Of a DNA stretch of 64,000 nucleotides, positions 1 through 64,000 are shown piece after piece. The notes under the pieces are model-generated. The model saw nothing but the letters and a program-made list of their open reading frames with translations, did not search any database and was not told the origin of the DNA. Every line of letters begins with the position of its first letter. Within the stretch, counting starts at the first letter, position 1. The position numbers were made by a program, and so were the translations under genes. This DNA is from Pyrinomonadaceae bacterium (GTDB lineage: Bacteria; Acidobacteriota; Blastocatellia; Pyrinomonadales; Pyrinomonadaceae): the NCBI GenBank assembly GCA_041749555.1, contig JBGTBC010000338.1, positions 5,057 through 69,056 on the forward strand, written 5' to 3'.

Positions 1-465
1 TCTGCAGTCAGGACGGCATTTGGCGAGGAATCTATCGTAAAAGCCTTTGCCGTAACCGATACGATTGCCGCCGCGGTCATAACACAGCACCGGAACAAGT
101 ACCGCGTGGATCTCGCTTGGATCGATGATCTCGTTCCCAACGGGCTCGCGGATGCCCCAGCTATTTTCGAGAAGTTCGGTTTTGGGAGTGAGATTCAAAC
201 TCTCAATTTCGCCGGTCACTGAACTCATTCGGGGCGCAACCATCCGAACGAACGGGAACTCAGCCCAGATTCTTTGGTAGATCAAAGAAGTGTCTATCTC
301 ACCCAACCGCGGGATCGAGATGTAACAATGAATGGTTTCGATCGCTTTCAGATCGAACTCGACGAAAAGAAGATCCGCGATCTGCCGGCTCTTTTCAGAA
401 ACATCGTTCGGCGATAGAGCGCGTCGTTTTTCGAGGTACACCTTACGAAGCTCTGACTTGTTCAT
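1..465 (-). CDS. 5-formyltetrahydrofolate cyclo-ligase (MTHFS family); C-terminus runs off the window
   Basis: Absent from the ORF track because there is no stop in the window. My reverse-strand translation from the ATG at 463-465 gives MNKSELRKVYLEKRRALS...HAVLVPVLCYDRGGNRIGYGKGFYDRFL, which carries the MTHFS G-Y-G-x-G-[FY]-Y-D signature. Confidence 0.8.
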   Translation of the reverse strand, partial: MNKSELRKVYLEKRRALSPNDVSEKSRQIADLLFVEFDLKAIETIHCYISIPRLGEIDTSLIYQRIWAEFPFVRMVAPRMSSVTGEIESLNLTPKTELLENSWGIREPVGNEIIDPSEIHAVLVPVLCYDRGGNRIGYGKGFYDRFLAKCRPDCR

Positions 466-498
466 AAAGCGGGCGTGAAAATTGAATCAGGAATTTGA

Positions 499-687
499 TC
501 AGCCCCGTTTCTTATGCGGCCTTGGCTTGTTTGCCGTGCTGGTTCGCGGCGTTACCTGCGCTGATCGAAACTCTTCGCCGGCATCGACGGCCTTGCCGGC
601 TTTTGACGCGGCAAGGAGTTTCGATTCGTTCAATAATCTTTCCGCCGTCTTTGCGTTCTTGCTCGGTCGTTTCTTCGGTTTTGGCAT
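499..687 (-). CDS. small lysine/proline-rich basic protein, unknown function
   Basis: 62-aa ORF. A GAGAGGAAAT Shine-Dalgarno-like sequence sits directly upstream of the ATG on the minus strand. It lies between two same-strand genes. The sequence is low complexity, so coding status is uncertain. Confidence 0.4.
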   Translation of the reverse strand: MPKPKKRPSKNAKTAERLLNESKLLAASKAGKAVDAGEEFRSAQVTPRTSTANKPRPHKKRG

Positions 688-753
688 ATTTCCTCTCGTG
701 ATTCTTTAACCAAGGATAGCAGACTTGAGGCTACATTCCGTCCGAACTTATCA

Positions 754-1389
754 TCAGATCTCACGCAGCATCGTCCGGGCCGGGGCTCCGTCACCGGTCG
801 CGCCGTCGTACTTAAGCGGCATGCAAAATATCTCGTAATCGCCGGGCGGCACTTCGCGAAGGTCAACCCCCTCCAGGATCACGATCTCTTTTTCTAACAG
901 AGCTATGTGAACGGGATGTCCCGGAGATCCGCTTTTTTCGATCGAAAGATAATCGATACCGACGAGCAGAACACCGTTGTCTGCCAGCAGTTTCGCCGTA
1001 GCTGGAGTGATATATGTGTAATCGCTTCGAAACCCAAGCTCCGGCGTGGCCCAAAAGCTGGAATTCCGTGTTTTCAGAAGCACACGCTCAAGGCCGGTGA
1101 TATCGCCCATGTGCTCCGGCTCGACCGCGGTTACATCATCCGCCACCTCGATCACGCGGCATGGGCCGACCAGCTTTCGCGGATCGAGTTGATGCACACG
1201 AAGCGCCCCGTCAATAAAATGATTCGGAGCATCCACATGCGTCGCTGTGTGCACACCCATAGCGATCTGCGAGACATTTGCTGACGATCCGTTTGCCATC
1301 GCCTTGAACGATGTAATCTCAACACCGGGATCACCTTTATAAATAGGCGTCGCTGAGCTGATCGGAACAGTTATATCGTATATCTTCAT
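754..1389 (-). CDS. putative cyclase / kynurenine formamidase-like hydrolase
   Basis: 211 aa with a GVHTATHVDAPNHF motif and an overall pattern typical of the cyclase (arylformamidase) family. Confidence 0.8.
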   Translation of the reverse strand: MKIYDITVPISSATPIYKGDPGVEITSFKAMANGSSANVSQIAMGVHTATHVDAPNHFIDGALRVHQLDPRKLVGPCRVIEVADDVTAVEPEHMGDITGLERVLLKTRNSSFWATPELGFRSDYTYITPATAKLLADNGVLLVGIDYLSIEKSGSPGHPVHIALLEKEIVILEGVDLREVPPGDYEIFCMPLKYDGATGDGAPARTMLREI

Positions 1390-1511
1390 CTCAATAATAG
1401 TACTTCAAAACCAACGTTAAGAGGTAAACGAAACTTACCAGCCGCAGAGCTAAGTTGTGATAAGCCAACACGTCATTGCAGACTGGATTATTTCTGAGCT
1501 ACGCTACCAAC

Positions 1512-1793
1512 ATGGAGATCAAAGAACAAAAGTCAGGAAAGAAGGGGGAATTTTATATCGAGGAAAACAGCGATCGGGTCGCGACGATCCAGTATTTTGA
1601 TTCAGCCGATGACCAGATCACTGTTTATCACACGGAGGTCGATGCAAGCCTACGGGGACAGGGCGTCGGTGAAGATCTGGTTGAGCGGGTTGTTAAATAT
1701 GCACGCGATGAGAACCTGAAGATCGTCGCGACCTGTCCATACGCACGAAAGCTGATCGAGGAGAAAGCGGATCTCAAATCCGTGCTCGCATAG
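1512..1793 (+). CDS. small GNAT-like N-acetyltransferase (YjdJ-type)
   Basis: About 93 aa from the ATG at 1512 (the track ORF starts at a TTG at 1476). Contains RGQGVGEDLV...CPYA, typical of the single-domain GNAT-like family. Confidence 0.7.
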   Translation: MEIKEQKSGKKGEFYIEENSDRVATIQYFDSADDQITVYHTEVDASLRGQGVGEDLVERVVKYARDENLKIVATCPYARKLIEEKADLKSVLA

Positions 1794-1794
1794 A

Positions 1795-2601
1795 ATGCAG
1801 CCTTCCCGAATCTCAGCTTCGAGCTATTCGAATACCGCCCCGCTTGTCTGGTCATTTCTCTACGGAAAAAACCACGGCAAGGTTGAGATCATTCTCGACA
1901 ATGCACCCGCGCGCTCGGCTGAGTTGCTCAGCACAGGCCGCGTGGACGCCGCGCTTGTCCCCGTAATCGCGTTTCAATTGATCGACGATGTTCGGCTCGT
2001 TCCCGCCGTTTGTGTTGGAGCGAAGCGTCGTGTCCGTAGTGTCTGCCTTCTGACCCGAGGTATGGAACTCTCCGACGTGGGTTCGGTTTCGCTCGACACA
2101 TCGTCGCGAACGTCAGTGGTCCTGACGAAAATTATTTTTCGCGAATTCTTGGGTTTTGAACCCGAATGGCGTGATGCCAAGCCGGATATCGACTCAATGC
2201 TTGATGCTTCAGACGCCGCGCTTTTAATTGGCGATCCAGCACTCGCCTTGTCACGACCCAGAGCGAAAGCGGCCGGGTCACCGTTGCCGATCTACGACCT
2301 TGCGGAATTGTGGCACGCTCACACCGGGCTCGGATTCGTTTTCGCGATGTGGATGACCCACCTCGATGCGGTCGATATCGATTTTGCCGCCGCCCGCGAT
2401 GAGGGACTCGAACATCTCGATGAGATAATCGCGAATTATGGTACTGATATTGGGTTGGGGGAAAATGAGATGAGAACCTATCTCTCTGAAAATATTTCGT
2501 TCTCTATCGATGAGCCGATGCAGCTCGGAATGGAGCTTTATTTTGAACTCGCGGCAAAAAACGGCCTTATACCGGCTGTCAAACCGCTTAAATTCACCTG
2601 A
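1795..2601 (+). CDS. mqnA: chorismate dehydratase MqnA (futalosine menaquinone pathway)
   Basis: 268 aa. The N-terminus RISASSYSNTAPL, the length and the overall pattern match MqnA-family proteins. An MqnC/E-type radical SAM gene lies 0.7 kb downstream. Confidence 0.8.
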   Translation: MQPSRISASSYSNTAPLVWSFLYGKNHGKVEIILDNAPARSAELLSTGRVDAALVPVIAFQLIDDVRLVPAVCVGAKRRVRSVCLLTRGMELSDVGSVSLDTSSRTSVVLTKIIFREFLGFEPEWRDAKPDIDSMLDASDAALLIGDPALALSRPRAKAAGSPLPIYDLAELWHAHTGLGFVFAMWMTHLDAVDIDFAAARDEGLEHLDEIIANYGTDIGLGENEMRTYLSENISFSIDEPMQLGMELYFELAAKNGLIPAVKPLKFT

Positions 2602-2788
2602 CGAGTCCCGATTGAAAGATCACCAGCCAGCCGGCGACTATCGAGAACACGGCGAGCCATATATCGCTCGGTTTTACTTGTGTTTGTTTATCCCGCATCA
2701 CACTAATCTCATATGTGTAATGCGTATTTCTTTCCCAAAAGGTATCTCTATTTCACTAATTCGATTGAGCCGGAGTTCGCGGGAAATC

Positions 2789-3315
2789 TTAGAAGATCGG
2801 CCGCTTTAGCTCCATCTGCAGGCGCGCTTGGTCGATCTTTCCGTCGTTTTGCTTCAAATGATCGACAAAAATAAGCGCGGTCTGAATACGTTTGTCAATG
2901 TCTTTTACCTTGCCGACAAAGTAAAGGATCGAACGCTGCTTGCCTGGGGTTAGCGAATGAAACAGCTTGTCACCTTCGAGGTCCTGATTCAAAACTTCTC
3001 GCAGTTCTTCCGGCATAGGGAGCCCATATTTACTTTCATCCTTTTTGAGCACTACCGTGATGCTGTCTCCTGCTTCGATTCCGAGCCGTGTCCGGACGCC
3101 TTTATTGACCATCAGAAAAAATGAGCCGTCGTACGGCATTAACGCACACGGGAACGTTTCGACCCCATTCAGGGTACAGATGACTCGACGGCTGCCCTTG
3201 GCAAACTCAAAGCTGTCAGCGATCTCACGCGAGACGCCTACGAAGTGCCATCCGGATTCGGGTGAGAATTTATCGAGCAGGTATCGAACTTGATTTTGCG
3301 CGCAGCAGTTTTCAT
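2789..3315 (-). pseudogene. YdeI / DUF1905-family protein with an apparent 1-nt frameshift near the N-terminus
   Basis: The track ORF 2789-3139 (MPYDGSFFLMVNKG...) continues upstream in frame as ...LLDKFSPESGWHFVGVSREIADSFEFAKGSRRVICTLNGVETFPCAL, a DUF1905-like N-domain, with no ATG/GTG/TTG. An ATG at 3313-3315 opens MKTAARKIKFDT in the adjacent frame and meets this frame at GATACCTGCTC. Confidence 0.55.
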
Positions 3316-3341
3316 ACTTGCGATTTGATAGAATAAAGCCT

Positions 3342-4517
3342 ATGGATACGTCCGTTCAACCCATACTGGATAAAGCACTCGATGGCGCGCGGTTGTCAGC
3401 CGAAGACTGCACCGCCTTGCTCGAATCACACGATTTCGTACGTATCGGCCTCGCAGCCGATGAGATCCGCCAACGAAGAAATCCGGGCGATGTTGTGACC
3501 TACATAATTGATCGCAATATCAATTATACCAACGTCTGCAACGTAGTTTGCACGTTCTGCGCATTCTATCGGCGACCCGGCAAACCGGACACGTACGTAC
3601 ATTCGATCGAGGAGATCTGTTCCCGCATTGACGAGACTATCGCTCTCGGCGGAACAGGCGTGCTGATGCAGGGCGGTCTGCATCCTGATTTTAATATCGA
3701 GTGGTATGAGGATTTGCTCTCGACGCTACACGCAAAGTATCCAAAATTTCAGCTCCACTGTTTTTCACCGCCAGAGATACACAATATTCACCTGATCAGC
3801 GGCCTCGATTACATGACCATAATGCAGCGGCTAAAGGATGCGGGTCTTAACTCTATGCCGGGCGGCGGCGGCGAGATCCTGGATGATGAGGTCCGTGCGA
3901 GAGTTTCGACCAAATGCGACACGCAAGAATGGCTCGACATAATGCGTGCCGTTCACAAGGTCGGTCTGATCTCGACCGCGACGATGATGTTTGGCATTGG
4001 AGACAAGATCGAGCACCGAGTCCGCCATCTCGAACGAATTCGGCAGGTGCAGGACGAAGCCCTTGCGAATAAAGCCGTCGATCCGAATTACGGCGAGTTC
4101 ACCGCCTTTATCCCGTGGACATTCCAACGCGAAAACACCGCCCTCGGCCGCAAGATCACCGAGGAACCGACAGGCATCGATTATTTAAAGATGCTTGCCG
4201 TTTCGCGTTTATTTTTAGATAACGTCCAGCACATCCAGGCATCATGGCTGACCCAAGGCCTCAAGCTCGGTCAGACAGCTCTTAGATTCGGCGCCGATGA
4301 CATGGGCTCCATCATGATCGAAGAAAACGTAGTCTCCGCCGCCGGAGCCGACAACCAGGCCAACGAAAGAGATCTCCGCTATCAGATCCGCGAAGCCGGT
4401 TTCGTTCCCCAACAAAGGGACATTCTTTATAACTACATTGATCGTCCTAACATCGGTGATGTAGATCAAAGCGACTCGATGAAGTTGAAACAGTTGACCG
4501 TCGCATTTGCGGATTAA
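3342..4517 (+). CDS. radical SAM menaquinone-biosynthesis enzyme, MqnC/MqnE family
   Basis: Contains DRNINYTNVCNVVCTFCAFYR (a CxxxCxxC cluster) and a GGTGVLMQGG motif; about 391 aa. I cannot separate MqnC from MqnE by eye. Start taken at the ATG at 3342. Confidence 0.8.
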   Translation: MDTSVQPILDKALDGARLSAEDCTALLESHDFVRIGLAADEIRQRRNPGDVVTYIIDRNINYTNVCNVVCTFCAFYRRPGKPDTYVHSIEEICSRIDETIALGGTGVLMQGGLHPDFNIEWYEDLLSTLHAKYPKFQLHCFSPPEIHNIHLISGLDYMTIMQRLKDAGLNSMPGGGGEILDDEVRARVSTKCDTQEWLDIMRAVHKVGLISTATMMFGIGDKIEHRVRHLERIRQVQDEALANKAVDPNYGEFTAFIPWTFQRENTALGRKITEEPTGIDYLKMLAVSRLFLDNVQHIQASWLTQGLKLGQTALRFGADDMGSIMIEENVVSAAGADNQANERDLRYQIREAGFVPQQRDILYNYIDRPNIGDVDQSDSMKLKQLTVAFAD

Positions 4518-4728
4518 TGTCTCAATGAAATCGATTCACAAACGACTCCTTCTGACGACGGCCCTCTCATTGAGTGTAGGAGCATTAGCAATCGTTCCTG
4601 TTGTGAATAGCGACAATGGTTATGTCGCAGGGTACGTATTTCTCCCGCTTTTACTCTTGGTTGGCATCACGGCATTCGTACTTTTCTTCGCAGGGTTATT
4701 AACAATTGTAAAAGGCCCGGGGCCGTAA
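4507..4728 (+). CDS. small membrane protein (two predicted TM helices), unknown function
   Basis: 73-aa ORF with hydrophobic stretches LLLTTALSLSVGALAIV and YVFLPLLLLVGITAFVLFFAGLL. It is in the same frame as the next ORF, separated by one TAA. Confidence 0.4.
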   Translation: MRINVSMKSIHKRLLLTTALSLSVGALAIVPVVNSDNGYVAGYVFLPLLLLVGITAFVLFFAGLLTIVKGPGP

Positions 4729-4746
4729 TTTTTACTTGCTTCCATA

Positions 4747-5214
4747 TTGCTTCCGGTTGGATTTTTCGGAGCAGCCTTCGTTTCAAAGTCGTTAGAACTG
4801 GGAGCTTACGAAGAACAGCCGATGCAGTCCATCGCTGCGCCAATAGGAAACAAAGTGTTGTTCAAAAAGGAAGCGACGCATGAAGAGATCGAACGGTTTT
4901 GGACAGATATCATCGGTTATCCGACCGATGACAAGGGTGGCCATTGGTCCCGGCCAGGTGTTAGTGGTGGATTTCGCCCGCTGGACGAGAACGGCCATCA
5001 GGTAATTATCTTCTCTTTTCGACCGGAAGCGTCCGAAGAAGAGAAGAATGATGTTCGACAACGGATCAATAACTACGCTCCGGTTTTTCAATTTCTCGAA
5101 AATGTCGACACGACTCAGGTGGAAACTCTCGAGCCCGAAATCGACAACTCTACTGCCACAAAACCTGTATCTAACGCGACTAGAGAGCCGAAGACCTTTA
5201 AGACGCTCAACTGA
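4747..5214 (+). CDS. hypothetical protein
   Basis: 155-aa ORF with a TTG start and a short hydrophobic N-terminus. I recognise no family. An alternative ATG start lies at 4822. Confidence 0.45.
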   Translation: MLPVGFFGAAFVSKSLELGAYEEQPMQSIAAPIGNKVLFKKEATHEEIERFWTDIIGYPTDDKGGHWSRPGVSGGFRPLDENGHQVIIFSFRPEASEEEKNDVRQRINNYAPVFQFLENVDTTQVETLEPEIDNSTATKPVSNATREPKTFKTLN

Positions 5215-5260
5215 TGTTATTCTCGACAACTTGTCAAGAAACAACTGTTACAATCTCATT

Positions 5261-5506
5261 ATGAAAAGCCTACCGGTCGGCGAACTAAAAGCTCAGTTTT
5301 CTGACGTACTTGAGAAAGTGCAGCAGGGCGAGAGCTTTGAGATAACTTATGGCAAGAACAAGAAACCAGTTGCAAAGATAGTACCGATCATGAGCGAAAA
5401 GCCAAAGAAGAAACGAAAGCTGGGTATCCTGGAAGGCAAGGTGAAGTTTAAGTTTGCTAAGAACTTCAAAATGACCGACGAGGAACTCCTTGATCTGCGG
5501 ATATGA
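5261..5506 (+). CDS. type II antitoxin, Phd/YefM-like (VapB role)
   Basis: MKSLPVGELKAQFSDVLEKVQQGESFEITYGKNKKPVAKIVPI is a typical Phd/YefM N-terminus. A 4-nt ATGA overlap joins it to the downstream PIN gene. Confidence 0.8.
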   Translation: MKSLPVGELKAQFSDVLEKVQQGESFEITYGKNKKPVAKIVPIMSEKPKKKRKLGILEGKVKFKFAKNFKMTDEELLDLRI

Positions 5507-5901
5507 AATATCTGCTCGATACTCACACTGTCATTTGGGCCCTCACTGCAACAAAAACAATCCCTCCGACGATAATCGAGGTATTAAAGGATCCGGACAA
5601 CGAGCATTACGTAAGCGCGGTTACTTTTTGGGAGATGGCGATAAAGATCTGGAGCGGTCGTCTAGAACCTATTGGGCCCTGGGAGAGAGCAATCCATTAC
5701 GTGGAGGCCGTGGGCTTCGAGACGATTCCTCTGTTGCCGGAGGAGGCCGCGGCTTCGCTGAAGCTAGCGGAAAATACCCATTTCGACCCTTTCGACCGTA
5801 TGCTCATTTGGCAGGCGATCTCGAGAGACCTGACCCTAGTTAGCGGAGATTCTGAGTTCAAGAAATTTAAGGCCGATGGCTTGAGATTGCTATGGACGTA
5901 G
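5503..5901 (+). CDS. vapC: PIN-domain toxin VapC
   Basis: 132 aa starting MKYLLDTHTVIW, with ...FDPFDRMLIWQA and conserved acidic residues in a PIN arrangement. Confidence 0.85.
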   Translation: MKYLLDTHTVIWALTATKTIPPTIIEVLKDPDNEHYVSAVTFWEMAIKIWSGRLEPIGPWERAIHYVEAVGFETIPLLPEEAAASLKLAENTHFDPFDRMLIWQAISRDLTLVSGDSEFKKFKADGLRLLWT

Positions 5902-5917
5902 TAAAACAAGGCCCACG

Positions 5918-6277
5918 ATGAGATCCGAAAAATTCATACCTGCCGATATCGATGAGTACATTGCCGCGTTTCCGACCGATGTTCAGAAGACTCTGGAAAA
6001 GATCAGAAAGACGATAAAAAAAGCGGCTCCTGACGCGGTTGAGGCGATCAGCTATCGGATACCGACATTCAGGCTCGGAGGAAAGAATCTCGTCCATTTC
6101 GCCGCATTCAAGTCTCACGTCAGCGTTTACCCGGCCCCGCGTGATTCCGAAGAGCTAGGGGAAGAAATAGCTGCCTATAAGGGCGGGAAGGGCACAGTTC
6201 AGTTTCCAATTGGATCTGAGTTGCCGCTCGACCTGATCCGCCGGATAGTGAAATATCGCCTGGGCGCAAGCAAATAG
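5918..6277 (+). CDS. DUF1801 (YdhG-like) domain protein
   Basis: 119 aa; IDEYIAAFPTDVQKTLEKIRKTIKKAAPDAVEAISYRIPTF is the characteristic DUF1801 pattern. Confidence 0.75.
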   Translation: MRSEKFIPADIDEYIAAFPTDVQKTLEKIRKTIKKAAPDAVEAISYRIPTFRLGGKNLVHFAAFKSHVSVYPAPRDSEELGEEIAAYKGGKGTVQFPIGSELPLDLIRRIVKYRLGASK

Positions 6278-6432
6278 CTCTGACGGGGTCTCGACAAGAC
6301 ATCGCTCGTGTGCGCTTCCCCGGCGATTGCGGATTCTCCAGTTGTAATATCGGGTATGCTATCCTCTTTGGGTCTCCTAAACTAAACCGTGATCCTGCAT
6401 TGTATGCAGAAGAGGCTCTGAAAGAGGGTTAG

Positions 6433-6768
6433 ATGGCCGCCAGAATAATCACCTTTTTACTCACATTTATAGCCCATGTCACCGTGGGCGTTGTGATCCT
6501 TGCCGTGATGGTGATGGCGATGAATGGTTACAGCGAGAGCGATGCGATGTGGGGCTTCGGAACTTATATCGTTCTGGCGTTTCTGATTACATTAGTGATG
6601 AGCATTTTGGCAGCGTTTTTGGTAAACCGACTCCTGGATCGAAAATTCAACACGGTAGTCGCGGTACTTATTACGGTCGGGGCGTTTTCGATTATTGGAA
6701 TTGTGTTGAATGTGATCAGCGGTTTTATCGGTGCGATCGCAGCTGAGATCGTAAGGGTCAACTTCTGA
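6433..6768 (+). CDS. small integral membrane protein (3-4 TM helices), unknown function
   Basis: 111 aa, almost entirely hydrophobic helices. Confidence 0.5.
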   Translation: MAARIITFLLTFIAHVTVGVVILAVMVMAMNGYSESDAMWGFGTYIVLAFLITLVMSILAAFLVNRLLDRKFNTVVAVLITVGAFSIIGIVLNVISGFIGAIAAEIVRVNF

Positions 6769-6803
6769 CCTTTCCCGAACGAAATTCAATACACGATTTA
6801 CAA

Positions 6804-7535
6804 ATGGGGCAAAAGATAGGTTTAGTTCAAACGCGTGGAATTGGCGATATCATTATTGCCCTGCCGATCGCGGATTTTTTTCTCGAAGGCGGCCACGAGG
6901 TAGTGTGGCCGATAGATGCACGGTTCGTGAGTATGTTCCGGCGCGTAAAGCCCGGCGTACAATTCGTCGGAGTTGAAAAATCCCCACCAGATTCTCGAGA
7001 TTTCTTTCTCAATGAACCGCTTGAATTGATACGTGAACATCGGTGTGACCGCACCATCATTCTTTACAGTTTCCTGAGCGGTCTTAACATCTGCGATCCG
7101 CGGCTGGCAAAATCACTCAAATTCGATGAGTACAAATACGCCATTGCAGGCGTTCCGTTCGACCTCAAATGGAAGCTTAAGATCGAGCGCGACACAGGCC
7201 GCGAAGAAGCTCTTTTTAATAGCCTGGAAATCGAAGGCGATTATGTTCTGGTGCATGATCAGGGGTCTGACGTCGAAATGCGGATCCCGATCCCGGCTGA
7301 GATCCAACGAGAGTTTCAAATCGTTTACGTCGCCGAAAAAACGGATAGTCCGTTTGATTGGCTCCTCGCGATCGAACGCGCCGCAAAGCTGTATATGATC
7401 GACAGCTGCCTAGCCAATCTGGTCGAGCAATTGAATCTGACCCAAGCTAAAAAGCTCTTTCTGCGTTCCGATGTGGGTTTCACGCCGGTCTACAAAAACG
7501 GATGGCAATTTTCGTCTCTACAACCATCGAGCTGA
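6804..7535 (+). CDS. hypothetical protein
   Basis: 243 aa. The N-terminus GLVQTRGIGDIIIALPIADFF weakly recalls GT9/heptosyltransferase-like Rossmann starts. No confident family assignment. Confidence 0.5.
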   Translation: MGQKIGLVQTRGIGDIIIALPIADFFLEGGHEVVWPIDARFVSMFRRVKPGVQFVGVEKSPPDSRDFFLNEPLELIREHRCDRTIILYSFLSGLNICDPRLAKSLKFDEYKYAIAGVPFDLKWKLKIERDTGREEALFNSLEIEGDYVLVHDQGSDVEMRIPIPAEIQREFQIVYVAEKTDSPFDWLLAIERAAKLYMIDSCLANLVEQLNLTQAKKLFLRSDVGFTPVYKNGWQFSSLQPSS

Positions 7536-7568
7536 AGTAGCTGCTTTGCAAGTGCGACATAAAATAGT

Positions 7569-8042
7569 ATGCCGACCATAGTGTTAAACACACACATCAA
7601 TGCCCCACCAGAGATATGTTTCGACCTCATGCGTGACATCAGGCTTCATACCGAAACCACGATGCAGACAGATGAAAGAGCGATAGGCGGCGTTACCGAG
7701 GGTAAGATCGGTCTCGGCGAAACGGTCACATTCGAGGGCACACATTTCGGTATGCGTCAGCGCTTGATGGTAGAGGTAGTCGAGTTTGATCGTCCGTGGC
7801 TATTTGCCGATGAGATGATCGAGGGACGATTTAAGAGTTTCAAGCACATCCATGAGTTTCAAAAGCTTGAAGCGGGAACTCTCATGGTGGACACTATTGA
7901 GTGGACATCGCCGTTTGGAGTTCTCGGCAAACTCGTTGACAAACTTCTCCTAGAACGCCATTTACAAAACCTGGTTAGCACTAGGAACAATCGCCTCAAG
8001 CATATCGCGGAGCAGCAAAGGATCTCGCCGGAAATCACGTAG
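7569..8042 (+). CDS. SRPBCC (START/polyketide-cyclase-like) family protein
   Basis: 157 aa. The INAPPEICFDLMRD start and the length fit the SRPBCC ligand-binding fold family. Confidence 0.7.
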   Translation: MPTIVLNTHINAPPEICFDLMRDIRLHTETTMQTDERAIGGVTEGKIGLGETVTFEGTHFGMRQRLMVEVVEFDRPWLFADEMIEGRFKSFKHIHEFQKLEAGTLMVDTIEWTSPFGVLGKLVDKLLLERHLQNLVSTRNNRLKHIAEQQRISPEIT

Positions 8043-8130
8043 ATCCAATTCTTACCCAATTATTACAATGGCCGGGCGGCCGACCTGATACCCTAAAAGA
8101 GTCTTACTTTAATTACTGCAATATTATTTG

Positions 8131-8988
8131 ATGCAAAACGTCCTCGAATTCGAAAAGTCCCGCAGCGGAGTCAATTGGAAAAATGTCGCGATCGTGACGA
8201 CATTTCACCTGGCGGCCATACCCGTGTTTTTCTCTTTAAGCTGGGAAAATTTCGCCGTGCTGTTGATTGGTAATTGGATCGTCGGAAGCCTCGGCGTCGG
8301 CCTCGGCTGGCACCGTTTGCTGACCCACCGGAGCTTTAAGGCACCGAAGTGGCTCGAATATTTTCTTACCATTCTTGGCACAATGTCGATGCAGGACCCG
8401 CCCGACAAATGGGTGGCGACCCACCGTATTCATCATAAATATGTCGACACGGATAAAGACCCGCACTCGGCCCGCTCAGGATTTTGGTGGCCGCAGATCG
8501 GCTGGGTGCTCTGGGGTAGATCTCAGGACCATGATGCCGAGACCTTAAAACGATATGTTCCCGACCTTTTAAAGGACCCGGGCCAGGTATTGATATCCCG
8601 CTATTTCTATATACCGATAATCGTTTCGGCCGCTCTATTGTTTGCTTTAGGCGGATGGCAGTTTGTCGTCTGGGGTGTGTTTGCACGCGTGGTCGTGGGC
8701 TGGCACACGACGTGGTTCGTGAATTCGCTTGCGCATATTTACGGTAAACGTCCGCACGACACCGGTGACCTCTCCACAAATAACTGGTTCGTCGCCATTC
8801 TCACTTTTGGCGAGGGGTGGCACAATAATCATCACGCGTTTCCGACGTCAGCACGGCACGGGCTCCAATGGTATCAGTTCGATATGAACTGGATCGCGAT
8901 CAGCATCTTCAAGAAGCTGGGTTGGGCAAAGCAGATCAAACTGCCCGACCTCAAGCCTGCAGCCGCTGAATTGAAAAGAGCAGCATAA
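8131..8988 (+). CDS. membrane fatty-acid (acyl-CoA/acyl-lipid delta-9-type) desaturase
   Basis: Three histidine boxes are present: HRLLTHRS, HRIHHKY and HNNHHAF. Confidence 0.85.
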   Translation: MQNVLEFEKSRSGVNWKNVAIVTTFHLAAIPVFFSLSWENFAVLLIGNWIVGSLGVGLGWHRLLTHRSFKAPKWLEYFLTILGTMSMQDPPDKWVATHRIHHKYVDTDKDPHSARSGFWWPQIGWVLWGRSQDHDAETLKRYVPDLLKDPGQVLISRYFYIPIIVSAALLFALGGWQFVVWGVFARVVVGWHTTWFVNSLAHIYGKRPHDTGDLSTNNWFVAILTFGEGWHNNHHAFPTSARHGLQWYQFDMNWIAISIFKKLGWAKQIKLPDLKPAAAELKRAA

Positions 8989-9022
8989 AATATTAGTATG
9001 CGGGGGTAAATGGAGAGCAGCT

Positions 9023-9352
9023 ATGAACACTAACCCGCAAAACTACTCCGAATTTTGGGACTTCTATGTGCAGGAACACAGTAAACCGCTGACGCGGCTG
9101 CTGCATTTTATCGGAACTTCGCTTGGTATCATTTTGCTGGTCTTTTTCGTTGCCAGCGGGCAATGGTATTTCTTTCCCGCCTTTTTTGTCATAGGCTACG
9201 GCTTTGCGTGGTTTGCACATTTCGTCATTGAAAAGAATAAGCCCGCCAGTTTTAGATTTCCGCTTTGGTCATTTATCAGCGATTTCAAAATGATGTGGTA
9301 CATGGCTACCGGCCGTATGGGTCAAGAGGTCCGCAGGGTTTCCGGTAAATGA
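9023..9352 (+). CDS. DUF962 (Mpo1-like) membrane protein
   Basis: Contains FWDFYVQEHSKPLTRLLHFIGT...FAWFAHFVIEKNKPA, characteristic of DUF962. Confidence 0.75.
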   Translation: MNTNPQNYSEFWDFYVQEHSKPLTRLLHFIGTSLGIILLVFFVASGQWYFFPAFFVIGYGFAWFAHFVIEKNKPASFRFPLWSFISDFKMMWYMATGRMGQEVRRVSGK

Positions 9353-9582
9353 TCGATCCCAGTCAAGAACGCTATAAGGGTGAATTGGGGATCGGTAGCC
9401 GCATCTTCGCCACGGTCATGGGGTCTACGTGGGTAGCTGTCGGTTCTTACGGGGCGTATCGCGGAGCAACTACCGACCCGTGGTACATAATTGCGCTGAG
9501 CTTGATCGCAATTGTCTATGGAGCCCTCTGGCTAAACACAGCCCGCACCGGAAAATGGGGAAAGATACCGCTTTGGCCTTAG
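9349..9582 (+). CDS. small membrane protein, unknown function
   Basis: 77 aa with two hydrophobic helices. Its start overlaps the stop of the upstream gene by 4 nt. Confidence 0.45.
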   Translation: MIDPSQERYKGELGIGSRIFATVMGSTWVAVGSYGAYRGATTDPWYIIALSLIAIVYGALWLNTARTGKWGKIPLWP

Positions 9583-9584
9583 CG

Positions 9585-10577
9585 TCACATCGAGTTCGAG
9601 ATAAGCTCGAGCGAGCGATCATAGCGATATGAGATGCCCATATGTCCGTCATCGAATTCCTCGTGGATGTAAGGTATATCATGATCACGCAGCCGATTCG
9701 CCAGGACGCGTGCGCCGATATCGAGCGAATATTCGTCACGAGTGCCAGCGTCTAAATACAGCAGCTTAAGGTTCTTTAGGTTTTCCACATATTTTTCCAC
9801 AAGCCGTACCGGGTCATGCTCCAACCAGCGTGACCAGACATCTCTCCGCAGCTCGCCTGTTTCCATATCAAAAGGCAGGTCGTAACCCGTGCCATTCGGT
9901 GAATAGCATGCGCTCATTCCGATCGTATTTAAGGCGTAGTGGTCATCTCTGCCTTGCTTTTCAGAAGAGTGAAATCGCTTCATAAACCCCCTGGGGTCGC
10001 CCTTTATCAGCCGGAACGCTTTGGTAAAATCACCTGGATAGCACACTTCAAAATACGCATCGCCTGCCGTCGAGCACACCAACCCGAATTTGTCGGCGTG
10101 CCTTAGCCCCATCATCAGGGCCCCATATCCGCCTGATGATTTGCCCATTACCGCGCGAGATCCGCGATCGGCGACAGTACGAAAGTTCTGATCCACAAAA
10201 GGCACGATCTCTCGCGTTAGATAGTCTTCGTAATTCCCTGTGGCCGTTGAATTGATATATTGCGAGCCGCCGTAATAGGTAAAGCAGTCGGGCATTACCA
10301 CGATCATCGGTTTGATAGTACCGGCGGCTATCAGGCGGTCCATCCGTTCGGCGAGGTTGGGTGTAAAGGCGTGATCATTAAGAAGCATTTTCCCGCGGCC
10401 GGTAAAACCAGTGAGGCAATAAACCGTCGGATATCGTTCGATACTTGCGCCATAGCCCGGAGGCAGATAGACATAAAGGTCGCGGACGTGCGGATCGCCG
10501 AGCGGATTACCCTCAAGGGTCTTGCTCGTAATAGTGGGGTTAACTACCGATCCTTTCATCACTTGAGTATCAGACAT
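9585..10577 (-). CDS. esterase-family alpha/beta hydrolase (putative-esterase / enterochelin-esterase-like)
   Basis: Contains YPTVYCLTGFTG and the GKSSGGYGAL nucleophile elbow. Confidence 0.75.
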   Translation of the reverse strand: MSDTQVMKGSVVNPTITSKTLEGNPLGDPHVRDLYVYLPPGYGASIERYPTVYCLTGFTGRGKMLLNDHAFTPNLAERMDRLIAAGTIKPMIVVMPDCFTYYGGSQYINSTATGNYEDYLTREIVPFVDQNFRTVADRGSRAVMGKSSGGYGALMMGLRHADKFGLVCSTAGDAYFEVCYPGDFTKAFRLIKGDPRGFMKRFHSSEKQGRDDHYALNTIGMSACYSPNGTGYDLPFDMETGELRRDVWSRWLEHDPVRLVEKYVENLKNLKLLYLDAGTRDEYSLDIGARVLANRLRDHDIPYIHEEFDDGHMGISYRYDRSLELISNSM

Positions 10578-10616
10578 AATTTAGTTTTGTCGGATTATAG
10601 CGTAAAATCCGATGTT

Positions 10617-11252
10617 ATGGCCGCTGGCGAACTAGTAAATGTCAATCCGCAGCTGTTGAGTTCGACGATCGAATTTCTCACGGCGATGGTCACGCCAACC
10701 CTGCTGATCTCGGCTACTGGTTCGCTTGTGCTATCGACCTCGACACGCCTTGGAAGGGTTGTCGACCGCGTCCGGGCTTTGGAGGTCCGCCTCGGTGAAT
10801 TGATCTATGTCACTAATAAAGACGAGGTCCCGCTATATGACGAACGGGTCGAGGTCATCGTCGACCTTTTGGACAAGGTGACCTCCCGGTCGCGAATACT
10901 GCAGCATGCGATGGCGGCTTTCTATTACGGACTCGGGTTCTTTATCCTGACAAGTGTCTCGATAGCGGTTGTCGGTCTTTTTGGCATTTATCGGTGGATG
11001 CCGATCCCTATCGGCATCGTTGGCATAATGTTCCTATTCTGGGGAAGTCTGCTGATGCTGCGTGAAACCCGGATGGCAACCGCAACAGTAAACGCCGAAA
11101 TGGATTTCGTTTGGGCGCTCGCCAATAAAGTTGCGCCGAGATCGGTGATCGACAAGTACGAGCCGAAGGGTCGATTCAGCGGAATGGCGACGGCGAGGAT
11201 CAAAAAGAAGAAGAATGGACCCAAAGTATCTAACACTCTTGGCGGCGAATGA
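10617..11252 (+). CDS. DUF2721 membrane protein
   Basis: Starts at the ATG at 10617; the track ORF from 10260 would run antisense through the esterase gene. The TPTLLISATGSLVLSTSTRLGRVVDRVR pattern is DUF2721-like. Confidence 0.65.
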   Translation: MAAGELVNVNPQLLSSTIEFLTAMVTPTLLISATGSLVLSTSTRLGRVVDRVRALEVRLGELIYVTNKDEVPLYDERVEVIVDLLDKVTSRSRILQHAMAAFYYGLGFFILTSVSIAVVGLFGIYRWMPIPIGIVGIMFLFWGSLLMLRETRMATATVNAEMDFVWALANKVAPRSVIDKYEPKGRFSGMATARIKKKKNGPKVSNTLGGE

Positions 11253-12222
11253 ATTGGAGCCGCGTATAGTGGGGCTCGAAAGGCTTTTGAGTTCTTGCAC
11301 CGTTTGTCCAAAAGACTGCGGGAACGACCGCTTGAAGGACGAGATCGCAGCCTGCTATTCCGGCCGCTTGCCGATCGTCTCCAGCTACACCGCGCATTTT
11401 GGCGAAGAGCCTTGCCTTTCGGGCTCCCGCGGCGCCGGCAATATCTTCTTCGGCAACTGCAATCTCCGCTGCGTCTATTGCCAGAATTACCAAATATCGC
11501 AGACCTGGCGTGAGCAGAAAAAGAACGAGGTCACTCACGAGCGCCTCGCCGAGATGATGCTCGAGCTGCAGGACCGCGAATGCCATAATATCGGTTTTGT
11601 TTCACCCACTCATTTTGCTCCGCAAATGGCCCGCGCGATCCTGATCGCCGCCGAACGCGGCCTCCGGCTGCCGATCGTCTACAACACGAACGCATACGAC
11701 TCTGTCGAGGTTCTAAAACTGCTCGACGGTATTGTCGACGTCTATCTTCCAGATCTTAAATATGCGGATGCCGGTGCCGGTTTTCAATACTCAAAAATCC
11801 GTGATTATCCCCGGTACGCCCGTGCGGCGATAAAGGAAATGCACAGCCAGATGGGCGGCGAACTGGTCTTCGGCGACGACGGCTTACTAAAACGCGGCCT
11901 GATGATCCGCCTGCTAGTTCTGCCCAATGAAATCGCCGACCTTGCCGCGAACCTCCGCTGGATCCGCGACGAGCTCGGACCCAAAACCGCCGTATCCCTG
12001 ATGGCCCAATATTACCCGACCAATAAAGCAGCAACCGACGAGCGTTACATTCTCCTCTCGCGGCGCATTTCGGAGGGCGAATGGTTCGAGGCTGTTTCGC
12101 TGTTGGAAAATCTAGGTATCGAAGAGGGTTTTATGCAGGAATACGAATCGGCAACCTATTATTACCGGCCAGATTTTACTGACCACGAAAAGCCTTTCAA
12201 GGACATCCGGGATTTTACCTAG
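11215..12222 (+). CDS. radical SAM protein, PflX-like (pyruvate formate-lyase activase-related)
   Basis: Contains FFGNCNLRCVYCQNYQIS (CxxxCxxC) and a preceding CxxCPxxC; 335 aa. Confidence 0.75.
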   Translation: MDPKYLTLLAANELEPRIVGLERLLSSCTVCPKDCGNDRLKDEIAACYSGRLPIVSSYTAHFGEEPCLSGSRGAGNIFFGNCNLRCVYCQNYQISQTWREQKKNEVTHERLAEMMLELQDRECHNIGFVSPTHFAPQMARAILIAAERGLRLPIVYNTNAYDSVEVLKLLDGIVDVYLPDLKYADAGAGFQYSKIRDYPRYARAAIKEMHSQMGGELVFGDDGLLKRGLMIRLLVLPNEIADLAANLRWIRDELGPKTAVSLMAQYYPTNKAATDERYILLSRRISEGEWFEAVSLLENLGIEEGFMQEYESATYYYRPDFTDHEKPFKDIRDFT

Positions 12223-12230
12223 TAGAAAAG

Positions 12231-12419
12231 ATGAACGAGAATAAGGACATAGAAGAAAGCCGGGCCGAAAAGCTTAAATGGCTTAGGGCTGCGATTGAGA
12301 AAGGCATGGAAGATCTACGGGAGGGCCGCGTAGAAGACGGACCCACTGTCATGGCACGAATCCGTCAAAATCTTCTTAACCTTAAAGTTCGAAAGGAGGC
12401 AGAAAATGAAGATCGGTGA
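12231..12419 (+). CDS. small hypothetical protein (ParD/CC2985-antitoxin C-terminal-like)
   Basis: 62 aa. KLKWLRAAIEKGMEDLREGRVEDGP resembles the C-terminal part of ParD-type antitoxins, but there is no RHH N-terminus and no toxin partner. It overlaps the bcp start by 14 nt. Confidence 0.3.
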   Translation: MNENKDIEESRAEKLKWLRAAIEKGMEDLREGRVEDGPTVMARIRQNLLNLKVRKEAENEDR

Positions 12420-12870
12420 TAACGCCCCTGACTTCACTATGACAGACGGCGCTGGCAACACCTGGACGCTCAGCGACCACCGCGGCAAGACAGTCGTATT
12501 GCTTTTCTACCCGGGCGATAACACACCTGTCTGCACGGCACAGCTTTGCTCGGTGCGGGACCACTGGTCGGAATATCAGACGACGGGTGCCGAGGTTGTT
12601 GGGATATCGACTGACTCGGTAGAGTCGCACAAGGGATTTGCGGAAAAACACCAACTACCACTTCGACTCCTTTCCGATCCCGATCGTAAGGTTTCTGAAA
12701 TGTACGATATGAAGTCGTGGCTCCCCGGCCGCTCGGCACGCGGTGTGGTTGTCATAGATAAAGATGGCAAGATCGCCTATCACAAGGCCCAGCCGTTGAG
12801 CCTCTTCAAGCCCGCAGACAACGAGGTACTTGAAGCCATCCGGAATGCCGAGCCCGGCGGGTCGTGGTAG
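12406..12870 (+). CDS. bcp: thioredoxin-dependent peroxiredoxin Bcp
   Basis: Contains FYPGDNTPVCTAQLC (the peroxidatic Cys motif). A strong AAGGAGG Shine-Dalgarno sequence lies 7 nt upstream. Confidence 0.85.
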   Translation: MKIGDNAPDFTMTDGAGNTWTLSDHRGKTVVLLFYPGDNTPVCTAQLCSVRDHWSEYQTTGAEVVGISTDSVESHKGFAEKHQLPLRLLSDPDRKVSEMYDMKSWLPGRSARGVVVIDKDGKIAYHKAQPLSLFKPADNEVLEAIRNAEPGGSW

Positions 12871-12879
12871 AATCCAGCT

Positions 12880-13173
12880 ATGGCTTTATTTGGTGACAAA
12901 TTCAAATGCGGGCGTTGCGGGCAAAAGGGCGAGGCGCTAGGTTATGCCCCTATCCCGACCGAACTAGGACAAAAGATCGGTGCTGAGATGTGCCAGGGTT
13001 GCTGGAAAGAATGGCAGGAGAAGCAAAAACAGCTCATCAATCATTTCGGCCTCGATGTCTCGAACCCGGATTCACACCAGTTCCTTTTCGATAACATGAA
13101 GATCTTTTTCTACAACGAGGGTGTCGAGTTGGCACAGATCGATACGACGCAGGAAGGAAAGGTCAATTGGTAA
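12880..13173 (+). CDS. Fe(2+)-trafficking / oxidative-damage protection protein, YggX-like
   Basis: 97 aa. ...CWKEWQEKQKQLINHFGLD...FLFDNMKIFF resembles YggX. Confidence 0.7.
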   Translation: MALFGDKFKCGRCGQKGEALGYAPIPTELGQKIGAEMCQGCWKEWQEKQKQLINHFGLDVSNPDSHQFLFDNMKIFFYNEGVELAQIDTTQEGKVNW

Positions 13174-13258
13174 CTGATTGAGCAATTTCGGAATAGGTTA
13201 TAAGTGGGAAGTGCAAAGTACTAAGTTTAATTATCACTTTTAACCTATCACCTATCAC

Positions 13259-13834
13259 TTATTCCGGGGCCATGCCGGTGAACTTCAAAGCTCCCGAATT
13301 TATGCAGTACCGCAGCCCGGTCGGCTTTGGCCCATCGTCAAAGACATGCCCGAGATGCGAACCGCACCGTGCACATTCGACCTCGACCCTCACCATGCCA
13401 TAGGTCCGGTCTTTCTTCTCGACAACATTCTTTGTCGAAACAGGTTCGTAAAAGCTTGGCCAGCCGGTGCCGGAATCAAACTTCGTCGTGGAACTGAATA
13501 CTTTTAAACCGCATGCCGCGCAGTGGTAGTCGCCCGGATCTTTGTTGTTGTCGTACTCGCCTGAGAACGCACGTTCCGTTCCATCTTCGCGGAGAATATG
13601 GAATTGTTCGGGCGTGAGCACAGCTCGCCATTCTTCCTCAGTTTTCTCGACCTTAATGCCGTCAAATTCAGCCTCGGCCGCCGTCAGGTTAATCGTGGCA
13701 GGGGTTGATGACGGCGAGACTGAGGCAGCAGAGGTCGGTCTTGGATTGGTCGTTGATACTTCAGAACGGCAGGCCCAACCGACGAAAGCTGAAACCATGA
13801 GAAGCAAGGTTGCGAATAAAGTCCTGTATCTCAT
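13259..13834 (-). CDS. msrB: exported peptide-methionine (R)-S-oxide reductase MsrB
   Basis: The MsrB core has CAACG...GTGWPSF...[16 protein letters not shown]...RYCINS. It is preceded by a hydrophobic signal/lipoprotein-like N-terminus ([13 protein letters not shown]) and a Ser/Pro/Thr linker. Confidence 0.85.
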
Positions 13835-13930
13835 AAATCTATGATGGAATTCGATGTCGCGGGCGTGTCAGATTCATAGTTACTAAAACATCGCATTCTA
13901 ATAAACTATAATCGCGGCATCAACGGCTAA

Positions 13931-14632
13931 ATGGCAAAACAGCTCGAACAGAAACATACGCTCGCAGTCAGATGGCTCCATTGGCTCAACTTTCCGCTGC
14001 TCGCCGTCATGATATGGAGCGGCCTGCTGATCTATTGGGCAAATCCCGTCTACGGTCTGTGGCTTGGGCCAATTAAGCTACTTCACTTTTTCCCCCAATG
14101 GTTCTACGACGGGCTTGGCATACCCCAAAGATTGGCCGAGGGGTTGCAGATCCACTTTTTTTTCATGTGGCTGTTCACGGTGAATGGCCTGATATATTTG
14201 TTTTATCTCCTCGGTTCCGGAGAATGGCGGGCTATCCTTCCGGTTCCGGGTTCTTTTAAGCGAGCAGCCCGCGTCGCTCTGCACGACGCTTATGTCGTCA
14301 AGACCCTACCGCCGCAGGGCAAATATAACGATGCCCAACGCATCGCATACACTGGAGTAATTGTTATGGGGACCGCCTCGGTGCTGTCAGGTTTGGCTAT
14401 TTATAAACCGCTGCAATTGGCCTGGCTAACCGCGATGTTCGGCGGCTATGAATGGGCCCGGTGGGTTCACTTCTGGCTGACGATCGCGTTCGTTTTGTTC
14501 TTCGCGATCCATGTAATTCAAGTCGCGATCGCGGGCTGGAGCAACTTTCGCTCGATGATAACCGGAAATGACATGGTCGAGGCCAAACCGCCAGACCGCT
14601 CTGCGACACCCACGACGGAGGCAGATATATGA
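13931..14632 (+). CDS. membrane b-type cytochrome (cytochrome b561 / PhsC-like family)
   Basis: Contains RWLHWLNFPLLAVMIWSGLLIY, four to five TM helices and conserved His residues. It is coupled to the downstream molybdoenzyme by an ATGA overlap. Confidence 0.7.
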   Translation: MAKQLEQKHTLAVRWLHWLNFPLLAVMIWSGLLIYWANPVYGLWLGPIKLLHFFPQWFYDGLGIPQRLAEGLQIHFFFMWLFTVNGLIYLFYLLGSGEWRAILPVPGSFKRAARVALHDAYVVKTLPPQGKYNDAQRIAYTGVIVMGTASVLSGLAIYKPLQLAWLTAMFGGYEWARWVHFWLTIAFVLFFAIHVIQVAIAGWSNFRSMITGNDMVEAKPPDRSATPTTEADI

Positions 14633-15471
14633 GCCGTGACGACGAACGCCGTGCAAACACGGCCCGCATTTTAAACGAAAAACGTCGCCTTTCTCCATCG
14701 ATGGCCGAAGACGAGGCTCGGCGTAAAATGGCCGGATACTCACGCCGCGGATTTGTTGTCGGCGGTGTGGCCGCTCTAGCCGGTATTTTTGGATGGCGGT
14801 GGATCAGCGATGAGACAAAACTGGCGCTTTATCGGCGCACGTTCGAATTCAACGAGAGGATAAGCCAGGCATTTTACCGTCCTTCTCGACTCGCACCCGA
14901 GTTTGCGCCTGAGAGCATAAGCCCCAGGCGGGTCAATGGAATGGAAGGGCTCGAGGGCGACGTAAATCCCTCGGGATGGCGGCTTGCTGTCGGTGGGCTT
15001 GCTGGTCGCACTGATGACCTGCTGCTGACCCTCGAAGACATCAAAAGTTTACCGAGGACAGAGATGACCATAGAACTCAAATGTATCGAGGGCTGGAGCG
15101 TCATCGTCAATTGGGCCGGAGTGCGATTCTCAGATTTTGCGGCCGCATATCTTCCTGCAGCAATAGACGGCAGTATTGCCGATGTTGCCAACCGACCACA
15201 GGACCTGCCGCCTTACGTGTCGCTGTCGACGCCGGATCAGAAATACTTTGTCGGTTGGGACACGCCGAGCATCATGCATCCGCAAACTCTGCTCGCGTAC
15301 GAGATGAATGGTTCACCGCTCCTGCCCGAGCACGGTGCTCCGCTGAGGCTAGCGTCAGCCGCCAAATACGGCATCAAGCAAATAAAGCGGATCGGCCGCA
15401 TCGAATTTACTTCCGAAAGGCCGAGAGATTTTTGGGCCGAATACGGTTACGACTGGTACTCCGGACATTGA
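14629..15471 (+). CDS. molybdopterin-dependent oxidoreductase (sulfite-oxidase fold, MsrP/YedY-like), Tat-exported
   Basis: Has a twin-arginine motif SRRGFVVGGVAALAG, plus LKCIEGWS and HGAPLRL...YGIKQIKRIGRIEF, which are characteristic of the Oxidored_molyb domain. The start could instead be the ATG at 14728. Confidence 0.75.
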   Translation: MSRDDERRANTARILNEKRRLSPSMAEDEARRKMAGYSRRGFVVGGVAALAGIFGWRWISDETKLALYRRTFEFNERISQAFYRPSRLAPEFAPESISPRRVNGMEGLEGDVNPSGWRLAVGGLAGRTDDLLLTLEDIKSLPRTEMTIELKCIEGWSVIVNWAGVRFSDFAAAYLPAAIDGSIADVANRPQDLPPYVSLSTPDQKYFVGWDTPSIMHPQTLLAYEMNGSPLLPEHGAPLRLASAAKYGIKQIKRIGRIEFTSERPRDFWAEYGYDWYSGH

Positions 15472-15478
15472 TCGCCCT

Positions 15479-16144
15479 ATGTTGCTCGACGCCGATTTTC
15501 AGTTGATCAATGAAGAGTTCTACACGGACTCCGTAACTCCTGAACAACTCGACCTACTTCTCCTCGACGGCTGGCGCCACTTCGGCCCGCATTTTTTCCG
15601 GTACAACCTCGGCATCTATGACAACGAGATCCGTCTCGTGCTGCCGCTGCGGGTCAAGCTCGCCGACTTCAAATTGTCTAAGAGCCAACGGCGGATATTA
15701 CGCAGAAATGCTGATGTCGAGACGAATATTGGCCGGGTCACACTCGCTGACGAGACCCTGAGGCTTTTCGAACGTCACAAGCAGCGATTCAAGACCGGAG
15801 CCCCATCGACAATCTACGATTTTCTCGCTCGAGATGCCGAGCCCGTCGAAGTACTCGAGTTAAGTGTTCGTCGAGGCAACCGGCTTGCCGCGGCGAGCTT
15901 TTTCGATGTCGGCGAAACGTCGATCTCCAGCATCTACGGCATATTCGACCCGGATGAAACCGCTGACAGCTTGGGGATCTTCACCATGCTGAAAGAGATC
16001 GAATATGCGATGTCGACGGGAAAAACGCTCTACTATCATGGTTACGCATACGAAGGCAGATCGTTTTACGATTACAAAAAGCGATTCTCGGCTATCGAAA
16101 TGTTTGATTGGCATTCCCATTGGTTGCCCTTCGATAACCGCTGA
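15479..16144 (+). CDS. bpt: arginyl/aspartyl-glutamyl-tRNA--protein transferase (ATE/Bpt family)
   Basis: Contains LLLDGWRHFGPHFFR ... SSIYGIFDPD...SLGIFTMLKEIEYA...YYHGYAY, the Bpt/ATE pattern. Confidence 0.75.
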   Translation: MLLDADFQLINEEFYTDSVTPEQLDLLLLDGWRHFGPHFFRYNLGIYDNEIRLVLPLRVKLADFKLSKSQRRILRRNADVETNIGRVTLADETLRLFERHKQRFKTGAPSTIYDFLARDAEPVEVLELSVRRGNRLAAASFFDVGETSISSIYGIFDPDETADSLGIFTMLKEIEYAMSTGKTLYYHGYAYEGRSFYDYKKRFSAIEMFDWHSHWLPFDNR

Positions 16145-16272
16145 TCAACATTTCCCCTGGCCCCTTCCGATCAATTCCACTCACTCGGTAAGAAACCTGC
16201 AAGCTTGCTGAAGCGGTTCCGTTCTATGGAACAAATGGCGCAACCGCGCTGTCTAAATCCACGGAGGCCCTT

Positions 16273-16809
16273 ATGAGCAAATTCACCAGCCCGCTAGATA
16301 ATATCCGCATCGCATCACCATGTTCCGTAAGTTGGGAGGGAATGTTCGGCAGCGAACGCAAGCGTTATTGCGGCGACTGTAAGCTGAATGTCTATAACCT
16401 CTCAAACATGTCCAGGCAAGAGGCCGAAAACCTGATCCTCAGCTCTGAGGGCCGCCTGTGCGTCCGCTTCTTCCGCCGTGCTGACGGCACCATCCTGACA
16501 AGGAATTGCCCAGTCGGTTGGGCGGCTGTAAAGCAGCGAGCCTCCCGCATGGCTACCGCTGCGTTCTCTATGATCGCCGGTGTACTTACGGGCATTCTCG
16601 GTTTTAACCTGCTAAGAAGTGAGTCGCCTACCCCCGGTCACCGATCGATGGGAGAGATCGCGATCCCGCTTGAAATAGCGGAGCCTGATTATCCTGTCAT
16701 GGGAGCCATAAAGCTGGCAGCCGATCAGATCGAGAGCGGTGAGTACGTTAACGGCCAGATGGTAATAGGCAAGCCGCTTGTTTCCACAAATACGAAACTT
16801 CGAAAGTAA
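16273..16809 (+). CDS. hypothetical Cys-rich protein with a C-terminal-half TM helix
   Basis: 178 aa. Contains IASPCSVSWEGMFGSERKRYCGDCKLNVYNLSNMSRQEAENL. I have seen this pattern in hypothetical proteins but cannot name the family. Confidence 0.55.
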   Translation: MSKFTSPLDNIRIASPCSVSWEGMFGSERKRYCGDCKLNVYNLSNMSRQEAENLILSSEGRLCVRFFRRADGTILTRNCPVGWAAVKQRASRMATAAFSMIAGVLTGILGFNLLRSESPTPGHRSMGEIAIPLEIAEPDYPVMGAIKLAADQIESGEYVNGQMVIGKPLVSTNTKLRK

Positions 16810-17028
16810 AAAGCCGGTTCCTTTGAGACGGCCATTTGATTTTCCTTCTCCTGTTCAGGCGACGATTAAGCGAGTTTGTTCACGATTTTCGCGATCAGCT
16901 TCGCTCGGTCGTAGCCATGCTAGCCCGCCTTACTGAAAAATCACTCCGACCGCCAATTCGTTAAACACATTCCTTACGATCAATGTTGTAAATGCTGTAA
17001 ATTCACGACTTAGCCTTCTTGTCAAAAA

Positions 17029-17073
17029 CCACCATATTTAGTGTTGACAAACCGAATCGACTACAATATAGTC
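17029..17073 (+). promoter_or_regulatory. candidate sigma-70 promoter of nrdAB with overlapping NrdR-box-like palindromes
   Basis: TTGACA (17044-17049), a 17-nt spacer, then TATAGT (17067-17072). ccaCcATATtTaGTGt (17029-17044) is close to the NrdR box consensus acaCwAtATaTwGtgt. A second palindrome GACTA-N5-TAGTC (17059-17073) overlaps the -10 element. Confidence 0.45.
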
Positions 17074-17268
17074 TATATCCACTGATGTAACGGCCTGGGA
17101 CGAACGGGCCTTGAGACCCGCCGGTCAATTCATAACACTGCGGTGCGAAACAAGCCGCCACGCTTTCCCGATACGGTGCGTGGATGTATAGCTTTCTCTC
17201 ATTTTCGCCGCATCTCGGATTTGAACTGGCCGAAAAATCGATCACTGAGAGGAGAATCGACAGATCTT

Positions 17269-19719
17269 ATGGACACTTTCTACTCATCAACCTCCACCGC
17301 CGCAGCTCGCCAAACCGAAGACTCAGCCCAGACCACAATGCAGGTGCGCAAGCGTAACGGCTCGCTCGAACCGGTCGATATCAACAAGATCGTCCGGGCC
17401 ATCACGCGTTGCTGCTACAACCTGCCGTCTGTCGACAGCCTTCGGATCGCCACCAAAACCATCAGTGGACTGTATGACGGAGCCACCACCAGGGAACTGG
17501 ACAAACTCTCGATCCAAACGGCCGCTAGCCTAATATTTGAGGAGCCGGAATATTCGCGGCTCGGTGCCCGACTCCTCAACCAATACATCGAAAAAGAGGT
17601 ACGCAATCAGGAGATCCACTCGTTTTCTCAATCGATCGCTTTCGGCGTAAAAGAAGGGCTGATCGGCGAACGTGTCGCAAATTTTGTGATCGAAAACAGC
17701 CGCAAGCTGAACGACGCCATTGACCAGACGCGCAACGACCTTTTTGAGTTTTTCGGTCTGCGAACATTATATGATCGTTATTTGCTGAAGAATCCCGAAA
17801 CTCGCGATGTCATCGAAACACCGCAATTTTTCTGGATGCGAGTCGCCTGCGGACTGGCCGAGAACCCTTACGAGGCGATCGATCTGTATAACCTGTTTTC
17901 ATCGCTCGAGTACGTGCCGTCGACCCCGACGCTATTCAATTCCGGAACGCGTCACGAGCAGCTTTCATCATGTTTCCTTCTCGATTCTCCGCAGGACAGC
18001 CTTTACAGTATTTATAAAAAGTACTCAGACGTTGCAATGCTCTCGAAATTCTCCGGCGGCATCGGTATTGCCTATCACCGCGTCCGTTCGCAGGGCTCGC
18101 TGATCCGCGGCACTAACGGCCATTCAAACGGCATCGTGCCGTGGCTCAAAACCCTCGATTCGAGCGTTTCCGCCGTCAACCAGGGCGGCAAGCGAAAAGG
18201 GGCCTGCTGCGTTTACCTCGAAACCTGGCATGCTGATATCGATGATTTTCTTGAGCTTCGTGAAAACACGGGCGACGAGGCCCGCCGCACTCACAATCTG
18301 AATATCGCCAACTGGATCCCTGATCTCTTTATGAAGCGCGTCCAGGCCGACGGGCACTGGTCGCTATTCGATCCGAAAGTTGTGCCGCATTTTCCAGACC
18401 TTTACGGCGAGGAATTCGAGGCTGCGTACATAAAGGCGGAGGACGAAGGCCTCTTTGTCCGCCAGATACAGGCCCGCGATCTCTACGCCAAGATGATGCG
18501 GACCATGGCTCAAACTGGTAACGGCTGGATGACCTTTAAGGACGCAGCCAACCGCAAATCGAACCAGACCGGCCGCCCTGAGAATGTTATTCATCTTTCA
18601 AATCTTTGCACCGAGATCATCGAGGTCACGAGCGAAAATGAAACTGCTGTCTGTAACCTCGGATCGATCAACGCGGCACGGTATGTAAAATGGAACGCCG
18701 CCTTCCAGGCGGCGGATGGCCGGCAGGATGCCGGCGTTCCTGAGTTCGATTATGATAAGCTCCGCCGCAACGTCCGCCTCGCTGTCCGCCAGCTCGACAA
18801 GGTCATTGACCTCAATTATTACGCAATTCAAAGCACGACAGACAGTAACAATCGCTGGCGTAACATCGGCCTCGGCGTGATGGGTCTGCAGGACGTATTC
18901 TTCCAGCTTCGGCTGCCATTTGACAGCGATGAAGCGCGTAAGATCTCGGCAAAAATTCAGGAAGAGATCTACTTTTCGGCTCTCGACGCTTCATCTGATC
19001 TCGCTATCGAACGTGGTGTTCACCCGTCGTTTCCCGAAACGCGTGCGGCACTGGGTGATCTTCAGTTCGATTTCTGGGGTTTGACGCCCGATGACATGCC
19101 GCGTTGGGATGCGCTGCGTGAAAAGATCAAGGCGACCGGCCTGAGAAACAGCCTGATGATCGCCATCGCACCGACCGCGACGATCGCGTCGATCGCCGGA
19201 TGCTGCGAGTGCATAGAGCCTCAGGTGTCGAACCTGTTCAAACGCGAGACGCTCTCGGGCGATTTTGTCCAGATAAACAAATATCTTGTCAAAGAGCTAA
19301 AGGCCCTGAATCTCTGGAACGATGAGATCCGCAACAAGATCAAACTGAGCGAAGGCTCGGTCCAGGACATCGCCGAATTTAACGATGAGCTAAAAGCGAT
19401 CTACCGCACCGCATGGGAGATCCCGATGCGTTCGCTGATCGACATGGCCGCCGACCGCGGAGCCTTCATCGACCAAAGCCAATCGCTCAACCTATTCATG
19501 GAAAGCCCCAATATCGGCAAGCTTTCCTCGATGTATATGTACGCGTGGCAGAAAGGTTTGAAAACGACCTATTACTTGCGTTCGCGACCCGCGACCCGCA
19601 TCGCACAGGTCACCGCCGCCGAAACGCAAACAAGCGCCGAGCCAACGGTAACATACACCGATCAAGAAGCACTCGTCTGCTCGCTGGAGAATCCGGAGGC
19701 CTGCGAAGCTTGTCAGTAG
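17269..19719 (+). CDS. nrdA: ribonucleoside-diphosphate reductase alpha subunit (class I) with N-terminal ATP-cone
   Basis: ATP-cone MQVRKRNGSLEPVDINKIVRAI; NLCTEI active-site motif; C-terminal CxxxxxxCxxC tail. Start taken at the ATG at 17269, which has a GAGAGGAG Shine-Dalgarno sequence; the track ORF starts at 17143. Confidence 0.9.
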   Translation: MDTFYSSTSTAAARQTEDSAQTTMQVRKRNGSLEPVDINKIVRAITRCCYNLPSVDSLRIATKTISGLYDGATTRELDKLSIQTAASLIFEEPEYSRLGARLLNQYIEKEVRNQEIHSFSQSIAFGVKEGLIGERVANFVIENSRKLNDAIDQTRNDLFEFFGLRTLYDRYLLKNPETRDVIETPQFFWMRVACGLAENPYEAIDLYNLFSSLEYVPSTPTLFNSGTRHEQLSSCFLLDSPQDSLYSIYKKYSDVAMLSKFSGGIGIAYHRVRSQGSLIRGTNGHSNGIVPWLKTLDSSVSAVNQGGKRKGACCVYLETWHADIDDFLELRENTGDEARRTHNLNIANWIPDLFMKRVQADGHWSLFDPKVVPHFPDLYGEEFEAAYIKAEDEGLFVRQIQARDLYAKMMRTMAQTGNGWMTFKDAANRKSNQTGRPENVIHLSNLCTEIIEVTSENETAVCNLGSINAARYVKWNAAFQAADGRQDAGVPEFDYDKLRRNVRLAVRQLDKVIDLNYYAIQSTTDSNNRWRNIGLGVMGLQDVFFQLRLPFDSDEARKISAKIQEEIYFSALDASSDLAIERGVHPSFPETRAALGDLQFDFWGLTPDDMPRWDALREKIKATGLRNSLMIAIAPTATIASIAGCCECIEPQVSNLFKRETLSGDFVQINKYLVKELKALNLWNDEIRNKIKLSEGSVQDIAEFNDELKAIYRTAWEIPMRSLIDMAADRGAFIDQSQSLNLFMESPNIGKLSSMYMYAWQKGLKTTYYLRSRPATRIAQVTAAETQTSAEPTVTYTDQEALVCSLENPEACEACQ

Positions 19720-19729
19720 GGAAGAAAAT

Positions 19730-20728
19730 ATGCTCTTAGATCAAGGATTCAATTTAACATTACGCCCGATGAAGTATCCGCAGTTCTATGAGATGTATAA
19801 GAACGCGATCAAGAACACGTGGACCGTTGAAGAGGTCGATTTTTCGACCGATGTGATGGACCTGAAGAACAAGATGACGCCGTCTGAGCGGCATATGATC
19901 AATCGTCTTGTAGCATTTTTTGCTACGGGCGATTCCATCGTGTCCAATAACCTGGTCCTAAACCTCTACAAGCACATCAATTCGCCCGAGGCTCGAATGT
20001 ATCTGTCGCGACAGCTTTACGAAGAAGCTGTTCACGTACAGTTTTACCTAACGCTGCTGGATACGTATATCCCCAACCACCACGAACGCGAGCAGGCGTT
20101 TGCGGCGGTCGAGAACATTCCGTCGATAAAGAAAAAGGCCGAGTTTTGCTTTAAGTGGATCGATTCCATCAATGAGCTTGACGCTCTGACAACTCGTGAT
20201 GAGCGAAAGCAATTCCTGCTCAACCTGATCTGCTTCGCGGCCTGCATCGAGGGGCTGTTCTTTTTCGCGGCGTTTGCATACGTATATTTTCTGCGTTCGA
20301 AAGGGCTGCTCCACGGCCTCGCGGCTGGTACAAATTGGGTATTTCGCGACGAATCGGCCCATATGGCGTTCGCCCTTGAGGTCGTGAAAAAGGTGCGGGA
20401 CGAGGAACCCGAGCTTTTTGACGAACACCTCAACCGCCAGATCGTCGAAATGATCGACGAAGCCGTCACCTGCGAAATGCAGTTTGCCGAGGACATTCTT
20501 TCAGGCGGCATCTCAGGCCTGTCGGTCGCGGACATGCGTCAATATCTGGAATTCATCGCCGACCAGCGTCTGGTAATGCTCGGTCTGCAGCGCGTCTACG
20601 GTGCGAAGAACCCATTCTCATTCATGGACCTCCAAGACGTGCAGGAACTCGCCAACTTCTTCGAACGCCGCGTCTCCGCCTACCAGGTCGCCGTAGCCGG
20701 AGAAGTGAGTTTTAGTGAGACGTTTTGA
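19730..20728 (+). CDS. nrdB: ribonucleoside-diphosphate reductase beta subunit
   Basis: Ferritin-like di-iron motifs are present. EEAVHVQFY aligns with the E-x-x-H-x-x-x-Y radical-tyrosine motif, and a second ExxH occurs (DESAHMAF). Confidence 0.9.
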   Translation: MLLDQGFNLTLRPMKYPQFYEMYKNAIKNTWTVEEVDFSTDVMDLKNKMTPSERHMINRLVAFFATGDSIVSNNLVLNLYKHINSPEARMYLSRQLYEEAVHVQFYLTLLDTYIPNHHEREQAFAAVENIPSIKKKAEFCFKWIDSINELDALTTRDERKQFLLNLICFAACIEGLFFFAAFAYVYFLRSKGLLHGLAAGTNWVFRDESAHMAFALEVVKKVRDEEPELFDEHLNRQIVEMIDEAVTCEMQFAEDILSGGISGLSVADMRQYLEFIADQRLVMLGLQRVYGAKNPFSFMDLQDVQELANFFERRVSAYQVAVAGEVSFSETF

Positions 20729-20889
20729 TTGGAGTCGCTCGATAATCGACTCGGGAGGCAGTCAGCACAAAAAAGCGCTTTCCTCAAGCAAAATCACATT
20801 TTGATCAAATCTTGGCCGCTCCATTGAGCCGCGCCAGTTCTTCATCGAGAGGGATATTTCCTTATTTCATGTCAATTGCCGGTAATCCG

Positions 20890-21798
20890 CTACTTGAGCA
20901 GTTGCTTAAGTCGGTCAGCTATATTCTCGACTCTTTTCTGCTGCTGGGAAGAATGGTCTTTGATAATTACTACATTTTTTCCAATGGTGATTATCGCCTC
21001 GTGACCCCGGACAGGCAGCGGGATGGTTATCGACGTCTGTCCTGAGGTGATAGGCAACGGAGAAACCCCGTTAGGCGTTTTGCGACGATCCATCTCGGCC
21101 TTAGCTGTCTCCGCGTCCCTATATGTCAGAATTGAAATAGAGAGGGTCCCTCTCGGATCACCATGGGGGGTGTTTTGAAAGGCCTTGTCCAGAACCGTAA
21201 ACAGCTCTCGACCGACCAAATATTCATTTTCATGATCTTGCTCCCATCCTGAGTCTGAATAGACTTTCAAGGTCTCATGGTCAAATGTTATCGCCTTGTC
21301 CGTTCCTTCAAGAGCCTCGATGATCCTCGCAACCTGTTGAGTAGACTGCTGATCCGGCCTCGAAATCCGCCACTGTCGCATAAAGACCGTGTACATCCCG
21401 TCTTTCGGCGCGATCCACAGATAAAACTCGCCGGCCACGTGGACGTAAGCTTCATCTTTAGAGCTCTGATACACCTGAGTTCGGAGACTTAGGTAAGGGT
21501 CGTCCCCTTTCCGTTCGGATATTCCTTTTATCCATCCCTTCTTGGTCAGAGCATTGGAAAAAAACGCGATCACGTGTTCCTTGTCCAATGGGCTGTTCTC
21601 CTTTGTCTTGTAAACCCGCGTGACTATTGCAAATGGGGAATGAAGTAAATTTAGGGACGATGAGTGACTGTTGAAAGGCTCCATCCCAGGGTATTCAGGA
21701 ATTTGAAACACATAGCGCGGAGCCTCCTGAGCGGCAGTAGAAAAAGCGAGGGATAGTGCCAGGATATGCCCGAATATGAGTACTCTCTTGATAGTCAT
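20890..21798 (-). CDS. exported hypothetical protein
   Basis: 302 aa with a signal peptide MTIKRVLIFGHILALSLAFSTAAQ. No recognisable family. Confidence 0.55.
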   Translation of the reverse strand: MTIKRVLIFGHILALSLAFSTAAQEAPRYVFQIPEYPGMEPFNSHSSSLNLLHSPFAIVTRVYKTKENSPLDKEHVIAFFSNALTKKGWIKGISERKGDDPYLSLRTQVYQSSKDEAYVHVAGEFYLWIAPKDGMYTVFMRQWRISRPDQQSTQQVARIIEALEGTDKAITFDHETLKVYSDSGWEQDHENEYLVGRELFTVLDKAFQNTPHGDPRGTLSISILTYRDAETAKAEMDRRKTPNGVSPLPITSGQTSITIPLPVRGHEAIITIGKNVVIIKDHSSQQQKRVENIADRLKQLLK

Positions 21799-21974
21799 CG
21801 TTCCTCCATTTGGCGTACGAGCACCAGTACAAATGTTTCCACGCTATGATTTCCCGAATTGCGGCAAGGTGCTGAATGTTTCTATCTGGTTCTTAGATGT
21901 GAACAAACCAAAAAAGGCGGTATCGAGCGTTCCGCCGTTTCCGAGGCACTATGATTCACCTTATGAGGTTCGAT

Positions 21975-22412
21975 TTACTCATATGTCTTTCCACGATGCT
22001 TGACCCACCCGCCGACGTGCCGTCCGGCCTGGTCGTGATGTGTCCAATGGATCAGCCCGCCTTGCTCGTTCCAGACATACTCTCCGAAAAAGCTGACTGC
22101 GTCGCCAACTTTTATCTCAGCTATCCTAGGAGCAAGATCTATGTTGTGCTGGATCAGGACCGTCCGCCCCGAGGCAATCCGAACGATGAACCGCTGATGC
22201 CGCGAACCCTCCTGGTCGTCCGATAAAATTCGCGTGACGACGCCCTCGCCCTCGACCTGAACATCATTTTTGCGCTGCTCAAATGCTTTTGCGACCGATG
22301 CTTTGTCTACCGTCTCTTCCGGCAAACCCGTCGGCGCGCAGGCGGCGATCGCTCCGATAAATATGGGTACAAGGATTATCAGTCCCGCAATTCGAATTTG
22401 GCCAATTTTCAT
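21975..22412 (-). CDS. DUF3465 family protein (membrane-anchored or lipoprotein)
   Basis: Contains QEGSRHQRFIVRIASGRTVLIQHNIDLAPRI...GEYVWNEQGGLIHWTHHD, the characteristic DUF3465 core. Confidence 0.75.
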   Translation of the reverse strand: MKIGQIRIAGLIILVPIFIGAIAACAPTGLPEETVDKASVAKAFEQRKNDVQVEGEGVVTRILSDDQEGSRHQRFIVRIASGRTVLIQHNIDLAPRIAEIKVGDAVSFFGEYVWNEQGGLIHWTHHDQAGRHVGGWVKHRGKTYE

Positions 22413-22870
22413 ACGCTATCAATATCACCACACGCTTTTTCTGACTAACGATTCCGAGCCATTCCGATGGCTCCCGTTCCCGGGCCGCCGCCGGTCGAAA
22501 AGAATACTTCGATTTGTATTATGCCTTATGGGTTTTCGACTTATCGAATAGCTTTCTCATACGGCGAAGCGTTTCATGTTATAATGTTGCACGCATTGCA
22601 CGATGTATAATACATTGTATGATCCGCTAATTTGGTAGAAGTTATGGGACACTAGGAAATTAAGGTAACTATATACAGATGAATAGGTTACCTGACCACA
22701 GAATGTCCCGCCCTGGGACAAAAACGTGCTGATTTGAATTTTTCTTGCCCCCGAAAGTAAGATCATTGATCTTGGAAAATCTTTTGTGAACCGTCCAACG
22801 GAAGTATTTCGGTTGGGCTTACGCGTTCGAAAGTCGCGGTCTTTTTCCTTATACTGTCGCGGAACTTATA

Positions 22871-23857
22871 ATGTTGTTTATGAACAATCAGGTTACCGAT
22901 TTTATTAAACATCACTATCGCCATTTTAATGCGGCGGCTTTGATCGACGCGGCTGAGGGGTACGTGCAGCACTTAAGCGGCGGCGGGAAGATGATGATAA
23001 CGCTCGCGGGGGCGATGTCGACGGCGGAGTTGGGATTGAGCCTGGCGGAGATGATCAGGCAGGATAAGGTGCAGATCATCTCCTGCACCGGGGCGAACCT
23101 CGAGGAAGACCTGTTCAACCTGGTCGCGCACGATTTCTACGAACGCGTTCCCCATTATCGTGACCTGACGCCTGAAGACGAGCAGCGGTTGCTAGACCGC
23201 CACATGAATCGCGTAACCGATACATGCATCCCCGAGCACGAAGCTATGCGTCGTCTCGAAAAAGCGATGGTCGAGGTCTGGACCCGTGCCGAGGCCGAGG
23301 GTGAGCGCTACTTCCCGCACGAATTTATGTATCAGGTGCTGAAGAACGGTTCGCTCGAGGAGTATTACCAGATCGACCTGAAAGACAGCTGGATGTACGC
23401 CGCGATGGAGAAAAACCTGCCGATGGTCGTGCCCGGCTGGGAAGACTCGACGATGGGCAATATGTTCGCCGGCCACGTGATCAGCGGCGACATCGAGAAC
23501 GTCCATACCGTCCGCACCGGTATCGAATACATGACGATGCTTGCCGATTGGTACACAAACAACGCCACCGACGATTCCACCATCGGCTTTTTCCAAATAG
23601 GCGGCGGCATCGCGGGCGATTTCCCGATCTGCGTCGTCCCGATGCTCCACCAGGACCTGCAACGCGAAGGCGTCCCCGTCTGGGGCTACTTCTGCCAGAT
23701 CAGTGATTCGACAACCAGCTACGGCTCCTACTCCGGCGCCGTCCCCAACGAAAAAATAACCTGGGGCAAGCTTGAGGCGAGCACGCCGAAATTCATTGTG
23801 GAATCGGACGCATCGATCGTCGCTCCGCTAATGTTTGCTTATATTTTGGGCTGGTAA
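22871..23857 (+). CDS. deoxyhypusine synthase-like protein (DHS / homospermidine-synthase-like family)
   Basis: 328 aa. Contains ITLAGAMSTAELG...IISCTGANLEEDLF...FFQIGGGIAGDFP, typical of bacterial DHS-like proteins. An alternative ATG lies at 22880. Confidence 0.75.
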   Translation: MLFMNNQVTDFIKHHYRHFNAAALIDAAEGYVQHLSGGGKMMITLAGAMSTAELGLSLAEMIRQDKVQIISCTGANLEEDLFNLVAHDFYERVPHYRDLTPEDEQRLLDRHMNRVTDTCIPEHEAMRRLEKAMVEVWTRAEAEGERYFPHEFMYQVLKNGSLEEYYQIDLKDSWMYAAMEKNLPMVVPGWEDSTMGNMFAGHVISGDIENVHTVRTGIEYMTMLADWYTNNATDDSTIGFFQIGGGIAGDFPICVVPMLHQDLQREGVPVWGYFCQISDSTTSYGSYSGAVPNEKITWGKLEASTPKFIVESDASIVAPLMFAYILGW

Positions 23858-23911
23858 TCAGCACAGGGTTCTGCCGCGATCACGATTGACCCGCGATGTT
23901 ATAATTCCGTT

Positions 23912-24136
23912 ATGACTGTACAGACAATACCCGATCTCGATGAAATGACCGCAGCTCAGCAGATCGAGCTGATGGAAGCTCTTTGGAAAAGCATGAGTGA
24001 GAGGAATCTTAATGGCGAGCCGCCGGAATGGCATCGACAGTATCTCGCCGACCGTGAAAAGGCACTTGCGAATGGCGAAGACACATTCATCAGCCTCGAC
24101 GAATTTGAGGCCGACATCCGAACCAAAGTGAAATGA
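23912..24136 (+). CDS. putative addiction-module antitoxin (Unstab_antitox-like)
   Basis: 74 aa. LDEMTAAQQIELMEALWKSM...WHRQYLADREKALANGED is the usual pattern for this antitoxin family. Its stop overlaps the toxin start by 4 nt. Confidence 0.7.
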   Translation: MTVQTIPDLDEMTAAQQIELMEALWKSMSERNLNGEPPEWHRQYLADREKALANGEDTFISLDEFEADIRTKVK

Positions 24137-24438
24137 AGATCCGTATACTTCGATCCGCAAGGCGCACGATTGCCGACGGGATCAGGTTCTATGAGAACCT
24201 CGAAGAGGGACTGGGAGCTTATTTTCTAAACTCAATAATGGCAGATCTTCGTTCGATGAGCATCTACGCTGGGGTTCATCAAAAGTACGAATATACATAC
24301 TACAGAATGGTCTGCAAACGATTCCCATATTCGATCTACTATCAAATGGATGATTCTACCGTGAATGTTTACGCGGTTCTCGACGACCGCCGAGACCCGA
24401 AAAGGGCGGAATACCTCCTCGATGAGATCGGGGAATAA
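24133..24438 (+). CDS. type II toxin, RelE/ParE family
   Basis: 101 aa. Contains A..D....FYE... YRMVCKRFPYSIYYQMDDSTVNVYAVLDDRRDP, a ParE/RelE-type C-terminus. Confidence 0.75.
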   Translation: MKIRILRSARRTIADGIRFYENLEEGLGAYFLNSIMADLRSMSIYAGVHQKYEYTYYRMVCKRFPYSIYYQMDDSTVNVYAVLDDRRDPKRAEYLLDEIGE

Positions 24439-24825
24439 TTGCTGGAACGCATCTATCCTCGCCCCGTTGATGTTTGCCTTCATTTTGGGATGCTAATGAT
24501 TGATGTTATAGATAAGCGTGCTGGCGTCGAGCGGATTGATCCTGAGCCCGGATCACACGTAGGAATTGCACTGCAAACGCTTGGAGCGATGCCTATCAAT
24601 GGTCTTCGGCATCCTTTCTATTAGGACTCAAATGGCTGGTTCATTTGGTGCGGTGAATACTATGAGGATGACGACTTTTTTCAGCCGCTTCACGTCGAAC
24701 ATCTGACCGAATTCCTGCCGCAAGTTCTGAAGTACCTTTCTCTTCCGCCAGGATATCGGTTCCTGATTGACGATTCGGGACACGAAGACATCTGGTACGA
24801 TGAATCGCTTTTGGATGTCGAATGA
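24439..24825 (+). pseudogene. immunity-protein-like gene (Imm33-like, name from memory) interrupted by an in-frame TAG
   Basis: The track ORF 24439-24624 ends ...GAMPINGLRHPFY*. The same frame continues [66 protein letters not shown] (stop at 24823-24825). Read together they form one conserved domain. Confidence 0.55.
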
Positions 24826-24842
24826 CGGAACACGTCGATGTC

Positions 24843-25199
24843 CTAGCTATCGGTGGAGGCAAAACGGATTCTAGTTTCTGTGACGGTTAAAAACTGCCCC
24901 GGGAGTTTCTCACCGTAGTTTTCCAGAACTTGATTCAAAACAGTGATCTTATTTGATGACCGTTCGTTCGCAAGGCGTAGGAAGATCACTCCGTGATGGG
25001 GTCGGCGTTCGCGAAATATCATTTCGCCAAAATCCTTGTCATTGGTTATAAGTATCCAATTTTCATCAGAAGCTTTGGCTAATAGGTCGTCATCCGAGGT
25101 TCCGGCGGCGTTGTCAAACACCGAAAAAACCTCATGACCGAGGCCTTTCAACCATTTGGCGACCGCCGGGCCGGTACATTCGTCAACGAGAAAACGCAC
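24843..25199 (-). CDS. DUF5615 PIN-like protein (putative toxin of a DUF433/DUF5615 pair)
   Basis: Starts MRFLVDECTGPAVAKWL and contains ...ILITNDKDFGE; 118 aa. It directly abuts the upstream DUF433 gene. Confidence 0.75.
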   Translation of the reverse strand: MRFLVDECTGPAVAKWLKGLGHEVFSVFDNAAGTSDDDLLAKASDENWILITNDKDFGEMIFRERRPHHGVIFLRLANERSSNKITVLNQVLENYGEKLPGQFLTVTETRIRFASTDS

Positions 25200-25448
25200 T
25201 TAGGCAGGCTCCACGACAAGCGGCATAAATTCGGTTCGGCTTAAAGATTCGCCGGCGAAAAGGAGGCAGGCTTTGATATCGTCGGGGGTCAACCCGTCAT
25301 ACTCATCAAGGATCTCAGCGGTCGTTGCTCCGTGTGCCAATAGGTTAAGTATGAACTCCACAGAGAGCCGCGTTCCCTTTATGACAGGCTTACCCGCTAA
25401 GACCTTAGGGTCAAGAGTTATTCGTTTAAGAAGTTCCTGATCATTCAT
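25200..25448 (-). CDS. DUF433 domain protein (putative antitoxin)
   Basis: Contains ITLDPKVLAGKPVIKGTRLSVEFILNLLAHGATTAEILDEY, the canonical DUF433 pattern. Confidence 0.8.
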   Translation of the reverse strand: MNDQELLKRITLDPKVLAGKPVIKGTRLSVEFILNLLAHGATTAEILDEYDGLTPDDIKACLLFAGESLSRTEFMPLVVEPA

Positions 25449-25534
25449 GATATCGGTATTATATACCGTAATTGTTGGTTTTGAGGATAATTGTTAGTTG
25501 CGGCTGAAGTCGCCATTTTTGATAGTCCGAATCT

Positions 25535-27064
25535 ATGGAGCATCTTGATGTCCTCATCGTTGGAGCCGGACTTTCGGGGATCGGGGCTGGGGCTCGGGTG
25601 CGGATGGATTGTCCGGGGAAGACGTTTGCGATACTTGAGGGGCGGAACGCAAGCGGCGGGACTTGGGATCTGTTTCGATATCCGGGCGTGAGGTCGGATT
25701 CAGATATGTTCACGCTGGGCTATCGCTTCCGGCCATGGAGCGACCCGAAAGCCATCGCCGATGGGCCGGCGATACTGAACTACATCCGCGAGACCTCTAA
25801 AGAATATGACCTTGACAAGGAAATACGTTACAGGCATCGGGTAAAGCGGGCGGAGTGGAACTCCGCAGAGGCCCGGTGGACGGTCGAGGCTGAGGTCGCG
25901 GGTTTTGAGTCCCCGCTTCAGCGGGCCGCCGCGTCGGAACAAGATGCCTTGGGCCCAACGGAAAGCCGCCTGAAGGCGGGACTCAAAACGGTCTTTTTCA
26001 CTTGTGGTTTCCTTTATCTCTGCACCGGCTACTATGATTATGACGAGGGCTATACACCGGAATGGTCCGACTTCGAAAAATACACCGGCACGGTCGTTCA
26101 TCCGCAGAAATGGCCTACGGATCTCGACTACGCGGGTAAGAAAGTGCTCGTAATTGGCAGCGGTGCGACGGCCGTCACACTCGTGCCAGCGATGGCGGAA
26201 ACGGCAAAGCACGTAACTATGCTCCAGCGTTCGCCAACCTATATCGTAACCCTGCCTTCCGAGGATAGGATCGCGAATGTTTTACGAGCCATTCTGCCGG
26301 CTAAAGCGGCGTATGCTCTAACGCGTTGGAAAAACGTGCTGAGGCAGATGTTCTTTTACGAGCTCTCGCGAAGGCGTCCGTCTGTCATGAAACGGCTGAT
26401 CGCAAAAGGCGTCAGGAACGAGGTTGGCGACGAAATTGCCGAAAAGCACTTCAAGCCGAATTACAACCCGTGGGATCAACGATTGTGCGTTGTGCCGGAT
26501 TCCGATCTTTTCAAGTCGATCAAACGAGGCAGATCGTCGGTAATTACGAGCGAGATCCAGACGTTCACCGAGACAGGTGTTCGTCTGGTCAACGGAGAAG
26601 AACTCAATGCCGACATCATCGTCACGGCAACGGGCCTCGCGCTGAAGATAATGGCGGGTATGACGCTCGTCGTAGATGGCGAGACGGTCGATCTTTCGAC
26701 GAAGATCGCCTATAAGGGCATGATGTACAACGATGTGCCGAACCTGGCGCAGGCTTTCGGCTACACGAACGCTTCGTGGACCTTAAAATGCGACCTGACG
26801 AGCGAGTATGTGTGCCGGCTCATCAAGCATATGGATGCGAACGGCTATGCTAGCTGCACGCCGCGGCTAAACGACATGAGCATTACACCCGAACCGGTGC
26901 TCGATTTCAACTCCGGCTACGTCCTCCGAGCTCTGCATACACTCCCGAGCCAAGGCTCGAAAACTCCCTGGCGGCTGCATCAAAATTACGTTAAAGACCT
27001 CTCTATGCTTCGCTATGGACGGGTCGATGACGGTACTATGGAGTTTCGCCGCGGGGTGGAATAA
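25535..27064 (+). CDS. EthA-like FAD-containing (Baeyer-Villiger type) monooxygenase
   Basis: Contains DVLIVGAGLSGIGAG, GGTWDLFRYPGVRSDSDM, VIGSGATAVTLVP, HVTMLQRSPTYIV and YTNASWTLK. It is collinear with my recollection of M. tuberculosis EthA except for an insertion of about 30 aa (see the repeat at 25902-25989). Confidence 0.85.
   Translation: MEHLDVLIVGAGLSGIGAGARVRMDCPGKTFAILEGRNASGGTWDLFRYPGVRSDSDMFTLGYRFRPWSDPKAIADGPAILNYIRETSKEYDLDKEIRYRHRVKRAEWNSAEARWTVEAEVAGFESPLQRAAASEQDALGPTESRLKAGLKTVFFTCGFLYLCTGYYDYDEGYTPEWSDFEKYTGTVVHPQKWPTDLDYAGKKVLVIGSGATAVTLVPAMAETAKHVTMLQRSPTYIVTLPSEDRIANVLRAILPAKAAYALTRWKNVLRQMFFYELSRRRPSVMKRLIAKGVRNEVGDEIAEKHFKPNYNPWDQRLCVVPDSDLFKSIKRGRSSVITSEIQTFTETGVRLVNGEELNADIIVTATGLALKIMAGMTLVVDGETVDLSTKIAYKGMMYNDVPNLAQAFGYTNASWTLKCDLTSEYVCRLIKHMDANGYASCTPRLNDMSITPEPVLDFNSGYVLRALHTLPSQGSKTPWRLHQNYVKDLSMLRYGRVDDGTMEFRRGVE
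25902..25989. repeat. 88-bp palindromic REP/BIME- or MITE-like element, copy 1 (inside the monooxygenase CDS, in frame)
   Basis: The left arm is GTTTTGAGTCCCCGCTTCAGCGGGC. The reverse complement of the right arm is GTTTTGAGTCCCGCCTTCAGGCGGC. Each arm contains its own 5-bp stem with a TTCA/TGAA loop. A sibling copy lies at 61952-62041. Confidence 0.7.
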
Positions 27065-27071
27065 GTAAAAT

Positions 27072-27908
27072 ATGACGATCAGAAAAGACAGCGTCGCCGT
27101 CATTACCGGAGCCGGATCGGGCATCGGGCGAGCATTGGCGATGCGGTTTGCCAGGGAAGGCGTGGCTGGGATCGCGATCGCCGACGTAAACGCCGAGGGC
27201 CTCGGGGAAACCGAGAAATTGCTCAGCGACAAAACCAAAGTGACCGTTCACATTGTCGATGTTTCTGACCGCGAGGCGATGGCTGCCTTTGCGGACGAGG
27301 TCATCGCCAAACACGGCCGCGTAACCCACGCCATCAACAACGCAGGCGTCGCCTTAGGCGGTAACCTTCGCGAAGTCACGCTCGATGAGATCGAATGGCT
27401 GATGGGCGTCAATTTTTGGGGCGTGGTTCATGGCACAAAATTCTTCTTGCCGTATCTTGAAAAGGAAGAGTCGGCCCACATCGTCAATATCTCGAGTCTT
27501 TTCGGCATGATCGCCCCGCCGGGGCAGGCGGCATACTGCGCCAGCAAATTTGCCGTTCGCGGCTTTACCGAGGCACTCCGCCATGAGCTTGAGGGGACGA
27601 ATATCTCGGTTTCGGCGGTCCATCCCGGCGGCGTAAGAACAAATATCGTGAATGCTGCCCGTATCAGCTCGGGCGTAACATTGACCGAGGAAGAGATCGC
27701 GAAAAAACGGAAATTCGAGAACAAGCTCCTCGCGAGAACATCGCCCGGCGAAGCCGCCGAGATCATCTTTCGCGGTATGATGCGGCGCAACCCACAGATC
27801 ATCGTAGGCCCCGACGCGGCCATTTTGAGCCGGATCGCCCGCCTTTTTCCTCGAAGCTATCTGGCAGTGGGGAATTTCATCGGCGGCGGCGGACTCAAGA
27901 AAAGATGA
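27072..27908 (+). CDS. short-chain dehydrogenase/reductase (SDR)
   Basis: Contains VITGAGSGIGRA, NNAG and the YCASKFAV catalytic motif. Confidence 0.85.
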   Translation: MTIRKDSVAVITGAGSGIGRALAMRFAREGVAGIAIADVNAEGLGETEKLLSDKTKVTVHIVDVSDREAMAAFADEVIAKHGRVTHAINNAGVALGGNLREVTLDEIEWLMGVNFWGVVHGTKFFLPYLEKEESAHIVNISSLFGMIAPPGQAAYCASKFAVRGFTEALRHELEGTNISVSAVHPGGVRTNIVNAARISSGVTLTEEEIAKKRKFENKLLARTSPGEAAEIIFRGMMRRNPQIIVGPDAAILSRIARLFPRSYLAVGNFIGGGGLKKR

Positions 27909-27966
27909 CTTCATAGCCGTACCTGAATATTCATGAAGCGGGAATACGGGTGTATCATAGCTCTCT

Positions 27967-28953
27967 ATGCGTGACGAAATGATCATTGTGACAGGCGGTG
28001 CCGGCTTCATCGGCAGTGCCATCGTGTGGCGGCTAAACGAGCTCGGGTATGACGATATTATTATCGTCGACCGCATGGACGAGACCGACAAGTGGAAGAA
28101 TCTGGCTCCGCTCCGGTTTGAGGATGTAATTGATGCAGACCGATTCATGCTGGAGCTCGACGCTTACGATGATGCGTCCGCGCTGATCCACATGGGCGCG
28201 TGCTCGTCGACGACCGAGCGTGATGCGCGGTTCATGTTCAGTAATAACTATCGCTACACGACCGAATTGGCCGATTTCGTTCTTGAGAACGACATGCGAT
28301 TTATCTACGCTTCATCGGCCGCCACCTATGGCGACGGGTCGGTGGGGATGAATGATGCTATCGTCGATCTTCACAAACTTCGGCCGTTAAATCTTTATGG
28401 TTACTCCAAGCATCTATTCGACAAGTACGCGTCTCGCAACCGGATGTTTGACCGTATTGTAGGGCTCAAGTTTTTCAATGTTTTCGGCCCGAACGAAAAC
28501 CATAAGGGCGATATGCGTTCGCTGGTCAACAAGGCTTACGAGGAGATCAAAGAAACCGGTAAACTGCAGCTCTTCAGAAGTCATAATTCGGAATACGCCG
28601 ACGGCGAATTTGGACGCGATTTTATCTATGTCAAAGATGCGGTCGATATGACTCTGCATTTTTTGGAGAACGACTCGTGCGGGCTGTTCAATATTGGCTC
28701 GGGCCAAATGAACACTTGGAATTCGCTCGCCGATGCGATCTTTAAGGCGCTCGACCTGCCTCGCAATGTTGAGTTTATCGACATGCCCGAGCATCTTCGC
28801 GACCGTTATCAATACCACACCCAGGCCGACATTTCCCGCCTTCGTGAAACCGGTTATTCAGATAAGATCACGCCGCTTGAAGACGGGGTGGCCGATTACA
28901 TTCAGAATTATCTCGTGCCCGGCAAGCACCTAGGCGACGAAGACCCGTTTTAA
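27967..28953 (+). CDS. hldD: ADP-L-glycero-D-manno-heptose 6-epimerase
   Basis: Contains IIVTGGAGFIGS, LNLYGYSKHLFD and KFFNVFGPNE.HKG.M.S, a pattern typical of HldD/RfaD. The true start may be the ATG at 27979. Confidence 0.8.
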   Translation: MRDEMIIVTGGAGFIGSAIVWRLNELGYDDIIIVDRMDETDKWKNLAPLRFEDVIDADRFMLELDAYDDASALIHMGACSSTTERDARFMFSNNYRYTTELADFVLENDMRFIYASSAATYGDGSVGMNDAIVDLHKLRPLNLYGYSKHLFDKYASRNRMFDRIVGLKFFNVFGPNENHKGDMRSLVNKAYEEIKETGKLQLFRSHNSEYADGEFGRDFIYVKDAVDMTLHFLENDSCGLFNIGSGQMNTWNSLADAIFKALDLPRNVEFIDMPEHLRDRYQYHTQADISRLRETGYSDKITPLEDGVADYIQNYLVPGKHLGDEDPF

Positions 28954-28973
28954 GTCCTGCCTTCAGGCGGCGG
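28952..28973 (+). terminator. solo REP-like hairpin immediately after hldD (possible terminator or mRNA stabiliser)
   Basis: AAGTCCTGCCTTCAGGCGGC forms the stem CTGCC/GGCGG with a TTCA loop. It is nearly identical to the arms of the palindromic elements at 25902 and 61952. There is no clear T-run after it. Confidence 0.4.
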
Positions 28974-29038
28974 TTTCTCAGCGTTTTTTCGCGTAATTCG
29001 CGGGCAAAATTCTTTCTTGATCTGGACCGACCATCCTT

Positions 29039-29596
29039 ATGCTCTCGTACTCACCGTCTGCTCTTATCGATTTTGCCCTTCCAAAATGGGAAGCTGATCC
29101 CGATGTCCGCATCGAAGACGCCTATAAATGGCTCTACCAGGCGACTCGCGGCGGCGAACACATGGTGCTCAGCCGTGAGGCAGCCGATGAAGCGCTTGAA
29201 AAAGAATGGCAAACTGTTGGCCCTTCGAAAAAAAACGAGCCCCTTTGGGAGCCCCTTTGTCCCGGTGGTAGGATCGGCCGGATTAACATCCGCCCCTTCA
29301 AAGACCGCGGCGGCAAAGCCGGCGACCTTGTCGATGGGTTTCTCGCCAGCAGCAGGGAATACAGGTCAGAGCCGGAAAGTTTTTTCGACGTTTGGGAACG
29401 GCTGGAGTTGAGGATCAAGGCCCACCAAACCGGCAATTTCCTTCATTCGGAGTGGCTCCGGCTCGATGCCGAAATGAAGGCGAAAAAGTACCCAGCTGTC
29501 CGTCACAGCAAACATTACTCGGCCGCGCGCACCCCTGCTTACCGGGTCATTACCGGTACTGAAGCTCAAAAACTTCTAACGGCTAAGATTGTTTAG
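29039..29596 (+). CDS. hypothetical protein
   Basis: 185 aa with a plausible globular composition. No family recognised. Confidence 0.55.
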   Translation: MLSYSPSALIDFALPKWEADPDVRIEDAYKWLYQATRGGEHMVLSREAADEALEKEWQTVGPSKKNEPLWEPLCPGGRIGRINIRPFKDRGGKAGDLVDGFLASSREYRSEPESFFDVWERLELRIKAHQTGNFLHSEWLRLDAEMKAKKYPAVRHSKHYSAARTPAYRVITGTEAQKLLTAKIV

Positions 29597-29759
29597 TATC
29601 ATCTGCGATACATTCGCCAATCTGAGAAAACCATGATAAAATATTTACGGAGGTTTGTGCATTGCCATTCTTAAACGAAGCATGACAACCGATAGCAAAA
29701 CAGAGAGTGACAACCTATTTCAGAACGACATTCGGTGAAACACGTTACGCACAATTCGA

Positions 29760-29832
29760 AAAATGGGACAAACAGGCGTAAATCATTGAACCGGAAAGGT
29801 TTATTCGTCCCATTTTCTGTCCCGCATGGGAC
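29760..29832. other. nested inverted repeats in the ribF-upstream spacer
   Basis: AAAATGGGAC (29760-29769) pairs with GTCCCATTTT (29807-29816) and encloses AACC-ggaaa-GGTT (29789-29801). It is followed by the hairpin GTCCC-gcat-GGGAC (29819-29832). Confidence 0.5.
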
Positions 29833-30035
29833 GAAACCATGATGATTCGTAAGACTAACGCCCGTACAGATCATGCTTGTCTCGCGGAAGATCGGGTTGC
29901 AGAAAAGTCTAAAGTGTTGATTTGATTGAAGTTGGCTAATCTGACCGGGGCTGTTTTTTAGGTTGAAATGCGAGACAGGGCTCTATTGGGAGTTAAACTG
30001 TACGGCTGCAAGTACTTAGCTGTATTACATGCAAG

Positions 30036-30071
30036 CGAGACAACATCGAGACAGCCCGAGACAACGAGACA
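30036..30071 (+). repeat. four tandem CGAGACA heptamers at 8-11 bp spacing, 45 bp upstream of ribF
   Basis: CGAGACA starts at 30036, 30047, 30057 and 30065. A fifth copy is at 29971-29977 and an inverted copy (TGTCTCG) is at 29888-29894. Confidence 0.6.
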
Positions 30072-30114
30072 GGGTCGATTCCGCTGGCTCAAAACCGTAA
30101 ACTATTGTTTATAG

Positions 30115-31068
30115 ATGAAGATCTTTCACGGCAGCGAGAACGCAAATATACAGAAGCCGACGGTCCTTACGCTTGGCGTTTTTGACGGCCTGCACCTGGG
30201 TCATCAGAGGATCATGCAGACGGTCGTCGAGCGCGCAAATGCCGCCGGAGCCGTAGCGACCGCGATCACATTTGACCCGCATCCGCGTGCCGTACTTCAT
30301 CCCGCATCTGCACCTCCGCTGCTTCAGACGTTGGATCAACGCCTTGCCAATTTTGAGGTGCTCGGCATCGAACAGGCCATCGTTATCCCCTTTACAAGTG
30401 AATTTGCGGCCCAGCCGGCCGAGCGCTTCCTTTCCGAGATGATTCACGACCGGCTTCACGCTAAAGAGGTATATCTCGGCAGGGGATTCGCATTTGGCAA
30501 GGACCGAGGCGGAAATATCGATCTGCTGCGAAAAAAGAGCGCCGAACTCGGCTTTGTTGCCGATGAGGTCGAAGAAGTACAGATACGCGGACAGCGGATC
30601 AGCTCGTCCACGATCAGGCAGCTGCTTGCCGAAGGAAGGGTTAACCTGGCCCGCCGAATGCTCGGTCGTCCATATGGCGTCGAGGGCGTCATTATCCGCG
30701 GCAACCGCCGCGGCCACACGATCGGATTTCCTACAGCGAATCTGAAGCCCCATAATCGCGTGATTCCCCGGTTCGGTGTTTACGCCACCGCGACCTTGAT
30801 CGAGGGCACGTGGCGAAAGAGCATTACAAACATAGGCGTTCGCCCCACCTTTGAGAATGACGCCGATCCGTCGATCGAGACCTATATATTCGATTTCGAC
30901 GGCGAACTTTATGGTGATGTGCTTCGAGTCCGTTTTTTGCACCGCATCCGCGATGAACGCAAATTCAGCGGCATAGACGAACTTAAGGCCCAGATCGAAC
31001 GCGACACCCGCCGTGCGAGGAACTATTTTCGGCACCGGGGCGTAATGAATATGCTCGAAGTGCTCTAA
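30115..31068 (+). CDS. ribF: bifunctional riboflavin kinase / FMN adenylyltransferase
   Basis: Contains LTLGVFDGLHLGHQ, ...ISSSTIRQLL..G, ...GFPTANL and a C-terminal riboflavin-kinase domain with F..R.RDE.KF. Confidence 0.9.
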   Translation: MKIFHGSENANIQKPTVLTLGVFDGLHLGHQRIMQTVVERANAAGAVATAITFDPHPRAVLHPASAPPLLQTLDQRLANFEVLGIEQAIVIPFTSEFAAQPAERFLSEMIHDRLHAKEVYLGRGFAFGKDRGGNIDLLRKKSAELGFVADEVEEVQIRGQRISSSTIRQLLAEGRVNLARRMLGRPYGVEGVIIRGNRRGHTIGFPTANLKPHNRVIPRFGVYATATLIEGTWRKSITNIGVRPTFENDADPSIETYIFDFDGELYGDVLRVRFLHRIRDERKFSGIDELKAQIERDTRRARNYFRHRGVMNMLEVL

Positions 31069-31162
31069 GCTATTGAGCTCTGAGCGTGTTATTAGGACAA
31101 ATGTAAAGATGATCGATGCATCGAATCGCTTTGATTCAAGACGGCGAATAGTTGAATAGAAA

Positions 31163-32893
31163 ATGGCTGAAATAACAAGCGGGACATTGGTTAAGGAACG
31201 AGAAGCCGCCGGGCGTAACGGGAACGACCCGGCTTCGGTTGTGTCGACGGCTGAGCTTGCGATCTCACGCCGGGTTACTAATGAGCAGATCCTGGAGGAG
31301 GAGCGAGAACTTCAGAAGGTTGAAACCGAAATACAAAAGGGTTACCAGGGCCTCAGAGGCTACTTCCGGCTGTTTGGTATTTCGCGCATTCTCGCGATGC
31401 TCTCACTTTACCTTTATCTCGATCAGTTCGACGTCCACAGCCAGCAGCAGATCAGGCAAAAGAAAGAACGGCTGGCGAAAGCAAAGCGGTTGACCCGCCT
31501 TGCGGTTTATGGCGAAAAGCTCTACGCAGTAAGGCTGTGGTTTTTTCAGATGTTTGTGCTCCTCGTCCGCCGGTTTGTCATCGGAAAGGGTGAGAATAAG
31601 GAACTTAATCAGGAAAAGCAGGCACTTTGGCTCAAGGAAAAGCTGATCGAACTCGGGCCCACATTCATCAAGATCGGCCAGTCGATGGGAACGCGCGCAG
31701 ACCTGTTGCCGCTGCCCTTTGTAAAAGAGCTCGGCACGCTGGTCGACAGCGTACCGCCGTTTCCAAATGACGTGGCCTTCGCCCGCATCGAGCACGAACT
31801 CGGACTAAAAATTAAAGATGTCTATGCTGAATTTGACCTTGAGCCCGTTGCGGCGGCTTCGCTCGGTCAGGTTTATCGGGCCCGCCTGCACTCGGGCGAA
31901 GAGGTCGCCGTAAAGGTCCAGCGGCCGAATCTGGAAGCGACGATCGCCGGTGACATGCTGATCCTTAAAAAGGTCGCAAATTTTGCCGAGCGTTTTCCTC
32001 ATCTTAGCGAAAACGCAGACTGGGCGGGCATGCTCCGTGAATTTGATTCCACTATCCACGAAGAAATGGATTACGTTGCCGAGGGCAAGAATGCCGAGCG
32101 GTTTCGCGAGAATTTTAAGAACTGGAGCAACATCCACGTTCCTAAGATCTACTGGAACGCCACCACCTCTAAGGTGATGACGATGGAATTTATCCACGGC
32201 ACAAAGGTTACGGATCTTGAAGGGCAGAAGAGGTTGAATATTTCCTCCGCCAAGGTTAACCGTCTCCTGATCAAAACCTATCTCAAACAGTTGCTCGAGG
32301 ACGGCTTTTTTCACGCGGACCCGCACCCGGGCAACTTGCTCGTAATGCCCGACGGGCGTCTCGCGTTCTTTGACTTCGGCATGGTCGGCCGAATTACGCC
32401 TGAACTGCAGGCAAAGATGATCGATGCTTTCTTTCATGTGGTCGGAAAGGATCCGGGCGGGATCGCCCAAGACTTGATCGAACTCGACTTCCTAAAGCCA
32501 GGAACCAGTCCAAAAGTCGTAAGGCCCGTCGTCGAAAAAATGTTCGAGTTTCATTTCAACCTGAAGCTCAAGGACATCAATTTTAAGGAATTGACTTATG
32601 ATCTCGCCGATGTAATGTACGATTACCCGTTTCGCCTTCCGTCGAACTTCACCTATATTATGCGAGCTCTGATGACGCTAGAGGGCATCGGCATCATCAC
32701 AGATCCGGAGTTCAATTTCTTTGAAACGGCCAAGCCGTACGCTAAGGAATTTATGCTGCGCCGCGAAGGTAAGGATTTCCGCAAGGTCTTCGTCGATAAA
32801 ATAATGGGTCGCGACGAAGGCGGCAAGATCGACTGGGACCGCACGTGGAAACTCGCAAAAATGGCCTTCAAGACGGTTCTTAACAGCGGTTGA
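31163..32893 (+). CDS. ABC1/UbiB-family atypical kinase
   Basis: Contains LGPTFIKIGQSMGTRADLLP and AAASLGQVYRARL.SGEEVAVKVQRP, then HADPHPGNLLV and FFDFGMVG. Confidence 0.85.
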   Translation: MAEITSGTLVKEREAAGRNGNDPASVVSTAELAISRRVTNEQILEEERELQKVETEIQKGYQGLRGYFRLFGISRILAMLSLYLYLDQFDVHSQQQIRQKKERLAKAKRLTRLAVYGEKLYAVRLWFFQMFVLLVRRFVIGKGENKELNQEKQALWLKEKLIELGPTFIKIGQSMGTRADLLPLPFVKELGTLVDSVPPFPNDVAFARIEHELGLKIKDVYAEFDLEPVAAASLGQVYRARLHSGEEVAVKVQRPNLEATIAGDMLILKKVANFAERFPHLSENADWAGMLREFDSTIHEEMDYVAEGKNAERFRENFKNWSNIHVPKIYWNATTSKVMTMEFIHGTKVTDLEGQKRLNISSAKVNRLLIKTYLKQLLEDGFFHADPHPGNLLVMPDGRLAFFDFGMVGRITPELQAKMIDAFFHVVGKDPGGIAQDLIELDFLKPGTSPKVVRPVVEKMFEFHFNLKLKDINFKELTYDLADVMYDYPFRLPSNFTYIMRALMTLEGIGIITDPEFNFFETAKPYAKEFMLRREGKDFRKVFVDKIMGRDEGGKIDWDRTWKLAKMAFKTVLNSG

Positions 32894-32932
32894 ACGGTTG
32901 CAGGAAATGGGCGTATTGGGTAAATTTGCAGA

Positions 32933-33661
32933 GTGATCTACCAAACGCTTGCAATCACTTTTGTTTGCCTGATCTGCGTCTGTGAAATTGTATCCCAAAA
33001 AGTCATGTCTTCTGCCGAACGCCTCACGATCAAGCAAGTCGATAAGGACTTTCCCGTTGAACAATTCGATCATCCAGCTTGGAAGGGTGCGACGCCCATT
33101 CGAGTTAACACCTACTGGTCAGGCGAGAACGCTCCAAGTAAACGAACGTTCAGGGTAGAGCTGCTCTGGTCTGTCAATTCACTTTATGTCCGATTTGAAG
33201 CGAATCAGTATGAGCCGCTGGTCGTGAGCGAAAAACCTGACCTTTCTAAGAAGGTGCTCGGACTCTGGGATCGGGATGTTTGCGAGATCTTCATTGCTCC
33301 TGATAAGAAAAACCCCAACAAGTATTACGAGTTTGAGATCGCGCCTACAGGAGAATGGATCGATCTCGGAATCGAGGTAATACCCGAGGGACGCAAGACC
33401 GATTGGGATTACAGATCAGGGATGACCTCCGCCGCGAGGATCGATAGGGACAAAGTGATCATGGCGATCAGGATTCCGTGGGAGGCGTTTGGCTCGAAAC
33501 CAAAACCCCGCGATATTTGGCTTGGCAACATTTTTCGCTGCGTCGGTAAGGATCCAGATCGCGGCTATCTCGCATGGCGGCCGACAAAGACCGCGAAGCC
33601 GAATTTTCACGTGCCTGAGGCGTTTGGGGAATTTCAATTCGTGTCAGAATCCGCTCCGTAA
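32933..33661 (+). CDS. carbohydrate-binding family 9 (CBM9/DOMON-like) protein
   Basis: Contains LLWSVNSLYVRFEA, ...VCEIFIAPD....YYEFEIAPTG.W.D and FHVPEAFG, typical of CBM9-like proteins. The N-terminus is hydrophobic. Confidence 0.65.
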   Translation: MIYQTLAITFVCLICVCEIVSQKVMSSAERLTIKQVDKDFPVEQFDHPAWKGATPIRVNTYWSGENAPSKRTFRVELLWSVNSLYVRFEANQYEPLVVSEKPDLSKKVLGLWDRDVCEIFIAPDKKNPNKYYEFEIAPTGEWIDLGIEVIPEGRKTDWDYRSGMTSAARIDRDKVIMAIRIPWEAFGSKPKPRDIWLGNIFRCVGKDPDRGYLAWRPTKTAKPNFHVPEAFGEFQFVSESAP

Positions 33662-33681
33662 ACGAAGCCATAGGAGGGAAT

Positions 33682-33741
33682 CGCAGATGAACGCAAATAA
33701 ACACAAATTATTGTTTTTTTCTGCGTCTATCTGCGTTTATT
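33682..33741 (+). terminator. long hairpin between convergent genes (probable terminator)
   Basis: CGCAGATGAACGCA (33682-33695) pairs with TGCGTCTATCTGCG (33722-33735) at 13 of 14 positions including one G-U. TTTATT follows. Confidence 0.5.
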
Positions 33742-33754
33742 CGCGGTAAATAAT

Positions 33755-34528
33755 TTAGACAGTCATTCCGCCGTCAACGGCGATTGTCTGGCCAGTGATG
33801 TAGCTCGACGCTTCGGAAGCAAGAAAAACCACGACACCTTTAAGCTCGCCTTCCTTTCCGATCCGCGGGATGACATTGTTCTCCTGTATCGAGCGTTCGT
33901 ATATATCGATCACCGCATCCGCGAGACGTGAATGAAAGAAGCCAGGAGCGATGGCATTTACGCGAATGCCGCGTCGTCCCCAACTCGCCGCAAGTTCACG
34001 CGTTAAGCCAATTAGTCCGGCCTTGCTTGCAGCATAACCTGCATAGAACGGGCCGTTAGCCGATGACGTAATTCCGGCGATCGAGGCGATATTGATGATC
34101 GAGCCGTTCCCTTGCGACAGCATTTGGCGACCTGCGGCCTGTGCCATCAGAAAACAGCCGGTTAGGTTTACGTCGATCACTTTTTGCCATTGTTCCAGCG
34201 TCATTTCCTCGGGAATCGCGCCCCACGAGATGCCGGCATTGTTGATCAGAATATCGACAGAGCCAAACCGCTTTACGGTGGAATCGACGACGGCCTGAAC
34301 CTCTTCAGGCCTTGATACGTCGCAAACCTTGCCTACGGCGGTGAAACCACGTTCCGCAAATACCGTAACGGTTTCATCCAGCCATTCGCGGCGGCGAGCG
34401 CACAGCATCAGATTCGCGCCGGCCTCAGCTAAAGCTTCCGCCATTTCCTTACCGATGCCGCGAGAGCCCCCCGTGACAATCGCTGTTTTGCCCGTAAGAT
34501 CAAAAAGTTCCTTAACATTCTTGGTCAT
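33755..34528 (-). CDS. SDR-family oxidoreductase (gluconate-5-dehydrogenase / FabG-like)
   Basis: Contains AIVTGGSRGIGKE, NNAG and the YAASKAG motif. Start taken at MTKNVKELF. Confidence 0.85.
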   Translation of the reverse strand: MTKNVKELFDLTGKTAIVTGGSRGIGKEMAEALAEAGANLMLCARRREWLDETVTVFAERGFTAVGKVCDVSRPEEVQAVVDSTVKRFGSVDILINNAGISWGAIPEEMTLEQWQKVIDVNLTGCFLMAQAAGRQMLSQGNGSIINIASIAGITSSANGPFYAGYAASKAGLIGLTRELAASWGRRGIRVNAIAPGFFHSRLADAVIDIYERSIQENNVIPRIGKEGELKGVVVFLASEASSYITGQTIAVDGGMTV

Positions 34529-34605
34529 ATTGATTGTTTTGCAAGCTAGAATATCACGCCCATCGTAAGTTTGCGGGCTTTCGGGCAATGCGGTTTAATA
34601 AAAAT

Positions 34606-35403
34606 ATGTCGAAAACCGAAAAGGAACTCGCCTTTCTGCGCGACCTGTATGTCGAGTCCGAATGGACGCGCCGCTTTACCGAGCTCGTTGATAAGCACAT
34701 CGACCTATTCGATTCAGAGAATCTCGCATATCTCAATTCGGGTACAGGCGGCCACGCGCTTATTCTCGACGAAAAGTTTGGTGAAAAGATAGACATCTTT
34801 GCAACCTGTGCCAACGAAACTGAGCTCACGATCGCCTCTGACAAAGCCGCTGCCGTGAGTGCGAAGGTTGATTTTTCCTGTATCAGATTTGAGGACGATG
34901 CTTTTGACGCTGTTTTAGCCGATGCTACGCTTGTTCCGCCATTAGAGATTGGCGAATATATAGCCGACGCGACTCGAATTGCAATAACGGGCGGCGATGT
35001 GGCCGTATTCCTGCCGTCTCATGGTAGTTTTGGCGAGGTGTTTTCGCTCTTGTGGGAACTGTTCTTTACGGAGGAGCTCGCCGACCACGGAGCTGTGGTC
35101 GAGGAGTTCATCGCTCAGCTTCCTTCCGAGTCAAAGCTGGAATCAATAGCTGCAGAAGCCGGACTCGTCAATATACAGATTAAGACGCAGATCGAGATTT
35201 TCGAGTATGAGAATGGCGAGGAATTCGTAGCATCGCCTCTCGTCGCGGATTTCCTGTTCCCGTTTTGGTTTGACACACTCGACGATGATGAGAAGGATCA
35301 GGTTTCGGAGAAACTTGCCCAATTGATCGATAGTGAAGAAGGCGATCTGAGCTTTCGTTTTACGGTGAAGTCGACGCTGCTGACAGGGACAAAAGAAAAT
35401 TAG
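34606..35403 (+). CDS. class I SAM-dependent methyltransferase-like protein
   Basis: Contains YLNSGTGGHALIL, a degenerate motif I, and has an acidic C-terminal domain. Start taken at MSKTEKEL. The family call is weak. Confidence 0.5.
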   Translation: MSKTEKELAFLRDLYVESEWTRRFTELVDKHIDLFDSENLAYLNSGTGGHALILDEKFGEKIDIFATCANETELTIASDKAAAVSAKVDFSCIRFEDDAFDAVLADATLVPPLEIGEYIADATRIAITGGDVAVFLPSHGSFGEVFSLLWELFFTEELADHGAVVEEFIAQLPSESKLESIAAEAGLVNIQIKTQIEIFEYENGEEFVASPLVADFLFPFWFDTLDDDEKDQVSEKLAQLIDSEEGDLSFRFTVKSTLLTGTKEN

Positions 35404-35415
35404 CGAAACCAAAAG

Positions 35416-36276
35416 ATGAACGATAAGCGCTCTGCGATCATAGACTCCCTACTTCCGCCGGAGATGGCGTTAATGGCTGAAGATGTCGGCGCAAAAAAGG
35501 CCACGATGGGGTTGATGCCTCTATTCGTTTTGTCAATACTGGCGGGCGCGTTTATTGCATTTGGAGCGCTGTTTGCGACGACCGTGGCCGCCGGGGCTGA
35601 GGGGGTTCTGCCTTACGGTGTCATAAGGCTTTTAAGCGGATTCGTTTTTTCGCTCGGGCTTGTTCTTGTCGTGATCGGCGGAGCAGAGCTATTTACCGGT
35701 AACAATTTGATCGTAATGGCATGGGCCAACGGGCGGGTCACCACGTTTCAAATATTGCGGAACTGGCTAATTGTTTATCTTGGGAACTTCGTCGGTGCGC
35801 TCGGCGTGGCGGTGATGGTCTTCCTGAGCGGACAGCACCTATTCGGCGGAGGAGCAGTGTCAGCCGTCGCCCTCTCGATCGCCGATCACAAATCAGGACT
35901 TGGACTGGTAGAGGCTATCCTTCTTGGGGTTTTGTGTAATGTACTGGTCTGCCTGGCGGTTTGGATGAGTTACAGCGGCCGATCAACCATGGATAAGGTT
36001 ATTGCCGTGGTTCCCCCGGTTACTGCATTTGTTGCAGTGGGATTTGAGCACAGCATCGCAAATATGTACTTCATTCCGCTTGGCTTGATGATCAAGTACC
36101 GCCCATCCACCGACCTTTGGACTTCGATCGACAGGACAGCTGCCAATTATTCGTTTCTGACGATCGAAAATTTCTTTATTAACAACTTATTGCCGGTGAC
36201 CCTTGGAAATATTATCGGCGGCGCTGTGTTGGTAGGTGTCGTTTACTGGTTCGTTTATCTGCGAAAGGCAAGTTGA
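35416..36276 (+). CDS. formate/nitrite transporter family (FocA/NirC-like) channel
   Basis: Six TM helices. Contains GAELFTGN and GFEHSIANMY, the FNT signatures. Confidence 0.85.
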   Translation: MNDKRSAIIDSLLPPEMALMAEDVGAKKATMGLMPLFVLSILAGAFIAFGALFATTVAAGAEGVLPYGVIRLLSGFVFSLGLVLVVIGGAELFTGNNLIVMAWANGRVTTFQILRNWLIVYLGNFVGALGVAVMVFLSGQHLFGGGAVSAVALSIADHKSGLGLVEAILLGVLCNVLVCLAVWMSYSGRSTMDKVIAVVPPVTAFVAVGFEHSIANMYFIPLGLMIKYRPSTDLWTSIDRTAANYSFLTIENFFINNLLPVTLGNIIGGAVLVGVVYWFVYLRKAS

Positions 36277-36387
36277 ATCATCGGGAAGGTCAAATCAAAC
36301 GTATCGACCGGATCGAGAATCGAAATTGACTAAGAGAACTGAATTTTCGACTTTTCCTACTGAGTTTCGAAAACGAGTCTGAAATGT

Positions 36388-36654
36388 TCAATTAGAGTTC
36401 GCTTCTGCCCGGTTCCGCATTTCGTCAACTTTAGCTTCGTCTCTCACCTCAGCGATGGCCGGGGCATCGGCCGAGTTAAGCTTCTGTTTTTCAGCGGCCT
36501 CTTCTTCTTCGGCTTCGCGTAAACCTTCCTTAAATGCTTTTCGCGATTGGCCGAGCGATTTTGCAAGCTGCGGCAGACGCGTCGCTCCAAAAAGGAGGAA
36601 CAGCACCGCGACGATAAGTATTATTTCAGTTGATCCTAATGCCATGGCTAACAT
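36388..36654 (-). CDS. tatA: twin-arginine translocase subunit TatA/E
   Basis: Has the N-terminal TM helix plus an amphipathic helix, EIILIVAVLFLLFGATRLPQLAKSLGQSRKAFK, and an acidic tail. Confidence 0.85.
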   Translation of the reverse strand: MLAMALGSTEIILIVAVLFLLFGATRLPQLAKSLGQSRKAFKEGLREAEEEEAAEKQKLNSADAPAIAEVRDEAKVDEMRNRAEANSN

Positions 36655-36723
36655 AACTATCCCCTATTGGCCGTGAAGCGGCCGGATATTTCCACAAGTC
36701 AGTATATCATCGTTTTGCCCGCC

Positions 36724-37668
36724 CTACGATTTGAATCGTTCCATCGCATCCACGAGGGCCGATGTTATTCCTTTCTCCGAAACCGAATGACCCGCGTCCG
36801 CGACCACATTAAATTCCGCTTCGGGAAAGGCCTTGTGAAGTTCCCACGCAGAGGCGATGGGGCAAACGACGTCATAACGGCCCTGCACGATCACCGTCGG
36901 AATATGTCGGATCTTATCGACATTCTCGATCAGATAATTCTCCGATGGAAAAAACGAATTGTTCATAAAATAATGACATTCGATACGAGCGAGACTGAGC
37001 GCTTCATGCTCGCCTTCCCAGTGGTCCATCAGGTCCTTGTCCGGAAACAGTTTCGATGTAGAGCCTTCCCACACGCTCCAGGCTCTGGCGGCTGAAATCC
37101 TCACTGCAGGGTCGTCGCTCGTCAGCCGCTTGTGATAGGCGGCCCTGAACTCGCCGCGTACCTCTTCAGGGATCTCGTCGCGGTAGCGTTCCCAGTAATC
37201 GGGAAATATCTCAGAGGCGCCGTATTGGTAAAACCAGTCTAGCTCCTTCTTGCGTGTTAGGAAAATGCCTCTTAGGATCAGGCCGAGGCATCGATCAGGA
37301 TGTGTTTCGGCATACGCCAGGCTCAGCGTGCTGCCCCATGAACCGCCAAATACAAACCACTTATCGACACTGAATTTTTCCCGCAGCGACTCGATATCGT
37401 TGATCAGGTCCCACGTGGTGTTTTCCTGCAGCTCAGCGTGCGGAGTCGATTTGCCCGAGCCGCGCTGATCAAACAGGATCACCTGATAATAGCTCGGGTC
37501 GAAAAACTGCCGGTACATCGGGATCAGCCCGCCACCGGGCCCGCCGTGCAGAAAAACGACCGGAACACCTTGCGGGTTTCCTACCCTTTCGTAATAGATC
37601 GTATGAATGTCGGAAACAACTAGCATTCCCGAGTCGAAAGGCTCAATTTCAGGATAAAGACTTGCCAT
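36724..37668 (-). CDS. pip: prolyl aminopeptidase (proline iminopeptidase)
   Basis: Contains LYPEIEPFDSGML...VVFLHGGPGGG...FDQRGSGKS...GGSWGSTL. Confidence 0.85.
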   Translation of the reverse strand: MASLYPEIEPFDSGMLVVSDIHTIYYERVGNPQGVPVVFLHGGPGGGLIPMYRQFFDPSYYQVILFDQRGSGKSTPHAELQENTTWDLINDIESLREKFSVDKWFVFGGSWGSTLSLAYAETHPDRCLGLILRGIFLTRKKELDWFYQYGASEIFPDYWERYRDEIPEEVRGEFRAAYHKRLTSDDPAVRISAARAWSVWEGSTSKLFPDKDLMDHWEGEHEALSLARIECHYFMNNSFFPSENYLIENVDKIRHIPTVIVQGRYDVVCPIASAWELHKAFPEAEFNVVADAGHSVSEKGITSALVDAMERFKS

Positions 37669-37688
37669 AAAATTTTAGAAATATGCGC

Positions 37689-38066
37689 TTACTTGAGAGT
37701 CACAGACAAAGTTCGCGTCTGACCACAAAAACCACATCCATCATCGACTCCTGCTGTAATAGTATAAGTGTCTGCGGGAACGTCACCGATTTCCCACCGT
37801 ACGTTTTCACCTTTACCAATGATCTTTCCCACTGAAACAAAATACCCAAATCTAATAATTGAGCCATTTTCGTTTTCGACGGTAGATTTGACTGCGAACG
37901 TCCTGAAGTCGCCATCGACTTCGTTAATAACTAGGTCAATAACACTTGGGTGGTAACAGCTAATAACGCGGACTGGAGAGGGCTGACGCGAGGTCTTTGA
38001 CGATTGAGCCGCAATCGATTCGAATCCCAGGGAGAAGATAAGTATGGTAAGGACAAAATATTTCAA
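37689..38066 (-). CDS. exported hypothetical protein
   Basis: 125 aa with a signal peptide MKYFVLTILIFSLGFESIAAQ and a beta-rich composition. It directly abuts the asnB stop. Confidence 0.5.
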   Translation of the reverse strand: MKYFVLTILIFSLGFESIAAQSSKTSRQPSPVRVISCYHPSVIDLVINEVDGDFRTFAVKSTVENENGSIIRFGYFVSVGKIIGKGENVRWEIGDVPADTYTITAGVDDGCGFCGQTRTLSVTLK

Positions 38067-38068
38067 AG

Positions 38069-39961
38069 TTACCCCCTAAGAAACGTATCATACCATAGCT
38101 CAAAAACCAGCAACGTCCAAAGCTGCTTGTGATGGCTTGCAATTCCTCGCTCGTGTTCTGTTATCAGTTTTTGGACGTGAGTGGGTTCAAACAAGCCCTG
38201 ATCTTTCAGCCTCTCGGTTGCTAGCAGATCATGCATCAATGGATTAAGGCGACCTTTTAGCCATTCGGCGATCGGTATGCCAAAGCCTTTCTTTGAGCGG
38301 GTAAGTACGGAATGTGGAAGCAGGCCCTCGACTGATCTTTTCAGGATGTATTTGCCTTTACTGCCTCGGAGCTTGTAATTGAGCGGAAGTGACGCCGCAA
38401 ATTCGCCGATTCTGGGGTCGAGGAAGGGCGCTCGCGTCTCGAGCGAAACGGCCATTGAAGCGCGGTCGACCTTGCTGAGGATATCCTCAGCCATATAGAA
38501 ATTGATATCGAGATATTGCATCTGCTCGATCTCACTTGCGGCGTCGCAAATGCCGAGTAGATCGCGGGTCCCGGCGTAAATGTCGCCGGTTGTCTGCCGA
38601 CGTACGTGTTCTGTCAAAAGTGATTCCTGCTCGTCAATGGTGAACGAGCCAAACCACGAGTGGTGCCGGGTAATTGTGTCGTATTTCGTCGATCTAACGA
38701 ATCGTTTTGCTCGATAATCAAATGAGAGATTTTTTGTGGATACAGGAAGCATTCTTACAATGGGCTCGATCAGTCCGGATCTGAGAAACTGCGGTATCGC
38801 CCCGTATGCAGCCGCGACCTTGTGCCCGAAGTACATCGGATACCCAGCAAAAAGTTCATCACCTCCGTCGCCGCCCAGGGCAACCGTTACATGTTTTCTG
38901 ACGAAGCGGGCAAGCAGATAGGTCGGTATCAACGAGCCGTCAGAAAGCGGCTCGTCGAGCCACGTGCCGATCTCGCTGATCAGGTCGCCCGCCTTTGCGG
39001 CACTCAGTATTTCCTCGTAATGGTCAGTCCCGAGATGTTTTGCGACCAGCCGGGCATATTTCGTTTCATCGAACGAATCCTCAGAAAACCCGATCGAGAA
39101 TGTCTTTACAGTTTCGGTCGCGTGCTGCGTGGCAAATGCGGCGATCGCGGACGAATCGACACCGCCCGATAGCAGGACTCCCAGTGGAACGTCCGCCACC
39201 AGCCTCATACGCACAGCATCCGAAAGCAGAGCCCGGAGTTCCGCGGCCGCATTTTCTAGCGATTTAACCTGGCCCTTCTTGTTAAAAGTCAGGTTCCAGT
39301 AGCGGCGGATCTTAACCTCACCGTTTTCGACCGTCATTATGTGGGCGGCAGGTAGCTTGGAGATACCCTTGAATATCGACCGCGGTGCAGGTACGTAATC
39401 GAACGACAAGTACTGCCGGAACGCCTCCAGATCCAGCTCGCGAGTAACGGAAGGATGTGCGAGCAAGGCTTTCGGCTCGGAACCGTAAATCAGCTTGTTG
39501 TCAAAAACACCATAATACAAAGGTTTTTCCCCATAACGGTCACGTGCGAGGACGAGCCTCTTTCGACGCGAATCCCACAGCGAGATCGCGAACATCCCGT
39601 TCAAATGATCGACAAAATCGTCTCCATAAACCTCGTAAAGATGTGGAACGATCTCGGTATCGGTCTGTGTAACGAACTTGTGGCCGAGTTTTTCAAGGTC
39701 GGCGCGAACTTCGCGGTAGTTGTAAAGCTCGCCGTTCATCATCACGACAACGCTCTTGTCATCGTTGTAAACAGGCTGATCGCCGGTATGTAAATCAATG
39801 ATTGACAGCCGTCGCATGCCCAGCGCGACGTAGTCATCGGTCCAAATCCCTTCAGAATTTGGCCCGCGATGTGTGATCGTATCGCACATCGAGTGCAGCA
39901 CGGCTCTATCAACTTCCAATGTATTTGGTTTAAGATTTACCCAACCGGTAATTCCGCACAT
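38069..39961 (-). CDS. asnB: asparagine synthase (glutamine-hydrolysing)
   Basis: Has an MCGITG N-terminal nucleophile and the SGGVDSS PP-loop. Start taken at MCGI. Confidence 0.85.
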   Translation of the reverse strand: MCGITGWVNLKPNTLEVDRAVLHSMCDTITHRGPNSEGIWTDDYVALGMRRLSIIDLHTGDQPVYNDDKSVVVMMNGELYNYREVRADLEKLGHKFVTQTDTEIVPHLYEVYGDDFVDHLNGMFAISLWDSRRKRLVLARDRYGEKPLYYGVFDNKLIYGSEPKALLAHPSVTRELDLEAFRQYLSFDYVPAPRSIFKGISKLPAAHIMTVENGEVKIRRYWNLTFNKKGQVKSLENAAAELRALLSDAVRMRLVADVPLGVLLSGGVDSSAIAAFATQHATETVKTFSIGFSEDSFDETKYARLVAKHLGTDHYEEILSAAKAGDLISEIGTWLDEPLSDGSLIPTYLLARFVRKHVTVALGGDGGDELFAGYPMYFGHKVAAAYGAIPQFLRSGLIEPIVRMLPVSTKNLSFDYRAKRFVRSTKYDTITRHHSWFGSFTIDEQESLLTEHVRRQTTGDIYAGTRDLLGICDAASEIEQMQYLDINFYMAEDILSKVDRASMAVSLETRAPFLDPRIGEFAASLPLNYKLRGSKGKYILKRSVEGLLPHSVLTRSKKGFGIPIAEWLKGRLNPLMHDLLATERLKDQGLFEPTHVQKLITEHERGIASHHKQLWTLLVFELWYDTFLRG

Positions 39962-39988
39962 AAATAAACTAACCGGAGATCGACGCAT

Positions 39989-40999
39989 TTATCCGCGTCC
40001 ATCTGCGGTTAAATTCTTAAACCCTATCTTTTCGCGCACCGCATATATCGCCTTGTCCTGCGATTCGTGATATGTGCGGACGAGCAGCTCGGCCAGCAGG
40101 CCCATTAGAAAGAATTGCACCGAAATGGCGAGCATTACAACCGCGATGATCGGCAGCGGTGTGAGTATGAAAGACGTTCCGTAAAATAGCTTCAGCACCA
40201 ACGCCCACGCGCCCGAAACAATTGAGATCGCAAACGCGATCATCCCGAACGCCCCAAAAACGTATAGCGGCTTGGTATGATACTCGGCCATGAATTTGAT
40301 GGTGATGAGGTCGAATACCACCTTGATCGTCCGCGATATACCGTATTTCGATTTCCCCATCGTCCGGGCGTGGTGATCGACCGGGATCTCGGCCACCCGT
40401 GCGCCCGCCCAACTTGCGTAGATCGGGATAAACCGGTGCATTTCGCCGTAAAGCCTTACGTCCTGGATCACATCGCGGCGATAGGCTTTGAGCGAGCAGC
40501 CATAGTCGTGGAGTGGAACGCCGCCGATCCAAGAAATGATGCGGTTTGCGATCTGCGAGGGTATTTTGCGTGAGATAAGCTTGTCCTGGCGGTTCTTTCG
40601 CCATCCTGAAACAACATCGTAACCCTCGTTCAGCTTGTCGAGTAGTCGTCTAATGTCGGCCGGATCATTCTGCAGATCGGCATCCATCGGAATCAGAATC
40701 TGCCCTTTCGCGGCATCGATCCCGGCAGACATTGCAGCCGTTTGACCGTAATTCCGCCTAAGCGAGATCACGCGGACGCGATCATCCGCCGCAGCCAGTT
40801 CCTTTAAGATCTCAAGGCTCTTATCCGTCGAACCGTCATCCACATAGATCACCTCGGCAGTTTTGCCCAGTGAATCGAGTGCGGCCTGGATCTTCGCATG
40901 CATCGGCCGCAGGTTCTCTTCTTCGTCAAAAACAGGCAAAAACAAGGATAATTCGGGCGTTTCGGAGTCAGGGATCTTCTGCTGTATATCTATTGGCAT
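39989..40999 (-). CDS. family 2 glycosyltransferase with C-terminal TM helices (polyprenyl-phosphate sugar transferase-like)
   Basis: Contains LSLFLPVFDEEENL, ...VIYVDDGSTD and ...DADLQNDP. Two to three C-terminal TM helices resemble DPM1/ArnC-like enzymes. Confidence 0.8.
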   Translation of the reverse strand: MPIDIQQKIPDSETPELSLFLPVFDEEENLRPMHAKIQAALDSLGKTAEVIYVDDGSTDKSLEILKELAAADDRVRVISLRRNYGQTAAMSAGIDAAKGQILIPMDADLQNDPADIRRLLDKLNEGYDVVSGWRKNRQDKLISRKIPSQIANRIISWIGGVPLHDYGCSLKAYRRDVIQDVRLYGEMHRFIPIYASWAGARVAEIPVDHHARTMGKSKYGISRTIKVVFDLITIKFMAEYHTKPLYVFGAFGMIAFAISIVSGAWALVLKLFYGTSFILTPLPIIAVVMLAISVQFFLMGLLAELLVRTYHESQDKAIYAVREKIGFKNLTADGRG

Positions 41000-41240
41000 G
41001 ATAAACGAATAAATTTAAACGTTTTCGCGTAAAAAATACAGCCTGACTTATTTTTCGCGACTCCTATCGGAGTCTTTACGGAGGCGGATTTTTGGCTGCC
41101 GATGAAATAATCGGTACCGCTTGAGCTCCATTAGAAGCAGGCAATTAAACCTTGGTTCCGAGGATCTTTGCATCTTCTGGGGCCAAAATCCTCTCGGCCA
41201 TCGAGAGGAATATCGATTACGCTTTACTCCCACACTTTAA

Positions 41241-41927
41241 ATGCGGAAAATATATCCGATGAGGACACAATTGGCGGCCATGTTTTTTAGTTCGATGCTG
41301 TTCTGCTTTCAGATATCTGGACAGGATGTTAGCAATTCACCAACGCCACAACCGCAGCCCAAGAAATCTAATGAGCGACCCATGGAGACGGCATCAGCCG
41401 CAGAGCCATTCGACAAATCCGACATGAAAACAATGGCATCAAAATGCGTGGTGCTCGACACCGAGGCCGGTATGATCGAGATGGAGATGTATCCTGAAAG
41501 CGCGCCGGAATCCGTCCGAAATTTTCTCAATCTGGTCGCGATCGGGGCTTTCAACACAACGACATTCAGTCGTGTCGTGCCGGGATTTGTCGTTCAGGCC
41601 GGCAATATCTGGACTCGCGAGGGAGGTGTTTCGATGAACCTCGGCAGGAGGGCCAGGCGAACGATCCCGGATGAGCCGAACAAGATACTACATGAACGCG
41701 GGGTCGTTTCAATGGCCCGCTCAGATGAGCCAAATACCGCTACTACAAATTTCTTTATCCTAGTGGACACCGCTAATTATCTCGACGGAAAATTTGCCGC
41801 CTTTGGGCGTGTGACAAAGGGAATTGAGGTCGCAGACGCGATCAACAAGGCTCCTATCGAAGGAGAAAAGCCCGTTAAGCCCGTTCGGATCAGGAAGGCC
41901 AGCGTTATTGATTGTTCCGCAAAATAG
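41241..41927 (+). CDS. exported cyclophilin-type peptidyl-prolyl cis-trans isomerase
   Basis: Has a signal sequence followed by MEMYPESAPESVRNFLNL...FSRVVPGFVVQAGN...NFFI. Confidence 0.8.
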   Translation: MRKIYPMRTQLAAMFFSSMLFCFQISGQDVSNSPTPQPQPKKSNERPMETASAAEPFDKSDMKTMASKCVVLDTEAGMIEMEMYPESAPESVRNFLNLVAIGAFNTTTFSRVVPGFVVQAGNIWTREGGVSMNLGRRARRTIPDEPNKILHERGVVSMARSDEPNTATTNFFILVDTANYLDGKFAAFGRVTKGIEVADAINKAPIEGEKPVKPVRIRKASVIDCSAK

Positions 41928-41928
41928 T

Positions 41929-42318
41929 TCAGCCCAATACACGCGCAAATGCGATCACGTAGCCGTCGAGATCGATGCTGTAAGCGGCCTCATGGCCCCA
42001 ATCTCTCTGCTGCATCGGACTTAAATCAACCGCTCCCGCTGCAAGAGCACGTTGATGACAACTATGCGGGTCGTCCACGATCAGGTAGATCTCAGCCTTC
42101 GGTCCTGCTTCCTTGTTCCAGCTAATGCTGCGGCCGATCAATCTATTAACGCTTTTGTACGGCATAAGTCCGAGAACGGCGGTTTCGCTCAACTCAAACT
42201 CCGTCATTCCGGGAACATTTAATCGCGGCTGAATGCCGAGGGTTTCAACATAGAACTTAGTCGAGCGCTCCTGGTCGGACACATAGAGGATGAAGTGGGC
42301 AGCCGAGCTAATCATCAT
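41929..42318 (-). CDS. VOC (glyoxalase/bleomycin-resistance) family protein
   Basis: 129 aa. HFILYVSDQERSTKFYVETLG is the typical VOC N-terminal motif. Confidence 0.75.
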   Translation of the reverse strand: MMISSAAHFILYVSDQERSTKFYVETLGIQPRLNVPGMTEFELSETAVLGLMPYKSVNRLIGRSISWNKEAGPKAEIYLIVDDPHSCHQRALAAGAVDLSPMQQRDWGHEAAYSIDLDGYVIAFARVLG

Positions 42319-42637
42319 TAAAGTCGAGATCGAGGGTCATTCGGTAATCGTTGGCCATAGACGGATGGCCATACGACATCGAGACCTCAATACCCTTACG
42401 ATAGGTCTCGGCTGCTTTTTTACGATCCCCCGTGTTCGCGTATGCGTTCGCGAGAACCCCGTAAGCATTGCCTTCATCATCGGCGTTACCCAGATAGCTT
42501 TCCAGCATATGAATAACTTCAGAATGTAGCCCGAGCTTTTCATATTCCTTGGCAAGGCCGAACAAAACCATAGTGTTTCCCGGCTCGGACGCCAACATTT
42601 CCTTAAAGACTTCGATACGGTTGGTCATATACGACAA
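42308..42637 (-). CDS. tetratricopeptide-repeat protein
   Basis: 109 aa with two or three TPR-like helical repeats (LFGLAKEYEKLG..., YGVLANAYANTGDRKKAAETY). Confidence 0.6.
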   Translation of the reverse strand: MSYMTNRIEVFKEMLASEPGNTMVLFGLAKEYEKLGLHSEVIHMLESYLGNADDEGNAYGVLANAYANTGDRKKAAETYRKGIEVSMSYGHPSMANDYRMTLDLDFNDD

Positions 42638-42714
42638 GGTGACAATACGGCTTTTTCCGAAACGTAAAATGCCGCTTTTACAACGGCATTTTAACTTTTA
42701 AGATGAGGGAACGA

Positions 42715-43416
42715 TCAGTTTGCATATTTTGCTACAGTCTTAGAAAACTTCTGCAATTTGACTGGAGCAGATGACCAAAGAACTGGAGATTCGATCAGAA
42801 TCTGTTTAGCGGTCTTCTGATAGATCGCTCGGTTCATGTCATTATCATGCGTGATCACGACGCCTTTCAATGAAACACCTGCAAACAATCCCTTACTTCG
42901 GGAATAGCTCAATATCTCGGCGTCCAACGTCACGTTAGTCGAGGCGGCAGCCGTTCGTCCCACGGGTCCCGCAGACACGCTTCCCTCACCGCCAATTTCA
43001 AACTTGTCATCCAAGAGGCTCTTCAGACCCTTTTCATTCATGATAACAAGGACATAATCGGTTGACTGTCCGCCGATCTGAGGGCCAATGCTTCCGCCCC
43101 CCATATTAAGAAATGCCGGAGCACTCCAACCGTTATTCAAACGCCGAATCACAACGCCCTTGCCACCCTGTCCACCAACGATAAAGCCGAACTTAAGTGC
43201 GCCCGGGAAAACCACGATCGCATTGGACTTTTTTAGGAGATCCGTCGGTATCGACTTTTCGGCGATCTTCATGATCTCAGTCATAACATCCGAGGCTTTA
43301 TTTACCCGTTCCGCTCCCGACTTTATTTCCTTGGCATTGTTCTGTCCCAAGGAGTTCAAGCCGAGAACAGCGATGCATAACCCAACAATAAATATACTGG
43401 AGATACGTGATCTCAT
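42715..43416 (-). CDS. exported SYLF (Ysc84/DUF500) lipid-binding domain protein
   Basis: Contains FPGALKFGFIVGGQGGKGVVI ... GGSIGPQIGGQSTDYVLVIMN ... GLFAGVSLKG. Start taken at MRSRISS, which gives a signal peptide. Confidence 0.75.
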   Translation of the reverse strand: MRSRISSIFIVGLCIAVLGLNSLGQNNAKEIKSGAERVNKASDVMTEIMKIAEKSIPTDLLKKSNAIVVFPGALKFGFIVGGQGGKGVVIRRLNNGWSAPAFLNMGGGSIGPQIGGQSTDYVLVIMNEKGLKSLLDDKFEIGGEGSVSAGPVGRTAAASTNVTLDAEILSYSRSKGLFAGVSLKGVVITHDNDMNRAIYQKTAKQILIESPVLWSSAPVKLQKFSKTVAKYAN

Positions 43417-43528
43417 ATTAACCTCCCATTGAAATAAATAATTACAAGACTCATGCTTAATATATATCAAAGATTTGATGCCCCGTATGTGCGATAGGTT
43501 ACAAGACGCTTTTGGAGCTCTCCTGTGG

Positions 43529-44578
43529 TCAGAACAATGATCGCTGTTTGGAAGTCAGAACATCTTCAGGCTCCGCCTGTTTTTCGTGCTGACGAAATCC
43601 CAACCGCTGAGCGTGAAAATCGAAGAGTTTCTTCGTCATTTTCCACTGCTCGGTCTTGCCGACGCTGCGCTCATTGTAAGTTCGGTGTCTTAGAGTTCCA
43701 CCGCGTTCACGCATCATCGTGTTGACAATTTTAGTTACGCGCGTTGGTGGCAGACGCTCATGCATTTTCTGTACAAAATATTCCTCGATCGAATCCGTAT
43801 CAAGGTGGAGCAAAGACATGAAAGCACGGGTTGCTCCGCACTCTTTTGCCTTATCGAGTAAGCCCGGGATATCAGACTCGTTATAGCCAGGAATGACAGG
43901 TGCGATGCCGATCCCTACGTCGATGCCGGCCTCCGCGAGCTCACGCATCGCTCGAAACCGAGCGTCAGGAACTGGTGCGTATGGTTCGAACGGGTTCGAC
44001 TTTTCTTTTGTTAGGAACGGTATCGAGAAAAATACAGTTGCCTTCTCGAGTCGTTTGATTAAATCTATATCGCGGGTCACCAGGGGGGATTTCGTTATCA
44101 CTCCGACCGGTATCCGGAATTCGACGCATACCTCCAGGCATTTCCGCGTTAGCTCATAGGTCGCCTCGAGTGGCAGATAAGGGTCAGTCGCAAATGAGAA
44201 ATCCAGATGCGGCATTTTGTCGCGGCATTTCTTGAGTTCTTCGCGAAGCAGCTGTGGAGCGTTCGGTTTTACGACGATCTTGGTTTCGAAATCAGTCCCG
44301 GCGCCGTATCCGAGATACTCGTGATAATGGCGTGCAAAGCAATAAGTACAGCCATGAATACAGCCGCGATAACAATTGACGGTGTAACGCCAACCACCTT
44401 CCCAATCGGAAGCGAATGCCTTCGTTATGATTTTTTTTGTAGCGGTTTCTTCAAATATCTCGAGCTTTGTAGGGGGCGGTTCGCCAATGTATTCGGCTGA
44501 ATATTTGCTGTATGGGTTAGGAGGATTTTTGATATGTCGCACAGATGCAACAATATCGCACTTATAAATAAAAGACAA
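43529..44578 (-). CDS. radical SAM protein, PA0069 / SplB-like (DNA-photolyase-related) family
   Basis: Contains NCYRGCIHGCTYCFARHYHEYLG (CxxxCxxC) and has the usual length of about 350 aa. Confidence 0.7.
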   Translation of the reverse strand: MSFIYKCDIVASVRHIKNPPNPYSKYSAEYIGEPPPTKLEIFEETATKKIITKAFASDWEGGWRYTVNCYRGCIHGCTYCFARHYHEYLGYGAGTDFETKIVVKPNAPQLLREELKKCRDKMPHLDFSFATDPYLPLEATYELTRKCLEVCVEFRIPVGVITKSPLVTRDIDLIKRLEKATVFFSIPFLTKEKSNPFEPYAPVPDARFRAMRELAEAGIDVGIGIAPVIPGYNESDIPGLLDKAKECGATRAFMSLLHLDTDSIEEYFVQKMHERLPPTRVTKIVNTMMRERGGTLRHRTYNERSVGKTEQWKMTKKLFDFHAQRLGFRQHEKQAEPEDVLTSKQRSLF

Positions 44579-44668
44579 TTAGCTGCTAATGAACGAATGA
44601 CAAAGAACAGCAATCTAAATTCGCGTGATTTGTGTAATTCGTGGCTAAATCCCTTTCTGCATTCGAGG

Positions 44669-45193
44669 CTAAAGCTCTCTTTGCATCAACAGATCCGTTT
44701 GGGGGTCCGAACCGAGTTGAAACGTGTGCCTGCCTACAACTCGGAAGCCGTTCTTTTCGTAAAACCGGAGTGCCCGGGGGTTGTATTCCCATACGCCGAG
44801 CCACATGACGTCATGGCCGTGGTTTTTGGCGAGATCAAAGCACTCGTCCATCAGATTCTGCCCCACACCTTTACCAAGATATTCCTGATGAGAATAAAGG
44901 CGCGAAAGTTCAATCGGGTTATTCGCGATGATGCCATCCTCGATGCTGTCGATGATCAGTTTCGCGTATCCCGCGGCACAGCCGTCGATCTCTGCAATAA
45001 GAAATATCGAGTTCTTGTCAGCGAGTTCTTCGGTAATCTGCTCGAGATTAAAGGCCTGACGCATATAGTGATTCAGATCGTCAGGCGCATTTTTCGGATG
45101 GTGGGCAAAGGCGTCCCAGAAGGTTGTGTAGGCGAGGTCAGTGAGCGGCTTCGCGTCGTCGATCGTGGCACTGCGGATGGCGATATTTGCCAT
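44669..45193 (-). CDS. GNAT-family N-acetyltransferase
   Basis: Contains IRSATIDDAKPL and the acetyl-CoA motif Q.YLGKGVGQNLM with ...LGVWEYNPRALRFYEKNGF. Start taken at MANIAIRS. Confidence 0.8.
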   Translation of the reverse strand: MANIAIRSATIDDAKPLTDLAYTTFWDAFAHHPKNAPDDLNHYMRQAFNLEQITEELADKNSIFLIAEIDGCAAGYAKLIIDSIEDGIIANNPIELSRLYSHQEYLGKGVGQNLMDECFDLAKNHGHDVMWLGVWEYNPRALRFYEKNGFRVVGRHTFQLGSDPQTDLLMQREL

Positions 45194-45278
45194 AAATTGG
45201 AACCGGATGGGCAGACAATCAGGTTTATGTATGTACACCCTTATAGTCTTGTCCATCCCACGAGATTCGTTCGAGGTT

Positions 45279-46457
45279 CTACTTTCCGGTCATGATCAGT
45301 TTCGCGATCGTCTGAAGCTGCATGTTTGACGTACCTTCGTAGATCGAGCCGATCTTGCTGTCTCGCCAGTATTTTTCGACCGGGTAGTCCTTAACGTAGC
45401 CGTAGCCGCCGTAGAGCTCGATCGCCTTAGATGCCACGGCTTCGGCGCATCGCGACGAATACAGCTTTGCCATGGCGGCTTCCTTCAGAAATGGTCTTCC
45501 GGCATCCTTTAATCGCGCGGCGTTATAAACGAGCAGACGAGTTGCCTCGATCTCGACGGCCATCTCAGCGAGCTGAAACTGAACAGCTTGGAAATTGTTG
45601 ATCGACTGGCCGAATTGTTCACGTTCGGCTGTATATTTCAGGGCGGCTTCGTAGGCGCCCTGAGCTATTCCAAGCATTTGTGCACCGATACCGATGCGGC
45701 CTTCGTTGAGCGTTTCGATCGAAACTTTATATCCCTTGCCGACCTCGCCGAGGACGTTCTCTTTCGGCACTCTGCATCCGTCAAGGATAAGCTCGGTCGT
45801 GCTTGATGCCCTGATTCCGAGCTTGTCTTCCTTCTTGCCGACGGAAAACCCTACAAATTGCTTTTCGACAATGAATGCCGTGATGCCACGATATCCCGCG
45901 GATGGATCGATATTGGCAAAGACAATAAAGATCTCCGCTTCATTGCCGTTCGTGATCCAGAGTTTCTGACCGTTGAGTTCGTAATGATCCCCTTTGTCGA
46001 CGGCTTTTGTCGCTAGGGCAAATGCATCTGAGCCTGAGCCAGCTTCTGATAGGGCGTACGCTCCAACGCGGCTTTCGGCCATCTGCGGCAGGTAACGTTT
46101 TTTAAGTTCGTCGCTACCCCAACGCATAAACGCATTTGTTACCAGCGTGTTATGAACGTCGACAAATACTGACACGCTCGCGTCAACACGGGCCAACTCC
46201 TCGATCGCCAGAATCGCGTTGAAGATGGTCGAGCCGGCGCCGCCGTATTCCTCGGGCGATTCGATCGCCATCAGGCCGAGATCGAAGCATTGCTTTATCA
46301 GATCCGGGTCAAGTTTTGCAGCATGTTCCATCTGCTCGACCTTGGGACGGACCTCGCCCTCTGCGAACTCCCGGACTGAGGCCCGAAAGAGGTCTTCCTC
46401 TTCTGACAAAACGGTAAGGCCTGTGTTTGATAATGCGGCTCCTGCGGCAGTGCTCAT
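45279..46457 (-). CDS. acyl-CoA dehydrogenase (short/branched-chain type)
   Basis: Contains YALSEAGSGSDAF, WITNG and a C-terminal ...YEGTSNMQ...IAK. Start taken at MSTAAGA. Confidence 0.85.
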   Translation of the reverse strand: MSTAAGAALSNTGLTVLSEEEDLFRASVREFAEGEVRPKVEQMEHAAKLDPDLIKQCFDLGLMAIESPEEYGGAGSTIFNAILAIEELARVDASVSVFVDVHNTLVTNAFMRWGSDELKKRYLPQMAESRVGAYALSEAGSGSDAFALATKAVDKGDHYELNGQKLWITNGNEAEIFIVFANIDPSAGYRGITAFIVEKQFVGFSVGKKEDKLGIRASSTTELILDGCRVPKENVLGEVGKGYKVSIETLNEGRIGIGAQMLGIAQGAYEAALKYTAEREQFGQSINNFQAVQFQLAEMAVEIEATRLLVYNAARLKDAGRPFLKEAAMAKLYSSRCAEAVASKAIELYGGYGYVKDYPVEKYWRDSKIGSIYEGTSNMQLQTIAKLIMTGK

Positions 46458-46530
46458 AATAGTTCCTTTATTGTTATTTGCGTTCCGATAAAATACCATT
46501 TTATTCAAGCCGAAGGGCAAAGGCAAAGTA

Positions 46531-47610
46531 GTGGATCCGGCACGCGTACCTCAGCAGAATTCTCAAAAAAACTTTAGCCGTTTGAAAGTCATCGCGATTG
46601 TGCTGACGATCGCGGGGCTGGCCTTGTTTGGTTATTTTGTATATGCTGTCGGGTTTCACGAGATCTCCGACGGGGTAACAAGATTTGGCATCGTCGGTTT
46701 TGCCGTGATCCTATTCATTTACCTTGCTAGAATTTGCGCACGCTCTTATGCATGGAAATTGTGCGTCTACGAACCCTACCAACTTAACTTTAGAGATACA
46801 CTACCGGCGGTTGTGATCGGCGAGGCATTAAGTAGCACTATACCGCTCGGGATCCTTGTCAGTGGGACGTCGAAGGCCGTGGCGGTCCGAAAGCGAATTC
46901 CACTCGTAGCCGGCTTTTCATCGGTTGCGACAGAGAACCTGTTTTACAGCCTTGTCACCAGTATTTTCTTGATAATCGGAGCGCTGGTCCTGCTTCGCGG
47001 ATTTGCAGTGGAAGAGGGCGTTGCTTTCACAATATACTTACTCGTTGCTGCCGTTGCGATCCTGGTCATTCTCGGGATCATCATGGTTGTGCGGCAGTGG
47101 CACTTTGCGAGCGAATTTTGCGAATGGCTTTACCAGCGGGGCTTTCTGACGCGAATTCTCAGGAGCGGCAGGTTTCAAGTCCGACTTTTTGAAAATCTCA
47201 TTTATGGCTTTTACCGGCGATATCCGAGCCGATTTCTACCTGTCTGTCTTCTCGAGTCAACTTATCATGTGCTCGGCATTGCCGAGGTGTGGTACATACT
47301 TAATCGACTGAGTGAGGTATATCCGAGCCTCTTAAGTGCGTTCTTACTTGAGTCGGTTAGCCGCTTGGTCACGATACTCTTCAAACTCATTCCATTTATG
47401 ATCGGGGTCGATGAGGCGGGTGCCCAATTCGTCGGGCAAACGGTTGGGCTTGCGGCGGGGATAGGTGTAACGATCGCGATCATTCGTAAGGGCCGCATCC
47501 TTTTCTGGACCGCCATAGGCATGGCCCTCTTGGCAAAACGGGGCCTCACGTTTCGCGAGATCACCCGGGAATCGAATGCTAAAGAGGCCAGAATATGGGA
47601 ACCAGAGTGA
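46531..47610 (+). CDS. flippase-like (LPG-synthase TM / UPF0104) membrane protein
   Basis: 359 aa with about 8 TM helices and a conserved-looking FLLESVSRLVTILFKLIPFMIGVDEAG region. GTG start. Confidence 0.6.
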   Translation: MDPARVPQQNSQKNFSRLKVIAIVLTIAGLALFGYFVYAVGFHEISDGVTRFGIVGFAVILFIYLARICARSYAWKLCVYEPYQLNFRDTLPAVVIGEALSSTIPLGILVSGTSKAVAVRKRIPLVAGFSSVATENLFYSLVTSIFLIIGALVLLRGFAVEEGVAFTIYLLVAAVAILVILGIIMVVRQWHFASEFCEWLYQRGFLTRILRSGRFQVRLFENLIYGFYRRYPSRFLPVCLLESTYHVLGIAEVWYILNRLSEVYPSLLSAFLLESVSRLVTILFKLIPFMIGVDEAGAQFVGQTVGLAAGIGVTIAIIRKGRILFWTAIGMALLAKRGLTFREITRESNAKEARIWEPE

Positions 47611-49366
47611 TCGCAACCGCAAAGACGATGATCGTAAGGACCGAACCTACCTTTACGAAGTCCATAAACCGATAGCGTCCGGGCGTGTATACAAGTACAC
47701 AAGCCGGCTCCAGGGGCGTTATGAAAGAGAATGACGCGGCTAGCGCAACAATGATCGCAAATGGTCGCGGGTTAAGCCCGAAGACGAGGGCCGTTTTGAC
47801 CGCCACGGGTAGGACCACAAGTGCGGCAGCCTGATTCGACATAGGCTGCGTGAGTAGCACAGTCAGGAGAAAAAAACCGCCAAGCACCGCTGTTGGCCCA
47901 AACTGCCCAAAATAACTCTCGATCAGGCCTGCGAGATATTTATCAGTCCCAGTGTTCTCCATCGCAACGCCAAAGCTCATCATACAAGCGATCAAAACAA
48001 GCAGCCTGAAATCGATCAGCGAGTACATTTCGGCATATCGTACGGTCTTCGTGGCAAGCATCATAAAGACGCCTGCCAGCACACAAACTGCGACCGGGAT
48101 CGCAAATCCCGTTACGACCCCTGACATTGAAAGCGCAAGGAAGAGCACAAAAGCCGCAATAGCCCACCTTTTCTTGTCGACGCGAACAGCTCTCGCCGAA
48201 ACGTCATCAAGCAGCAATATCTCACCATCGGCAACAAGCGGATCGATGTCATCTCGCGATCCCTGGACCAAAAGGACATCACCGAACCGCAATCGAACCT
48301 CGCTAAGCTTCTCAATGATCGTTTCACGGTGGCGATTTATCGCCAGGACCGTGAGATCGTATAGCTGTCGAAATTTCTGTTCCTTTAGGGTTCGTCCGAC
48401 CAAACGGGAATCTCCCATGACGAGGACTTCGTAGAGCTGTATATCGTCGTTTTCAAGTAAAATGTCGTTCAACGCAAAATCGGGCTTGATCTCGAGACCA
48501 GCCTGCTCCTTAACAGCAAGAATGTCGCTTATTTTTCCTTCCACAATTAGAAGGTCCATCATCTGGATCCGTTCATTCGATTCCGGCGAGATGATCTTTT
48601 CGTCCCCCCGAATGACCCCCAGGACGCTCAGGCCGAGCTCGGCATTCAGGTTGGCTTCTTCCAATGTCTGCCTGATCAGGCGAGAATCCGGAAGCACCAA
48701 TAGTTCGGATATATATTCGCGAATACTGTACTCATCGGTCAGCGAGTCACTTCCACCCCTTGATGGCAGCATTCTCATTCCCAGGAGCAGCATGTACAGG
48801 ATGCCGGCAGCGACGACGATAATACCTACTGGAGCGAGTTCGAACATCGAGATCGATCCGTATCCGTAACGCTGAAGTGCACCGCTTACAGCGAGATTGG
48901 TCGAGGTCCCGATCAGCGTACAACTTCCACCCAGAATGGTACCGAACGCCATCGGCATAAGTAACTTTGAAGGTGGAAGCCCTGCCTTGGCCGCGAGCCC
49001 GATCACGACCGGAAGCAGCATAGCTGCCGTGGTCGTATTATTGATGAATGCGCTGACCAACGCGGCCGAGCCCATGATCAGAGCGGTCAAAAAAAATTGA
49101 TTACTGCCGGCGATCAAGAATATTCGTCGTCCTATTTGGTCAACGAGGCCTGTCTTGATAACACCGCCTACAAGGATAAAAAGGCCGCCTATAGTTACAA
49201 TGATCTCATTGCCAAATCCCGCTACCGCGTCGTTTATTCCAAGGACACCGGTCATAACGAGCGCGACAACCAGAATGAGCCCGACGACATCGACCGGAAG
49301 CTTTTCAGTCGCAAACAAGAATATCGCGACGCAAAGAAGGATCAGAGTGATCGCAATGGGTGACAT
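47579..49366 (-). CDS. SLC13/DASS-type anion permease with two central TrkA-C (RCK_C) domains
   Basis: 595 aa. TM-rich halves flank two soluble repeats (L.V...S.L.G.TL.E...) in the arrangement typical of this permease family. Confidence 0.75.
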   Translation of the reverse strand: MSPIAITLILLCVAIFLFATEKLPVDVVGLILVVALVMTGVLGINDAVAGFGNEIIVTIGGLFILVGGVIKTGLVDQIGRRIFLIAGSNQFFLTALIMGSAALVSAFINNTTTAAMLLPVVIGLAAKAGLPPSKLLMPMAFGTILGGSCTLIGTSTNLAVSGALQRYGYGSISMFELAPVGIIVVAAGILYMLLLGMRMLPSRGGSDSLTDEYSIREYISELLVLPDSRLIRQTLEEANLNAELGLSVLGVIRGDEKIISPESNERIQMMDLLIVEGKISDILAVKEQAGLEIKPDFALNDILLENDDIQLYEVLVMGDSRLVGRTLKEQKFRQLYDLTVLAINRHRETIIEKLSEVRLRFGDVLLVQGSRDDIDPLVADGEILLLDDVSARAVRVDKKRWAIAAFVLFLALSMSGVVTGFAIPVAVCVLAGVFMMLATKTVRYAEMYSLIDFRLLVLIACMMSFGVAMENTGTDKYLAGLIESYFGQFGPTAVLGGFFLLTVLLTQPMSNQAAALVVLPVAVKTALVFGLNPRPFAIIVALAASFSFITPLEPACVLVYTPGRYRFMDFVKVGSVLTIIVFAVAITLVPIFWPL

Positions 49367-49495
49367 TGAGCGAAAGAATATCTAAAATCGTGATGAATGA
49401 AAAGTAAGTAAAAATGTGATCAAATTCCAGGGCCGCATTTGCGGCTCGGTTAGAACTCATAGATCTCCGTAATACCTGCGATCTAAATTAACAAT

Positions 49496-51031
49496 ATGTA
49501 CAAAGTATTGAGGCCGCTTGCGATAATTCTTATCCTTCCGTTGCTCTTCTATGCTCAGACCCTCGATGAGAAGTTAAAAGAGATAGACGATTACGCCAAT
49601 GTCGTGATGTCGACATGGAAAGGGCCGGGAATGGCGATCGCGATCGTTAAGGATGATAAGACAGTATTCGCAAAGGGCTATGGAGTTCGCGAACTTGGTA
49701 AGCCGGGGCCTGTTGACGAGAACACTGTTTTTGCGATCGCTTCGAATTCAAAAGCGTTTACCACAGCAGCCCTGGCAATCCTCGCTGATGAAAAAAAGAT
49801 CGCCTGGGATGACAAGGTCTCAAAATACTTACCCGATTTTCAAATGTACGATCCGTGGGTGACAAGCGAGTTGACCATCCGTGACCTTGTGACCCACCGT
49901 GTCGGGCTGGATACTTTCAGCGGCGACCTGCTTTGGTATGAAACGACCTACTCGGGCGACGAGATACTTAGCAGGCTCCGTCATTTGCCGCGAGTCTCTA
50001 GTTTTCGCACGCGTTACGGATATCAAAATCTGATGTTCATCGCGGCGGGCAAGGTCATCGAAAAAGTGTCGGGCAGATCGTGGTGCCAATTTGTTCGCGA
50101 GCGGATCCTGACGCCCCTGGGAATGAGCCGAACGACGTGCAGCGTCAAGGACTTGCCTGAGAATGCGGCCTTGCCGCATAACGAATCGGGCGGTACGCTC
50201 CGCGTCCTGCATCGCGGAAACGTGGACGGATCGTCCTCGGCCGCTGCGTTAAACTCATCGGTCACGGACCTATCGAAGTGGGTCAGAACACAGCTCGGCA
50301 AGGGAACTTACGAGGGCAAGCAGATATTTAGCGAGGCCCAGGCTTGGCAGATGCATCAGCCGTATCTGGCACAGCAGATCTCGGCCGCCGCGGCACGAAG
50401 TAATCCGACGCGGCATTTCAGCGGCGTGGCGATGGGGTGGTTTGTCTACGATTATCATGGCCGGAAGATCATCAATCACAGCGGTGGGCTGGACGGAATG
50501 CTCTCATATACCGTGCTTATACCGGAAGAAAATGTTGGTTTCGTTGTTCTAACTAATAGCGAGTCGCCTGGTTTCGCGATAATGATGAACAAGATACGCG
50601 ATGTATTTGTAGCGGCCCCAAAACGCTACTACAACGAGGAGGCTAAAGCCCAGATCGCTGGAAATAAAGCGCGGGAGGCTGATGAACGAGCCAAGGCCGA
50701 TTCCGCTCGTGTCGTCAATACAAAGCCGACACTGCCGACTTCAGCCTATGCCGGCACCTATTCGAGCCAGATGTATGGCGACGTTGTTGTCGCAGAAGAG
50801 AATGGACGGCTGGTCATGCGGTTCACGCCGTCTCCAAATTTTGTTGCAGATCTGGAGCATTGGCACTACGATACTTTCCAGATTCGATGGCGGCCCTCGG
50901 TCGCTTATAATTTCCCGCGCGGCTTCGTAACGTTTACGATCGATAAGAACGGTAAGACCGATCAGCTAAAGATCGATCAGCCGAACAATGATTTTTGGTT
51001 TTATGAACTTGACCTGCGGAGGACCAGGTAA
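49496..51031 (+). CDS. exported serine hydrolase of the class C beta-lactamase/transpeptidase family with a C-terminal beta-rich domain
   Basis: Contains the FAIASNSKAFT (SxxK) motif and a signal peptide. The C-terminal ~100 aa (YAGTYSSQMYGDVVV...) resembles DUF3471. Confidence 0.8.
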   Translation: MYKVLRPLAIILILPLLFYAQTLDEKLKEIDDYANVVMSTWKGPGMAIAIVKDDKTVFAKGYGVRELGKPGPVDENTVFAIASNSKAFTTAALAILADEKKIAWDDKVSKYLPDFQMYDPWVTSELTIRDLVTHRVGLDTFSGDLLWYETTYSGDEILSRLRHLPRVSSFRTRYGYQNLMFIAAGKVIEKVSGRSWCQFVRERILTPLGMSRTTCSVKDLPENAALPHNESGGTLRVLHRGNVDGSSSAAALNSSVTDLSKWVRTQLGKGTYEGKQIFSEAQAWQMHQPYLAQQISAAAARSNPTRHFSGVAMGWFVYDYHGRKIINHSGGLDGMLSYTVLIPEENVGFVVLTNSESPGFAIMMNKIRDVFVAAPKRYYNEEAKAQIAGNKAREADERAKADSARVVNTKPTLPTSAYAGTYSSQMYGDVVVAEENGRLVMRFTPSPNFVADLEHWHYDTFQIRWRPSVAYNFPRGFVTFTIDKNGKTDQLKIDQPNNDFWFYELDLRRTR

Positions 51032-51135
51032 AGCGGTTAAAAGATTCGACAAAATCACGTGATATATGTAAGAATTCTTATTCTATTCGCAATATGGTTT
51101 AGAAGCTATTCCAAGTCAGGAGCTATTAGTCTTAA

Positions 51136-51345
51136 ATGTCAGAAGAAGCAGTACAGGCCGCTGAGGCCCCGGAACAACCGGCAGAGGCGCCGGTAAATCC
51201 GGATGAGGTTTCATATCAGGCCGTCGAAAAAGAAGGAACGGTAACGGCGATCTGGGAAATGCAGGGGCAGAAACACCTCCGCACAATTGACCCGCGTTCC
51301 AACGAAGGCAAGCAGATCCTCGCACTTTTCGAAACAGCAGGTTAA
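51136..51345 (+). CDS. small acidic hypothetical protein
   Basis: 69-aa ORF with an ATG start. No family recognised. Confidence 0.4.
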   Translation: MSEEAVQAAEAPEQPAEAPVNPDEVSYQAVEKEGTVTAIWEMQGQKHLRTIDPRSNEGKQILALFETAG

Positions 51346-51436
51346 TGGATCGCCGGCATCCTGCCGGCTCTTTCAGTGATCAGAAACGCGAAGCACACAC
51401 GCAAACATCGTGGGTCTTCGTGTTTTTTTCGTGTCT

Positions 51437-52240
51437 TCAGGCGGGTGGCCATAAGGCCGTGAGCGGATGCCCGAAATGTTCAAGTTTCGTGTTTTCGAAA
51501 TCAGCCACTTCAACGATTCCCATTCCCGCTGACGTTAAGAAAATCGCATCCGCCGCATGCAGATCTCCGATCCCGGCCTCGACCTCACGACATTCCAGGT
51601 TTTCCAACACATATTCGCGTGTCGTACCGGGCAAGCAGCCGGCTTTAAGGCTGGGCGTGAAGACTTCGTCGCCCTTCAGCCAGAAAACATTGACCATGCA
51701 CCCGCCTGTTACCTGGTCGCGCTCATTGAGCCTGATGGCTTCGTCATATCCGCGCCCTTTTGCTTCGTCGATCGCCATCACATTTTCGAGGTAATTGCAG
51801 GATTTAATTCCGGCAAGCGGTGAGACCGAGTTGACCGGAAAGGGTGAGCAGGAAAGCCGGAGACCTTGCGGCACTGGCCTGATCTCACCGGTCAATATAG
51901 CCAGGGCCGATCTCTGATCAGTTTTAACTGGCCACCGAGTGCTCGATCGCAAATCATAAAAGGTGAGACGGGCCCGGCCATCTATAAGCTCATTTACCGA
52001 AATCAAGTCGCGAAGGGCCTTCTCGGTCGACTGCTCTGAATGTTCTGAAATATCAATGCCCAGCCGGTCTGCCGACCTTTCCAGACGCGACCAGTGTTTT
52101 TCCCATAGCAGTGGCTTGCTGTCATTGATGGCCACCGTCGTGAAGATCCCTTTTCCATATAGCAAGGACGAAGAAAGCGGTAGTGAAACTGGGTCTGAAC
52201 CGGACAGAGTCTGTCCATTAAAATAGAAATGGCGTTCCAT
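51437..52240 (-). CDS. class IV aminotransferase-fold protein (aminodeoxychorismate lyase / branched-chain aminotransferase-like)
   Basis: Contains GKGIFTT, ...KSCNYLENV and ...LPGTTRE..., as expected for fold-type IV PLP enzymes. Confidence 0.7.
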   Translation of the reverse strand: MERHFYFNGQTLSGSDPVSLPLSSSLLYGKGIFTTVAINDSKPLLWEKHWSRLERSADRLGIDISEHSEQSTEKALRDLISVNELIDGRARLTFYDLRSSTRWPVKTDQRSALAILTGEIRPVPQGLRLSCSPFPVNSVSPLAGIKSCNYLENVMAIDEAKGRGYDEAIRLNERDQVTGGCMVNVFWLKGDEVFTPSLKAGCLPGTTREYVLENLECREVEAGIGDLHAADAIFLTSAGMGIVEVADFENTKLEHFGHPLTALWPPA

Positions 52241-52297
52241 TGCTTGATTATTGCTTATTTTTGAGATGGCGCGGCATTTATGGGATAGAATTTTAGC

Positions 52298-52945
52298 GTG
52301 CCTGTCCGATTAAAATTGCTGGTCGTTTTCTTGACTTTGATCTTATCAGGTTGTCTGCGAGACCAGTCGCCGGGAGTCTCCTCGACTGATTTCGTTGAGA
52401 AACCTGCGATCGAGGAGATCGCTTCCGAGCCGATCCGGCAGGTTCTGGCTAACGCACAAGAGCAGCTCAGTCTAACGATGAATTACACGCAGGACTATTT
52501 CTCGATTCCATACCCGAACGGAGATCCTCCGATAGAAACAGGTGCATGCACGGATGTGATAATTCGCGGGTTTCGCTCCGCCGGTGTCGACTTGCAAAAA
52601 GAAGTGCATGAGGACATCAAGGCAAATTTCGCATCATACCCGAACAAGTGGGGACTTCAACGTCCGGACACGAATATCGACCACCGGAGGGTGCCTAATC
52701 TCCAGACTTTCTTCACACGAAAAAGAAAATCACTCCCGATATCGTCGAAGGCGGAAGATTACAAACCCGGAGACGTCGTTAGTTGGGACCTGGATGGCAA
52801 AGGCATGACGCATATCGGGATCGTCTCGCACTTATGGAACGAGCGATCGAAACGCTACCTCATCATCCATAATATCGGCGGCGGTGCCAGGGCAGAGGAC
52901 AGACTGTTCGATTGGAAGATCACGGGGCACTATCGATATTTTTAG
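52298..52945 (+). CDS. DUF1287 lipoprotein
   Basis: The lipobox LILSGC is followed by YPNGDPPIETGACTDVIIRGFRSAGVDLQ...IDHRRVPNL..FF...PGDVVSWDL....HIGIV, the characteristic DUF1287 core. Confidence 0.75.
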   Translation: MPVRLKLLVVFLTLILSGCLRDQSPGVSSTDFVEKPAIEEIASEPIRQVLANAQEQLSLTMNYTQDYFSIPYPNGDPPIETGACTDVIIRGFRSAGVDLQKEVHEDIKANFASYPNKWGLQRPDTNIDHRRVPNLQTFFTRKRKSLPISSKAEDYKPGDVVSWDLDGKGMTHIGIVSHLWNERSKRYLIIHNIGGGARAEDRLFDWKITGHYRYF

Positions 52946-53943
52946 ACTTGAACCCGAACTTCGTCGCCTTCGCGATCTTCGATTCGCCCCTTTATATCGC
53001 GGCAAAATTCCGTTACCAGCTCAGTAAATATCTCGCTTTTTTCTTCCTGAGGCACGTGTCCGCAATCTTTGAGAACGACAAAGCGTGAATTCAGGATTGC
53101 GTCGTGCAGCTTGTACCCGTTCTTTATGGGGATGACGTTATCCTCTTCGCCCCAAATGATCAGCGTTGGGTGGTTGATGAGGTGGGCGTCCTGCTCGATA
53201 CGGTCGGCGGACCAGTTTCGGGAGGTTGCAAGCAGGCTGCGATGGCCGTCTGCCGCCTTCAGCGGGCGGCGGATAGAATCGATCCTCTCCTTAGTGATCA
53301 TGTGATGATTCGCCTTAGCCAGCGTGCCGTGCATTCGATATCGCAGGAACAGCTTCGAATCCATCAGGAACGGTGTGATCACCTCACCGATACCTGGGAT
53401 CGCCGCTAATTTGAGTATCGGGTGGTTCTTGACCTCATCGTTTATGACCGAATCGACAAGGATGAGTTTCTCCACACGCTCGGGATAGTCGAGGGCAATG
53501 GTTGCGGCGACGGCTCCACCGTACGAGCTTCCCCCTATCGTAGCCTTGCCGATGCCCAGCCGGTCCATAAATCTCGAGACCATCCGGGCCTGAGACTGGA
53601 TCGAATAATCAAACCAGACCGGTTTTGCCGAATAGCCAAATCCCAAAAGGTCGATGGCTATTACATGAAAACCGGCCTCGGCCAGTATCGGTGCCGCGGT
53701 CTTCCAAACGTAGACAGACGCCGTATAGCCGTGGATAAGGATGATCGTAGGATTGGAAGCATCACCAAATTCCTGATAATGGACCCGAGCTCCGTCCACC
53801 GTAATAAAATGTGAACGCTCGGAATGTGGAACGACGTCAACGACGTCCTCCCAATCTACGCTCGCCGCCCGGGTGAGGAGTTTGATCGCGACCGCTGCTC
53901 CCACCGCACCGCCAAATGCCAATGCCAGATCTCGTTTCTTCAT
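52942..53943 (-). CDS. alpha/beta-fold hydrolase
   Basis: Contains ILIHGYTAS and the GGSSYGG nucleophile elbow, with C-terminal ...DCGHVPQEE. Confidence 0.8.
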   Translation of the reverse strand: MKKRDLALAFGGAVGAAVAIKLLTRAASVDWEDVVDVVPHSERSHFITVDGARVHYQEFGDASNPTIILIHGYTASVYVWKTAAPILAEAGFHVIAIDLLGFGYSAKPVWFDYSIQSQARMVSRFMDRLGIGKATIGGSSYGGAVAATIALDYPERVEKLILVDSVINDEVKNHPILKLAAIPGIGEVITPFLMDSKLFLRYRMHGTLAKANHHMITKERIDSIRRPLKAADGHRSLLATSRNWSADRIEQDAHLINHPTLIIWGEEDNVIPIKNGYKLHDAILNSRFVVLKDCGHVPQEEKSEIFTELVTEFCRDIKGRIEDREGDEVRVQV

Positions 53944-53964
53944 AAACTTCTCTCCGCAGTCATT

Positions 53965-54858
53965 TTATATCAAAACAACCTTGGGCCTTATAGAATTTTT
54001 GCTCGCGTCGTAAACGCCGATCGCTATGAGATTTCCCGATTCATCCTGCATTCGAATTTGTTCGCCATTCGCAAATGTCGTTTGATCGATGCGGGTCGAT
54101 AATCCGCTCCGCGTCTTGTCGATCCGGTCGCCCGGTATGACGAATTGCGGCAGACGCGAAACAGCAACTTCCATAGGAAAGAGTGCGGATCGGGGATCCT
54201 CAAGTTCACTCAATTGTTCCAGCCTAAGTGCTTGTGAAATCCTGAATTTTCCCGCTCGCGTTCGCCTGAGTTCCGATAAGTGCGCGTCTATCCCGGCCGC
54301 TCGCCCGATGTCCTCAGCCAGCGTGCGGATATAAGTGCCCGCCGAACATACGACACGTATCCTGATCTCATTCTTACTTGTTTTCAGCAGTTCAATATCC
54401 GAGATATTAATTCTGAGGGGCTTTCGCTCGACCGTTTCTCCACGGCGGGCGTGTTCGTAGAGTTTTTTTCCGTCTATCTTTTTTGCGGAATACATCGGCG
54501 GCGTTTGTTCAGACTCGCCGAGAAAAGACACAAGAATTGCTTTCCATTCGGCGCCGCGAACCCTTTCAATTATTTCTGATTCAGGTGCAAAGGGGGCCGG
54601 TTTCGGATCGCCCGTTCGGTCGCCGGTATCCGTTTCAAAGCCAAACCTGATCACAGCCTCATATTCTTTTTCATCCTTGTCGAGAAATTGCGCGAGCCGC
54701 GTCGCCTGGCCGACCAGGATCACCATCAAACCTGTTGCAAACGGGTCGAGTGTTCCGGTGTGGCCGACCCGTTTTGTTTTCAGGATCCGCCGCACCCGAG
54801 ACACCACGTCATGGGACGTGACGCCGTCGGGTTTGTCGATAATAAGGATTCCGTTCAT
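53965..54858 (-). CDS. truB: tRNA pseudouridine(55) synthase
   Basis: Contains GILIIDKPDGVTSHDVV..VRR......VGHTGTLDPFATGL and ...PPMYSA.K..GK.LYE.AR.G. Confidence 0.9.
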   Translation of the reverse strand: MNGILIIDKPDGVTSHDVVSRVRRILKTKRVGHTGTLDPFATGLMVILVGQATRLAQFLDKDEKEYEAVIRFGFETDTGDRTGDPKPAPFAPESEIIERVRGAEWKAILVSFLGESEQTPPMYSAKKIDGKKLYEHARRGETVERKPLRINISDIELLKTSKNEIRIRVVCSAGTYIRTLAEDIGRAAGIDAHLSELRRTRAGKFRISQALRLEQLSELEDPRSALFPMEVAVSRLPQFVIPGDRIDKTRSGLSTRIDQTTFANGEQIRMQDESGNLIAIGVYDASKNSIRPKVVLI

Positions 54859-54937
54859 TGCCCACCATGCATTACCTTAGCTTTTACCCGCGCCGATTAA
54901 CAATCCGTGAGGATTTTCGCTGTATAATTTGAACCTA

Positions 54938-55495
54938 ATGTTCCAACGGGCCGCAAAAAGTAATGGATCCGACCGGGTGCGGGAAATAAAAGACCGTGAA
55001 CGGTCGCGCGAACGAACGATGAACCGCGCTATACGGCTCCTTGCCGCAAAACCGCGTTCGGTCCGTGAGCTTCGAGACAGGCTCCTTGAAAAAATGTGGA
55101 CCGATGAGGCGATAGTCGATGCCGTGATCGAAAAGCTAACGGAATATAAATACCTCGATGACGAGCAGTTTGCCCGCGACGTTGCAGTTTCAAAACTCCG
55201 TCAGAGCCCGCAAGGCAAGCGGCGGTTGCAGATGACAATGTCCCGTAAGAAGCTGGATAAAGAAACGGTCGACGCAGCGATAGCAACGGCCTATAACGAG
55301 ATGCCGGAAGATGATCTTATCGATATTGCGATCCAAAAACGGCTGCGGACGAAAGGCAAACCGGAAACCCGCGAGGATGCTAAGAAATTTTATGACCATC
55401 TGCTGCGTCGCGGATTCGGGTATGACTTGATCCGAACAAAAATGAGCGGTCTCGCCACCGGAGCATATGACCCGAGTGAAGAAGATCAACTATAA
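54938..55495 (+). CDS. recX: recombination regulator RecX
   Basis: Contains A.RLLA..PRSV.ELR.RL and three helical repeats (YLDDEQFA...). The start is uncertain: TTG at 54929 or ATG at 54938 or 55019. Confidence 0.7.
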   Translation: MFQRAAKSNGSDRVREIKDRERSRERTMNRAIRLLAAKPRSVRELRDRLLEKMWTDEAIVDAVIEKLTEYKYLDDEQFARDVAVSKLRQSPQGKRRLQMTMSRKKLDKETVDAAIATAYNEMPEDDLIDIAIQKRLRTKGKPETREDAKKFYDHLLRRGFGYDLIRTKMSGLATGAYDPSEEDQL

Positions 55496-55514
55496 CGGGC
55501 GGGTTTTTCGTCCG

Positions 55515-55829
55515 ATGAAAACATCCGCCACCGGCGAGGCAGATCCCGACACTGTGTTCCGCTATTTCCAGGACGGTGATATCGTGTGGGCTGACTATAG
55601 CGGCGGAGCGGTGAAAGCAGGCCACCTGATCGCGACCGTCGATGCTGAAGGCAACCTCGACATGCGGTACCACCACTTCAACTCATCTGGCGAGCTAATG
55701 ACAGGCATATGCCGTTCCACGCCCGAGGTCTTGGCCGACGGCCGGTTGCTTATGCATGAAAAGTGGCAATGGACCTCCGGTGACATGTCGACAGGCGAAT
55801 CACAGCTCGAAGAGATCTTACCAGCATAG
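55515..55829 (+). CDS. small conserved hypothetical protein (lipocalin-like beta-barrel pattern)
   Basis: Contains TVFRYFQDGDIVWADYSGGAVKAGHLIATVDAEGNLDMRYHHFN...WQWTSGDMSTGESQLEE. I have seen this family annotated only as hypothetical. Start taken at MKTSATG. Confidence 0.55.
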   Translation: MKTSATGEADPDTVFRYFQDGDIVWADYSGGAVKAGHLIATVDAEGNLDMRYHHFNSSGELMTGICRSTPEVLADGRLLMHEKWQWTSGDMSTGESQLEEILPA

Positions 55830-55984
55830 CCCTTCGCATCCATTCATTGGTCATTTGTTCCCGCGAATCTCCCTCAGGCATTTATTCTCTAAAAATTCTG
55901 AATCCGATCATCACCTCCCGGCGAAATGCTTACCAAAGGGAAAACAAACCTTTCATAAAAACAAGGAATAAGGGAGAAATAAAA

Positions 55985-56551
55985 ATGAAGTCTTTTTTTG
56001 GATTAGCAGTTTTGACACTTGGATTCGCACTCGGTGCGACAACGGCCTCGGCACAGATGATGGATAGCAGCAACCCGATGGTGGGCGGCGCTGCAATGTA
56101 TAAAACAAAGAATATCGTCGAGAACGCGGTAAATTCCGCTGACCATACAACACTCGTCGCGGCGGTAAAGGCCGCAGGCCTTGTCGAAACCCTGTCGAGC
56201 CCGGGACCATTCACCGTGTTTGCTCCGGTCAACAGTGCTTTCGCGGCATTGCCTGAGGGTACTGTTGAAACCTTACTGAAACCTGAGAACAAAGCAACAC
56301 TCACAAAGATCCTGACCTACCACGTCGTTGCCGGGAATATGGATTCAAAAGCTGTCGTTGCGGCAATTAAGAAGGGTAAAGGTAAAGCAATTCTTACCAC
56401 AGTAGCGGGCGGAAAACTTACTGCGACCCTAGAGGGCAAGAACGTCATTATCACGGACGAGAAAGGCGGCAGATCGACCGTGACTATCGCCGATGTAAAG
56501 CAGTCGAATGGCGTCATCCATGTGGTTGACTCTGTTCTGCTGCCCAACTAG
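55985..56551 (+). CDS. exported fasciclin (FAS1) domain protein
   Basis: Has a signal peptide MKSFFGLAVLTLGFALGATTASA, then LSSPGPFTVFAPVNSAF and ...ILTYHVV.G..., and a C-terminal NGVIHVVDSVLLP. Confidence 0.85.
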   Translation: MKSFFGLAVLTLGFALGATTASAQMMDSSNPMVGGAAMYKTKNIVENAVNSADHTTLVAAVKAAGLVETLSSPGPFTVFAPVNSAFAALPEGTVETLLKPENKATLTKILTYHVVAGNMDSKAVVAAIKKGKGKAILTTVAGGKLTATLEGKNVIITDEKGGRSTVTIADVKQSNGVIHVVDSVLLPN

Positions 56552-56564
56552 CATTCCTCCGGCG

Positions 56565-56676
56565 CGTTCGACGATCTGGGGTGGTTACAAGGTCCCGGAA
56601 GATAAGTATTGACTTACGAGGTATGCTTATTCAGGGAGGGTTTCACGGGGTCCCCAGATCGTCGAACGTTTTTTAA
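56565..56676 (+). terminator. perfect 17-bp inverted repeat around a 70-nt spacer, followed by a T-run (giant terminator hairpin or MITE-like palindrome)
   Basis: CGTTCGACGATCTGGGG (56565-56581) and CCCCAGATCGTCGAACG (56652-56668) are exact complements. TTTTTT follows at 56669-56674. Confidence 0.55.
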
Positions 56677-56693
56677 ACGACAGAAATTCAACA

Positions 56694-57266
56694 ATGATGG
56701 CCAGACCGAATAAGTTCATTATCACAATGCTCCTTCTAACCGTTGGGGCATTTTCTTTTTATTTGGGGGCGTCACCTGACTTCGCAGTCGCGTCTGCGTC
56801 CGTTTCTCCTGTACCGCGGCCCTCCCCGACTGGGATCGGGCTTGCAATGATCGATGCCGAGTTTGACGGCAAGAAGATCGAACGTACCGTGAGTGAATGG
56901 AGGAACCTCCTCACCCCGGACGAGTTTCAGATATTGCGCGAGGCTGGCACCGAACGGGCCTACTCAGGACCGCTCAATAAGAACAAAAAGAAGGGCTCAT
57001 ACCATTGCGCGGGCTGCGGCCTTGTTGTGTTTCGTTCCAGCGCCAAATACGACTCGGGAACCGGCTGGCCGAGCTTTTACCGCCCGGCATTTAAGAAGAA
57101 TCTCATTGAAAAGATCGACCGAAGCCTGCCGTCAGAAGAACGCGTCGAGATCGAATGTGCCCGCTGCGGGTCACATCTTGGACACGTCTTCGACGACGGC
57201 CCACGGCCGACCGGCCTCCGGTACTGCATCAATTCCCTCGCCCTGCGATTCGTCGAGAAGAAGTAG
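56694..57266 (+). CDS. msrB: exported peptide-methionine (R)-S-oxide reductase MsrB (second paralog)
   Basis: Has an N-terminal TM/signal segment plus a Pro/Ser linker, then CAGCG...GTGWPSF...[16 protein letters not shown]...RYCINS. Confidence 0.85.
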
Positions 57267-57343
57267 CTCCGCTTCAGTTTTGGATAGCGTCGCCGCCGCC
57301 TCTGAATGCGCCGCGCCCAGCCATTGTGCTAAAGTTTTTCTAT

Positions 57344-58177
57344 ATGAACGGAAACGAGATCAGATCGAAATTTCTCGAATACTTCGAACGCAATGGACAC
57401 AAGATCTTGTCTTCATCACCACTTCTCCCGGCGAACGATCCAACTCTGCTTTTTATCAATGCCGGGATGAACCAGTTCAAAGACGTCTTTCTCGGCAATG
57501 AAAAACGCGATTATAAACGGGCGGTCACCTCGCAGAAATGTATCCGGGCAGGTGGCAAGCACAATGATCTCGACGAGGTTGGAAAAACGGCCAGGCATCA
57601 CACATTCTTTGAAATGCTGGGAAATTTCTCATTCGGAGATTATTTCAAAAAAGAGGCGATCGAATATGCGTGGGATTTTCTGCTCAATGAGCTCAAGCTC
57701 GAGGAATCTCGTTTGTGGTTCACCGTGTTCGAGGGCGACGCAGAAGTCGGGCCGGACGATGAAGCTCGCAGCCTGTGGGAGAGCGTAGGTGCAAAACCCG
57801 AACGTGTTCTCGGATTTGGAAGAAAGGACAATTTCTGGCAGATGGGGGAAACAGGCCCCTGCGGACCGTGCTCGGAGATCCACTATTACATGGGCGAGGA
57901 CCCGGATGATCCAGCAAAAAACTCGGCCTTGTGGGTCAATGGCGAGGGTGATACAACGATGGAGATCTGGAATCTGGTTTTTATGCAGTACAACCGCACT
58001 GAGGATTCTCCTGGGGTATTTACCCTAACGCCGCTGCCAGCTCCGTCGGTCGACACCGGCTTGGGCCTTGAGCGGATCACGGCAGTCATGCAGGGCGTGT
58101 CAAACAACTATGACACCGACCTGATCCGCCCCATCGTCGATTTTGCGGCCGAATTGGCGGTCAAGCCGCGCATATGA
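57344..58177 (+). CDS. alanyl-tRNA synthetase catalytic core only (277 aa; truncated alaS-like gene)
   Basis: The sequence [19 protein letters not shown]...[16 protein letters not shown]...[34 protein letters not shown]...[11 protein letters not shown]...[10 protein letters not shown]... is collinear with AlaRS residues 1 to about 265. It then stops (…[10 protein letters not shown]). The track ORF start at 57155 overlaps msrB and is rejected. Confidence 0.8.
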
Positions 58178-58860
58178 TCATTACCGACGACCTGTTAAAT
58201 TATGCGGAGAGTTTTACGTCCGGCGAGAGCAAGGTGCTCGCGGAACTGCGCGCTCATTGTTACGAGCATTATACGGATTCGAGTATGCTCTCGGGATTCT
58301 TTCAGGGCCGCGTGCTTAGCATGTTCTCACATATGATCCGGCCTGCCGTCGTCCTTGAGATCGGCACTTATCTCGGTTACTCTGCACTCTGCCTTGCCGA
58401 GGGACTCGCTGACGATGGAAAGGTAATTACAATAGACATACAGGAAGAAACGAATCGAGTAGCACAATCGTACGTAGCGAAAACGGCATACTCATCAAAG
58501 ATCGAATTCCTTCTCGGCACCGCGACCGATCTGATCCCGACCCTTTCAGATACCTTTGACCTTGTTTTTATCGATGCGGACAAGCCAAATTATTCGAACT
58601 ATTATGACCTTGTCTTTAACCGCGTCCGCCAGGGAGGTTACATCATCGCCGATAACGTCCTATGGAGCGGCAAGGTACTAGCAGAGGTTAAGGATGAAGA
58701 CACCCATGCATTGCACGAATTCAATCAGAAGGTTATGGCCGACGACCGCGTGGAGAATGTCTTATTCCCGATCCGTGACGGCTTGATGGTGATACGCAAG
58801 AAATTGAGGTCATCTCGTTCAGACCCCGACAAAGCACCAGTATACGAACTGTCCATCTAA
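58174..58860 (+). CDS. class I SAM-dependent O-methyltransferase (caffeoyl-CoA OMT / YrrM-like)
   Basis: Contains [13 protein letters not shown], ...ITIDI and ...[14 protein letters not shown], with ...GG.I..DNVLW.G.V. Its ATG overlaps the TGA of the alaS-like ORF (ATGA at 58174-58177). Confidence 0.8.
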
Positions 58861-58875
58861 TATCGCCCGCGCCCT

Positions 58876-60192
58876 TCACCCTTTCTTTTGGATCTCCCGA
58901 GCTACTTTTTGAACCTGATCCAAAACTCTCAGTAAGTTCCCGCTCCAGATCTTTTCGATCTGCTTTTTGGTGTAGCCGCGGCGGACGAGCTCAAGCGTTA
59001 CATTAAAAGTTTCCGCCGCATTATCCCATCCTTCGACGCCGCCGCCACCGTCAAAATCTGAGCTAATGCCGACATGGTCGATGCCGATCTTCTTGACGAG
59101 ATAGTCGATATGGTCGACAAAATCCTTCACGTTGACGTCGGGTGCCGCGTCTTTCAGACGTTCGCGGATGATGGGATTGACCTTGGCCCGAAACGCGGCA
59201 TTGCGTGCCATGTAATCGGCCCGCTCTGCTTCGGCAAGTGCAAGAACTTCCGCGCGGGGAAGTATCTTGAAATTCTCTGCGGCCGCTAACTCCTGCAGCA
59301 TCTCGTTGGTCTTCGCTGTGCGGGCAGCACTCTTTGCAATGTTTACATACCCGCGGAAGGCCACCGCCTGAACCACTCCGCCATTCTTTTTGATCAGTAA
59401 AAGTTCCTCGTCATCGAGGTTGCGGCTATGGTCGGCGAGTGAGCGGGCCGACGAGTGTGAGGCGATTACCGGCGCCTTTGTCATGGCAAGAGTTTGAATA
59501 TTTGATCGTTTCGACGGATGCGACAGGTCGATCATAATGCCCCATTTGTTCATCTCAGCGATGGCCTGACGCCCAAGTTCGCTGAGGCCGTTGTGAAGCC
59601 ATTTGCTATCGCGTTCGCCGGTATTGGAATCCGCGAGTTGGCTGTGACCGTTATGTGCCAGCGACATATACCGCGCACCGCGATCGGCAAATTCCTTTAC
59701 ACGTGAAATATCGGTGCCGATCGGATAGGCGTTTTCAACGCCGATCATAGCAACCTTTTTGCCTGATCTAACGATCCGTTTTACATCTTTTGATGTGAGT
59801 GCAAGTTCGATCTCATTCGGGGCCAAAGTCTTCGTCAGGCGATGGATCGCTTCGAATTTGTCGATAGCATTTGCATACGCACGTTTATAGCCCTCTTCGT
59901 TTAATTCGCCCTGGCCGGTGTAAACGATGAGCCACGCCACATCGAGCCCGCCGCGCTTCATCTTCGGCAGATCGACCTGGATCGGCAATTCCTGCGTGTA
60001 GTTTACCTTGTCAGCGAAGTTCGCTGTGTTGATATCGACGTGCGTATCGAGCGTGATCACATCGGCATGGATCTTCCGTGCCGCCGCGACCAACTTAGCC
60101 TCGTCGGCAGGCTGCTGAGCGAGGAGCGGAACCGAAGGGCCGGCGAGAAGAAAAACAAAGATTATTGCAGCAGAAAGTATACGGTTCATCAT
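58876..60192 (-). CDS. exported membrane-dipeptidase family (peptidase M19) protein
   Basis: Has a signal peptide, with DTHVD, ...SLAHNGHSQLADS and ...SHSSARSL, then ...HVGISSDFDGGGG. Confidence 0.8.
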   Translation of the reverse strand: MMNRILSAAIIFVFLLAGPSVPLLAQQPADEAKLVAAARKIHADVITLDTHVDINTANFADKVNYTQELPIQVDLPKMKRGGLDVAWLIVYTGQGELNEEGYKRAYANAIDKFEAIHRLTKTLAPNEIELALTSKDVKRIVRSGKKVAMIGVENAYPIGTDISRVKEFADRGARYMSLAHNGHSQLADSNTGERDSKWLHNGLSELGRQAIAEMNKWGIMIDLSHPSKRSNIQTLAMTKAPVIASHSSARSLADHSRNLDDEELLLIKKNGGVVQAVAFRGYVNIAKSAARTAKTNEMLQELAAAENFKILPRAEVLALAEAERADYMARNAAFRAKVNPIIRERLKDAAPDVNVKDFVDHIDYLVKKIGIDHVGISSDFDGGGGVEGWDNAAETFNVTLELVRRGYTKKQIEKIWSGNLLRVLDQVQKVAREIQKKG

Positions 60193-60315
60193 GTACCAAT
60201 TTTACCCGAACGCTGTCGATATCCGAAAATAGTGGCCCGAAGGCGAATAAAATAGAGAAAGGCCGTTCGAAACCTAGTGCTTCCGGACGGCCTTCTGTTT
60301 CATCATTATGTCAAT

Positions 60316-60678
60316 TTAGCTTTGAGTCTGAGAATGTATCAGACGCCGTGTCTGATCGCCGAAAAGCACGTCGATCTTCTGCGGCTCAATAACAGCTGTT
60401 ACTTCGCCGCGGCCGAACTTGTCATGCGTCATCGCCTGGCCCTTTCGGTATTTCCTCTGCCGGTCATAAGGCGATGCATTCTTTCCAGTACCCATCGACA
60501 CCGAGGTTTTTACGCCTCGGGTAAACGTGCTGACCGTCTCGCATGCCTCGCACACAGCCTTTGTGATCTTGCCCTGTTTTGTGACGGTAACAACCTTGTG
60601 GTTTTGCTCAAGGTCGCATGCCGAGCACATCATCTCGACCGACTGATCAACTGCATAAGCTATAACTTTTACTGCCAT
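60316..60678 (-). CDS. zinc-ribbon-like hypothetical protein
   Basis: 120 aa with CSAC...CEAC Cys pairs. It lies downstream of, and on the same strand as, the helicase gene. Confidence 0.5.
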   Translation of the reverse strand: MAVKVIAYAVDQSVEMMCSACDLEQNHKVVTVTKQGKITKAVCEACETVSTFTRGVKTSVSMGTGKNASPYDRQRKYRKGQAMTHDKFGRGEVTAVIEPQKIDVLFGDQTRRLIHSQTQS

Positions 60679-60708
60679 AATTTTCCTCTTGTCCTGTTCC
60701 TCCGGCAG

Positions 60709-61917
60709 TTACCTGCCGCGTCTTGGCCCAAATGAACGAAAGCTTTTTCGTGCCGGCGTGGAAAATTTCTTTGCCGGCGCTGCCTGCGTAAACGTGTGGC
60801 CGCCGAAATCAGGCAGAACGATGCGTTCCACCCGTTCACCCGTCAGCCGCTCGATCGCCCGCATTGAATGCTCTTCTGCGATAGTAAACAGCGTAATGGC
60901 ACGCCCCTTGTTTCCTGCACGGCCGGTTCGGCCAATTCGGTGTACGTAATCCTCGGGTGCCTCGGGTATATCATAGTTTATCACATGTGACACCGAGTCG
61001 ATATCGATCCCGCGGGCGGCAACATCGGTAGCGATAAGCACGGTCGTGTGGCCGGACTTGAATGCTGCCAATGCAGACTCACGCTGTGACTGCGAACGGT
61101 CACCATGGATCCGGTTAGATTTATGCGAACGCTTTTCCAAAATATGTGCCAAACGGTCAGCACCTCGCTTGGTGCGTGTAAACACAAGTACGCGGTCGAA
61201 ATCTTCCTTATCCAACAGGTCCAGCAGCAGCGGCATTTTTGATTGCTGTGCAACCGGATACGCTGTTTGATGGATCAGGCCCGCGGCCTTTCCTCTCGGG
61301 CTGACCTCGATAAAGGTCGGATCCTTGAGCATCGCGTAAGCAATACGCTCGATCTCGGGCGACATTGTCGCTGAGAAAAAGAGTGTCTGGCGCTTTGCCG
61401 GAATAACCTTGACTATCCGCTTGATCGAGGGCAAAAAGCCCATATCGAGCATGCGGTCCGCCTCGTCGAGGACGAGATGGGTAAGGCTATTGAAATTGAT
61501 CAGGCCCTGGTCCATAAAGTCTATAAGACGGCCAGGCGTAGCAATTATCAAATTTGCTCCACGCCGCAGACTGTCCATCTGTCGTTTGTAACCGGCCCCA
61601 CCGATAATGGCGGTGCAGGTAATGCCCTTCGGGGCAAATTCGCGGCAAGCTGCCTCGGTCTGATTGGCAAGCTCGCGTGTCGGCGAAAGGACGAGAACTC
61701 TTGTTCCCGGTTTACCCTTGTTATCACCTAGAAGTTGTAAAATCGGCAGCAAAAAGGCCGCCGTCTTGCCGGTACCGGTCTCGGCACTGGCTAAAATGTC
61801 TCCGCCCTTTAAAAGGACCGGAATCGCCTGTTTTTGAATGGGTGTAGGCTCGGTAAAACCCAGTTGCTCGCACTTTTCCGTGAAAAACGGAAGCAAGCCT
61901 AAATCGCTAAAAGTCAT
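60709..61917 (-). CDS. DEAD-box ATP-dependent RNA helicase (RhlE-like)
   Basis: Contains the Q-motif F..LGL...F.EPTPIQ, plus AETGTGKT, DEADRMLDMGF, SAT and HRIGRTGRAG, with a basic C-terminal tail. Confidence 0.9.
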   Translation of the reverse strand: MTFSDLGLLPFFTEKCEQLGFTEPTPIQKQAIPVLLKGGDILASAETGTGKTAAFLLPILQLLGDNKGKPGTRVLVLSPTRELANQTEAACREFAPKGITCTAIIGGAGYKRQMDSLRRGANLIIATPGRLIDFMDQGLINFNSLTHLVLDEADRMLDMGFLPSIKRIVKVIPAKRQTLFFSATMSPEIERIAYAMLKDPTFIEVSPRGKAAGLIHQTAYPVAQQSKMPLLLDLLDKEDFDRVLVFTRTKRGADRLAHILEKRSHKSNRIHGDRSQSQRESALAAFKSGHTTVLIATDVAARGIDIDSVSHVINYDIPEAPEDYVHRIGRTGRAGNKGRAITLFTIAEEHSMRAIERLTGERVERIVLPDFGGHTFTQAAPAKKFSTPARKSFRSFGPRRGR

Positions 61918-61951
61918 TTGTAATTGAAAAACTATATCTACTGAAGTCCCA

Positions 61952-62041
61952 GTTCAGAGTCCCTGCTTCAGCAGGCCGCGGATCGCAGTATGCGATCAGA
62001 CCTACCACATGGGATCGCCGCCTAAAGGCGGTACTCCAAAC
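61952..62041. repeat. 90-bp palindromic REP/BIME- or MITE-like element, copy 2 (35 bp upstream of the helicase start codon)
   Basis: The left arm is GTTCAGAGTCCCTGCTTCAGCAGGC. The reverse complement of the right arm is GTTTGGAGTACCGCCTTTAGGCGGC. The architecture matches 25902-25989. The interior contains the hairpin GATCGCA-gta-TGCGATC. Confidence 0.65.
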
Positions 62042-62420
62042 GAGTCTTCGGGATGTAATAAGAAGTTACTAACGCGGAGATTTCTTCAGTGTAACGGTAG
62101 CAAGGAAGGGTCTACGTTCGAGGGCTCACAACTAAGGAGCCGCTTCTAACAGTTATAAAGGAACCGTTTCTCGAACTATCTATTTCGATCCAACATAGGA
62201 CCGAGTTTACCGTCGACGAATGAGACACGGAATTGTCAAACTACTAAGACTACAGTAATTAGCAAAAGGATGCAAGTTATTTTCGGCCGCCCGGCTGTTT
62301 ACCGGGTATTACTCCGAAAAGACGAAGCAGAGCGGCGGTCAGCGTCCAACGTATACCATTCTACATTCTACAGACTGCGTTCGATCCCCGTCCGTCACCC
62401 TTCGAATTCGTCCCCAAACT

Positions 62421-62673
62421 CCTGTAACTGTCCCACGCCGGGACAGTAATATCGCTGTAACTGCCTTATAATGTGATAGTTACAGGTTTTCGTACTGTCC
62501 CACGCTTCGGCGTGCGGGTGTAATACAGCGGTGGTCAGTGGTCGGAGCCGCTTTTGGATGATGGAGTGATTCTTCCTTCGGGATCGTCACTCCTCGTTCG
62601 TATCCCCACTCGCCACTCCGAACTCGCCACTCCGCACTCACTAGACCCCCTGCTTTTGTACCACGGCTGGTAC
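62421..62673 (+). ncRNA. candidate structured RNA of unknown class (hairpin cluster with two cUUCGg tetraloops)
   Basis: The five hairpins H1-H5 and the two direct repeats that allow alternative pairing are described in the finding at 62421-62673. Strand is inferred only from the two UUCG loops. No promoter or terminator is defined. Confidence 0.35.
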
Positions 62674-62944
62674 AGCAATTATGGCGTAACCCCTGCTATC
62701 ACAGCAAGTTACATGCTTGTACCATGTACCACGCATTTTTCAGTTTTCTGTATTACGATGTATGACAGCAATCCAAAAGCTAAGGTTTCTACCATCCACA
62801 GCAACGAAAACTCATCAACCATCAACGAACAAACCCCTGCGATCCACGATCAACGATCAATGAGCAAATTTTCAAACATCCGCACGGCCTCGAAAGACCG
62901 GGCACCGCAACAGGCTAACGTACTTTTTAGGCTTTCGGGTAGTC

Positions 62945-63001
62945 CATTTGGCGTACTTTGTAGCATTTGGCGTGATTTGCATCATTTGGCGTGGATAGGA
63001 T
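62945..63001 (+). repeat. three iteron-like direct repeats, CATTTGGCGT(A/G), at exact 19-bp spacing
   Basis: The repeats start at 62945, 62964 and 62983. The flanking 8-9 nt of each unit are variable. Confidence 0.6.
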
Positions 63002-63256
63002 CTCGGGGTGCCCTTACTGCGCGCGGGCTTCTAAATGCAGCATTTAACTTGAAATTGCACATTTAGTGGAAAAAGACGCAAAAGGGAGACTTCGTTTTTT
63101 CCGCGGTCGGTCCTGAGGGGACATCGGTCCATACCCACGAGGACACAAATCATCACGAAGTTTCCCACATCCAGGATTTTACGGAAGAAAGCGGCCATTT
63201 CATCTTCTATAACAAACAAATATAAATTTTGCTGATTGCAGAAACGTGGATCTCGA

Positions 63257-63285
63257 TTGACGCACGTATGAAGTAGGAGTAGAAT
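63257..63285 (+). promoter_or_regulatory. candidate sigma-70 promoter of the downstream adhesin-like gene
   Basis: TTGACG (63257-63262), a 17-nt spacer, then TAGAAT (63280-63285), 75 nt upstream of the ATG at 63361. A CCAGGAG Shine-Dalgarno sequence lies at 63347-63353. Confidence 0.5.
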
Positions 63286-63360
63286 CTGAACGATTTTCAT
63301 CGTAATTTCTTAACCTTAAAATAGATCATTTATCCTTCCCGGTGTTCCAGGAGTCAAAGT

Positions 63361-64000
63361 ATGTTCCCTAGATCCTCTCGCTCTTTGTTCGCAGCGATCT
63401 TTGCCATTGTGTTTGCAGCTTCCGTGCTAATGATGAGCACGTTCGGCCCCTTTGCCGGTGCCGAGGGCGGGACGGAAGTGTCCTCGGGGATATTCGCGCC
63501 CACCATCACGGCGACGAAGACCGATTCGCTCGTGGCGACGGGCAACAATGGTGACGGAAGGGCCGATCCCGGAGACGAGATCGATTATACAGTCACGGTA
63601 CAAAACGGAGCCGCGCCGGGGGCGGGAAATGATGCGACCAACCTCGCTCTCTCGGACACGATAGACGCGAATACGACTTTAGACGGCGGATCTCTGGCGT
63701 CTTCCCCAGTGGGGGTGAATGATACGTTTCCCGTGACGGTGCTAGGCAACGTTTCGATCAACTCCGCGACGATCACAGGCGGTCCTTTCCGCGTTACTGC
63801 AAACGACTATCTCGGTCTGAATCCCGTAGCGACGATCGACTCATTTGACGCAACATCGGCGAATGGCGGCAACGTCACGATGGTGCAATCCGGTGCCAAC
63901 ATGGGTGAGTTCACCTATAACCCACCTCCGGGATTTGAGGGAACCGATACCTTCACCTACACGCTGACCGACAACGGGAACGCATCAAGTGCGGCTTCAA
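63361..64000 (+). CDS. large exported repeat protein (DUF11-like and cadherin/VCBS-like Ig repeats), N-terminal part only
   Basis: Absent from the ORF track because there is no stop in the window. My translation reads MFPRSSRSLFAAIFAIVFAASVLMMSTF (signal peptide) ...GDGRADPGDEIDYTVTVQNGAAPGAGNDATNLALSDTID... VTANDYLG...FTYNPPPGFEGTDTFTYTLTDNG. Confidence 0.75.
   Translation, partial: MFPRSSRSLFAAIFAIVFAASVLMMSTFGPFAGAEGGTEVSSGIFAPTITATKTDSLVATGNNGDGRADPGDEIDYTVTVQNGAAPGAGNDATNLALSDTIDANTTLDGGSLASSPVGVNDTFPVTVLGNVSINSATITGGPFRVTANDYLGLNPVATIDSFDATSANGGNVTMVQSGANMGEFTYNPPPGFEGTDTFTYTLTDNGNASSAAS

Follow-up and report, generated by a model that had tools for sequence, protein, structure and literature searches.

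The window, that is, the whole 64-kb stretch of DNA that was analysed, contains an open reading frame at 25535..27064 (plus strand) which, according to the ORF call, Pfam and structure, encodes a type I Baeyer-Villiger/flavin monooxygenase of 509 amino acids. Two Rossmann GxGxxG motifs are present (GAGLSG at residues 10-15 and GSGATA at residues 208-213), and the BVMO fingerprint FxGxxxHxxxW[PD] is found at residues 183-194 as YTGTVVHPQKWP, with Y replacing F. The protein matches the Pfam FMO-like family PF00743 and has sequence matches to BVMOs in the PDB. Its AlphaFold2 model (pLDDT 82.5) was compared by Foldseek and aligned with TM ~0.7 to steroid, cyclohexanone and phenylacetone monooxygenases. 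Synteny is kept around the orthologues of the gene. Motifs, Pfam and Foldseek all agree that the host protein is a type I Baeyer-Villiger/FMO monooxygenase. The initial annotation had called it EthA-like; the class is well founded on the motifs, PF00743 and Foldseek, while the identity as EthA itself goes beyond that support.

Inside this gene lies an intragenic REP doublet (REPIN-like) of 88 nt (25902..25989), which begins and ends at second codon positions, in codons 123 and 152 respectively. It is bounded by two inverted 25-nt arms which are 84% complementary, 38 nt apart and both contained in the reading frame. Each arm is composed of a 10-nt tag (GTTTTGAGTC), a 5-bp stem closed by a TTCA loop, and a final C. 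The left arm (25902..25926, plus strand) reads GTTTTGAGTC CCCGC TTCA GCGGG C, a rarer stem variant, and is translated as (G)FESPLQRA. The right arm (25965..25989) reads GTTTTGAGTC CCGCC TTCA GGCGG C on the minus strand, which is the family consensus, and is translated on the plus strand as SRLKAGLKT. Both stems, CCCGC/GCGGG on the left and CCGCC/GGCGG on the right, are perfect and made of G+C. The spacer between the arms (25927..25964, plus strand) is 38 nt long, locus-specific and translated as AASEQDALGPTE. Codons 123-152 of the host gene thus read GFESPLQRAAASEQDALGPTESRLKAGLKT and are stop-free, and 38 residues separate RWTV from TC in the protein. The position of the inverted-arm element in the ORF, the stem and TTCA loop of each arm, the open reading and the residue count had all been given correctly in the initial annotation. 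The 88-nt strand can fold into a long hairpin, both as RNA (-48.6 kcal/mol, z -2.8) and as DNA (-27.9 kcal/mol, z -3.3). Rfam (at the gathering threshold) and a tRNA scan gave no matches in the 64-kb window.

Other copies are present in the window. A sibling doublet (61952..62041) with arms at 61952-61976 and 62017-62041 and an unrelated 40-nt spacer is located in intergenic DNA, as had been proposed; it precedes the start of a DEAD-box helicase ORF (60709..61917, minus strand) by 35 nt. A solo arm, GTTTTAAGTC CTGCC TTCA GGCGG C, is located at 28947..28971 (plus strand), and its TAA (28951-28953) doubles as the stop codon of an epimerase ORF (27967..28953). The existence of this solo arm had been recognized before, with coordinates 28952-28973 which are corrected here. 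Two copies of the 12-nt end of the arm are present in the window (0.23 expected), and a structural arm search of the window returned five true arms against 0.7 in shuffled sequence. A sixth candidate arm at 55783 was rejected on inspection as a false positive.

Comparison of the monooxygenase with its homologues locates the insertion. The 38 residues of the window protein correspond to 12-13 in six distant homologues and in one orthologue. The segment is missing in the outgroups (57-60% identity to the window protein) and in the syntenic orthologue L002, and a tight 13-residue beta-hairpin occupies the site in the outgroup homologues and one orthologue. The extra residues are therefore the element, as had been suggested from the sequence. 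In the AlphaFold2 model, strands 114-122 and 150-162 pair while residues 125-148 have a pLDDT below 50, so that the element is modelled as a disordered surface loop of ~30 residues sitting at the tip of the beta-hairpin; a surface loop is what the initial annotation had proposed to look for. Nine syntenic orthologues share a spacer of 38 nt whose homology is still recognisable. Separate insertions into this one site of the monooxygenase in several lineages were considered and rejected, as the spacer is homologous and 38 nt long among carriers and absent elsewhere.

The arms belong to a dispersed repeat family, in agreement with the earlier proposal. A scan with the pattern TTTTGAGTCCCNNCTTCAGNNGGC detected the family in at least 115 stretches among the matches listed, of which 114 carry the labels Acidobacteriota, Pyrinomonadaceae, Blastocatellia or Chloracidobacterium and one is an 'uncultured bacterium' without taxon. 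Relaxed arm matches in homologue loci outside subdivision 4 amount to 2 in 235 kb. As far as sampled, the arm family is confined to subdivision-4 Acidobacteriota (Pyrinomonadaceae and relatives), with a copy number roughly estimated at ~30-80 arms per Mb, or tens to a few hundred per genome. Selection of arms by the tag only (9/10 matches) drew many unrelated sequences, and a TTYA loop was therefore added as a requirement, with the stem left free. In the resulting set of 101 distinct arms, 90.5% of the stem cells are paired as compared to 65.1% in shuffles, and 0 of 500 shuffles reach 90.5%. Double-change cells number 107 against 31 in shuffles, with covariation at all 5 pairs. The two arms of a doublet have differing stems in 37 of 71 doublets, each stem still being self-complementary. 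The consensus tag of these arms is again GTTTTGAGTC; neither GTAG nor CGTC is present next to the stem on either strand of the consensus, which contains a stop codon in one of its three frames only. The 228 arms include 81 inverted (convergent) doublets and 66 solo arms. Spacers cluster at ~18, 28, 42 and 90 nt; they are locus-specific and unrelated even between doublets of similar length, and BLAST of the 38-nt monooxygenase spacer gave matches in monooxygenase loci only.

A candidate transposase was identified in three related genomes, where three orthologous 200-aa ORFs encode a RAYT-like Y1 transposase (L018, 1813-2415; L043, 1763-2365; L053, 6676-7278). These ORFs match Pfam Y1_Tnp with 28 bits (cut-off 23) and NCBIfam REP_Tyr_transpos with an E value of 3e-21 and 75.8 bits, just under the curated cut-off of 80. 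They contain the motif Y..NPV.HGY and, as HUH motif, NHYHV. Arms of this family lie within ~60 nt on both sides of each ORF, and L001, an element-bearing orthologue of the monooxygenase locus, shares its genome bin with L043. The transposase family is ~200 aa throughout, and nearly every 90%-identity protein cluster is found on a single contig. No RAYT-like gene was found within the 64-kb window and therefore the transposase link rests on the related genomes, in which the search for a RAYT/IS200-like transposase recommended by the initial annotation has led to a Y1/RAYT-like gene bracketed by the same arms.

The monooxygenase is one of several genes that host the repeat. About 20 of ~147 sampled elements (~14%, about one in seven; census based on 115 pattern-matched loci) are in frame in real genes. 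The hosts include HypF, kynureninase (three genomes), alpha-2-macroglobulin, a class I aminoacyl-tRNA synthetase, Mur ligase, PGI, APH, XdhC (two genomes), 2-oxoglutarate dehydrogenase and others. In-frame colonisation of coding sequence had been assumed to be rare, which does not hold for this family. The repeats put recurring peptides (VLSPAFRR...PPEGGTQN and FESRLQAA...RLKAGLKT) into many annotated proteins and are also a probable cause of breaks in assemblies. The two window-encoded readings, searched as a profile against 1.84 billion representatives, gave two matches, neither with element peptides.

Arms and spacer of the intragenic copies differ in their conservation. Among the monooxygenase orthologues, nucleotide identity is 0.57 in the spacer as compared to 0.75 in the gene. 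The fraction of identical codons among pairs encoding the same residue is 0.88 in the left arm and 0.90 in the right arm against 0.52 in the gene, and the maximum of 446 other 9-codon windows in the monooxygenase is 0.71. Kynureninase displays the same pattern (arms 0.90 and 0.92, gene 0.50). In both host genes, synonymous constraint is strongest in the arms, and the spacer drifts. The left-arm stem CCCG(C/T)/GCGGG is present in all nine orthologue DNAs examined. In the family as a whole CCCGC/GCGGG is rare (5-6 of ~200 arms), the dominant stem being CCGCC/GGCGG.

The same loop holds other repeats in close relatives, at least five different families having been found at the monooxygenase hairpin tip, which indicates that the loop turns over quickly. 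Non-carrier loops (e.g. ERRGDAG...) were also considered as frameshifted readings of the same element, and this was rejected because their DNA is unrelated. Grouping of the carriers was judged by nearest-neighbour and average-linkage; an earlier neighbour-joining test gave no pure clades. With the loop masked, carriers form no clade (mean identity 0.771 among carriers, 0.772 between them and non-carriers), suggesting that more than simple vertical descent from a single insertion was involved.

Close homologues that carry the segment in genomes free of the repeat family would, according to the initial annotation, have pointed to an ancestral loop. In such a reading the 30 residues would be an ancestral or functional part of the protein, with the palindromic DNA and its look-alikes being coincidental. 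The same peptide is indeed present at the same place in 24 of 120 close monooxygenase homologues. However, the genomes of these 24 carriers hold the repeat family too and the segment has the anatomy of the repeat, which argues for an old insertion and not for an ancestral loop. The segment is absent from the outgroups and L002. The same arms recur between genes as well as within more than 15 unrelated proteins. Where the peptide is conserved, so are its synonymous sites, whereas its middle part drifts. These three observations refute the ancestral loop, to which we attach practically no probability; the model, too, predicts no structure for the segment. Bacterial MITEs (Correia/NEMIS, ERIC, RUP, Nezha) are small and non-autonomous, have inverted ends and sometimes form in-frame fusions; their interior is conserved, they are bordered by target-site duplications, and they derive from a parent insertion sequence that encodes a DDE transposase. 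If the present elements were such deletion derivatives of an insertion sequence, with terminal inverted repeats and moved by a DDE transposase that duplicates the target site, the two inverted ends, the short length of the doublets (60-140 nt) and a 2-nt flank match in 14 of 81 doublets (~5 expected) would be accounted for. Yet the 2-nt excess is an extension of the palindrome by A at -1 and T at +1, and longer duplications are only a handful, since direct repeats of 3-8 nt flanking the 81 doublets number 4, 3, 1, 0 and 0. Moreover, the interiors differ wholly between copies, solo arms are common, every arm forms a covarying hairpin of its own, a parent insertion sequence was not found and the sole transposase beside the arms is of the Y1/RAYT type. 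A MITE origin is thus largely refuted and appears very improbable. The inverted doublets without target-site duplication, their unconserved, locus-specific spacers and the arm-flanked RAYT-like Y1 transposase gene place the element in the REP/REPIN type and not among MITEs, so that the first half of the original description 'REP/MITE-like' stands and the second does not.

Movement of a loop cassette between Pyrinomonadaceae lineages by homologous recombination via the conserved flanks, instead of transposition into the window genome's own gene or plain vertical descent, would also account for the scatter of loop content across the gene tree. Some non-carrier monooxygenases are 94-96% identical to carriers; outside the loop, carrier P0006 is 95.7% identical to non-carrier P0048 and several similar pairs are at 89-94%. 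Wholly different repeats occur between identical anchor codons in close relatives, and carrier-carrier identity is slightly above carrier-non-carrier identity only within ~30 residues on each side (0.83 against 0.78 and 0.75 against 0.69). This excess is small, however, and a similar pattern would arise if an ancestral copy had repeatedly been lost or replaced through later indels; exchange of the cassette is possible, though on the unlikely side. The conservation of the arms, in turn, might be due to homogenisation, either by gene conversion from copies elsewhere in the genome or by hairpin-templated quasi-palindrome correction, and not to a selected function. Consistent with this, orthologous arms vary where the family varies (tag positions 4-5 and the loop, TTCA/TTTA) and their stems remain self-complementary, as templated correction would give. 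But the rare left stem has been kept in the nine orthologue DNAs and, at the peptide level, in ~24 proteins without being converted to CCGCC/GGCGG, and the unpaired tag and loop are not preservable by hairpin-templated repair, which makes homogenisation rather unlikely in our judgement. Selection by the host is a more doubtful proposition still: the intragenic arms may serve as mRNA or ssDNA hairpins that influence the stability of the message, pausing of translation or the binding of proteins, or as landing pads at which a domesticated RAYT exchanges repeat cassettes in permissive surface loops. If the landing-pad reading were true, the system would generate diversity of protein loops in Pyrinomonadaceae, with the monooxygenase hairpin tip as one of its sites.

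Taken together, it is highly probable that the 88-nt segment is a REP-type doublet of a RAYT-linked subdivision-4 family and an old in-frame insertion at the tip of a beta-hairpin. The mobile unit would be the 25-nt arm with its 10-nt tag GTTTTGAGTC and 5-bp hairpin, and the arm hairpin in ssDNA may be recognised by the 200-aa HUH/Y1 REP-associated tyrosine transposase. One doublet would have landed once, long ago, at the hairpin tip in the FAD-binding domain of the monooxygenase, where it would now be translated as a 30-residue loop that is modelled as disordered. With a stop in one of three arm frames, an insert of whole codons and a surface turn as the site, the gene could have stayed open. 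Since then, the copy may have been inherited and/or exchanged among orthologues with its arms constrained at the nucleotide level and its spacer drifting. The present data show the anatomy, the membership in the family, the covariation of the hairpin, the association with a RAYT in relatives, the site of insertion and the conservation at synonymous sites, whereas we infer that the RAYT moves the arms, that the enzyme tolerates the loop and what causes the arm constraint. The core of the initial annotation, a dispersed palindromic repeat in frame as an extra loop of the monooxygenase, is supported by the outgroups, the recurrence of the arms, the structure model and the RAYT-like gene.

Almost all work on REP-RAYT systems has dealt with Proteobacteria, and Rickettsia is the main known case of frequent in-frame colonisation of genes by palindromic elements, which in that genus is usually tied to reductive evolution. 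A comparable in-frame habit is described here for abundant, free-living soil Acidobacteriota with genomes of ~5 Mb, together with a candidate transposase. Synonymous constraint on the arms combined with drift of the spacer inside genes is not reported for the earlier intragenic cases that we compared. Orthologous intragenic copies exist in many metagenome assemblies, and it becomes testable whether intragenic REPs are tolerated or maintained. How surface loops gain and exchange sequence is a second question made testable.

Rickettsia palindromic elements (RPEs) are palindromic repeats found in frame in many unrelated, apparently functional genes, where they form a recurring peptide at fold-compatible sites (PMC10969869; PMC3733652). 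The present family shares this behaviour of in-frame palindromes in unrelated genes but not the family membership. There is no sequence relationship, and RPE-1 is ~100-150 bp in length with a conserved interior. The hosts of RPEs are obligate intracellular bacteria with reduced genomes, whereas the present hosts are free-living soil bacteria (complete chromosomes among the matches listed, such as OZ252004.1, OZ252034.1, OY970060.1 and OY970352.1, 4.75-5.4 Mb), and a candidate transposase has been identified for the present family.

The family resembles REP/BIME sequences and REPINs with their RAYT (TnpA-REP) in E. coli and Pseudomonas fluorescens in several features. Its units are short hairpins that carry a conserved tag at the 5' end, and their 25 nt agree with the ~20-40 nt of REP units; inverted doublets are frequent, the distribution is dispersed and lineage-restricted, and target-site duplication is lacking. 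The small HUH/Y1 transposase gene bracketed by its own repeats in the related genomes resembles a REPtron. In contrast to REP/REPIN-RAYT systems, the tag is GTTTTGAGTC in place of GTAG or CGTC, the stem has a length of only 5 bp and the hosts are Acidobacteriota. The spacer, which is conserved with the unit in a REPIN in the strict sense of Bertels and Rainey, is locus-specific here, and unlike in Pseudomonas REPINs it differs between copies. Classical REPs are almost all extragenic, whereas ~14% of the sampled copies are in frame inside genes in the present family. Intragenic GTAG/CGTC REPs have been described by Di Nocera et al. 2013 in Opitutus terrae, Thauera and others (PMC3733652). As singles or dimers, these encode 20-30 residues, tRNA synthetase genes included, and the authors concluded that such insertions are tolerated and not functional (PMC3733652). 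The present family likewise has singles and dimers in coding regions but differs in tag class and phylum. It goes beyond those cases in that orthologous copies can be compared, which reveals the synonymous conservation of the arms and the turnover of the loop.

An inverted-repeat search of the window located, at 25902-25989, two arms of 25 nt which are 84% complementary, separated by a gap of 38 nt and both contained in the 509-codon ORF 25535..27064. In each arm, GTTTTGAGTC precedes a hairpin with a TTCA loop and a perfect 5-bp stem, which is CCCGC/GCGGG in the left arm and CCGCC/GGCGG in the right arm. This doublet, i.e. two inverted arms around a spacer, begins at base 2 of codon 123, ends at base 2 of codon 152 and is translated as GFESPLQRAAASEQDALGPTESRLKAGLKT.

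The host protein is a type I Baeyer-Villiger/flavin monooxygenase. It has an FMO-like Pfam match, its best PDB sequence matches are solved BVMOs, and two Rossmann motifs and the fingerprint YTGTVVHPQKWP are readable in its sequence. An AlphaFold2 model (pLDDT 82.5, pTM 0.82) matched steroid, cyclohexanone and phenylacetone monooxygenases in a structure search with a TM of about 0.7. All homologues of 72-80% identity belong to Pyrinomonadaceae and related Acidobacteriota and show conserved synteny: deoxyhypusine synthase lies upstream, FAD synthetase and UbiB downstream. In the window, the monooxygenase gene is immediately preceded by an adjacent pair of DUF5615/PIN_10 and DUF433 ORFs (24843-25448, minus strand) which looks like a toxin-antitoxin module; other genomes have different small genes or none at this place, and in locus L181 the monooxygenase gene directly adjoins that of deoxyhypusine synthase.

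The distance between the WTV and TC motifs is 12-13 residues in homologues from other taxa (57-60% identity, e.g. WTVEAERGEAREIVRYTC) and likewise in the syntenic orthologue L002 (WTVEAETGPDHEVARFTC), as compared to 38 residues in the window protein, which bears out the in-frame insertion claimed in the initial annotation. Since strand 114-122 pairs with strand 150-162 in the model, and no long stretch other than residues 125-148, the middle of the element peptide, has a pLDDT below 50, the element is predicted to lengthen a beta-turn into a loop without predicted structure. Its position at a hairpin tip agrees with the surface loop for which a structural check had been suggested. The extra length is 25-26 residues, whereas the element encodes 30, so a few native codons were lost or remodelled at the junctions.

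A single origin is indicated by the nine syntenic orthologue DNAs that contain the element, since all of them share the rare left stem and have spacers of 38 nt that are recognisably homologous. For same-residue codon pairs, the identical-codon fraction is 0.88 in the left arm and 0.90 in the right arm, as compared to 0.61 in the spacer and 0.52 in the gene; none of the 446 other 9-codon windows of the gene exceeds 0.71. The arms are not simply younger than the gene, because among orthologues the spacer has a lower nucleotide identity (0.57) than the gene (0.75). A kynureninase doublet of 30 residues, at the same site in three genomes (L011:6982-7998, L085:1363-2775 and L099:5000-6376), gives 0.90 and 0.92 for its arms against 0.50, with only 19-24 codon pairs per arm, and its spacer has a nucleotide identity of 0.43. 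These comparisons suggest a nucleotide-level constraint on the tag, stem and loop of intragenic arms. Conversion by other genomic copies could also keep arms alike but is less likely, since the rare left stem persists.

Orthologues with the element in the hairpin loop (carriers) and those without it are interleaved. With the loop masked, mean identity is 0.771 among carriers and 0.772 between carriers and non-carriers, and for several carriers the nearest relative is a non-carrier (89-96% identity). A slight excess of carrier-carrier over carrier-non-carrier identity is confined to the region up to about 30 residues from the loop. The peptides DLPQSRKDAKE, AETRPVGSV, SSPHVSKGS, NWPPADAGGSD and SPQRRGDAE recur at the turn of non-carriers. 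Other repeat families are present in frame at the hairpin tip of the orthologous genes in L118:1029-2813, L119:2202-3857, L129 and L131, whose loops contain KPAREQGR/SPHVSKG, AETRPVGSV, NWPPA(D/Y)AGGSD, SPQRRGDAE and three tandem LTQSRKDAKEE units. At the DNA level, motifs of the non-carrier loops are found again at other places of the sampled genomes; for two of them these places are unrelated loci, with GCAGAAACACGACCGGTAGGGAGTGTG in L019, L031 and L116, and AGCCCGCACGTTAGTAAGGGC in L023, L031 and L091. Identical right arms are tandemly repeated in frame with a 36-nt period, three in L120 (about 4064-4160) and two in L121/L122 (...GRLKAGLKTTDEGRLKAGLKT...). Considering the interleaving, the repeat peptides of non-carriers, the tandem right arms and the excess of identity near the loop, the hairpin tip is a hot spot gaining, amplifying and swapping repeats, either by serial insertion and deletion or by recombination between lineages.

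Only one frame of the consensus arm is closed by a stop codon (by G TTT TGA on the tag side and by GCC GCC TGA on the other side); translation in the open frames gives VLSPAFRR or FESRLQAA, and PPEGGTQN or RLKAGLKT. In-frame copies had been called rare; in the arm family they are common, about 20 of about 147 sampled elements (roughly 14%) lying in frame well inside long ORFs. The host protein has a Pfam match in 17 of the 20 ORFs scanned. Besides kynureninase, Pfam-assigned hosts are HypF (between zinc fingers and YrdC domain), alpha-2-macroglobulin, a class I aminoacyl-tRNA synthetase, an FAD monooxygenase, M14 and M28 peptidases, a cupin, a Mur ligase, an acyltransferase, PGI, APH, XdhC (two genomes) and 2-oxoglutarate dehydrogenase.

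An arm in the closed frame can supply the stop codon of a gene. The solo arm of the window, real as annotated but now placed at 28947-28971 instead of 28952-28973, overlaps the end of an epimerase ORF and provides its stop codon, which is TAA where the consensus has TGA. At the equivalent position L179 has an arm 4 nt past the native epimerase stop, and L001 and L119 have no arm at the epimerase end. The start codon of a DEAD-box helicase gene (60709..61917, minus strand) follows 35 nt after a second doublet (61952-62041), which is therefore in a 5' leader or promoter region, not downstream of a gene. Shuffled copies of the window contain 0.7 arms on average, and a sixth candidate arm at 55783 was rejected as a false positive. 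Rfam and tRNA scans of the window gave no match.

Together with these window copies, a scan of one genome per species with the exact pattern TTTTGAGTCCCNNCTTCAGNNGGC, which matched at least 115 stretches, substantiates the proposed dispersed repeat family. Among the matches listed, 114 of 115 carry one of the labels Acidobacteriota, Pyrinomonadaceae, Blastocatellia or Chloracidobacterium; the remaining match is from an uncultured bacterium. The 806 kb around the matches listed contain 228 arms, of which 66 are outside any doublet, and 81 convergent doublets, whose spacers range from 3 to 117 nt with clusters near 18, 28, 42 and 90 nt. Spacers are locus-specific: that of the monooxygenase matched only monooxygenase loci, and the interiors of doublets of similar length are unrelated. 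A second palindromic module (AACCGCCAGCGAAGCGAAGCGGTT-like) is nested at both spacer ends in doublets whose spacer measures about 90 nt (L017, L018, L020, L021, L033, L034, L042, L072, L082 and others; genome bin JANNYB01), which suggests a composite, BIME-like subfamily. Flanks of the doublets show no target-site duplication and are enriched only for an A before and a T after the element, which makes the palindrome one base longer.

The arm hairpin is strongly supported. In 101 distinct arms picked by tag and loop alone, 90.5% of cells pair as compared to 65.1% in shuffles (0 of 500 as high), double-change cells number 107 against 31, and all five stem pairs covary; slid stem registers pair at 21-63%. 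The conserved structure is this single-arm hairpin and not a long arm-to-arm helix, because in 37 of 71 doublets the stems of the two arms differ, yet each is self-complementary. Minimum-free-energy folding of the window copy favours the arm-to-arm helix.

Searching all fetched loci with E. coli RayT identified three orthologous ORFs of 200 aa each, with a Pfam Y1_Tnp match above cut-off, an NCBIfam 'REP-associated tyrosine transposase' match (E 3e-21) just under the curated score, a weak sole PDB match to TnpA-REP (4er8), and the motifs HUH (NHYHV) and Y..NPV.HGY. By our own estimate, about 0.2 would be expected for a single-copy gene in 115 random 8-kb blocks of 5-Mb genomes. In all three genomes arms are located within about 60 nt on both sides of this RAYT-like gene, and in two an arm overlaps its stop codon. 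One of the three loci (L043) shares a genome bin with the element-bearing orthologue L001, and the bin has further in-frame copies in tRNA synthetase, kynureninase and FAD monooxygenase genes. Homologues in the protein database number 904, nearly all of them 194-204 aa long, and the named ones are from Pyrinomonadaceae or Acidobacteriota. Many source contigs of the homologues P0123-P0242 have a length of only about 1 kb. The repeats flanking the gene are a probable break point of assemblies, and the arm family is therefore likely under-represented in genome bins.

As in REP-RAYT systems, the RAYT-like gene is bracketed by arms, the defining REPtron arrangement. This arrangement and the missing target-site duplication rule out a MITE, so that of the earlier 'REP/MITE-like' label only the REP part holds. 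Unlike described REPs, which carry a GTAG or CGTC tag (PMC3733652), the arm family has neither tag and its spacers are not conserved. It is best classified as a new family of REP type in subdivision-4 Acidobacteriota, accompanied by a RAYT-like transposase, and the monooxygenase element as one old copy read through as a disordered loop; the initial finding is thus real and its reading essentially right. Our literature search found no paper with the arm sequence or its encoded peptides, and none linking intragenic palindromic repeats to Pyrinomonadaceae or related Acidobacteriota. Intragenic REPs and RPEs are already known kinds; new are the arm family itself, its in-frame fraction of roughly 14% among elements sampled from free-living bacteria, the conservation of intragenic arms at synonymous sites, and one loop as a hot spot for several repeat families.

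What the first reader, a model, noticed from the sequence alone, without database searches (positions are those of the whole stretch)
57344..58860. Stand-alone AlaRS catalytic core whose stop overlaps an O-methyltransferase start
The ORF 57344-58177 encodes an undecayed match to the first ~265 residues of bacterial alanyl-tRNA synthetase. All three class II motifs are present: [48 protein letters not shown] and [10 protein letters not shown]. It then ends (…[12 protein letters not shown]) where the tRNA-recognition, editing and C-Ala domains (about 600 aa) should follow. Its TGA overlaps the ATG of a caffeoyl-CoA-OMT-like methyltransferase (ATGA at 58174-58177), which is the usual signature of translational coupling. 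I can see three readings. (a) It is a recent truncation or rearrangement of alaS, so an intact copy must exist elsewhere. (b) It is an assembly chimera. (c) It is a stand-alone Ala-activating paralog working with the methyltransferase, by analogy with truncated aaRS paralogs such as PoxA/GenX, YadB/GluQRS and HisZ. Reading (c) would be new for AlaRS as far as I know.
Basis: partly seen in the sequence, partly recalled or inferred. Interest (0 to 1): 0.7.

Follow-up and report, generated by a model that had tools for sequence, protein, structure and literature searches.

The report
Split bacterial alanyl-tRNA synthetase, catalytic half
The 277-residue "truncated AlaRS" is most likely the catalytic subunit of an alanyl-tRNA synthetase that one group of soil Acidobacteria (Pyrinomonadaceae) encodes as two separate genes; its overlap with the methyltransferase gene comes from a recent local deletion and does not indicate a partnership.

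Summary
ORF 57344-58177 encodes an intact AlaRS class II catalytic core (Pfam PF01411 positions 1-258 of 552), and its TGA overlaps the ATG of a family-3 O-methyltransferase.

It is neither a chimera nor decay. An independent assembly carries the same junction. More than 120 homologue clusters (81-96% identity) all stop at the same point. dN/dS is 0.04.

It is also not a lone paralogue. [quoted passage not shown]
- One 714-kb contig carries both halves about 221 kb apart.
- One complete chromosome has them adjacent, separated by an IS200/RAYT transposase.
- Other Pyrinomonadaceae and other Blastocatellia have the uninterrupted ~885-910-aa gene.
- Trees place the split forms in one clade, so the split probably happened once.

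The methyltransferase link is secondary. The closest relative (96% identity) has a response-regulator gene between the two, and other relatives have one or two genes there. The window lost that gene and inherited its ATGA overlap.

Best reading: this is the alpha subunit of a two-piece bacterial AlaRS, cut near E. coli residue 272. The known Nanoarchaeota split lies near residue 368. Not tested: physical assembly of the halves, and absence of any full-length alaS in these genomes.

The parts
57344..58177 (+). alaS-N: gene for the 277-aa catalytic (alpha) half of a split alanyl-tRNA synthetase. It holds class II motifs 1-3 plus one following helix.
   Evidence: Pfam PF01411 positions 1-258/552, E 4.6e-112. 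55% identity to E. coli AlaRS 7-270. Best solved-structure matches are AlaRS N-terminal fragments, E 1e-92 to 1e-99. More than 120 homologue clusters of the same length. dN/dS 0.040 against the L089 orthologue.
58141..58177 (+). Conserved end point of the alpha half. This is the linker where uninterrupted relatives continue ...GRKY(D/E)....EGFAMRVIADHAR. The last codons (KPRI*) are specific to this lineage.
   Evidence: Family alignment: conservation stops after F(A/T)A.LA, and the tails vary in sequence and length. Junction in the full-length Pyrinomonadaceae genes of L008 and L011. Comparison with L089.
58174..58177 (+). ATGA stop/start overlap with the methyltransferase gene. It is a secondary feature left by deletion of a response-regulator gene.
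   Evidence: In L089 (96%-identical orthologue) the order is alaS-N, a 208-aa response regulator, then the OMT. The regulator ends ...GTAGATATATGA, overlapping the OMT start. The window reads ...CGCATATGATC.
58174..58860 (+). Cation-dependent catechol/caffeoyl-CoA-type O-methyltransferase (family 3). It is a syntenic neighbour and not a demonstrated partner.
   Evidence: PF01596 E 2.4e-50. Best PDB sequence matches are bacterial catechol-type OMTs (5lhm 8e-36). tRNA ho5U methyltransferase TrmR/YrrM matches only at about 1e-17. It lies one or two genes away from alaS-N in L001, L002 and L089.
56694..57266 (+). msrB (SelR domain). It is the conserved upstream neighbour of alaS-N, 77 nt away, and may be co-transcribed with it.
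   Evidence: PF01641 E 1e-44. The Fasciclin-SelR-AlaRS_N order is conserved in L001, L002, L003 and L088. The only promoter-like site upstream is at 56526-56554, and promoter-like sites in the region are no more frequent than in shuffles.
54929..55495 (+). recX, a marker of the ancestral recX-alaS neighbourhood, which the N half has kept.
   Evidence: RecX_HTH1/2/3 domains. recX lies directly upstream of the uninterrupted alaS in Pyrinomonadaceae locus L008 (tblastn) and in E. coli.

Best explanation
The ORF encodes the alpha (catalytic) subunit of a two-gene, split alanyl-tRNA synthetase.

Shown:
- In a clade of Pyrinomonadaceae (Acidobacteriota, Blastocatellia) the ancestral ~900-aa alaS is cut in the linker after the helix that follows motif 3, near E. 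coli residue 272.
- The N half (~275 aa) carries motifs 1-3.
- A separate gene encodes the C half (~629 aa, starting MSxYE..QFACRVIADHAR). It carries the tRNA-recognition domain, including the equivalents of E. coli Asn303 and Asp400 that read G3:U70. It also carries the editing domain (HTATH and CGGTH motifs) and C-Ala.
- Together the two products cover the full-length protein with nothing lost.
- Both are widespread and under purifying selection.
- The two genes can be adjacent (with a RAYT/REP element between them) or about 221 kb apart on one contig.

Inferred:
- The two polypeptides assemble non-covalently. The alpha half makes Ala-AMP. The beta half positions the tRNA-Ala acceptor stem, proofreads and dimerises. 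This parallels Nanoarchaeum AlaRS alpha/beta and bacterial GlyRS alpha2beta2.
- The window's own genome encodes the beta half outside these 64 kb.
- After the split, a rearrangement with a breakpoint in the spacer separated the halves. The N half kept the recX side. The C half kept an aldehyde-dehydrogenase side.
- The overlap with the O-methyltransferase comes from a lineage-specific deletion and has no bearing on function.
For: - Conserved truncation: 120 of the 120 best homologues are 271-305 aa at 81-96% identity. The alignment shows invariant catalytic motifs and a common end point.
- Complementary half: a genome scan found Pyrinomonadaceae C-terminal homologues. In L009 and L012 the C half is a stand-alone ORF with no N domain within 4 kb upstream. 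A protein search with it returned 120 of 120 hits of 623-737 aa (mode 629). Of these, 105 have the FACRVIADH motif at offset 12, and none has a catalytic domain.
- Same replicon: N half P0045 and C half P0477 lie on ENA contig ERZ27268800:k141_70272, at about 700.6-701.5 kb and 477.9-479.8 kb, on the same strand. Both proteins also list the same longest contig, 1,399,784 bp.
- Intermediate form: the complete chromosome OZ244558.1 (L010) has a 281-aa N half, then a Y1_Tnp gene, then a 627-aa C half. Pfam coverage is 1-259 and 265-550.
- Unsplit relatives: L008 and L011 (Pyrinomonadaceae) and more than 100 other Blastocatellia proteins are 884-934 aa.
- Single origin: in NJ trees of both the N part and the C part, L010 plus the dispersed halves form one clade.
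- Selection: omega is 0.04-0.055 for the N half and 0.09-0.14 for the C half.
- tRNA-reading residues in the C half: GNEGRNY and LYDTFG are seen in the L009 translation; their alignment to E. coli residues 303 and 400 was done by eye.
Against: - The window itself holds no C half, and its source genome could not be searched.
- No tool here could scan a whole Pyrinomonadaceae genome, so a further full-length alaS in the same cells is not excluded.
- Physical association and activity of the two halves are untested.
- E. coli fragments shorter than 442 residues do not charge tRNA (cited in PMC11392972), so activity depends entirely on assembly in trans.
- The NJ trees carry no support values. In the N tree the full-length Pyrinomonadaceae genes group with the other Blastocatellia and not next to the split clade.
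- The AF2 model of the N half was only moderate (mean pLDDT 66.9).
Confidence: 0.8

Rival explanations
1. Reader's reading (c). The protein is a free-standing alanine-activating paralogue working with the downstream O-methyltransferase, like PoxA/GenX, YadB or HisZ, alongside a normal AlaRS.
For: The protein is intact, conserved and free-standing. An OMT of the same family lies within 0-2 genes downstream in all five relatives examined.
Against: Direct adjacency and overlap occur only in the window lineage. They stem from deletion of a response-regulator gene. The sequence shows no divergence from housekeeping AlaRS cores: 72-78% identity to the N-termini of full-length Blastocatellia enzymes and omega 0.04. 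The exactly complementary C half exists as a separate gene in the same genomes. The OMT is a generic catechol-type enzyme.
Confidence: 0.05
2. The two halves are independent leftovers or have other roles. For example, the C half could be an AlaX-like trans-editing or tRNA-binding factor and the N half an adenylate-forming enzyme, while a third, unrecognised full-length AlaRS (perhaps horizontally acquired) does the charging.
For: Free-standing AlaRS editing domains (AlaX) are known (established knowledge). No whole genome could be searched here, so a third gene is not excluded. The genome scan stopped at 600 candidate stretches.
Against: Each Pyrinomonadaceae assembly in the scan gave only one AlaRS locus. 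Both halves keep every part needed for charging and nothing more, and they cover the full-length protein exactly. Strong purifying selection on a catalytic core with no tRNA-binding part is hard to explain if a complete enzyme is present. In the adjacent form in L010 the halves sit as one interrupted gene.
Confidence: 0.08
3. Reader's reading (a). It is a recently truncated or decaying alaS fragment, that is, a pseudogene.
For: It lies near recX, the usual alaS neighbourhood.
Against: There are no frameshifts or internal stops. Hundreds of orthologues have the same end point. Omega is 0.04 at dS 0.56.
Confidence: 0.02
4. Reader's reading (b). The alaS/OMT junction is an assembly chimera.
For: Nothing beyond the abrupt change of gene at the junction.
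Against: The identical protein and junction appear in an independently assembled contig from run SRR28170464. The same gene order, with an intervening regulator, is found in GCA_041745615.1 and SRR28170463.
Confidence: 0.01

Closest known systems
Split AlaRS (AlaRS-alpha / AlaRS-beta) of Nanoarchaeum equitans and other Nanoarchaeota
   Same: AlaRS is encoded by two separate genes far apart on the chromosome. The N-terminal piece is catalytic. Full G3:U70-specific charging needs both subunits (PMC11392972).
   Different: That enzyme is archaeal-type and sits in a reduced symbiont genome. Its cut corresponds to about E. coli residue 368, so alpha still holds the Asn that reads U70. Here the enzyme is bacterial-type, in free-living soil and sludge Acidobacteria with 4-7-Mb genomes. 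The cut is near residue 272, so the G3:U70-reading residues appear to lie in the beta half. It has an independent origin inside Blastocatellia.
Bacterial heterotetrameric GlyRS (alpha2beta2; glyQ/glyS)
   Same: It has a small catalytic-only class II alpha subunit plus a large tRNA-binding beta subunit (PMC8464048, abstract seen). bacGlyRS and AlaRS are proposed to share ancestry (bioRxiv 10.1101/2023.05.29.542759). It is the nearest model for how the enzyme here might work.
   Different: It is a different amino acid and family, and the beta domains are unrelated to the AlaRS editing and C-Ala domains. glyQ and glyS are normally adjacent and ancient. The split here is a recent, lineage-restricted fission. 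No homology test against GlyQ was run.
Split LeuRS (alpha/beta) of Aquifex aeolicus
   Same: It is a bacterial aaRS naturally encoded as two genes whose products assemble into an active enzyme. This rests on my own knowledge and was not checked here.
   Different: It is a class I enzyme, and the split lies inside the catalytic domain insertion.
Mini-AlaRS of Tupanvirus (PMC10036535)
   Same: It is a natural AlaRS that departs from the otherwise invariant four-domain prototype.
   Different: [quoted passage not shown] Here all four modules are kept but spread over two polypeptides.
   Same: Each is a free-standing catalytic-core-sized class I or II protein.
   Different: Those coexist with the full enzyme, have diverged, and have new acceptors and conserved partner genes (established knowledge). 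Here the core is not diverged, the partner-gene link fails, and the rest of the enzyme is present as a second gene.

Membership tests
Split (two-gene) alanyl-tRNA synthetase, alpha subunit | The N-terminal piece carries the complete class II catalytic core of AlaRS (motifs 1-3 and alanine/ATP-binding residues). | tested here: met
   PF01411 positions 1-258. 55% identity to E. coli residues 7-270. Motif residues are invariant in 17 sequences including E. coli.
Split (two-gene) alanyl-tRNA synthetase, alpha subunit | [quoted passage not shown] | tested here: met
   Met for relatives: the same 714-kb contig carries P0045 and P0477, and the halves are adjacent in L010. For the window's own genome this is inferred only, because the C half is not within the 64 kb.
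Split (two-gene) alanyl-tRNA synthetase, alpha subunit | The two pieces cover the full-length enzyme without loss or overlap. | tested here: met
   Pfam positions 1-259 plus 265-550, tRNA_SAD and DHHA1. Junction compared with the unsplit L008 and L011 genes.
Split (two-gene) alanyl-tRNA synthetase, alpha subunit | No uninterrupted alaS is present in the same genome. | not testable with these tools
   No whole-genome access. All 120 best relatives of the C half lack a catalytic domain, and named full-length genes come from other lineages. Neither point proves absence.
Split (two-gene) alanyl-tRNA synthetase, alpha subunit | The subunits associate, and both are needed for tRNA-Ala charging. | not testable with these tools
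   This needs biochemistry or multimer structure prediction. Only a single-chain AF2 run was possible.
Nanoarchaeota-type split AlaRS | Archaeal-type AlaRS split at about E. coli residue 368. | tested here: not met
   The best models are bacterial: TIGR00344 at 358.7 bits against archaeal TIGR03683 at 79.6 bits. The end point aligns to E. coli residues ~270-275, against 368 in PMC11392972.
Stand-alone aaRS-like paralogue (PoxA/HisZ/YadB type) | A conserved genomic link to a partner that defines the new function. | tested here: not met
   OMT adjacency is limited to the window lineage. One or two genes intervene in L001, L002 and L089, and the overlap arose by deletion.
Stand-alone aaRS-like paralogue (PoxA/HisZ/YadB type) | Coexists with, and has diverged from, the canonical full-length enzyme of the same organism. 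| tested here: inconclusive
   Coexistence cannot be tested without genomes. There is no unusual divergence: the short clade has branch lengths like the full-length clade, and omega is 0.04.
Pseudogene / gene remnant | Relaxed selection, disruptions and erratic end points among orthologues. | tested here: not met

The most novel reading that the evidence does not exclude
This would be the first natural heteromeric AlaRS found in Bacteria. The cut falls at the catalytic / tRNA-recognition boundary, so the enzyme would reproduce the alpha(catalytic)/beta(tRNA-binding) layout of bacterial GlyRS. The free alpha subunit might also have an activity of its own, such as G3:U70-independent charging (reported for N. 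equitans alpha) or donating Ala-AMP to another acceptor.
Probability: 0.12. Interest if true: 0.85.

Novelty: new variant of a known kind. Interest (0 to 1): 0.62.

Why it matters
AlaRS is usually described as keeping one invariant four-domain chain throughout biology. The published natural exceptions found in the papers read here are the Nanoarchaeota split and the viral mini-AlaRS.

A widespread split in free-living bacteria, at a different site, has three uses.
- It is a natural test of AlaRS modularity. Can a bare 275-residue class II core be supplied in trans with the module that reads G3:U70?
- It gives a living analogue for the proposed AlaRS/GlyRS alpha-beta relationship.
- The set of unsplit, adjacent-split and dispersed-split genomes documents how an essential gene undergoes fission, possibly with help from a mobile element.

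There is also a practical consequence for annotation. Databases currently label the N half 'hypothetical protein' or 'alanine--tRNA ligase-related protein' and the C half 'alanine--tRNA ligase'. If alaS is used as a single-copy marker in completeness or phylogenomic pipelines (my understanding; not checked here), it would be miscounted in this family.

Tried and rejected
- I looked for the AlaRS C-terminal part inside the window, using Pfam on all large ORFs and six-frame tblastn. It is absent.
- The 50%-representative search gave no short-family representative. It did lead to P0121/L005, a full-length Blastocatellia alaS broken by long-read frameshifts. That one is an artefactual 'split', not a real one.
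- A protein search with the L005 C-terminus returned only full-length enzymes of another Blastocatellia clade. Three ~600-aa hits looked like C halves; the two looked up were cut by contig ends and the third was not examined.
- Matching contig lengths between the N-half and full-length lists found nothing.
- I tested whether the OMT is the tRNA ho5U methyltransferase TrmR, which lies near alaS in Bacillus (from memory). I rejected this: catechol-type OMTs match far better.
- A split intein or protein trans-splicing is unlikely, because only 4-12 variable residues follow the last conserved helix.
- No Rfam family, tRNA gene or convincing promoter/terminator was found around the gene.
- The REP sequence that flanks the transposase in L010 is absent from the window.
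- The AF2 model of the N half had too low a confidence (pLDDT 66.9) to justify a fold search.
- Five literature searches found no report of a bacterial split AlaRS. The library is limited to open-access papers and preprints.

Full report
**1. The observation**

ORF 57344-58177 (+) encodes 277 residues.
- It matches the first 258 of 552 positions of Pfam tRNA-synt_2c (E 4.6e-112).
- It matches positions 1-247 of 847 of the bacterial alaS equivalog TIGR00344. The score, 358.7 bits, is below the 457-bit cut-off only because two thirds of the model are missing.
- It is 55% identical to E. coli AlaRS residues 7-270.
- Its best solved relatives are AlaRS N-terminal fragments (E 1e-92 to 1e-99).

The TGA of ATGA at 58174-58177 is its stop, and the ATG starts a 228-aa Methyltransf_3 protein. 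No AlaRS C-terminal sequence exists elsewhere in the window.

**2. It is not a chimera and not decay**

The identical protein, with the same msrB-alaS_N-OMT order and overlap, occurs on an independently assembled contig from run SRR28170464.

A search of 5.8 billion proteins returned 120 best hits at 81-96% identity. All are 271-305 aa long. Where named, they come from Pyrinomonadaceae or from MAGs labelled 'Chloracidobacterium sp.'. Their alignment shows invariant catalytic motifs. Conservation stops at the same place, after F(A/T)A.LA, followed by 4-12 variable residues.

Against the 96%-identical orthologue in GCA_041745615.1, dN is 0.022 and dS is 0.559, giving omega 0.040. More distant pairs give 0.04-0.055.

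**3. The methyltransferase link**

The gene order in relatives is:
- GCA_016711345.1 (L001): Fasciclin, SelR, AlaRS_N, response regulator, OMT, Pirin.
- L002 and L003: a TPR protein and the regulator lie between AlaRS_N and the OMT.
- GCA_041745615.1 (L089), the closest relative: AlaRS_N, a 208-aa response regulator, then the OMT. The regulator's stop overlaps the OMT start (...GATATATGA).

The window reads ...GCGGTCAAGCCGCGCATATGATC. About 630 bp holding the regulator gene is missing, and alaS-N now ends on the regulator's former ATA-TGA. The apparent translational coupling is thus a recent deletion scar.

The OMT itself matches cation-dependent catechol/caffeoyl-CoA OMTs best (5lhm, 8e-36). 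It matches the tRNA methyltransferase TrmR only weakly (about 1e-17).

**4. Where the rest of AlaRS is**

The nearest non-short relative (P0121, 75% identity) lies on contig L005. There alaS is full length but broken by long-read frameshifts.

I rebuilt its C-terminal 602 residues and used them as a query. This found more than 100 full-length (884-934 aa) AlaRS from 'Blastocatellia bacterium' MAGs. Their N-termini are 72-78% identical to the window protein.

An alignment of these C-termini was used to scan one genome per GTDB species. Among the best loci were several from Pyrinomonadaceae, at only about 50% identity. They fall into three states.
- **Uninterrupted.** L008 and L011 carry a single ~908-aa alaS. 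Its junction reads ...FTA.L.GRKY(D/E)....EGFAMRVIADHAR. In L008, recX lies directly upstream.
- **Split but adjacent.** L010 is the complete 4.1-Mb chromosome OZ244558.1. It has a 281-aa N half ending ...FTAELARKN*, then a 150-aa IS200-like Y1 transposase flanked by REP-like repeats, then a 627-aa C half starting MSVYETFDEQKQFACRVIADHAR. Pfam coverage is 1-259 for the N half. For the C half it is 265-550 plus tRNA_SAD and DHHA1.
- **Split and dispersed.** L009 and L012 carry a stand-alone C half starting MSVY(E/D).., with unrelated genes upstream and no N domain within 4 kb.

**5. The C half is a family as large as the N half**

Searching with the L009 C half gave 120 of 120 hits of 623-737 aa. 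The commonest length is 629 aa (68 hits). In 105 hits the FACRVIADH motif sits at offset 12. None has a catalytic domain. Named hits are from Pyrinomonadaceae.

The C-half locus is also stable: AMIN-like protein (minus strand), C half, then a Ser/Thr kinase with Tricorn_N domains, in L009, L087 and L091.

N half P0045 and C half P0477 lie on the same ENA contig (ERZ27268800:k141_70272, 714,213 bp). They sit at about 700.6-701.5 kb and 477.9-479.8 kb, on the same strand, about 221 kb apart. Both proteins also list the same longest contig, 1,399,784 bp.

**6. Evolution**

In NJ trees of the N domain and of the C part, L010's halves are sister to the dispersed N-half and C-half families. The split forms make one clade in both trees, which suggests a single fission.

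The N half keeps the recX side. The C half keeps an aldehyde dehydrogenase downstream in L010, L012 and L087. This fits a later rearrangement with a breakpoint in the spacer between the halves. That last step is an inference. It is also unknown whether the RAYT/REP element caused the fission or settled in the spacer afterwards.

**7. Mechanism**

Shown:
- The N half carries the complete AlaRS class II catalytic core (motifs 1-3), which in canonical AlaRS forms Ala-AMP.
- The C half holds GNEGRNY and LYDTFG, which I aligned by eye to the E. coli segments containing Asn303 and Asp400. Those residues read U70 and G3 (PMC11392972).
- The C half also holds the HTATH and CGGTH editing motifs and a DHHA1/C-Ala domain.

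Inferred: the halves associate non-covalently into an alpha/beta (probably alpha2beta2) AlaRS. The predicted C-terminal helix of alpha (residues 262-273) would be the first helix of the tRNA-recognition domain. It may dock into beta.

**8. Comparison with known systems**

The N. equitans AlaRS is split near E. coli residue 368 and is of archaeal type. The split here is bacterial-type, lies near residue 272, and arose inside Blastocatellia. It is therefore an independent, new variant of a known phenomenon.

In architecture it resembles bacterial GlyRS alpha2beta2 (PMC8464048). Five literature searches found no report of a bacterial split AlaRS.

**9. What remains open**
- Whether the window's own genome encodes the C half. 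This is expected but not seen.
- Whether any split-bearing genome also holds an intact alaS.
- Whether the halves bind each other and charge tRNA-Ala.

Noticed in passing
L010 3090-3962 (OZ244558.1, between the two alaS halves): The spacer holds an IS200-like Y1 transposase (PF01797, E 1e-26). It is flanked by two direct copies (3155-3178 and 3766-3789) and one inverted copy (about 3885-3940) of a REP-like palindromic sequence. This looks like a RAYT/REP unit sitting at the fission point of an essential gene.
   Followed up: partly
window 58141-58177 versus L089 5790-6460: Compared with its 96%-identical relative, the window has lost a ~630-bp LuxR-type response-regulator gene. This changed the last residues of alaS-N from ...AVER* to ...AVKPRI* and created the ATGA overlap with the OMT.
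   Followed up: yes
P0115 / P0393 (GenBank QYO68394.1, WP_263975459.1): A 6.99-Mb record labelled Leptolyngbya sp. 7M (a cyanobacterium in NCBI taxonomy) carries a Pyrinomonadaceae-type alaS-N, 82% identical to the window protein. The record may be a mislabelled or contaminant Acidobacteriota genome.
   Followed up: no
database names: Annotation is inconsistent. N halves are called 'hypothetical protein' or 'alanine--tRNA ligase-related protein'. C halves, which lack the catalytic domain, are often called 'alanine--tRNA ligase'.
   Followed up: partly
L005 9800-12600 (ERZ25039555 contig_73840): This Blastocatellia alaS appears as three ORFs only because of frameshifts. Neighbouring adh_short and Aldedh genes are also fragmented, which is typical of long-read errors. 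It mimics a split gene but is an artefact, and it gave rise to the 304-aa representative P0121.
   Followed up: yes
The two parts of AlaRS diverge very unevenly between Pyrinomonadaceae and other Blastocatellia. The catalytic domain is 72-78% identical. The C-terminal 600 residues are only ~49-51% identical, barely more than to Gammaproteobacteria (42-47%). The unsplit Pyrinomonadaceae genes share this, so faster evolution of the C part predates the fission.
   Followed up: partly
window 13277-13693 (-): A second msrB (SelR) paralogue, 66% identical to the one directly upstream of alaS-N (tblastn).
   Followed up: no
window 55467-55829 (+): A 120-aa ORF overlapping the 3' end of recX by 29 nt. 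It matches no Pfam or NCBIfam family. Gene calls list no corresponding gene in L001 or L002.
   Followed up: no
window 61918-63320: About 1.4 kb downstream of the DEAD-box helicase gene has no ORF longer than 170 aa and holds two short tandem repeats (62608-62639 and 62945-62993). An ORF starting near 63324 runs off the window end. No Rfam match.
   Followed up: no

Follow-up and report, generated by a model that had tools for sequence, protein, structure and literature searches.

An uncultured soil bacterium of the Pyrinomonadaceae (Acidobacteriota) carries, within the 64-kb stretch of DNA analyzed here (the window), a 1443-nt spacer (61918-63360) that holds a dense cluster of hairpins, two of them capped by UUCG loops. 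The question raised by this locus is whether the cluster is a novel structured RNA, as an earlier note proposed, or a structure of another kind. A dispersed repeat accounts for the distribution of its copies better than does a single gene for a novel structured RNA, and the conserved RNA structure of the spacer is the leader of the adjoining helicase gene, not the flagged hairpins. We lean toward the view that the cluster is a lineage-specific dispersed intergenic repeat of a REP/BOX/MITE-like kind.

All five hairpins and both direct repeats were recovered by exact string searches, each 1 nt to the right of where it had first been placed (Table 1). The 266-nt segment that contains them (62415-62680) has a minimum free energy of -99.5 kcal/mol, compared with -76.2 +/- 4.6 in dinucleotide shuffles (z = -5.0 on the + strand and -4.5 on the - strand); the structure signal is real, yet without strand specificity. 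The segment includes six perfect 6-bp stem seeds versus 0.76 +/- 1.0 after mononucleotide shuffling, where 1 of 500 sequences reached that count, a density that is not unique, as several other 266-nt segments of the 64 kb show 6-8. With 24 CTTCGG motifs on the + strand of the whole window, finding two within 266 nt is unusual, not extreme. GC skew is about -0.2 across 62350-62950. The region had been described as free of open reading frames; it contains a 170-aa ORF with a TTG start (62554-63066, +), for which a Pfam search gave no match, and a 59-aa ORF (62270-62449, +).

Table 1. Features of the spacer and of the repeat units found elsewhere in the 64-kb window.
Feature	Coordinates	Strand	Details
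Family 1, third window copy	22641-22732	-	TGTCCC-agggc-GGGACA, GGTAAC-17 nt-GTTACC, TGTCCCA; CM 78.8 bits, E = 1.3e-17
Family 2	29737-29831	-	GTCCCA-tgc-GGGAC, GAAAATGGGAC...GTCCCATTTTTC (12-bp inverted repeat), GTGCGTAACGTG
DEAD-box RNA helicase gene	60709-61917	-	One flank of the spacer
Promoter and ~320-nt 5' leader of the DEAD-box helicase gene	61918-62275	-	Conserved, covarying
Lineage-specific spacer, ~1 kb	62289-63256		Between two divergent promoters; similarity to relatives except L002 stops at 62288
Family 1, copy A	62417-62505	+	H1, H2, third half-site ACTGTCCCACGC; nhmmer E = 2.5e-33; CM R1 93 bits
Direct repeat CTGTAACTG	62422 and 62455		
Direct repeat ACTGTCCCACGC	62427 and 62494		
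H1	CTGTCCC 62428-62434 / GGGACAG 62440-62446	+	Loop acgcc
H2	CTGTAACT 62455-62462 / AGTTACAG 62478-62485	+	15-nt loop
H3	62499-62518, core CACGC-TTCG-GCGTG 62501-62514	+	CCCACGC-UUCG-GCGUG(C)GGG; copy A only
H4	GGAGTGA 62563-62569 / TCACTCC 62587-62593	+	Encloses CCTTCGGG 62575-62582, CC-UUCG-GG
C-rich, G-poor short tandem repeats TCCCCACTCGCCAC / TCCGAACTCGCCAC	62594-62645	+	Precede copy B
Family 1, copy B	62646-62734	+	H5, GTAAC-17 nt-GTTAC, TGTACCA x2 (62718, 62725); nhmmer E = 1e-29; CM 82 bits
H5	TGTACCA 62657-62663 / TGGTACA 62668-62674	+	Loop cggc
Sigma-70-like match, adhesin gene	63257-63285		Promoter prediction
Secreted Ig-like/cadherin-like protein (adhesin-like) gene	63361 onward	+	Other flank of the spacer

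The flagged cluster is a composite: copy A of a repeat (H1-H3) is followed by the unique hairpin H4 and C-rich tandem repeats, and the cluster ends within the beginning of copy B (H5). The two copies are diverged, head-to-tail versions of one ~90-nt unit. In family 1 this unit reads TTTTGTCCCA-loop-GGGACA, ~12 nt, GTAAC-(15-17 nt)-GTTAC, ~12 nt, TGTCCCA, and the third part, TGTCCCA, is a further direct copy of the 5' arm of the first hairpin. Positions 62405-62535 (A) and 62634-62765 (B) and positions 3325-3460 of a related helicase locus, L002 (from the MAG JTS-RE267), align as one unit of ~125 nt. Searching with a three-sequence profile (nhmmer) revealed a fourth copy at 22.7 kb, and the four aligned copies (alignment A5) were used to build a covariance model, R1. 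The model scores the L002 copy at 88.8 bits and has no further match in 671 kb of related loci. The ~90-nt unit is recovered at E-values of 1e-17 to 1e-21 in three places of the window and one in L002. Tandem CATTCTA repeats comparable to those that precede copy B lie before copy A (62357-62370), and about seven stand before the L002 copy.

The 22.7-kb copy sits in another, unrelated spacer, where the divergent genes are those for a DUF3465 protein and deoxyhypusine synthase. Homologues of the deoxyhypusine synthase (93-94% identity) occupy other gene neighborhoods, the synteny at 22.7 kb is not conserved in the fetched relatives, and the search for DUF3465 gave no relative above ~78% identity besides the source contig. 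Model R1 also detects a second family weakly at 29761-29845 (-) (19 bits, E = 0.013). This family 2 element (95 nt) is 85% identical to positions 3126-3220 of L002, which belong to the helicase-upstream spacer there and are non-syntenic. The tally is three to four copies in 64 kb, two in L002 (one per sub-family), and none elsewhere in the 671 kb of related DNA.

The window has fewer GTCCC/GGGAC pentamers than expected (73 versus 125). Clusters of at least three per 120 nt occur in the intergenic regions at 22.6, 29.8, and 62.4 kb and within a gene at 23.6 kb, and all family 1 copies and the 29.8-kb copy fall between ORFs. The loop between inverted half-sites is 3-6 nt long, with TGTCCC-N5/6-GGGACA in family 1 and GTCCC-N4-GGGAC in the 29.8-kb copy. 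Stem cores never vary, loop sequence and loop length do, and outside the stems the copies share only ~60-70% identity.

Pairing is retained across the copies. In alignment A5 the two hairpins have 98% standard pairs, compared with 28-52% in slid controls; three of the 13 pairs change on both sides and 10 are invariant, a count drawn from only four copies, all of them paralogous. The compensatory changes are a C:G to A:U exchange in H1 of copy B and exchanges in the outer pairs of H2 (CG/GU/UG/AU and UA/GC). The covariation score was reached by 2 of 500 shuffles, a control that overstates significance because the four copies are related by descent. In copy B all three half-sites are altered together (TGTCCC to TGTACC and GGGACA to GGTACA). 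Its half-sites at 62718 and 62725 carry the C-to-A change of the H1 5' arm, so an alternative partner for the 3' arm is preserved.

In copy A, GGGACAGTA (62440-62448) is able to pair instead with TACTGTCCC (62493-62501), enclosing H2. Read from the alignment, a 3-nt extension of this alternative helix covaries, being GUA/UAC in copy A and GCA/UGC with a bulge in copy B; in L002 it is CUG/CAC, with one mismatch. RNAfold places the alternative helix in the minimum free energy structure of copy A and in the centroid of the 22.7-kb copy. The G-U pairs seen at the outer position of H2 and in L002 H3 are valid on the unit-sense strand only. Single units give z-values of -3.2 (A), -0.2 (B), -2.4 (L002), and -1.1 (22.7 kb), and the opposite strand gives similar values. 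The earlier observation that GGGACAG has a second possible 5' partner holds up, and this pairing, H1, and H2 recur across the repeat copies and are no one-off coincidence.

For comparison with relatives, a helicase-anchored scan of GTDB species genomes gave 80 loci, all from Pyrinomonadaceae/Blastocatellia (Acidobacteriota), with helicase identities of 71-98%. Protein-based look-ups added 21 loci, 17 of which are helicase loci, for a total of ~100 related loci and 671 kb of related DNA, against 64 kb sampled from the source. Upstream of the helicase, the median noncoding gap in 72 loci is 394 nt (IQR 357-499), compared with 1443 nt in the window and 1343 nt in L002. In a blastn search with the whole spacer, the block 62045-62283 is ~70-93% identical in virtually all loci. 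Close relatives share a longer block, 61918-62288, and similarity stops at 62288. The locus L092, for example, is 90.9% identical over 57324-62288 and unrelated past that point.

The flagged segment is missing by blastn in L001, L003, L081, L092, L093/94, and L099-L101. Its sole homologue at the locus, among the fetched relatives with upstream DNA (~100 helicase loci), is in L002, which matches the window at 62291-62543 (67-75% identity) and 62868-62969 (73%). L002 keeps the stems of H1 and H2, while the H1 loop changes from acgcc to aggcg and the 15-nt loop of H2 is almost wholly different. H3 there is CCCACGC-ttttt-GTGTGGG, with one G-U pairing on the + strand only, and H4 and H5 have no aligned counterpart. 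The same-locus orthology of a conserved structured RNA gene or cis-element is therefore lacking, as only L002 shares the segment. The UUCG loops, which had been regarded as a hallmark of selected structure, are not conserved either: L002 has TTTTT as its H3 loop, H3 is missing from copy B and from the 22.7-kb copy, and H4, which lies between copies A and B, is without a homologue in L002, the window, or any locus.

The earlier note could not fit the cluster to tRNA, tmRNA, RNase P, SRP, 6S, or a riboswitch consensus. Rfam 15 gives no match at gathering thresholds in the whole window; in E-value mode, 61800-63500 has only three matches, well short of gathering with E = 3-6.4 (mir-4866, a viral pseudoknot, and c-di-GMP-I-UAU). 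Two metagenome pattern scans, one for the flagged region and one for the clade-specific leader, were empty, and the clade is apparently absent from that collection. Another conceivable origin is a fragment of a known insertion sequence, prophage, or plasmid. A blastn search with 62289-63360 found nothing in 72,556 plasmids and 50,697 phages, and a repeat-unit pattern found nothing in IMG/VR viral contigs; we reject this origin, as there is no nucleotide similarity to catalogued phages, plasmids, or viral contigs.

The genes around the helicase include an alanyl-tRNA synthetase gene that is split into two ORFs several genes apart. The N-terminal ORF encodes 277 aa (window 57344-58177), and the first part of a methyltransferase gene overlaps with it. 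The C-terminal ORF encodes 634 aa, has its own start codon, and is seen in L092 (175-2079) and L001 (1-270); it was not found within the 64-kb window. The two ORFs flank a block of genes for the methyltransferase, an M19 peptidase, a 120-aa protein, and the helicase; exact look-ups of the peptidase and helicase proteins gave no record. Between the helicase leader and the C-terminal ORF there are only ~200 nt of noncoding DNA in L092 and a gene for a 983-aa outer-membrane protein in L001, and the counterpart stretch in the window holds the repeat-rich spacer and the adhesin-like gene. A non-exhaustive literature search found no description of a split bacterial alanyl-tRNA synthetase.

The conserved part of the spacer is the helicase leader, which is kept in every Pyrinomonadaceae locus examined that has upstream DNA. 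It is preceded by a promoter-like pair (TTGCAT 62275-62270, a 17-nt spacer, and TAGTCT 62252-62247), with transcription predicted to start near 62240 on the - strand, and extends for ~320 nt as far as the ATG at 61917. Because the flagged segment is located upstream of this conserved promoter, it is outside that mRNA. For 80 sequences, RNAalifold predicts a multi-helix structure at ~62223-62064; the leader's helices include GACGGU/ACCGUU. Its 42 pairs are 90.8% paired, compared with 32-49% in slid controls, and cells changed on both sides number 189 versus 68 +/- 12 in shuffles (0 of 500 as high). Covarying pairs include 189:213 (CG 34, UA 32), 106:132 (CG 30, UA 28), 192:209 (CG 37, AU 14, GC 6), and 154:180 (AU 37, GC 16, GU 15). 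G-U pairs are frequent at 89:248 (GU 75), 158:174 (GU 70), and 225:239 (UG 43); these would be C-A on the opposite strand, so the RNA must be read in the helicase sense. Compensating hairpins are also seen toward the 3' end of the leader, where conservation is lower (CCGCC-TAAA-GGCGG, CCAAC-TAAG-GTTGG, and CAAGC-TAAA-GCTTG).

The leader has no Rfam match, and a non-exhaustive full-text literature search returned no described helicase leader motif from Acidobacteria. It is a strong candidate for a cis-regulatory leader, new to this class of DEAD-box helicase genes. In E. coli, deaD/csdA is a cold-shock DEAD-box helicase gene with a long structured 5' leader. The likeness is one of layout, a leader of several hundred nucleotides (here ~320 nt) before a DEAD-box RNA helicase gene.

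The recurrence of two hairpins and an alternative pairing could have another meaning, that of a paralogous family of regulatory RNAs (cis leaders or sRNAs, on the unit-sense strand) that switch between two folds, which we consider possible but unlikely. One fold would be H1 (the first 5' arm with GGGACA) together with H2, and the other would be GGGACAGUA paired with the downstream UACUGUCCC, enclosing H2. The compensatory changes in both hairpins favor this idea, as do the joint change of both 5'-arm copies and the 3' arm in copy B, the covarying extension of the alternative helix (A and B; L002 with a mismatch), its selection by RNAfold, the strand-limited G-U pairs, and the 85% identity of family 2 copies that lie at different loci in two species. 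Other points speak against it. The pattern comes from only four copies, their common descent inflates the shuffle test, and the invariant stem cores are neutral on structure. No promoter-like or terminator-like signal was found at the units. The gene downstream in the unit sense differs from copy to copy (an adhesin, DUF3465, and a TPR protein) and is 230-900 nt away, and close relatives have no unit at the orthologous site. Neither copy B nor the 22.7-kb copy folds better than shuffles, and the UUCG loops are not conserved. The more specific proposal that the GTCCCA-based units are lineage-specific, multi-copy bistable riboregulators toggling between H1+H2 and the long GGGACAGUA/UACUGUCCC helix is rather unlikely in our estimation; if it were true, selection on both folds would have left its footprint in the three-arm change of copy B.

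The hexamers GTCCCA/TGGGAC could instead be double-stranded DNA targets, such as operators, upstream activating sites, or iterons, to which a regulator or nucleoid protein binds, with the hairpins incidental. The half-site is conserved in direct and inverted orientation, its clusters lie in at least two divergent intergenic regions (22.6 and 62.4 kb), and there are iterated motifs nearby, three CATTTGGCGT at 19-nt spacing (62945-62992). The variable 3-6 nt between inverted half-sites argues for hairpins over operators of fixed spacing, and the GTAAC/GTTAC spacing varies as well (15-17 nt). The outer pairs of H2 covary, and copy B has changed every half-site hexamer with base pairs preserved, which is unexpected for one protein. 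We regard protein sites as a very improbable explanation. A chance build-up of short inverted repeats in noncoding DNA is hardly credible: other 266-nt segments of the 64 kb do match the seed count, but the fold z-score and the ~90-nt unit matches in the window and in L002 contradict it.

Several narrower assignments were tried and rejected. Reading TGTACCA-N4-TGGTACA and the TTGGCGT repeats as sigma-54/NtrC elements fails on GG-to-GC spacings of 8 and 11 where 10 is needed, and is also disfavored by the varying inverted-repeat spacing. A LexA-like CTGT...ACAG would have spacings of 11 and 23 nt. An invertible promoter flanked by GTAATACAG / CTGTATTAC was considered; the motif, however, is itself almost a palindrome, and in the alignment it forms a direct feature of the repeat unit. 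The attC sites of integrons have the order R''-L''...L'-R' with cores RYYYAAC / GTTRRRY and an adjacent integrase; CTGTAAC and GTTACAG misfit these cores, and no integrase is present among the neighboring genes scanned.

The dispersed-repeat reading accounts for several copies in 64 kb versus none in ~660 kb of relatives besides L002, for a non-syntenic copy that is 85% identical, for the absence of the segment from a 91%-identical relative, and for the missing transcription signals. In this account the units would be non-autonomous, hairpin-based repeats that are spread or homogenized as DNA. The hairpins may be the recognized form, either as single-stranded DNA or as read-through RNA, and we propose that recognition of the hairpin form preserves the stem sequences and leaves loops and flanks free to drift. 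The repeated 5' arm would give rise to the apparent competing pairings as a by-product, and the repeats would fill the ~1 kb of non-conserved DNA that separates the promoters of the helicase and Ig-like/cadherin-like genes. We infer that the units are mobile and lack a dedicated RNA function. By extrapolation from the window, their copy number may be high genome-wide. Of the proposal that the cluster is a novel structured RNA, the part that stands is the recurrence of H1, H2, and the alternative pairing with compensation; the UUCG loops, conservation at the same locus, and transcription signals do not support it. Findings that run counter to the dispersed-repeat reading are the lack of a transposase and of a target-site duplication in our searches, the head-to-tail arrangement of the tandem copies and their location among divergent promoters, and the strand restriction of the G-U wobbles in H2 and in H3 of L002. 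The copies are old, and the 85% identity that the family 2 copies in two species have nevertheless retained would also fit purifying selection on a function.

A search for a promoter or terminator bracketing the units, for a transposase, and for inverted repeats or target-site duplications at the ends of homology between copies found none of these. The definition of a MITE (terminal inverted repeats and target-site duplication) does not apply, and the 12-bp inverted repeat of family 2 is internal. The pneumococcal BOX, ERIC, Correia elements of Neisseria, and RPEs of Rickettsia are modular stem-loop units of ~90-130 nt that are intergenic and species-specific, vary between close relatives, and sometimes affect the expression of neighboring genes. 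The units described here resemble them in layout, with no likeness of sequence expected, as modular ~90-nt stem-loops scattered in intergenic DNA, and differ in that no terminal inverted repeats flank the unit and no target-site duplication is seen. Attenuators and riboswitch platforms share with every copy a 3' arm (GGGACAG) that has two 5' partners and hence two exclusive folds; in contrast to them, the units have no U-tract terminator, sequestered ribosome-binding site, fixed downstream gene, aptamer-like conserved core, or Rfam match.

The units also resemble REP/BIME elements, being short extragenic hairpins with conserved stems and variable loops, a 5' end of TGTC/CGTC (TGTCCC in family 1 and CGTCCC in the 29.8-kb copy), lineage-specific presence, clustered units, and no transposase gene seen nearby. 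REP superfamilies are tagged GTAG or CGTC, sometimes TGTC, and have 4-5-nt loops, and CGTC repeats occur without a dedicated transposase (PMC3733652). Classical REPs are mostly head-to-head or tail-to-tail and downstream of genes (PMC3733652), and as a rule number more than 100 per genome, against the 3-4 counted here within 64 kb. The tag is inside the stem here and outside it in REPs, and the stems are 5-8 bp compared with 8-9 bp. The unit described here is a ~90-nt composite of two different hairpins and a repeated arm, its tandem copies are head-to-tail, and at 62.4 and 22.7 kb it occupies divergent promoter regions, not the 3' ends of genes. We treat the REP resemblance (TGTCCC, CGTCCC) as a lead only, and do not file the unit in the CGTC or GTAG superfamily.

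These results would add an undescribed small dispersed repeat family to a lineage of uncultured soil Acidobacteriota, a group in which small repeats are hardly catalogued (a non-exhaustive literature search found no Acidobacteria repeat catalogue). In practice the family is useful for marking rapid turnover of intergenic DNA and for cautioning RNA-discovery pipelines, as a strong fold z-score and UUCG loops from one genome do not mark a conserved RNA. The helicase leader matters more than the flagged repeat, and it is a candidate for autoregulation of the helicase or for temperature sensing.

The DEAD-box helicase gene has a covarying 5′ leader of ~320 nt, preceded by two conserved promoter-like hexamers, TTGCAT and TAGTCT, with 17 nt between them; leader and hexamer pair are present in all fetched Pyrinomonadaceae loci that include the upstream DNA. 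The leader structure comprises 42 pairs and is 90.8% paired, with 189 double-change cells versus 68 in shuffles, and its G-U pairs fix the RNA strand. There was no match to the leader in Rfam. On the 3′ side of the helicase, nearly all loci with gene tables have a gene for a small conserved protein, which has no match in Pfam.

Feature coordinates in the window and in the related loci L001, L002 (MAG JTS-RE267) and L092
Feature	Location	Strand	Remarks
Helicase promoter-like pair and 5′ leader	window 61918-62275	-	structured core about 62064-62223
Conserved 117-120-aa protein	window 60316-60678	-	gene directly 3′ of helicase gene
Split alanyl-tRNA synthetase	window 57344-58177	+	N-terminal ORF
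Split alanyl-tRNA synthetase	L092 175-2079 and 6383-7216		175-2079, C-terminal ORF
Split alanyl-tRNA synthetase	L001 1-270 and 8907-9206		1-270, C-terminal ORF
Repeat family 2	window 29737-29831	-
Repeat family 2	L002 3126-3220
C-rich, G-poor short tandem repeats	window 62357-62370 and 62603-62630; L002 about 3466-3500
Iterated decamer	window 62945-62992		CATTTGGCGT, three exact copies, 19-nt spacing

The leader RNA reads AUCCCGAAG where it contains, at 62046-62054, an exact 9-mer (CTTCGGGAT) that recurs at 62576-62584, in the loop region of H4, a hairpin of the flagged segment. The presence of this 9-mer in both places is possibly a coincidence.

Alanyl-tRNA synthetase is encoded in two pieces, an N-terminal 277-aa ORF and a C-terminal 634-aa ORF, each with its own start and stop, an arrangement common to three related genomes. 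Between them lie 4-6 unrelated genes (a methyltransferase, an M19 dipeptidase, a 120-aa protein, and the helicase, plus variable cargo).

In a second repeat sub-family, GTCCCA-tgc-GGGAC comes first and a 12-bp inverted repeat, GAAAATGGGAC...GTCCCATTTTTC, after it. Its copies in the window and L002 share 85% identity and occupy non-syntenic intergenic sites in two species.

C-rich tandem repeats stand ahead of each helicase-spacer copy of the ~90-nt hairpin-bearing repeat unit. Included in these are two CATTCTA motifs in the window and about seven in L002, and a 14-mer, TCCSMACTCGCCAC, is present twice; GC skew is about -0.2 over window positions 62350-62950. The CATTTGGCGT decamers lie upstream of the adhesin-like gene, about 270 nt before its predicted promoter; they are partly kept in L002 (window block 62868-62969) and may be iterated protein-binding sites.
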